A stretch of DNA of 63,489 nt from Salpingoeca rosetta. Taxonomy: Eukaryota; Protista; Choanoflagellata. Positions within the stretch are counted from its first letter, which is position 1. Each line of letters begins with the position of its first letter. Shown one piece after another: positions 1 to 63,489 of this stretch. Location: positions 2,712,255 to 2,775,743 of the forward strand of contig JAWQFM010000001.1 in the NCBI GenBank assembly GCA_033442325.1, written 5' to 3'. Under the pieces are notes generated by a model that saw only the letters and a list, made by a program, of their open reading frames with translations, did not search any database and had not been told where the DNA came from. Both the position numbers and the translations under genes were made by a program.

Positions 1-77
1 ACGAGATCACACGTGCATGTGCAATAGGTGTTGAAATGTCGGCGCGATGCAATCAACACACGCACAGTTCCACTCAC

Positions 78-2650
<2,573 letters not shown>

Positions 2651-3132
2651 CTCCGTCGTTGTGTTGTTGTGTGGGCGCGATGAGCGGACATGAAAATTAA
2701 TGGAAGATAACCACAAATCTTCCAAAACTGCATCGGCGATTTCGCGGATTTGAGGAGAAAGCAGTGGCTGGTGGGTTGGTGGTGGGAAAGTGGAGTGTTT
2801 GTGTTGTTTGTGTTTGCGGCTTGCTTCATCAGCTGCGATGCTGGTGGTGGTCTGCTTTCCAACGCAGCACATCAAACACATCGAACCCGGCACACGCTCA
2901 CCAGCCATTTGTTGTCCCACATCGCCCACCTGAACTCCCACCAACCCCTCCTCCTCTTCTTCCTGTTGACGTGACAGCAAAGGGAAGCGGTCCTTCCTTG
3001 CGCGTGCTTGCTTGCTTGGGAATTCGCAGCAACACACACCGTGTCAGCTGCCACTGCTGCCGTGACACTACCGTTGCGACTGCTGGTGTCATTTCGACTG
3101 CGCCCTTTGCCCTCTCGGTTTGCACCACAGTC

Positions 3133-13499
<10,367 letters not shown>

Positions 13500-13818
13500 C
13501 ACCGCAGCCCTGTTCCGTTTCATCTCTCCTTCGCACGCTCTCCTCTCTCCTTTGTAGTTCGTCAAGGCGCGATTATTTGCCGTGTTACCCGTAAACATTC
13601 CGTTTCCACAACAAACAGTGAAGAAGCATTTGTTTGGCGCCGCAGCATTTCCAAACCAAACACCAAACCAAACCAACCAACGTGCTTCACCTGGCTGTGC
13701 ATCTCTCCTTGACACGCGAGTGAGGCGGAGCGAGTTGAGCACTTGTGCTGTGTCTGTGGTGCATTTGCGGAACAACGAACCACGATTGGGCTGGCATTGG
13801 CGGTCGTACTCAGTTACA

Positions 13819-13981
13819 ATGGAGCAAGAACGGTTGGAAAGCATCAGCAACTTCAAGAGCGCCTTGGAAAACATCATCGCCAAGGTGTGTGCGTGTGTGC
13901 GTGTGTGCGTGTGTGTGTGCGTGTGTGTGCGTGTGCGTTTGTATGTGTGTGTGTGTGTGCGTGTGCGTTTGTGTGTGTGTC

Positions 13982-14014
<33 letters not shown>

Positions 14015-15543
14015 GTCTGTCTGTGTCTCTCTGTGTCTCTGTGCTCGTGGTAGTGACGACGGCGGTGGTGGCGCTGAGTTCCCATTGTGTCTTGTCAGCG
14101 ATGGATGGCTGTGCATGTGTATCTGTTCCACCCGACCATGTCCACTCAATGTATTGTGCTTGTGTTGTGCTGTCTGCTTGCTGTGTGCAGTACTCGCACG
14201 CTTTTGAGAACACGGATGTGATTGATCTGGAGACCAACACCATCGTCGAGAACTATGGCCTGATCGAGAGCTTAGGGAACCCCAATTCCTCACGCCGGTG
14301 CACAACGACGCGCGTGAAGCCGCGACGCAAGTTCACCAAGCCGCGCAACTCTGGCCCCACGTCATCGCCGCCATCATCGACCGAGCAGAAGACAAAGCGA
14401 GACATGCCGTTTTGCTTTGACACAGCGTTTGACAGCGACGATAGCAGCGACAGCGCGAGCGGCGATGAGGGCGAGCCTGCACCTGCCAACACACACAAGC
14501 CCCATTCGCGAGGCAGCCCGCCCACACGTGCGCATGCGCGTGCCAGCCGGCAACACCGCGCCTATGCCTACGAGAGCGGCGAGGAGAGCGGCGAGGAGAG
14601 CGGCGAGGAGAGTGGCGCAGACAAGAACGATAAGCCCATCGGTGGTTATGAAGCCGGCGATGGCAACACCAACGATGATGGCGATGTGAGCGGGGCAGAG
14701 GACAGTGAAGGAGCGCCGGCTTTGTTGCACATGCGCGCATGCGATGCAAGTGCAGCTGGGCGGCGCTGCGTGTCTCGCGGCCGGCAGCATGGACGCGGCG
14801 ATGACGAGCACGTCACCAGCGGATACGTGAGTGGGGAGGACGAGGACGCGACACGCGAGCTGCACCAGTCGCTGTCACCGGCATACGGTGGAACGGGCGC
14901 ACTGGCGCTGGCGGTGCTTGGACGCGACGAGCACGGCGCAGCCATGGCAGCATCAGCAGCGGGTGTGGCGCAGGTGAACAGGATCCTGCGTGCGCGAATG
15001 ACACACAGGGAAGGCAAGAAGCGCCGTGGCAGTGACGACGAGGAAGATGAGCAGGAGGAGGATATCAACAGCGATGTTGATGGTGATGACAGGAACGGGG
15101 CGGATGGCAACATCGACATCGCTGCTGATGACCAGCATGAAGATGAAGTGCAGACAGACGACCTCATCACTGCACCCGCCGCCACCACCGCTGCTCCAAC
15201 GAGCACCCGCCCTCACCATCGCAGTCGCAGCAGCAAGACCAGCAGGAGCACTAAGAGCAGCAGGAACAGCAAGACTCGTCGAGCGAACAACGCCAAGCGA
15301 CGTGTGACCCCACGCCCAATTGATGACGGTGACGAAAGCACTGCTGACAGCAATGGTGGTGGTGGCGTTGGTGTTGGGGCAGAGGGGTTTGACAGCGTTT
15401 CAGCAACACCAACAAAGCGTCAGCCAAGAGGCCGACGCCCAAGACGCAGCAGGCTGCAGCGCAGTGGCGGTGGCGACGGCAGTGACCGGAATATACACAG
15501 GAAGGTCGCACGCTCCCTGTTCTCAGAGGGAATGGGAAGGTGT

Positions 15544-15574
<31 letters not shown>

Positions 15575-15870
15575 ATGCTGCTGCTGTTGATGATCATCGT
15601 GATGACAATGATGATGACACCGGTGTTGATGGACGGAGTGCCGGTGAGATTGAGGGCTGCAAGCGTGCCAAGCTCACGTCACCAGCCCACGGTGAAGATG
15701 GTGAAGATGGCGATGATGGCGATGATGATTGCGTGATGGATGACGAGAGCGTGGGGGATAGTGTGCAACAGCAACACAACAGCGCACGAACAGCGAAGCA
15801 GCGCCACGACCCCTCCACGTGCACTCTTCTCTTCTGTTTTGACTGCGCCAGCACCAGCACCGACGACTGA
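13819..15870 (+). CDS. SCM3: Scm3/HJURP-like CENP-A chaperone (exons 13819-13884 and 14191-15870, ~581 aa)
   Basis: Removing GT-AG intron 13885-14190 gives MEQERLESISNFKSALENIIAK|YSHAFENTDVIDLETNTIVENYGLIESL, which fits the Scm3 domain pattern (F.s..e.I.eKY...f...D.IDL.T..Iv...G.l.sl). A long acidic/basic disordered body and a C-terminal HDPSTCTLLFCFDC follow. Confidence 0.75.
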
Positions 15871-15928
<58 letters not shown>

Positions 15929-16420
15929 CGCGCGTGCAGTGGCTAATTGTTGTGTTGCTTAGCTGTTCTTTGTCTTCTTGCACCCGAGTTCTCTTCCTCG
16001 TACCTTTGCACGCGCGCGGTGCTTATGTAGTGTAATTGCTCCTGCTTTTCGCCTGTGTTGGGGGATGCTGGCACTGGCTGTGTTTATGATCCCATGCATA
16101 CATGAAATGATGATGCAACACGAAACAAAACAAGCAGTCAAACAAGCAAACACAACACGACACGAGCGCGGATGTATGCGACACAGCCGTGAAGCGCAGC
16201 CACAAAGAACACAATCAGAGACTCCGCACGCACAACACAATCGACTACACGTCAAACGCCTGCACACACACACGCACACACGCACGCGCGCGCACACACA
16301 CACACACATATGCACACGTGCACAAACCTCAGGGCACCAACGATAACAACACAAAAGGGAAAGAGCGAATGGAGAACGGGTTTGGGGTGGGGTTGGGCTG
16401 GTGTGCTGTCACGCAACTGC

Positions 16421-16557
16421 TCACGGCAGAACCTGAAGCTTCCGGCCCTTGATCACTGCAGTGTCATGGTGGCGGTGTTGTTGTTGTTGTTGTTGTTGTG
16501 AGTAAGTGAGTGAGTGAGTGAGGGTGCGACATTCTGGGCTAGCAAACAATGGCGACG

Positions 16558-16636
<79 letters not shown>

Positions 16637-17940
16637 GCCCCAACCAGCACCGTCAGGGCGAGCAAGCAATCGTGGCGAGCGAACCTCGTGTGAAGTAGAG
16701 GTAGAAAAAGTCGCCATAGAGGACCGTCTGCACAATGCCGGCGGTGACGGCAATGGGGTCCCAGTGGCCCTCAAAGTAGTACCGGTCAATCCAGTTGAGG
16801 ATGTACAGCGCACGGTACGACCCAAGCGCAAAGAGGTAGTGGCTGGTGATGTTCTCGGCCTCGCCCGTCTTGGTGACCATGAACAGCTGCGGCAGAATCG
16901 CAACCGCCTCCAGGAAGATGGAAAACGCCCACGAGATCTACGCAGGCGGTGCGCACACACAGTCATGTGCGTGGTTGTGGGTGAGCTGTCTCGTGCAGGG
17001 GAGGGGGGAGGGGCACCGGAACATCAACAGGTGTTTGCAAGCACAAGCAGCAAGAGCACATGCGGTCCCCGACTTTGCACATGTACACACAGACACACAT
17101 ACACAGACACGCAGAGTGAGAGAGAGAGGGGGGGCACACATAGACACAGACACACACGCACACAGACACACACAGACACATACACCGACACATACACAGA
17201 CACACACGCACACAGACACACACACACATAGCCCATGAAACAAAAGTGCTGTGTGGTGCGGCCGCATTAGGCGCCCACATTGGTCCCACCTCGAAGAAAG
17301 TAAAGGCGTAGTTCCAGATGAGGGCGAGGATGAGGGCGGGAACAATGACAAACTCCATGCGGAAGGTGTCGTGATTGCCATCGTACGTGGCCTTGAACTT
17401 GAAGTAGATGAGGTAGACGGTGGCCACAGAGGCAGAGATGAAGAGCACCTTCATGGTGCTGTTGTAGACGGAGATGAATGACGTAAACAAATCCAGGTAC
17501 CGTGTCACATACACCATGCAGAACATCAGCTGCGTCTTCCCGCTGATGCCTGCAGAGGAACAGCAAACGTGGGCGGAGCGTGTGCGTGTGTGTTGTGTGA
17601 GAATGTGTGAGAGAGTGTGCGTGTGCGTGTGCGTGTGCGTGCGCGTGCGTATGAGTTTGTATGTGTGTGTGTGCGTGTGTGCGTGTGTGCGTATGAGTTT
17701 GTATGTGTGTGTGTGTGTGGCGGAACAGCACGAAAGCAAACAAGTAATGCATACAAAACCGAACTGAACACGCAAGCTGTTATCACACGTCAACCTGTGC
17801 GAGCATGCACACACACGCATACACACAGCTTGTCTTTGCTCACCAGCAGCAGACTTTGTGGTCCAGATCTTGTAGAGAAGAAGGAGGATGGCCAGGACGT
17901 GCGACAAGTCGCCCGCCAGGCGAAACAAGGTCATGGACAT
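16421..17940 (-). CDS. ERD2: ER lumen protein-retaining (KDEL/HDEL) receptor; exons 17844-17940, 17290-17549, 16685-16937, 16421-16455
   Basis: [12 protein letters not shown]...[10 protein letters not shown]...TRYLDLFT...[16 protein letters not shown]...[20 protein letters not shown]...[13 protein letters not shown]...[11 protein letters not shown]. All introns are GT-AG and in phase. Confidence 0.97.
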
Positions 17941-18681
17941 CTTCTCCCAGGCAAAAAAAACAAGAACACAAATGTCAAAGGGCGGAAAAGTACGTGAATG
18001 TGAGTGCAGTGCGTGTGAGTGTGAGCGTGCGCGTGAGTGTGGTTGAACCAAGGGACACAACGTGCATGTAATGCACTCACAACAAACAACAACAACTACT
18101 TAAACAACAACAACAACAACAACAACTTAAACAACAACAATAACTTAAACAACAACGTAACAACAACAACAACAACCTAAACAACAGCAACAACAACTTA
18201 AACAACAACAATTTAAACAACAACGACGACGACACCAGAAACAACAAAAAAAGAGGAGCGAGAATGGGTGGTGCGCGTTGGTGCTCCAGACACAAACAAG
18301 AAGTGCATGAGACAAAGCACACAAGAAGCATACAACAGACAGAGATGCCAACAACCACCCAACACAATCCCAAAGGTAAACCAATCACAAACAAACAAAC
18401 AAACAAACAAACCGCGTCCACAAGATAAGCCAACGCAGCACAGCACATACCTTGGCAGCGCGGTGTTGGACGATGGAGACAACAGCACCAGAGCGATGAG
18501 GTGGTGTGGTTGCAGTTCGTCGTTGTCGTCAGTCAGTGGGGAGGGTGGGAGACGTTGGATCAAGGTCAAAATTGACTTGATGTGTTGGCGAGCAGCAAAA
18601 GCAAGTTTGCTCTTGACAAAGGAGCGTGGGGGCCGCACGGTTTTATTTCTATCTGCTACGCTTCATGGTGTCGCTGTCGAT

Positions 18682-19090
18682 ATGCCGTTTGACAACCGCT
18701 TCGCCTACCAAGGACAGCGCGATGCGGAGCGCAAGCCGCATGGCGTGGGGACGCTGTTGCATGGAGGGCAGCTGTTGTACCGTGGGGAGTTTGAGCACGG
18801 CAGCATGACGGGCCGGGGCTACCGCGTGTACATGGACGGCTCGTCTTACTCCGGCGCCTTCCACGACGGCATGCGACACGGCTACGGCATCTGGACCAGT
18901 GCAGACGGCGCTGTCGTGCGCCAGGGCACCTTCCGTGCAGACGTCTTTCACGGTGTGCGCGTGTGCGTGCTTGTGCGTGTGTGTGTGTGTGTGTGTGTTT
19001 GTGTGTTTGTGCGTGTGGTTGTGTTTGCTGCGCATGTGTGCAATTGCTGTTGCTGTTATTGCTGTCGACAACACCTGATGATCTCTCCAT

Positions 19091-19146
<56 letters not shown>

Positions 19147-19333
19147 CCCTTCGTGCTTGGAGACTGTCGAGGGTGAACAGTTTGCGGGGTCCACCCAACG
19201 CCTGATTTGTACGTGGTCGTGTATTTTCCCATCTCACCGTATCATGCTGCTCACGTGCACTCAACCAACCCTGTCTTTCACCACTCGCGTCTTTGCAGGC
19301 ATGGCTTTGGCCTTGTGTTCACTCGTCATCCTC

Positions 19334-19394
<61 letters not shown>

Positions 19395-19593
19395 TCGGCA
19401 AGGGCACGTGAGAATGCTTCCAACGTGTTGGCAGGCAGGGCAGGCCGTGCCCATTGATGCAGAAGCAGCAACAGCGTCGCCGCTTGCTCCAACCCCAACG
19501 ACTCCAACTTCCGCGCCGCCCACCACCACCACCGCTAACAGCAAAAACGGCACCAGCAGCAGCAGCAGCGCAAGCGGGCAGACAGCAACGTAG
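18682..19593 (+). CDS. MORN-repeat protein with polyQ tail (exons ~18682-18952 and ~19299-19593)
   Basis: Tandem MORN motifs YQGQ...PHGVG, YRGEFEHGSMTGRG, YSGAFHDGMRHGYG and QGTFRADVFHG|HG. One GT-AG intron; TAG at 19591-19593. Confidence 0.8.
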
Positions 19594-19673
19594 TGCAGAC
19601 CAGAGCCTTGATTTGTTACACATCACAGCCAATCATCAACCACACATTCACACGCTGGCCCCTGGCGCCTGGC

Positions 19674-21676
19674 CTAGTCTGTGAGCCATGGCGAATCGAG
19701 GACACCAAAGCCCGCCGCAAAGCCCACCTCATCGCTCTCCGCCTGCTTGGTGCGCAGCAGCACGCCTGCGTTGTCTTCCACATGATCTTCATCAGCAGCA
19801 TCAGAATCAGCACGCCCGGCTTCCCGCTTGCCACGCCGCCGCACGCTCACGCCAAAGAGGCCCAGCTCCGTTGTGGACTGCTGCGGCGCGCCCACGGGCT
19901 CATCGCGCATCACCAGCGCCGGCTGCGTGGGCGGCAGGATGCGGCTCTGCACAATGTACGCCAACCTCTCCGAGGGCGCCATGCCTGCAAGCATATTCGC
20001 TGCCTCGCGCCCGTAGTGGTTGCCGCCGCCCCCTTCCCGCTGCGGCTTCAGCACATACAGCTCCGGGTGCTCTTGGATCTCCGCCAGCAACGCGTCGACA
20101 CTTGCCATCTCCTTCTGCTGATGCTGTGTTTCCCGTGTGCTGTCATTGCCCTGCTGCTGTCCCTCGCTGGTGCTGTAGTCGTCTGGGTCGAGCGAGTAAA
20201 GAGCAGCAAACGTCTTCCTCAGCGTGGTGGCGTCCTCTCCGCTGATGAACCGCTCAAGCGTGCCGGGTTTCGCCAGCACCTGCTGCACCTTCTTCGTACC
20301 GGCAAGGTGCAGCGCGATGTTTGGGCACTTGATGGCTGCAGAGAGCTCAAGCTGCGTGCGCGCATCCCACTCTGCCTGGCTCGGGTAGTCGTTCGGGGTG
20401 TAGCCTGCACGAAAGTACACCACGCTCACCTCCACCACTTCCTCCTCGCCTTGCGCGCGCTCCGTTGCTCGATTGCTTTGCTGTTGCTGCTGCTGCACCT
20501 GCCCTTCGGTCTTGGCCTTCTTGGCTGCACTGTCACCATCACTAGCACCACGATCACCATCACTGCTGGTCTGCTGAGGAAAGTGGATGTAGAGGCGGCC
20601 CGTGTGCTCATCGCGACGCCCGTACTTGTGCACATCAGCGAATGACACGCGCACCATGCGCAGCTGGTGCCTCTCCAGCAAAGCGAACTCAAGGTGGCGC
20701 TGGTCGAAGGCATTGAACTCGTTGGGCTGCACAATCATCGCCACCACCACGGGATGCTTCCCATCCGTGCGGTGGTCCGCAACATAGTGGTCGTGCGCGG
20801 CCTGTCGTGTGCATGTGTGTGTGTTGTGATGTGCGTGCGTGTGTGTGTGTGTGTGTTATGGAATGCGAGGTGATCAAGGAAAAAAGGCAAGGCAGTGTGG
20901 CAAAGGGGCACGAAGCAACTTGAGACACAGAACAGAAGCACATGCATGTGGAGTGCTCATGTCCTTCGACTATAACGCACATGCACATCCAAATACACAC
21001 ACACACACACACGACTGACCTTGAAGCCGTCAGCGAGGGAGGAGGTGACGTGGATGGGAGGCATGTGGGAATCCAAGACAGATGCGGGAACGCGAAGCAC
21101 ACGCTGCAGCAGGGTGCGGTGCATGCGGGAGATGATGGTGCTCAGTGCACCCAAGGATGCTGCAATGGTGTTGGCCTCAACGTGGCGAATGCCGCAGTCC
21201 TTGAAGGCACGCCCTTCGGGCTGGTGCAGCATGTAGTCGTTGCGCACAATGGCGAACACGGTGCCCTCCGTGTAAGCTTGGGGCTTGGCGGCGTATGCCG
21301 CATCGTAGACGGACATCAGGTTCGCCGTGAACTCGTCCACAGTGCACGTGGAAGCCAGCGACGTGGTGAGAAAGTCCCTGTCGCGGGCCACCGCGTCCAG
21401 CAGGTCCAGCCACGCACGCTGGCTCGCCCGGCCCAGCTCAAACGCGGCGCGTGGGAACGCGGTTGGCACCAGCGAGCAGGGTGCCACCGCATAGCGGCGC
21501 GCACGGCCGTGCCTTCCCGCGTTGTCCTTGGGAGCAATCATCAAACCATGGGTCACCGCGTAGTCCCCAGCCTCGACAAGCAACCGTTCCTGCACCGCCC
21601 GCCCAACTCTTCCTTCCTCACACAGCGCCACAGGCGTCGCACCATCCTCGACTACCACCGCTTTCGTCTCAGCCAT
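19674..21676 (-). CDS. GSS: Eukaryotic-type glutathione synthetase; exons 21020-21676 and 19674-20801
   Basis: APCSLVPTAFP, RNDYM, VEANTIAAS, EFNAFDQ, VVYFRAGYTPNDY, AIKCP...LAGTKKVQQVL, VLKPQREGGGGNHYG, ELGLFG and LLRTK...EVGFAAGFGVLDSP. Confidence 0.96.
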
Positions 21677-22016
21677 TGCTTGTTGCTTGCTTGCTCTTCT
21701 TTCTTCTTGCTTGTCGTCAGCCGTCACACTGTCTTTGCTCTGTTTGTGTGGAGAACTGAATTCAGTTGTTGAAAACTGGCGCGCAAATGCGCAAAAACAC
21801 CGCGCACACACAACAACTGCTGCAACTGCCAAGATCAGACCAGACCAATACACACTGCAGCGCTCAGAAAGGGCTCTGTCTAGTGCGGGAAGGGCCGTGG
21901 TCGTGGTGGAAGCTACTGTGCGTGCCGGGGGAAGTGCCGCTGACGCCAACGCTGTGCGTGGACGTGACAGACGCTGCAGGTTCCAGGGCAGCGAATCCAG
22001 CGGACGATCAAGCATC

Positions 22017-33871
<11,855 letters not shown>

Positions 33872-34787
33872 ATGACCACCCAGTGCCTTTCTTCACATGT
33901 CCCACACAACCCTTAGTTCTTCGTTGTGTTCCCCCCCCCCCCGACCATGTCTTCCGTAATTGCCATGTTGTGTTATGAGTTTTGCTCTGTTGTGCTCCAG
34001 CCACTGCTGCTGCTGTTGTTGAGATTGTGAGTGAGACACGACATGATTTACTGTGCTGCAGAGTAAATTCTTTTTCAAAAGTCATTTTAATGTTTCTCGC
34101 CAAGATGAACACAGTGCGACGTGGACGTGAATGGTGTGACCCGTACAAGCTCCCACAAGCAAGCACGGCACAAGCCAGCCAGCCGCAGACACACCGCGAA
34201 CACCGAGGTGTTTTTGGGCTCAAAGAAGACAAACAACAGTCTTGACACAGCGAACAGACGAACAGACGGATGGTGAACAGCGGCAGGCACAATCAAAAAT
34301 GACTGCGTCACATCGCTATCCCCAACAAGCAAGCAAGCAGATAGACGTTTACTCAAGAATATGGATGGACAACGACGCAAACATACTAGAACATAAATTA
34401 AATCTCCGCCGTTGTGCATGAAGAAGGCTCGGGGCCAACCTCGTTGCACAAGGCCAAACAGGTGCAGGGCCACCGACACATCCCCAAAAAAATTGAGCGC
34501 GAGGCCCAATGAAAAAAAGGGACAGACATGAAGAGACAAAACATGAAAACAAGGGTTGAGGAAGGAGTTGAGCTTGGGTACGACAACATCAGACAACAGG
34601 ACCTGACCCATGCCCGTTGCATCAGCAATCTCACCACACCCAAACCTTCACCCATCCAAGGGGAAGAGGCAAACCGAGAAGCTGGACGGATGAACACACC
34701 CTTCCATGTGACACGCCTTGAATGTTGTTGCTGCTGCTCGATGCCACAACAACAATCAGGGGCGTATTGACTTCAGCTGAAGACAAG

Positions 34788-36617
34788 TCACTGCTTAGCG
34801 TTCTCCTCAAAGATGCTGATCAGCTTTGGGTCTCCTGAACCCATGGCCTGGATTGTCAACCAACGATGGCATCAGCAAGGAGAGCAGATCATGCATTAGG
34901 GCTGCACGTGAGACTGAAGATACGCAGTACATTTCGACTTCCAGACCCCCGCCCCACACACCACACCGCCTTCCTCTCTGAGGACATGGCAAGCGCAGGA
35001 AGTCAACCAGGTGGACACACACACATACACACACACGGCATCGTCGCAGGACATACCACTTCATATGGCGTCAGGCTGTTGGAGTGCTTCTGTTCTGGAT
35101 CGACTCCGGCCGCCAGCAGCATTTCCACCATGGTACTAAAACAACCGCCATGCGAAACGCAACCAACATGAGCAAAAGAAAAACAAGAAGGCGTAGCACA
35201 TGCCATGCAATGGGCAGCATCACACTCAAAGGAGAATGTACGCGACGCGACGTTCGCGCGCACACACACACACACATGCATGCACACACGGCTTAGTGCG
35301 CACAAAACAGAGGAGAACCGGAGAATATGAGAGGAATCTTACTAGTGCCTCTTGCTGACGGCAAAGAGGAGAGGGGTGGCACCATCAGCGTCAACAATTT
35401 GCCGCACGAAGCTTGGGTCGCGGCACGCGTCCTCCACAACGCTAATGTCGCCGTCGTAGCAAGCCCGAAGGACCTTGGTAGCATAGTCTTTGCGCGACTG
35501 CTCTTGCTCTTCGTCCCGCTGCTGTTGTTCAGCCTGCTGATTCTGCTCTCCGTGCTGCTGTGGGTTCTGCTGCTGTTGCTCAGCCTGCTGCTCATAATGG
35601 TGGTGCTGGAGCTGCTCGAAGAGGTGTTCAGGCTGCTCGTTGTCGTCCAGGACGTCGGCCACCAACTGGTGAGTGGAAACAAAGGCAAGATCGTCGACGT
35701 CGTCGTGCTGGGAGTCAAACGGATGCAGGTCGTTCATGAAGGCAGTCACGTTGTCTGAAGAGAACGCGGTTGCGGTGAGACCAGAGAGGCCGTACATTGC
35801 ATCAGCCGTGTGCTGAGTGGCGGGTGCCGCCATTGTCGTGTTCACACCACCGCCGTTGGCAGAGTAGTCGTCAGACGTCGTGGTGGGCAGGTGCCGTGGC
35901 GACCCAAAAGCACCCGTGCCTTCCACCTTGGACGATGGAAACAGAGCAGACAGGTCGTATTGGTTCAGCCTGCTAGCAAACCCGTCGGTGGAGGCAGGGC
36001 GCTGCGCTGCAGCAGTAAATGGTGGGTGATGGGACGCTGGTGTTGGCATACGTGTGTCAGCGGCAGAGGGCATGGAGTTGGTGGGAAGATCAGGCACGCG
36101 AGGCAACATGGCTGCTCCACCAAAGTGCCCATGGTTCTCGCTGTTGCTGCCGTGGTTGTGGCTGATGTTGTTGATGCCATGGCCATCGTGATGGAGATGG
36201 CTGCCGCTGTTGGCGTTGGTGCTGACGGCAGTGGTTGTGGTGTGGCTGTTGCTGCCGATGACAGAGTGAGAGAAGCCTGCAGAAAACGCGTCTTCCTGGG
36301 CTGGCCGGTACGGCAATGCATGGTCCTGTGGAAAGTACGGCCGAACCTCCGTGGACAGCGTCGTGGGCGTGTGTTGTGAGTGGGGCTGTGCCTGGTGCTG
36401 GGCTGGCACAGGAGGCATGGCCTGGCCTACAACACCAAAGCTCGCCGTGGATCGTCCAGAATGCTCAGTGCTTGTCGTCGACTGCATGGTGCCGGAAGAC
36501 ACATCGCTGAAGGACATCTGCTGCATTTGTTGCGCAAGCTGTGCTGGCTGATGGTACTGCTGGCGATGGAATTGTTGTTGTTGCTGCTGCAGCTGTTGCC
36601 CGAAGTGGTGGTGGTGG

Positions 36618-36649
<32 letters not shown>

Positions 36650-36734
36650 TTGATACTGCTGCTGCTGGTGTTGGTGCTGATACTGCTGCTGCTGCTGTTG
36701 CTGCTGGTACTGGTACTGGTGTCGGTGGGGCAGG

Positions 36735-36779
<45 letters not shown>

Positions 36780-39700
36780 GAATGCTGTTGCTGTTGCTGC
36801 TGCACGAACGCTAGCTGAGATGGGTGCTGCAAGAACATGACGCGTGAAAAATTTGAATCACCAGCAGCCATGCCGAGGGCAGGCATCACCACCACAGGCT
36901 GTTGTGAGTCCCCTGGGTGCATGAACATGCGGAGGTTGCCCATCCAGGAGGCCTGATCCATGAAGGAAGGCGCGTACAGGCCATGGGTCGGATGCTGCCG
37001 GCAGTGTCTGGATTTCCAGTCAACATGAAAAGACATCAAATGCACGCAAGTGTCAGTGACTTGCAAGCGAGGATAAAGTACTCAACACTGTAGAGCAAGC
37101 TGCGTGTCGAGCATGCACAGCAGCCGCACTCCCGCGCAATCACACACACACACAAACACACGCGAGCATGCAAGCCGCACGCACCGACCAACTAACATAT
37201 AACTCACTTGTAAAACACAACCGAGGCTTGGTTTTCGGGGTGCTGTGCCGCGAGCTGAGCAGGAGAGTCGCCCATGCTTGTCTCAATGCTGCCATTGGCA
37301 CCCGCCTGAAGTAGACGCTGTAGACAACAACATACAGGGTCGGATGGAATCATGCGAAGCGAGACAAGGCGATGATTTTCGTGTGAGATATCGACTTGTA
37401 TTCAGTTGGGGGAGAGGAGGATGCCAGATGCAACTAGGATGCTGATGTGATGGCCATTGCGATGCAAGCGGAAAAATTGCCTCAAACGCGCACACGCACA
37501 CGCACACGCACACGCACACACCTCGGTGGCGCGGGCGTTGTTGAGCTTCAGGGCCCAGTACAGAGGCGTCTCGCCTTGGTCGTTGACCATGTTCACGTCC
37601 ACGTCAGCACGTGCCAGCAAGCTGATGACGATGGTTGTGAGGTCCTCCTTGGCGGCAACCAGCAGAGCGGTGTTTCCTTGCTTGTCGCGCGTGTTCAAGT
37701 CCTCACCCGCGAGAACCGGGCGGCAAGGATGCCTGGGCGGCGTTGCAACACTGCCTTCGCGCAGAACATCTTCGGAGTGGGCCTTGGAGCGGCCAGCTTT
37801 GCCGGTTTTGCCGCCTTTGCGAACGGCAGTGTCACGATCACGCATGGGAGGGCGTTCTCCAAGGAGCAGCTTGAGGATTGTCTCTGCCAGAGGCAAAAAG
37901 CAGAAGGAAGGAAAAGAAACATGGTCAGTAAGAGCCACATCAAGTTCGCCCAAGAGTGAGGCGTGTTTGGCTTAAAGAGGGGTGGTTTGGGAGAGTGAGC
38001 AGACGCAGGCGCAGCCACAAACATGAGCACGTCTGCGAGGACTGAAATCGCAAGATGCGCGATGGATGTTGTAGCAACATACACGTGCGTGAAAGAGAGA
38101 GAGAGAGTGTGTGTGTGTGTGTGTGTGTGTGACACAAATCTCGCAACTGCACTTACCCCACTTCTGGGGCGCATCTTTGTTCACGTGCTTCACGGTGTAG
38201 ACGAGGAGAGGGTCGTCAAACTTGTTCCTGACACCGCTGAAGAAGTCGATGGCAGTGCCCCTGAGAAGCTGGAATGCCTTGTTTGGATGCCCCATCTTGC
38301 AGCAGAGGAACATGGCAGCGACAGCCGCGATGATGCTGCCTGAAGGCCGACGACCGTCCTTCCATGAGTAGGTCGGGTGCTGCGTCGCCATTTGCCTGGG
38401 AGGGGGTGTGTTTTCAGCAGCAAACGAAGTCACAAAGAGAACAAGCACATGTGTCAGCAATGAAAATGGTGGCGCTGTACACTCCGCCGAGATTGGATGC
38501 GACTTTTGACGCTTGCTCACGTGATCCTGCCCACACACCCCTCCCTATGCACGCGAGCACACATACACATGCGCATTACACACCACCCTCCCAGCCGTAT
38601 TGTGCTGTACCTCTTGTCCAAGCGGGCAAGTTGTCGGCGATGCTCCCACTCCAGGGCCTCATCGTGGCTGTGAGCGTGAGTGCACTCGTCTGGCAGACGA
38701 GAGCACTTGTCGAGGCGGAAGCACATTCGGATGTTGTAGTTGCTGTGGATGCCGGTCGGCGGCGTGCGACACTCGTAACCGGTCGTATACGACTGCCACG
38801 CCTCGACCTGAAAGGGACAGCGGTGTTGCAGCGTATGGGATACGTTAGGGGGTTGTGATTCAGCGTGAGCCGGTGGCAGATGGAGTCCATAGTGGAGCAA
38901 TGCGTGGTACAGAATGGAGTTCAAAACTGAAATGAGACACGCACGGTACATTACACAGGCAACAAAAAAACCATGCAATACGCGCTGGGGAAACGAGAAG
39001 GGGCCGTTCCTGCTTTACCTTCTTCACGTGCGCCTCGGACTTCTCATGCTCTGTCAGGGCTTCAGGTGCCATCAGCTCCTCGCAGGTGCTGCACAAGGCC
39101 ACCTCACCTTCTTCTGAGAGGATCTCAAAGAGAATGAGGTCTTTCCTGGAGTGTTGAAAGGGAGCACCAGTGGTGATGTTGGTGGTGGGGCAGACAGAAA
39201 AGACGGTCAGTTGCAATCGAGATTCGATCGAGATTCAAAGAGAAGGGATTGACAACATCTGGTGCCAACAGCACAAGCACTGTGGAAGCCACACAAATCT
39301 GGCTGGTTACCCGTGCAGACAAGCAAACCATGAGGCCCAACCAACGAGCAACCACGTATCGATGTACGGGAAGGTGGGTTCGCTTACCAGATGGCGAGCT
39401 CGTCTTCGGAGTGCGCACAGGTGCAAGCCTGATCCGAACACTTTCCTCTCAGCGGACACAGCTTGGCAAAGCGGCCTTCAAGGGCCGGCTTGTCATGAAC
39501 GATGACAAAACGCCCGGTGTCACTGTTGCGGACCACACACATGCTCTCCCAGACACAACCACATCTGTCGCAGACACAAATGGGATGCGTGGATCCAGCA
39601 TGCTCTGCCTTCACCTCCCTGAAACGGTGATTGCATGAAACCAGGGCAAGAATGCGTACATGTGAGCGATCGCGTGCATGTGTGTGTGTGGTGCGGAAAT

Positions 39701-40438
39701 AGCTTTGGTGGCACAAGGAGATCAAAAGTGACGACAATTCTGTGCTGTGCTTAGCGTACAAACCGCGAGATACACATGCACACACACACACATCAACACC
39801 ACACCTGGTCTTCTCGACGGCATGGCCCGTAGGGTAGCAGCGAGAGCACACGCGCTGGATCTGGCGGTTGCGGTCGCTCTCGGTGATGATAAGCTGCACC
39901 ACAGCTTCGCTTCCTTCGCCGACAATCTTGAATTCCGGGTACGCGTTGAGGAACGCCTCCTTTGTGATATCCGTGATGCAGGCCGTCATTGGCGGCATCT
40001 TCTCCAGCAGGGCCTCGAGCTTCATACGGCAGCCGCTGTTCTGTAGCCAGTGGCGCAAGTTGAGCCTGGAACCAAATCGAGCAGGACACCAGGCGCAGCA
40101 GCAGAGAGGTGTAAGAGAAGTGAGCAGGAAACATTCAACGACAGAAGGGTGCCACCACCAAGAGCTGGACAACATGCAGGCCATCAAAGACAACGGACTC
40201 AACAATCATGAGCTCGCTCAACACCCCGCCCCCTTGTGTCACGAGACAGCACAAAAGTATTTGTAACCAACCGAAGCAAGCGGACGAAATCCCATTCCCT
40301 CTGCTTCTCCTTCGCGCTCGGTGGGGCTGGAAGCTTGCTGCTACTCGTGGTGAAGGTGTTGTGTGCGTACATGTGTGCGTGAGTGAGTTCGTGTGCATGT
40401 GTACATGAGTGTACGTGTGTGTGTGTGTACATGAGTGT

Positions 40439-40483
<45 letters not shown>

Positions 40484-41406
40484 CGTGTGTGTGTGTGTGT
40501 GTGTGCGTGCGTGCGTGAACGCTATTGCGTCAAAGCAAACTTCGTGACCAGGCAGGTGGTATGGCGAACGGACAAAGATACGCGTCCAGACTCACTCTTG
40601 AGGAATGGGCTGTGTCGCGAACCAGGTGAGCAACTCGGCCTCCGATGGGTCACCATGCGCAAAAGGGCAGGCACGTCCTCGAGGACAGTCTGCTGCAAGA
40701 TGCGCACAGAAAGTGTATTGATTGTACGGATAGTTTGCCTACACGAGCAGGATGCCAAGGTCCAACCAACCAGGTGTGGCGTGAGAACACAAGCGACAAG
40801 TCATGTGTGGAGCTAGCAGCGTTATCAACTCCAAGCCGCAAACGACAACTCAAACCGAAACAACAACCGACAACTGAAACAGCAACCAACACACAAATGA
40901 CTGACCGGTGGGGGGCGAACATCACGCCATTGGCGTCGCTTGAGACCCGTCGGGTAGTGGACGTAGTCGCGCTTGCAGTCGCCATGAATCTCGCAGATGG
41001 CGTCGCCCTTGAGCTCGAGGATGACTCTGGGGCTACCGTCGAAGCAGCGGTGGCACATGGTCTGCATGACAAGGTGCCCATCGGCGTTGGTGGGGCTTCC
41101 GTTGCCGTGACGGCGGCGGCCAGGTCGCTGGTGGTCCCTGGACCCTCGGTTTCCAGAGGTGCCGGAGTTGGTGTAGCCCCTGCGAGCATTGCCACGCATG
41201 CCTGCTTGCCGCGTTCGACCATCGCCGTTGTTGAAATGGCTGTGACGCGAGCCCTGGCGACTTGTGTGTCGATCGAGGCCTGTTTGACGTCTGCCATTGC
41301 CGGTGCGAGGCTGGGTCTGGTTGAAGCCTGCACGGCCTTGTCGATGGTTGCCAGCTTGGCCCTGACGGTTTCCGTGCGGATGCTGGTTCTGCGACAGCTG
41401 TTGAGC

Positions 41407-41437
<31 letters not shown>

Positions 41438-42115
41438 TGTTGTTGTTGTTGCTGCTGTTGCTGCTGTTGCGGCGGCGGTTGTTGTTGCTGTTGCTGCTGC
41501 TGCCGCCGCTGTGGGAGGTTGTGCTGCAGAAGGCCAGGGCCTGGCTGAGCGTTGGGAGACGAAGAGGTAGATGTGGTCGAGTTGGAGGAGGCAGGTGACG
41601 TGGACCGCTGGAGTTGGTACGCCGGCGGTTTGTCACACTTGGCGCAGACTTTGTTGGCGCTTGCCATGCCAGCCTAGGGAACAATCGACACGCGCAAAGG
41701 AGACGGGCGGGAAGGGTGCGACATGTGAGACAAGTGAGACGAGTGAGAGATGTGTGCCAAGGGGAGGGGCGGGTGGACAGAGCGAGCTCGAACGACGCAA
41801 TTCGAAGTGAATGTGTTGGCGCGCACGCAAAAAGGAGGACCAAGCCCACATTATGGACAACACAGCATATCCAATCAGGCAAACGTCACAGAGGGCACAT
41901 GTGGGCACGAAGCGCACCCGAAGTGAACACGAAACAAGGGCAAAGGGCGCATGACAAAAGCAAAAGCTCAAGTGCAACAGCGAACGAACCGGGCCGTTGA
42001 TTGTGTTGATGGAGCTGCAGTGCGTGCAACTCCACGTTGTGGAGAGCGTTGGCTGCGAGGTCGTCCGTGTCATGTTGTTCCACGGGTTGTTGTTGGTGGC
42101 GGGCTTGTTGGCCAT
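34788..42115 (-). CDS. 13-exon ~1455-aa protein: RanBP2-like zinc finger, polyQ, three CCCH fingers and a matrin/U1-type C2H2 finger (ZC3H7/HELZ-like), ankyrin repeats, polyQ, further ankyrin repeats
   Basis: Exons 41990-42115, 40906-41673, 40596-40738, 39805-40065, 39388-39618, 39019-39145, 38611-38807, 38157-38395, 37522-37883, 37208-37317, 35343-37007, 35057-35135 and 34788-34847. All 12 introns are GT-AG and phase-compatible; the total is 4368 nt. Motifs: WSCTHCSSIN..CAKC, CAHLAADCPRGRACPFAH, CPLRGKCSDQACTCAH, CSTC..HEKSEAH, CFRLDKCSRLPDECTHAH, GNTALLVAA, GETPLYWA, GATPLLFA. Confidence 0.8.
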
Positions 42116-42648
42116 GGTGGGTTGTTTGCGAAAACGTGCTGTTACAAGCCGTATAAAGGTCTTTGATCGTCACTCAGCACAATCAACCGAGGCGCGCCGA
42201 GTGAGTGGTTGATGGAGAGAGCTTGATTGCGCGAAGAACGTGGGGCAGCAGTGGCAAAGAAAGGGAAAGGGCTGCGTTCAAGAGAAACCAGTTCAAGTAG
42301 GCGTGCAATAGATACACACAAGAAGAAGGAAGTAAGAGCTTCCTGAAGGGAGAAGGGGGGGGGAGTGTTGGTGCGCGCCCGAGACAGAGCGGCAACAACA
42401 AGTTTGCTGGTCGGTGGGTAGTGTACTGGTGTGCCAACCGTGAACTAACTCGCTGCGCGAAAGCGGGCAATGGAGTAACCAAGGCGCGGTGCGGTTATTT
42501 GGGAGGAAGCTGGGAGAGGGAGAGAGGGGGCGGGGTGGAAGTACGAAGAGCAGAGAAGAGGAGGGAGCAGATGGGACCTGGGTCAAGGGTCCAATCCGTC
42601 AAGGAGTGATCAACTGACCACAACAACAACAACAACAACAACAACGAC

Positions 42649-42701
<53 letters not shown>

Positions 42702-43683
42702 TAACAACAACAAAAGTGTGGGTGTGTGGGATGAAGGTGCTGTGGCGTGGTCGTAAAAGAACCAATAAGCACGATAGGGTGGAAAGAGGGTGGAAAGAGG
42801 GGAAAGAAGGAGGGGAGCGAACCTACAAAGGGGGGTCTGTAAGGGGCGGTCGACGACAAAAGCCGGCAAGGAGGTGGGTCAGGCGACTTTCGAAGTGATC
42901 AGGAGCAGGTGGTGTGTGGGAAATGAACAAGCAAGTCAACTGCAACCCACAACAAGGTCACAAGAGGGCACGCGGGAGCACCACACGCGCGCACACAACA
43001 CAACACAAGAACAACGGATGATGCGAGCGAAGGGAGGGGATGATGTGAGAGAGTTGTGTGCGTGGCGTGGAGGCGCACACGAGGACATAAAAAGTTTCCC
43101 AAAAAGGAGGCCGCGCCGAGTTCGAGGAAAAAATTCGGGGCACCGAAGGTGGACACGTTGCGTGAATGACGTCAACGCAGAAAATTAAATAAAGATGTGA
43201 CAAGATCCAGCCTCACGTGGCCGTTACATTAACGGTGCATCGAATTGAGTGGCAAAATTGAATGGTGTAATTCCCACACCCCAAAGGAAAACTTGCGTTG
43301 CGTCAAGCCACGTGGCAGTTGATGTGATGCTGTTTTAATGTGCGCACTTGAGGGTGCGATCTACGACTCGAGCGCATGTGCGTGACGTGGACGTTGATCT
43401 GCGCATCCTGGCTTGCTTCCTGGTGCGGCGCAGCGCGTGCAATATTCATGTAGGGCAAGCAAGGAAGCAAGCATGGATGGGGCGATGATAAGCAAGCAAG
43501 GAGGAACAGCCAGGAACGGGCGGAGGAGGAACAGGAGAAGGGGCGTGGCACGTGGCGCATGTATGTTGCACTGATGCAATGCAGCTCGCACGCATGGCAC
43601 GCAACAACCATGCAGTGGCACAAAGCAGCGACGTATGTATACAGTGGCGGCACATGCAGCGGCACATGCATGCGGTTGCAGCA

Positions 43684-43761
43684 CTATTCTTGTTTGCTTT
43701 GCTTGCGACTAGGCCCATTGCTTTGGAACCCACTCGCTTCCAGGTTCATTTGCGCTGCGGG

Positions 43762-43835
<74 letters not shown>

Positions 43836-44393
43836 GGGATGAGGAGTCTTGGGGTGAGACCCAAGTGGCAGAGGTAGCGGCGTTTTCGCTGTCAACCAAA
43901 CGCATCGAGCTCAAACTGCACACACACACATACACACACACGCACGCAAGTAAGCACGCACGCACGCACGCACGCACGGGCCACAGACCTTCTTTGTATG
44001 CAAGGACTGCCCGGTTCAAGTTCTTCACCACATCGTCATTCTGTCACACAGAGAAAAGAAGCGCAAAGCCAAATCAGAAGCACCCAGGACAAGAACACAC
44101 ATGGAAATGAGCACACGCATACACGCACACGCACAACAAGCACACACACACACGCATGAAACGAGCACACACACACACACACACACACACACTAACAAGC
44201 ACCTGCCCACAACAACAATGACAGCACAAGCGCACGAGCGCGCATAACCCAGAGCAAGCCACGCACCTGAAGCTCAAACTGGTCCATGCGCACGTGGATG
44301 TCCTTCTCCACGGCCTTGAGGAGCGTCAAGTCGCGCGGCGCCACGAGCGACAGCGCCATGCCTCCTTCTCCCGCACGCGCTGTACGGCCAACC

Positions 44394-44458
<65 letters not shown>

Positions 44459-46402
44459 TGTGTGTGTGTGTTTGAGGGGCTGTGAGCACTGTGTAGGAGA
44501 GGAGTGTCACCACACATTGGTGTCGCCGTGGGTGAATTCGCTCCGGTTGGCACAGTCACGTGCGTGGGTGTCGTGTGTGGGTGTAGTGTGTGGGTGTGGG
44601 TGTGTCAGTCAGGGAAGGTAGGTGCCAGCGGAAGCGCCACAATACAAACGCATGCAAGTCAAGGCAACCGAAACAACAAGGGCAATATTTTCACAAGAGC
44701 GCGAATACACACATACACACAGCCTCACACGCACACCACGCACGCACGCACGCACGCATACGCACACCACGCACACACATGCACACACATACATACACAC
44801 ACTCCTCTCTCCCTCAAGCACAGCGGTGTGACGCACGGCGAATCTGTAGAGGGGCTGGTGGAGCTGGTGTGCAATGGGGCCGGCAGGCTCGTCCAGCAGC
44901 GTTGCCGAGAAGAGGAGATTCTGGCGCTCGGGGGGCAGTGCGTTGTAGATGGTGGTGAGATCGGGCTGCATGGAGGCGTTGGTCATGAGGCGATCCGCCT
45001 CATCAAGCACAAGAAACTGCACTCTGCAACAGGCGCGGGCACACGCACGCAGGTGGAAGGAATAAAGCAAAGGGAAAGTGGTGCCCAAGGCAGCATGAGC
45101 AACAATAGCGCTGTTGAGAGAAGCAATCACACGCGTGGAAGAAGAGGGGTGTGACAAAGAACATGAACATGAACATGAACATGAAGAACGGAGAACAAGA
45201 GACAAAACACCCTCCATCAACCTTGATCAACATGCTACGAGATACAAAGGCGCCCACACCGGCGCAAACAAACACACACACACAAACAAACAAACACACA
45301 AACAAACACACACACATACGGCTGTGTGGCAGTACCTGGAGAGGTCGACCTCTGCGCCGCTGGTGATGTGTGCGGCGAGACGACCAGGCGTTGCAACAAC
45401 CACATGCGGTAAGCGAGACAGCGCATTCTGCTCTTCAACCATATCTGTGATTGTGAATCGCACATGCACACGTGTTGCAGTACACGTGTGAGGTCGCATC
45501 ATGCGAGCACGCGTGACGTTCGGCACTTCATTGGTGGCCATGCACACCAAGGCAGAGTGTGCACAAGGATCGTCGGTGCACCAGTAGACGACGGCGACAG
45601 CAGTGTCAACAACAACATCAGCAGCAACGACAGCAACTGCACCTGCAACAACAAAAACAACGACAACGACAACACATCGCAACCCGTGCCACCATCCCCA
45701 AAAACGAAAAGAACGCACCAACGCCGCCGGTGATGATGCAATGCCGCAAGTTGGCCACTTTGCCAAACGTGTAGAACTGGTCTGCAATCTGGTACGCAAG
45801 TTCCCTGGTTGGCGTCAGCACGACCGCAAAGATGCCATAGGGATCCTCCATAAGCCGGTCCAAAATTGGGAGCGCAAACGCAGCCGTCTTGCCGCTGCCC
45901 GTTTTCGCAGCCGCATACACGTCCTCTCCTAGTGTGCACAATACCAAAGCAACAAATTGGCAGAAGAGAACCAAGACATCGCACCGTCAGCCAGCATCAC
46001 AACAACAAAGCGCAATGTCCTTGGCACGAACACGTGGTGTCATTTTGTGTGGCACGTCTGTCTGCACCTGTCTGCGCCTGTCTGCGCCTGTCTGTCTGTG
46101 TGCCTTCGTGATGACGCGAGGGCGCTGGCGTGTTGCAAGCAGCAAAGACATGCGTTCTGTTGTTAGAAGGACTGACCTCGGAGAATGTGTGGGATGCAGG
46201 CTGCTTGCACGGCACGCGCAGCTGTGTACTTCATGCGCTTGCACTGCTTGCGAAGGGACTTCTTAATCGGCAAGTCATCAATGCGCACGTTCTGGTACTT
46301 GTCATCTGTCTCCACCTTTACCACGGTGGTCAATGCTGCTGTCGTGTCAGGCGCTGCAGATGCCTTCTTCTGGTCATCTGACGCCGCAGCCTTGCTACTC
46401 AT
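43684..46402 (-). CDS. DDX49: DEAD-box RNA helicase DDX49/Dbp8-like (exons for motifs IV-V absent from this assembly)
   Basis: VQAACIPHILRG, AKTGSGKTAAFALPILDRLMEDPYGIFAVVLTPTRELAYQI, VVATPGRLA, VLDEADRL, LFSAT and VGRTARAG. The DPYGIF motif is typical of DDX49/Dbp8. ATG at 46402, TAG at 43684-43686. Confidence 0.9.
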
Positions 46403-46754
46403 GTTGAGCGACGCGTGGTGTGTGCGTGTGCGTGTGCGTGTGCGTGTGCGTGTGCGTGTGCGTGTGCGTGTGCGTGTGCGTGTGCGTGTGTGTGTGTGTG
46501 TGTGTTCGGGAGGAAGGACACGTGGTTCTGAGCACGGCGGCGATGAAGTTGCTGGTAGCGACACTATAAAATGTAACGAACATTGTTTGAAAATTTGGTT
46601 ATTTTTCTCCTGTCATAATCGCGCACTCGACAAAGCAGACAAACAGCACACAAGACGACGAAGAACAAAGCACTGTCGTCGTCTCATCCGAACCACACAA
46701 GACCACCCACACACATCGTCCATCCACTCTGCTCCCGCTTCAGTTATCACACAG

Positions 46755-46814
<60 letters not shown>

Positions 46815-46884
46815 GCACACAGGCACAGCCACTGCCACTTTCTCCCACTTCCACGCACGACCGCGCCAACGGCAACGACCAACC

Positions 46885-51339
<4,455 letters not shown>

Positions 51340-51782
51340 ATCCAATCGAGCAACAGCCCCATCAGCCCCACCACCACCACCACCACTTGTGTCTTGCATG
51401 CGCCCATAATACACGCCGCAATGTAATTCGAAACAACACTTGCTCACACGTGTACATGTGTGCACGACTGTGACTGTTCTTAGCCTTGTTCTGCTATTGT
51501 TGTGTTGGTATTGTTTGCTGTTGCCATGTGGTGTCATGTCACATGAATCTACAGTGTGAATGCCGCAATAAATGTATGAAAGCCGCAATTCTTGGCAATT
51601 CACAACAACAACAACACCGGTTTCGACATCAAGGCGTGGTCATGTAAAACGAAGTGGGAACATGCACACACACAAACACGCGCGCGCGCTCACCCCCCCC
51701 CCCCCCGAGCCCCCGGGCACATCCACACGCATCGCACACGCCAAGCAACCAGCACGCACCCACTGCCAGCATCAGCCGCGAG

Positions 51783-54700
51783 TCACACTGATGCTGTGAG
51801 GAGGGCGGTGGCAGCGGCAATTCCAGCACGCACGGCCGCGCCAACGGTGCTGGCCCTGTTCTCCGCCGCACACGCGAGCATTGCCCCAGCCAACCTGGGA
51901 AGAAGGAAGTTGTGTGACGTGGTGGTGGGGGGGGGTGTTGCTACAGTGAGGCGGTGAGCACGACACAACACAGGCACACACACTCCGTGCAAGCAGATGG
52001 TGCACACATGCGTACGCAAGCAAGCAAGCCACAGGCACACCAACACAGGCACCTCCCGAAGCACGCACGTGTCGCCGGCTCCTGTCACGTTTTCGACGCG
52101 TGTGAGGGGCTTTGTTGCGTAATGTGAGTAGCGGGTCGGTGTTTCGCTCCATGTAGTTGATGGTGATGGCGCAACAACACCATCGGGACCAAGTGTCACT
52201 ACCCACGTCACATTCGGGTAGCGGGGCAGCAGCTGGCGAAGGTTGTCGTCGTGAGCATGTGTGTATGTGTAGGTGTGCATGTGTGTATGTGTGTGTAGGT
52301 GTGCATGTGTGTATGTGTAGGTGTGCATGTGTGTATGTGTGTGCAAGTGTGTGTGTGTGTGTGTGTTTGTGAGCTGCAAGTAAGGATTGCAGCGAACATG
52401 CACTCTACTGCAACACAAGCAGTCCAACGAACCGACCAACACAATCCCCCTTCACACACTCACACGCGCACAAACGCACACACGCACCTCGTCTTGAACG
52501 ATGTTGAGAACGGCCTGTGCATCGGCGGTGTTTGGATCCACACGCGTGTGTGCTGATTGATGAGGAAGTTCCCTGAGGATGTGCGCAAACTCATGCACGT
52601 CTGGTGACAGCACAACACGTGCTGATGAAGATGAAGCCGTGTGCGTGTGCGCGTGCATGTGCTGTCCCCACACATCGAGAGCGAGCACGCGCTGTGATTT
52701 GATGATGGAGGTTGGCTCAATCCACAACAGTGCTGGGCAGAAACATCACGATTGAAAATACCAGTGGATGCAGGCGTGAGAGAAAAGTGTGCAGCCCACG
52801 TTTGTGATTCACACGCACGCAATGCACACACAAAATACACACACACAACACATCCACACACACAACGCACGATTCATACAACACACAAGTCACTCGCGCA
52901 ACAGCATGCATTACAGCACTGCCATCATCCCGCAGCACATTTCCGCTTCCGCTTCCGTTTGCATGTGTGTATGTGTGTGTGTGTGTGTGTGTGTGTACTT
53001 GATGGATCGGCGAGCGCGTGGAGCCGGTGCAGAAGACGTTCGTCGCAGTTGCAGTCCGCAAACCACACATCGGCGGCATCCAGCGCCTGCAACACGCGCG
53101 CATCGTCAAGCAGCGTTGCCTGCAGGCAATCGAGCGCGGTCATGTCGGCAATGGCAAACTTGAGGTTGCCGTCATTGTCGAGAATGGCGTTGTACACGGC
53201 AGTGCGAGCGTTGCCGACCTGTGGCAGAACAAGGTGCTGTGTTGACGCACGATAGACGCAGGGTGGCAATGGTTGGCGTTGGGAAGGGATGAGTTGAGTG
53301 TGGACATTTGAAGGGAAGTGATGGTGGATGAAAAGATGGACGGGACACAAGGAAAACAGAGCAAAGGTTAAATTGACAACGCAAGTGGCGAGATGGTGCG
53401 AGCAGCAAGGCATGGGTGCAAGTGGAATATCTACAGTGGACACTGATCAAGCAGAACGTAGCAGCTTCACTGCACATACACACACGCACACTAGTACTTG
53501 GGTACACGCATATTTATACGCACTCTGTGATATTCCGCTACAACCATAATTTTTTGCGCTCGCACCCAAATACAAGGACGCACTTGCCAGCCCCCACACA
53601 TTCAAACAACACACAAATACGACAGCGGCAGCACCATGTTTCCTGCTGCGTGTGCGTCCTTTGCGATGACATCGCCGAGGAGATCAGCGCCGAGCGAGGT
53701 GACGAGGCCAACACCACCACGCGATGTACCACTGCCGCGTGCGCGCATGTGTTTGGCAGCGGCGGCAGCGACGTTTCGGGCAACGCCCCCACATGACAGC
53801 GCGACAGCGCCGTAGTTGGTGCTGCTGCTCACCACCCTGTTGTTGGTTGGGGTGTTGGAGTGGTGGTCGACAGTGCATGTGAGAGAAGGTATGGGTGTGA
53901 CAAGCAAGTTGCGCGGATGGTAAAAACAGCAAGACGTTGGATAAAGAGCAAAGAAGGGGGGGGGCTTGAAGAAGAGGGTCATGGGAGCAAACGCTTCAGT
54001 TGTCGACAGAAGCGCTAGCGGCCATATCCACAGGCAAGACCAAAGACCGTGACACCACCAACACACCACGCATTAACGTACTCGTCCGAGTGAAACTTTG
54101 AGATGATGTCGCACACTGCGCCGCCAAATCCAACGACGGCCGGCGGTCGGGTGCCGCTGTTAAACCACACCGATGGTGGTGGTAAAATACAGGGTTGTGA
54201 TGGCAAAATATGGATGGTGATGGCAAAATATGGAAGCGGAAAATACGGACAATTGCAAATGAGGAAAGTGGATAGTTGGGTAAGATGACAAGTGGAAGGT
54301 GGCGTTTGCAAATATGGAAAGTGAAAGGTGCGAAAAGCGGACAGTGATGATGGTAAAACCATGGAATGTGGAGAGTGGTGATGGTAAAATATGCAAGGCG
54401 GTGGCAAAATATGATGCTGAGTAGCAGTTGTGATGGTAAAATGTGGTGACATGACATGACATGATGGTGGTGTGTGAAGGCAAAGTGTGTTGTGGTGCCT
54501 GAAGGCAAAGTGTTGTGGTGCGTTGTTGGGACTGTGACACAGGCAGTTTCAAAGAACAAATTGAGGTGAAACAACGGAAAAGCCCACGAATATGTGTGCC
54601 AGTCCGCCCATCGCAGATGTTGCAGGAAGGGCACATCACACACGTGATATTGAACTCATACCGCTGTTGCTGGTCGTTGGCGCTTGCAGCTGAGGTGGTC

Positions 54701-57487
54701 GTGGTTGCGTAGCTTCGGCGCGTGTGTGTCAGCGCTGCGTGGGAGCGCGCAATGCGAGCGCCCGTCCGCGCGTTGTTCTTGATCTGTTGCACGAAGGTCG
54801 GAAAGATGCAAAGCAGTTCAGGAGAATATGGGTAGTTACATCAGAAACGCACGTGCACTCAGTCACACATACACACATGTGGCCGCACACATACTGCATG
54901 ATACGCATACATACGCACATACATACACACGCACATACACACATACATACATACACAAGCACGCACACACACACCACAAAGCAAATGGCACGCATGCTCG
55001 TATGCGCAGGTCTTACGAGCTCAATGTTTGTGGCGAGCGACCGCCCCTGCGTTGCTTTGTTGACGAACTGCAGCAGAAACGGCGTTACCTCCTTCCCCAT
55101 AACGTTTGCAGCCTGGTATACGCAGAAGCACACAAGCATGTATGCAAGTAACAGGGTGTTGTAGTGAATGCGTGTGTGTTCGTGGATTCATACACATGGC
55201 TGTGTTGGTTGTCACTGCAAGGCTCGATGCAGAGCCAATGTTCGGGGTTCGCCACCACCTTGGCCGCAGCGAGGCCGTCCTCGATGGCAGCGTCCACATC
55301 TGCTGGAGCAAGGGGAACGAGATGCAGCCATGAACACTCACGGACACATACTGCAAGTACATCCACGTCGTTCTCTTGCTCTTGGTATGATTGCCTTCTC
55401 CCGTCTCTGAGCGCACATACACACACAAACACAAGCACAAACACAAGCACAAACACAAACACAAGCACAAGCACAAACACAAGCACAAGCACAAACACAA
55501 ACACAACACACACACGTGCACACATGCACACACAAACACAAACACACGCGCACGCGTGCCTTTGCCGAGGTCGTGTTGTGCTGGTACGGGAACGGCAAAC
55601 ACGAGGCCGCTGCTAACGCCCAGTGAGAGGTGCGAGTGCAGACATTTTGCTGCTTCTTCCTCGCTTGGCAACGAATATGGTGCCATGTGCGCGCTCCTTG
55701 GTGGTGTGAAGCGTTGATTGTCGACAGAAGCAACAGCACACAAACATGTTGGCACAGGTGAGTGCTGGCTAAGCACATTGCGCGCCCATGCGAGCACACA
55801 CGCAATCGACCAACGTGCACTCACACACACGCACTCACTCACTCACTTTCACACACACTCACACACATACCCACACACTTTCACATACACACACTCTTTC
55901 ACATACACACTCGCACACACACTCACTCACTCACACACACTCACTCACTCACTCACTCACTCACACACTCACTCACACACTCACTCACACACTCTCTCAG
56001 TTTCACGCAAACCCCCGCCCCCACCCCCCACACCATGCACACACGAACGCTGTGCAGGGCCCACTTTGCGGCGAAGAAGGCGGGAAACTCCCGCTGCCGT
56101 CCGATTGTGGCAACAAACACGCCCTGTGTCTCAAGCGCCTCGAGGGTGCGTCCAATGTCCAATATGCTCTTAACACCGGAGCAGACAACAGCAACGGGGG
56201 TGCGCCCGAGCTCGGTAATGTCCGCCGACACGTCCATGGTGACGTGGCCGTCACGATGCACACCGCCAAGCCCGCCCGTCACAAACACGGGAATGCGAGC
56301 CATGTGGGCGGCGATCATGGTGCCGGCGACGGTGGTGGCGCCGAGCTTGCCTTGCGACAGCACATACGCCATGTCACGGCGGGACGCTTTGGTCACCTTC
56401 CAGCGGACGTGCATGGCATCACGATACACAGCGTGTCACATCGTCAGTCAGTGTCGGCCCAAAACGACGCTCCATGGGACAAGCATGGATAAGCAATCAC
56501 CGCCATTTGTATCCGTCGGAACTGTGCAAAGACAAACAGCTGCGCAAAGCATGCAACTCGCGCACACACACGCAGGTGGATAGGTACACACAGATGCACA
56601 GACACACAGGTGCCCCTCGCACACACACACAACCACACAAAGGCGCATACACGCACAATCTCTCTTTCTCTCTTTCTCTCTCTTCTCTGTCTCTCTCTCG
56701 CTATCTTCTGACTCAAAGGCTTTGTATGTGTGCACCTCTTTTGCGTTGGCGAGCAGGTGAATGTCGTCCTCGTTCATGCCAACACGAATGCGGCCGTTCA
56801 TAATGCCAATTGTGGCAGGAATGCATCCCTCGTGCCGCACACACTCTTCAACAGCAAGTGCCGTCTCCACGTTGTCGGGGAATGGCTGAATGCCGGCATC
56901 ATCGTCGAATACACGCACGCACGCACACACACACACACAACACACACACACACAAACACACACACACGCATGTACACACACACGCACGCACGCACGCATG
57001 TACACACACGCATAACACAAGGCAGTGTGAGCGTACGGCCTGTCTTGTGCACTTGGTCTTACTGAGCCAACTGCGCTTAAGGCAACGCAATGGAGGCAGC
57101 ATCAAGAAGAACAGCAAACACATACGCACGCACCATGCCATGGCTGATGATGGTGGATTCCAGTGCCACGACGGGGCGCCCATCTTGTTGTGCCTGTAGC
57201 ACCTCCTCGCTAACATCAAGCAAAGGGTGCTTCTGTCCGATCTTGGCTGCTGTGCTCAACAGGCGAACGCCCGGCTGCCTCTGGTGATGCAGGTGCGGCC
57301 GGAGGGGTGTTTGCTGTTTCTGCTGCTGCCGCTGATGGCTGTGGCAGCGGTGACATCCAGTCGCTGGGCTACCCGGAATTGTGGCGCTTGCAGCGACAGT
57401 ACCAGCCACAGCAGTGCGCCATGTTAAGATGGCCTGTTGAACACAGCGGGCACTGCGGTGCTGCCCAGCCCACAACCGCTGCATCAT
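51783..57487 (-). CDS. psuG: Bifunctional pseudouridine-5'-phosphate glycosidase (PsuG/IndA) plus PfkB-family pseudouridine kinase, with N-terminal extension
   Basis: PsuG motifs [81 protein letters not shown] and NNA. PfkB motifs [25 protein letters not shown] and NVTGAGDT. The introns I checked are in phase. Confidence 0.93.
54170..54450. repeat. Degenerate spaced repeat, core (T/G)GTGATGG(C/T)AAAAT(A)TG, about 8 copies, in a PsuG-PsuK intron
   Basis: Copies start near 54173, 54196, 54215, 54343, 54375, 54398 and 54428, with weaker copies near 54232 and 54305. Spacers differ in length and sequence. Confidence 0.7.
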
Positions 57488-57627
57488 CACCACCACCACC
57501 AAGCACAGAAGATCAGCAAGAAGACAAGCGAGCGAGGTGTGCACTGTTGCTCAGTCAGCGAAGTACTGCTGAAATCTGGTGTGAATCTTTGGTCATTTCT
57601 CTACAATCACCGCACGACACGACCACG
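57488..57627. promoter_or_regulatory. Compact bidirectional promoter region between PsuG-PsuK and CPSF3
   Basis: The two divergent ATGs are separated by only 140 bp. Confidence 0.6.
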
Positions 57628-57969
57628 ATGAGCGCGAAGCGAACGGCAGCAGAGGCAGATGCAGACGCATCGATGAGTGTGGGTGGTGGTGGTGACAAAG
57701 GGCCTGCAAGCAGCAGTGGAAAGAATGCAGGAGACAAGAAAGCAGATATGGGCGCCGCTGATGCTGATCCAAACGTGCTCACCATCACCCCGTTGTACGT
57801 CGTTGCGCAAGCTGCTGGCTTGGTGCTGGTGTGCGGCTGCATGTGCCATTGCATGGGGTGTTAGTGCATGCAATTGTCACTGCACCACAACCTGCTGGTT
57901 ACATCTGCATTGACTCTGTGTGTGTGTGTGTGCTTGTGTGCTTGTGTGGTTATGTTTTTTGTTCTTTGA

Positions 57970-58023
<54 letters not shown>

Positions 58024-58528
58024 TGCAGGGGAGCTGGGCAAGAGGTCGGCCGGTCCTGTCACATTCTGAAGTTCAAGGGATTCACCATCATGGTAAGAGC
58101 ACGCCAGAACTTGATATCCCACTCTCACCTCCACACCACTGGCGCTTTGTGCATTTTTGAATCCTCCTTCAAGAGCCTATACCCAGACCTGTGCTCATCA
58201 CTGTATGTGCAACCTCCGCCTTGCTCACACCATGAACACACGCCCGCGCGTTTTTGTCATCAGTTGGATTGTGGCATCCACCCTGGCCTGAAAGGCAAGG
58301 CCAGCCTGCCCTTTGTGAGCCAGATTGAGCTCAACAAGATTGATCTTGTTCTCATCACTCACTTTCATCTGGACCACTGCGGCGCACTCCCCTGGCTCCT
58401 CGAGAGGGTGTGTGTCCGTGTGTGTCCGTGTGTGTCCGTGTGTCTGTCTGTCCGTCTGTGTCTGTCTGTCTGTACGTGCGTCTGTGTGTGTGTGTGTCTG
58501 TGTGTGTGTGTGCGTGTGTGTGTGTGTG

Positions 58529-58563
<35 letters not shown>

Positions 58564-58876
58564 ACGTGCGTCTGTCTGCATGTCTATGTGTCTGTGCGTG
58601 CGTCTGTCTGCATGTCTATGTGTCTGTGCGTGCGTCTGTGTGTCGTAGCCCTGCCGTGTGCCCCTAGCCCTTGTTCTTGACCCCCCACATGCTTGGCTTG
58701 ATCACGTGCAGAGTACGTTCAGCGGGCGCGTGTTCATGACGCCGGCCACAAAGGCCATCTACCGCTGGATTCTCGAGGATTACGTGCGAGTCAGGTGCGT
58801 GACCAACACCACTGCCCTTTGTGTCGGCGTGCACCTGCATCCTTGTTTTGCTCGTGCGGTGCAGCAGCAAAGCGCC

Positions 58877-58960
<84 letters not shown>

Positions 58961-59090
58961 GGGTTTCTCACCGCTCATGTGTGTCACGCACGCGGTCTGT
59001 TCAACAGCAATATCTCCAACTTTGCAGAAATGTATTCACTCGAAGATGTGGAGAATTCACTGGCAAAGATTGAAACAATCTCATACCACC

Positions 59091-59136
<46 letters not shown>

Positions 59137-59397
59137 CGTAGCACGTGAACGTGCCGGTGTTGGTGATGAACAAGTTGATTCACTAATGCGTGCTGGCTTC
59201 CGTTTCTGCGTCGTGCTGTGTTTCGCGTCACATTCAACTGCATACACGCCATGTGAACCTCCAGGAAACAAACATGGACGGCGTTCGCTTCACACCGTAT
59301 TGCGCGGGACACGTTCTCGGAGCGTGCATGTTCGACATTGAGATTGCAGGCGTGCGGGTACGTGCTGTGTACGCCTGTCTGCTGCTTGAGCCTGTAC

Positions 59398-59468
<71 letters not shown>

Positions 59469-59479
59469 TGTGTGTGTAC

Positions 59480-59530
<51 letters not shown>

Positions 59531-60130
59531 TGCCTGCCTGTCTCCCAACGAACCACAACGTGTCGTGTCGCAACTTCAGTCGCCCTCGCTGGGATTGTGT
59601 GCCATGGAGCATTGCATCACGCCTGCTGCGATTTGACGTGTGCCTCACACACATTCACACACACGCGCGCGCGCGCATCCATTCACACACACATCCATAC
59701 ACACACGTGTGCACCCCTCCCGCCTATCCTATGGACGCCACCGCGCCCCTGCCCCACGGTGCAGCTGGTGTACACGGGCGATTTCAGCCGGGAGGAGGAC
59801 CGACACCTCATGGCTGCCGAAGTTCCGCCCAACTCACCAGACATCCTCATCACAGAGTCCACGTTTGGTGTCCGCCAGCACGAGTCGCGCCAGACGCGTG
59901 AGCACCGCTTCACCAAGACGATACACGATGTTGTTGACCGCGGTGGCCGCTGCCTCATTCCCGTCTTTGCTCTCGGTCGCGCCCAGGAGCTCCTGCTCAT
60001 CCTCGGTTCGTTGCCCATGCGGCTGCTGCTACTGCTGCTCGTCGCTGTGTGTGTTTGGTTATGTGTGTGTGTGTGTGTTTGTTTATGTGTGTGTGTGTGC
60101 GTTTACATGTGCTTGTGTTTCCTGTGTCTG

Positions 60131-60163
<33 letters not shown>

Positions 60164-60975
60164 CTGTGCCTGTGCAGGACTCTCCTCCTTATTGTCCATT
60201 GCCCACCGCTGTGCGTCGCTGTATGAGATGCACTTCACATCCCTCACAGCGGATGCTCCATCGCTCGTGCATATGTGTGCTTGTGCGCGTGTGTGCAGAT
60301 GACTATTGGCAGAACCACGACGAGCTGCACCGCGTTCCCATCTACTACGCGTCCGCGCTCGCCCGCCGCTGCATGGCTGTTTACAAGGTGCTGCCATGTG
60401 CCCGCTCCCCCTCCCCCTGTCTGTGGTTGCCGCTACCGTGCGAGTGTGCCGTGCAGGTTCTGTCTGTATTGGCTGGCATTCTGCTGTGTTTACATGTGTG
60501 GGCCCCGTCATCATGCTTGTGAAGTCACACACGTGCGCATTCTTTCGTCATTGTCCTCACATGCACAACCCACACGCGCGCGCGCACACACACCAAAATA
60601 CACACCACAACATACACACCACACCATACACACGCCACACGCGACTGCCCATTGAATGCTATTCATGTGCTGCTGTGTCCTGCAGACGTATGTGAATGTC
60701 ATGAAGGAGAGCATTCAGAAGACAATCTCCATCAACAACCCCTTCAACTTCCGGCACGTCTCCTACATCAGGGTCAGAAGCAATTAAATGCCTGTCGTGT
60801 TGTGTATGTGCGTGTGCGTATGTGTGTGTGTATGTGTGTATGTGTGTGCACTCGCGACCATTCTGACTTCCCATGCACCACCACCATCGCCGCCATTCTT
60901 CCCTCCTTCTCCCTCCTTCTCGTGTCCAGAATCTCCACCAGTTTGACGGCGAATACGGCGGCGGTGCGTCTCCCG

Positions 60976-61056
<81 letters not shown>

Positions 61057-61207
61057 GCGCGCACACATAGGCGCGCACAACTGCTGCTGCTTGTTGTTGG
61101 CTGTTTGTTGTTTGTTGTCGTCGCGTGCATTTCATGCTTGCGAGTATCCTGGCGCAATTGCCCTTCCGGTTTACTCCTTTGTGCTTGCCACACCACCACC
61201 GCCACCG

Positions 61208-61278
<71 letters not shown>

Positions 61279-61828
61279 AATATGTCCGCGCCACAGGGCC
61301 GTGCGTGATGCTTGCCAGTCCCGGTATGCTGCAGAGTGGTCTCTCCCGCGAAATCTTCGAGCGGTGAGAGCAGCGTCTCATGTGTGTGCGCACGCTGTTA
61401 CTGCTGCTGTTGCTGTTGTTGTTGTTGTTGTTGTTGCTGCTGCTGTTACCATTGCTCCTGTTTGGGCCTTCTGTATCGTTGATTGTGCCTACATGTTCGC
61501 GTGTGTGTTAACGTCTTCTTCGTCTGTGTGTGTGATTCTATCTCTGTGTGTTATCTCTCTGCCCATGGCTCTGTGGTTGCGTGTGTGCGTTGCAGGTGGG
61601 CTTCGAACAAGGCCAACTGTGTGCTGCTCGCTGGCTACGTTGTGAATGGCACCCTGGCAAAGGACTTGCTCAAGGCGCCCAAGAAGGTGCACTGTCCACA
61701 ATGACGCTCCAACCACACACACACACACACACACGCGCGCGCGCGTGTTGCTTTCTGTTTGCGCCCGTGTCTTCATATGTGGTCATCGCGCTTGATGCCC
61801 CGTGTCTTCGCGCCCATCTACAATGCGC

Positions 61829-61900
<72 letters not shown>

Positions 61901-62507
61901 GTGTGCGATTACGGGCAGACGAGGCTGTTGGCATACATTCACAGACGCTTGTTGCACCTCCACCTTGCACATGCACCGATACTGCAACCAGGTGACGAGC
62001 GAGGCCGGGCACAAGATTGATCGCGAGTGCGACATTGCGTACATCTCCTTCTCCGCACACGTCGACTACGCACAGAACAGAGATTTCATTCGCGCCCTCG
62101 ACCCAACACACATTGTGCGCAAGTTTCGGGGAGGATAGATGGTGCAGGGGAGAAGACACAAGATACAGCGACTGTCTGTGTCTGTCTGTGTGTGTCTGTC
62201 TGTCTGTCTGTCTGGCTGTCTATCTGTGTGTGTGTGTGTGCTGGCCTCTTGTTGATCGAACTGTGAGCCAACGAGTACTCCGACTCACCCATATGCATTC
62301 ACGCGTATCTGTTGGTGGCAGGTGCTCGTGCACGGAGAGAAGCACGAGATGGGGCGGTTCAAGATGCAGATCACAACAGACCTCGAGGCAGACCAGAAGA
62401 CAGCCAGCGTCTTTGATCCGCGAAACGCAGAGACCGTTCTCCTCCACTATCGCGGAGAGAAAATGGCAAAGGTGTGCTGTGTGCGCGCGCGCGCGTGTGT
62501 GTGTGTG

Positions 62508-62539
<32 letters not shown>

Positions 62540-63067
62540 CGTGTGTGTGTGTGTGTCCGTTTGTGTGTGTGTCCGTTTGTGTGTGTCCGTTTGCCTGTCT
62601 GCCTGCCAGTCTGTCTGTCCGTCTGTCTGTGCGTCCGTCCGTCTGCCTGTGACGCGCGTACCCAATCTCTGCCTACCGATCCACACTTCTCTCCATCTGC
62701 GCACCTTGGTCCGCGCTGACGCTGTGACTCACATGCTTCCCTCTCCCCCTCCCCCGATTGTTGCACTGCAGGTGCTTGGGTCGCTGGCGCAGTCTGGTCC
62801 GGTGCAGGGCCGCCGCGTCTCCGGCATCCTCGTGGCGAAGGAGTTCAACTACATGGTTGTCGCTCCAACCGAGCTCGGCGGTGCGTGCACTCACGACTCG
62901 TCTCTGTTGTCATGAGGGACTGTGAGGCGGTGCAGGTGCACGTGTGCCTGTCTGCCTGCATGTGTGGATGTGTGCTTGTGCATGTGTCTGCCTGCATGTG
63001 TGGATGTGTGCTTGTGCATGTGTCTGGTTGCGTGTGTGTGTGTGTGTGTGTGGATGTGTGCTTGTGC

Positions 63068-63098
<31 letters not shown>

Positions 63099-63375
63099 CG
63101 TGCAACTGCACATGGTGTTTACCCACGGCTTCCATCCCGTCATCCCATCCCCACCTCACCTCTCCCTCCTATTCCTTCATCTCCCTTTCTTCCCAACAGA
63201 GTACACGGAGCTTCGCACGACGACAATCCGCCAGCGACAGGCCGTGTCGTTCCCGTACACGCTGGAGCTTCTGCACAACATCCTCGCGCAGGTGCACGGC
63301 GCTGCCAGCGTCGCGTACGTCGAGACGGAGATGAACAGGATCGGCCATCGCCCACAGCGCACGCGCGCCCTGGAG
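57628..63375 (+). CDS. CPSF3: CPSF73 pre-mRNA 3'-end endonuclease (metallo-beta-lactamase/beta-CASP), 3' end runs off the window
   Basis: [113 protein letters not shown] and LVHGE. Confidence 0.96.
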
Positions 63376-63489
63376 GTGCGTGTGTGTGTGTGTCCGTGTT
63401 TTGTGTTTTGTGTTTGTGTTTTGTGTGTGTGTGTGTGTCCGTGTTTTTGGGTTTGTGTGTGTGTGTGTGTGTATGTGTGTGTGTGTGTG

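Follow-up and report, generated by a model that had tools for sequence, protein, structure and literature searches.

In the accessible parts of PMC13322267, proteins of the Scm3/HJURP family appear in no other role than that of CENP-A assembly factors, and the loss of CENP-A accompanies the absence of HJURP. According to the same parts of this source, these proteins are of very variable length and have little in common outside the scm3 domain, whose defining features are a KY dipeptide and a stretch of acidic and short hydrophobic residues; a DXGXL motif is reported there for fungal and choanoflagellate scm3 proteins, and choanoflagellate scm3 domains are presented as logo plots. Scm3 was also recorded in fungi and choanoflagellates in the available text of the 2014 CAL1 paper (PMC3912524), and both sources, in the parts accessible to us, credit Sanchez-Pulido et al. 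(2009) with a choanoflagellate protein that links fungal Scm3 and animal HJURP. Publications have treated the choanoflagellate Scm3 as such a link since 2009, with a renewed discussion in 2026. Searches for literature combining Scm3 with either Salpingoeca rosetta or Monosiga brevicollis found nothing; the supplements of the 2026 paper, for those in text form, list no choanoflagellate species, and the text of a 2024 paper on holozoan mitosis has no mention of Scm3/HJURP.

We analysed a stretch of 63,489 nucleotides of DNA, called here the window, to which all positions refer unless another contig is named. An initial annotation, made from the letters alone, had assigned it to a unicellular holozoan, rightly so as the DNA is that of S. 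rosetta. The H2B and H2A proteins encoded in the genome have identical counterparts among the entries of S. rosetta ATCC 50818 (XP_004991141.1 and XP_004998143.1). We are confident that positions 13819-15870 of the plus strand hold a two-exon Scm3/HJURP gene, coding for a putative CENP-A chaperone of 581 aa with a complete N-terminal scm3 domain. This is an expected gene of a known kind that had already been modelled publicly, and it leaves the state of knowledge unchanged; what it brings is that a public gene model of S. rosetta, with no Pfam family recorded in the collection queried, can now be labelled by function as Scm3/HJURP, CENP-A chaperone. Such a label should be useful for centromere work in S. 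rosetta, a model among the closest living relatives of animals.

A two-exon gene in an uninterrupted reading frame

The mechanical ORF found at this locus (13582-15870, 762 aa) crosses the intron without interruption because the length of the latter is a multiple of three and no in-frame stop is present; the ORF track does, indeed, mask the gene by reading through 13885-14190, as the initial annotation had pointed out. The open reading of the gene itself starts with the ATG at 13819-13821, which is the sole ATG between 13582 and 13821, all frames being checked. Exon 1 is translated as MEQERLESISNFKSALENIIAK, and exon 2 opens with YSHAFENTDVIDLETNTIVENYGLIESL and is closed by the TGA at 15868-15870. 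The intron that separates them begins with GTGTGTGCG and ends with TGTGTGCAG (CAG at 14190), and about 48% of its dinucleotides are GT or TG. The coordinates of all features are collected in Table 1.

Table 1. Features of the Scm3/HJURP locus (positions of the window) and the two divergent H3-like genes found elsewhere in the genome (contig and positions).
Feature	Position	Strand	Description and evidence
Probable 5' untranslated region	13594..13818	+	Low, non-zero RNA depth in the sense of a plus-strand transcript (first mate on the minus strand), three runs
Exon 1	13819..13884	+	22 codons; carries the N-terminal helix of the scm3 domain; last residue is the K of KY
Intron	13885..14190	+	GT..AG; 306 nt (102 codons); mostly (GT)n/(CT)n; no in-frame stop
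Exon 2	14191..15870	+	559 codons and TGA; low-complexity, with predicted disorder, past the first ~29 residues; open frame, RNA depth, composition
Second half of the scm3 domain	14191..14277	+	Y of KY, acidic/short-hydrophobic stretch ENTDVIDLETNTIVEN, G-x-hydrophobic motif NYGLI; Pfam Scm3 profile 23-52 of 53
First FCFD motif	14410..14421	+	Exon 2 residues 74-77; context MPFCFDTAFDSDD
Only long helix predicted outside the scm3 domain	14935..15012	+	Exon 2 residues 249-274; AlphaFold2, pLDDT about 45-50, weak
Second FCFD motif	15832..15843	+	Exon 2 residues 548-551, 12 residues from the C-terminus; context LLFCFDCASTSTDD
Probable 3' untranslated region	15871..16018	+	Converges on the opposite-strand KDEL-receptor gene; RNA depth in the sense of a plus-strand transcript, to about 16018-16115
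Divergent H3-like gene (L005/L011)	G000:C3:1934330-1934881	-	Loop 1 three residues longer than that of H3
Divergent H3-like gene (L010/L012)	G000:C24:845430-846203	+	

The gene had been presented as hidden, a description that applies to the six-frame ORF track only. Indeed, assembly GCA_000188695.1 (GL832955.1) calls a gene over a 2052-base span that is identical base for base to 13819-15870, with a product of 581 aa. This length is the sum of the two exons (22 + 559), and the 2052 bases minus a CDS of 1746 nt (581 aa and the stop) leave 306; the splice model proposed from the sequence is, therefore, identical to the public one. For this 581-aa product, no Pfam family is on record, which would fit an uninformative name such as “hypothetical protein”. 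The 683-aa read-through ORF has no identical entry in a protein collection, which is no surprise given that the intron is removed in the public model. Querying by word search with either exon 2 or its initial 70 residues returned no matches either, not even the 581-aa product of the gene itself; as other proteins of S. rosetta do occur in the same collection, these blanks are uninformative and say nothing on relatives. It should be remembered that, for queries of low complexity, a blank word search is not to be taken as absence.

The gene is preceded on the same strand by a P4-ATPase flippase and faces a converging KDEL receptor on the opposite strand; farther downstream lie a small MORN protein, a glutathione synthetase, and PDS5, the glutathione synthetase being 100% identical to an S. 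rosetta protein.

Raw reads from three stranded RNA runs of 2026 (X21-X23) were mapped on positions 13400-16300 (2901 letters), and depth was recorded in 97-nt bins. In the three runs, read orientation matches a transcript of the plus strand. In every run, the three bins that span 13885-14175 have a depth of exactly 0, against 1.6-17x in the bins on either side. From 14176 to 15921, every bin has non-zero depth in all runs (three bins of X22 are thin, at 0.12-0.3x), and there is, therefore, no sign of a second intron big enough to leave a 97-nt bin empty. Reads spanning 13884/14191 were looked for in the three runs and none is listed, because the repeat at 13883-14071 is masked and reads seem to be cut there. 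The splicing of 13885-14190, as claimed in the initial annotation, is, thus, backed by the depth and by the public model but not by a junction read; the intron call rests on depth, GT..AG ends, profile continuity (see below), and the public model. One could still argue that the intron is retained or otherwise spliced, the functional product then being deprived of an intact scm3 domain, all the more so as the missing junction read is compatible with this reading and as a retained form, free of stops, would still be translatable. We hold this to be extremely unlikely: intron depth is zero in all three runs despite coverage of the exons on both sides, exactly 306 nt are taken out in the public model, and 13884|14191 is the only junction yielding GT..AG ends together with continuity of the profile.

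The reads also differ from the assembly at several places. Within 15621-15760, which belongs to the acidic C-terminal tract, there are nine sites where the assembly is contradicted by all or nearly all of the RNA reads from the three runs, and eight of the nine differences are non-synonymous; a DNA-run contig from another locus, carrying the same 31-base repeat unit, also aligned there. The nine differences could be due to strain divergence, to an assembly error, or to misplaced reads from a similar repeat. Upstream of the gene, the highly expressed segment 13400-13593 is probably the 3' end of the flippase; fixed differences between RNA reads and assembly are seen at 13472, 13517, 13525, and 13569, and at 13529-13532 additional letters are present in the reads of each of the three runs, with loose ends on both sides whose consensus sequences overlap, which suggests an insertion that the assembly lacks. 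Downstream, poly(T) loose ends on reads of the opposite sense mark, at 16066-16069, the poly(A) site of the converging minus-strand KDEL-receptor gene, and a 3-nt insertion (ACA) with respect to the assembly is found at 16164 in about 90% of the RNA reads and in a DNA-run contig.

The match to the Scm3 family

The Pfam Scm3 family (PF10384) has a profile of 53 positions and a curated cut-off of 24.3 bits. We scored the product piecewise (read-through ORF, exon 2, first 70 residues of exon 2, and exon 1) against 24736 families, with reporting at E<=10, and Scm3 is the sole family reported for each of the pieces. The read-through ORF, taken from its ATG, scores 30.3 bits (E 3.3e-7, profile positions 22-52) and the first 70 residues of exon 2 score 26.7 bits (E 4.5e-6, positions 23-52); the whole of exon 2 (559 aa) stands just below the cut-off, at 23.0 bits (E 6.6e-5, positions 23-52), and exon 1 alone, with its 22 residues, reaches 13.3 bits (E 0.071 against all Pfam) over positions 2-22. 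Two of these pieces, thus, exceed the cut-off of Pfam Scm3, and the predicted membership of the Scm3/HJURP family is supported. A six-frame search of the 55.4-Mb assembly found a single Scm3 match, at 28.1 bits, and it is this gene.

Exon 1 (2-22) and exon 2 (23-52) abut at the junction and cover together, without any gap, 51 of the 53 profile positions, a coverage that depends on the splice, itself based on RNA depth and on the public model. The KY dipeptide is formed by the junction, K being encoded by 13882-13884 at the end of exon 1 and Y by 14191-14193 at the start of exon 2; the scm3 domain, about residues 1-52 of the 581-aa product, is, thus, split by the intron between K22 and Y23. KYSHAF is followed by ENTDVIDLETNTIVEN, which fits, as judged by eye against the accessible parts of PMC13322267, the alternation of acidic and short hydrophobic residues described for scm3. 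The site of the DXGXL motif aligns with N-Y-G-L-I, in which the G and the hydrophobic position are retained and D is replaced by N.

Would a long low-complexity frame produce such a match by the chance occurrence of short motifs, with no true homology to Scm3? The match extends over only about 30 + 21 residues, the remainder being of low complexity, and the full exon 2 falls under the cut-off. We nonetheless regard a chance match as very improbable: two separately scored pieces point to one and the same family among 24736, the second starting on the profile where the first stops; the curated cut-off is exceeded in three scorings; the KY dipeptide comes first, then the acidic/hydrophobic stretch, then the G-x-hydrophobic motif, with none of them missing or out of order; and the gene is expressed, as seen in the RNA runs. 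The resemblance to Scm3 is beyond chance at the level of the sequence, because Scm3 is the only family found for each piece and because the profile ranges abut at the junction.

A phmmer search against the PDB paired DVIDLETNTIVENYGLIESL, which comes after KY, with DLVDLKTGEIVEDNGHIKTL of S. cerevisiae Scm3 (2L5A chain) at an E value of 1.2, which is not significant when taken alone; human HJURP was not retrieved by this search.

The tail of the protein and a repeated FCFD motif

From about residue 30 onwards, exon 2 abounds in D, S, G, R, and A, and acidic and basic tracts alternate along it. An AlphaFold2 model of exon 2, computed in single-sequence mode, is of low confidence throughout (mean pLDDT 39.9), and the tail is predicted to be disordered. 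Neither HJURP_mid nor HJURP_C, nor any other Pfam family beyond Scm3, matched the scored pieces at E<=10. Such a low-complexity tail, disordered according to the prediction, agrees with the picture drawn in the accessible parts of PMC13322267, where little is shared outside the scm3 domain.

The tetrapeptide FCFD occurs twice in this tail, the first copy sitting about 20 residues past the scm3 domain. An equally rare repeated 4-mer was obtained in only 7 of 20000 composition-preserving shuffles. The first copy is encoded by TTC TGT TTT GAC and the second by TTT TGC TTT GAC, and the pair is not a recent duplication of DNA, because the codons differ. FCFD may be a short linear motif. Going one step further, FCFD and the small and acidic residues that follow it might constitute a new, choanoflagellate-type docking site bringing the chaperone to centromeres, for instance onto the Mis18/M18BP1 complex or onto CENP-C; this is a speculative proposal, which we consider unlikely to be correct. 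Were it true, the pair would be a counterpart to the two C-terminal repeats of human HJURP, with no sequence in common. In our opinion, follow-up work at this locus would be worthwhile for the FCFD pair only.

Candidate partners, proposed function, and comparison with Scm3 and HJURP

As a chaperone for a centromeric histone needs to be discussed together with its possible partners, we report here those found by six-frame searches of the same genome. The H3 genes comprise canonical H3 and H3.3-like genes as well as two divergent, intron-containing H3-like genes (Table 1); the two divergent genes show CENP-A-like features in alpha2/alpha3. The product of the gene at G000:C3:1934330-1934881(-) aligns ungapped to yeast Cse4 and has a W in place of F84 of H3. 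PDB searches with pieces of the two divergent genes gave scores that fail to separate CENP-A from H3, loop-1 length being the only informative character. The genome, thus, holds two candidate genes for CenH3, the centromeric H3 variant. It also encodes a SANTA-domain protein (M18BP1/KNL2 family, 50.9 bits) and contains two matches to the Yippee/Mis18 family; the six-frame search for the CENP-C cupin domain gave no match, which is no evidence of absence in so intron-rich a genome.

Gene structure, expression, and family match were observed at the locus itself. For its part, the loading of CENP-A is a role that we infer from family membership, and the binding of CENP-A/H4, its specificity, the targeting to centromeres, and the role of the tail are proposed by analogy with the described members. 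On the model of its homologues, yeast Scm3 and human HJURP, the scm3 domain would bind CENP-A/CenH3 and H4 in the form of a pre-nucleosomal dimer, which would be clamped by the N-terminal helix and by the acidic/hydrophobic strand that comes next. This clamp would keep the CenH3/H4 dimer from forming tetramers or binding DNA until its delivery to centromeric chromatin, and the chaperone would then deposit CenH3/H4 at centromeres. The putatively disordered acidic/basic tail would provide targeting as well as regulation and cell-cycle control, perhaps through a licensing pathway of the Mis18/M18BP1 type, which is suggested because a SANTA-domain protein is encoded in the genome.

A different role can be envisaged, in which the Scm3-domain protein would serve non-CENP-A histones (for example, a second divergent H3 variant or H3.3) or have another function in chromatin instead of being a centromeric loader. 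In line with it, the genome has two divergent H3-like genes, either of which may be CenH3, the tail has no recognisable targeting domain, and the loader role derives from the family. This alternative appears improbable to us, as the gene is the sole Scm3 match in the genome and as the family is known, from the accessible parts of PMC13322267, for CENP-A assembly only, with CENP-A being lost where HJURP is absent. The reading of the gene as an Scm3/HJURP-type CENP-A chaperone has its weak points: a conserved part of about 52 residues, a whole-exon 2 score of 23.0 bits, an E value of 1.2 for 2L5A, the replacement of D by N in the DXGXL motif, and the CENP-C cupin search without a match. We, nevertheless, keep it as the preferred reading when setting the S. 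rosetta protein against the known systems.

In vertebrates, the continuation of the HJURP helix reads KYNQPFEDT, and the KYSHAFENT of S. rosetta presumably resembles this segment of the human protein. The initial annotation had seen the gene as bridging the Scm3 and HJURP families; a likeness to the fungal protein can be made out in the 2L5A pairing, though it is weak, and the bridge is not a new idea, having been published in 2009.

Compared with fungal Scm3 (S. cerevisiae/K. lactis; 2L5A, 2YFV), the S. rosetta protein has the Pfam Scm3 domain in common, but it differs in carrying this domain at its extreme N-terminus, in its length of 581 aa, in its long tail of predicted disorder, and in having N for the D of DXGXL. 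With vertebrate HJURP (3R45), it shares an N-terminal scm3 domain with KY, followed by a long remainder that is poorly conserved, as described in the accessible parts of PMC13322267; vertebrate HJURP, however, has HJURP_mid and HJURP_C after the scm3 domain, whereas the S. rosetta protein matches neither of them at E<=10. The closest of the known systems is the choanoflagellate Scm3/HJURP protein of 2009, as reported in the available parts of PMC13322267 and PMC3912524: it comes from the same lineage, has the same scm3 domain, and occupies the same intermediate place between the fungal and the animal proteins.
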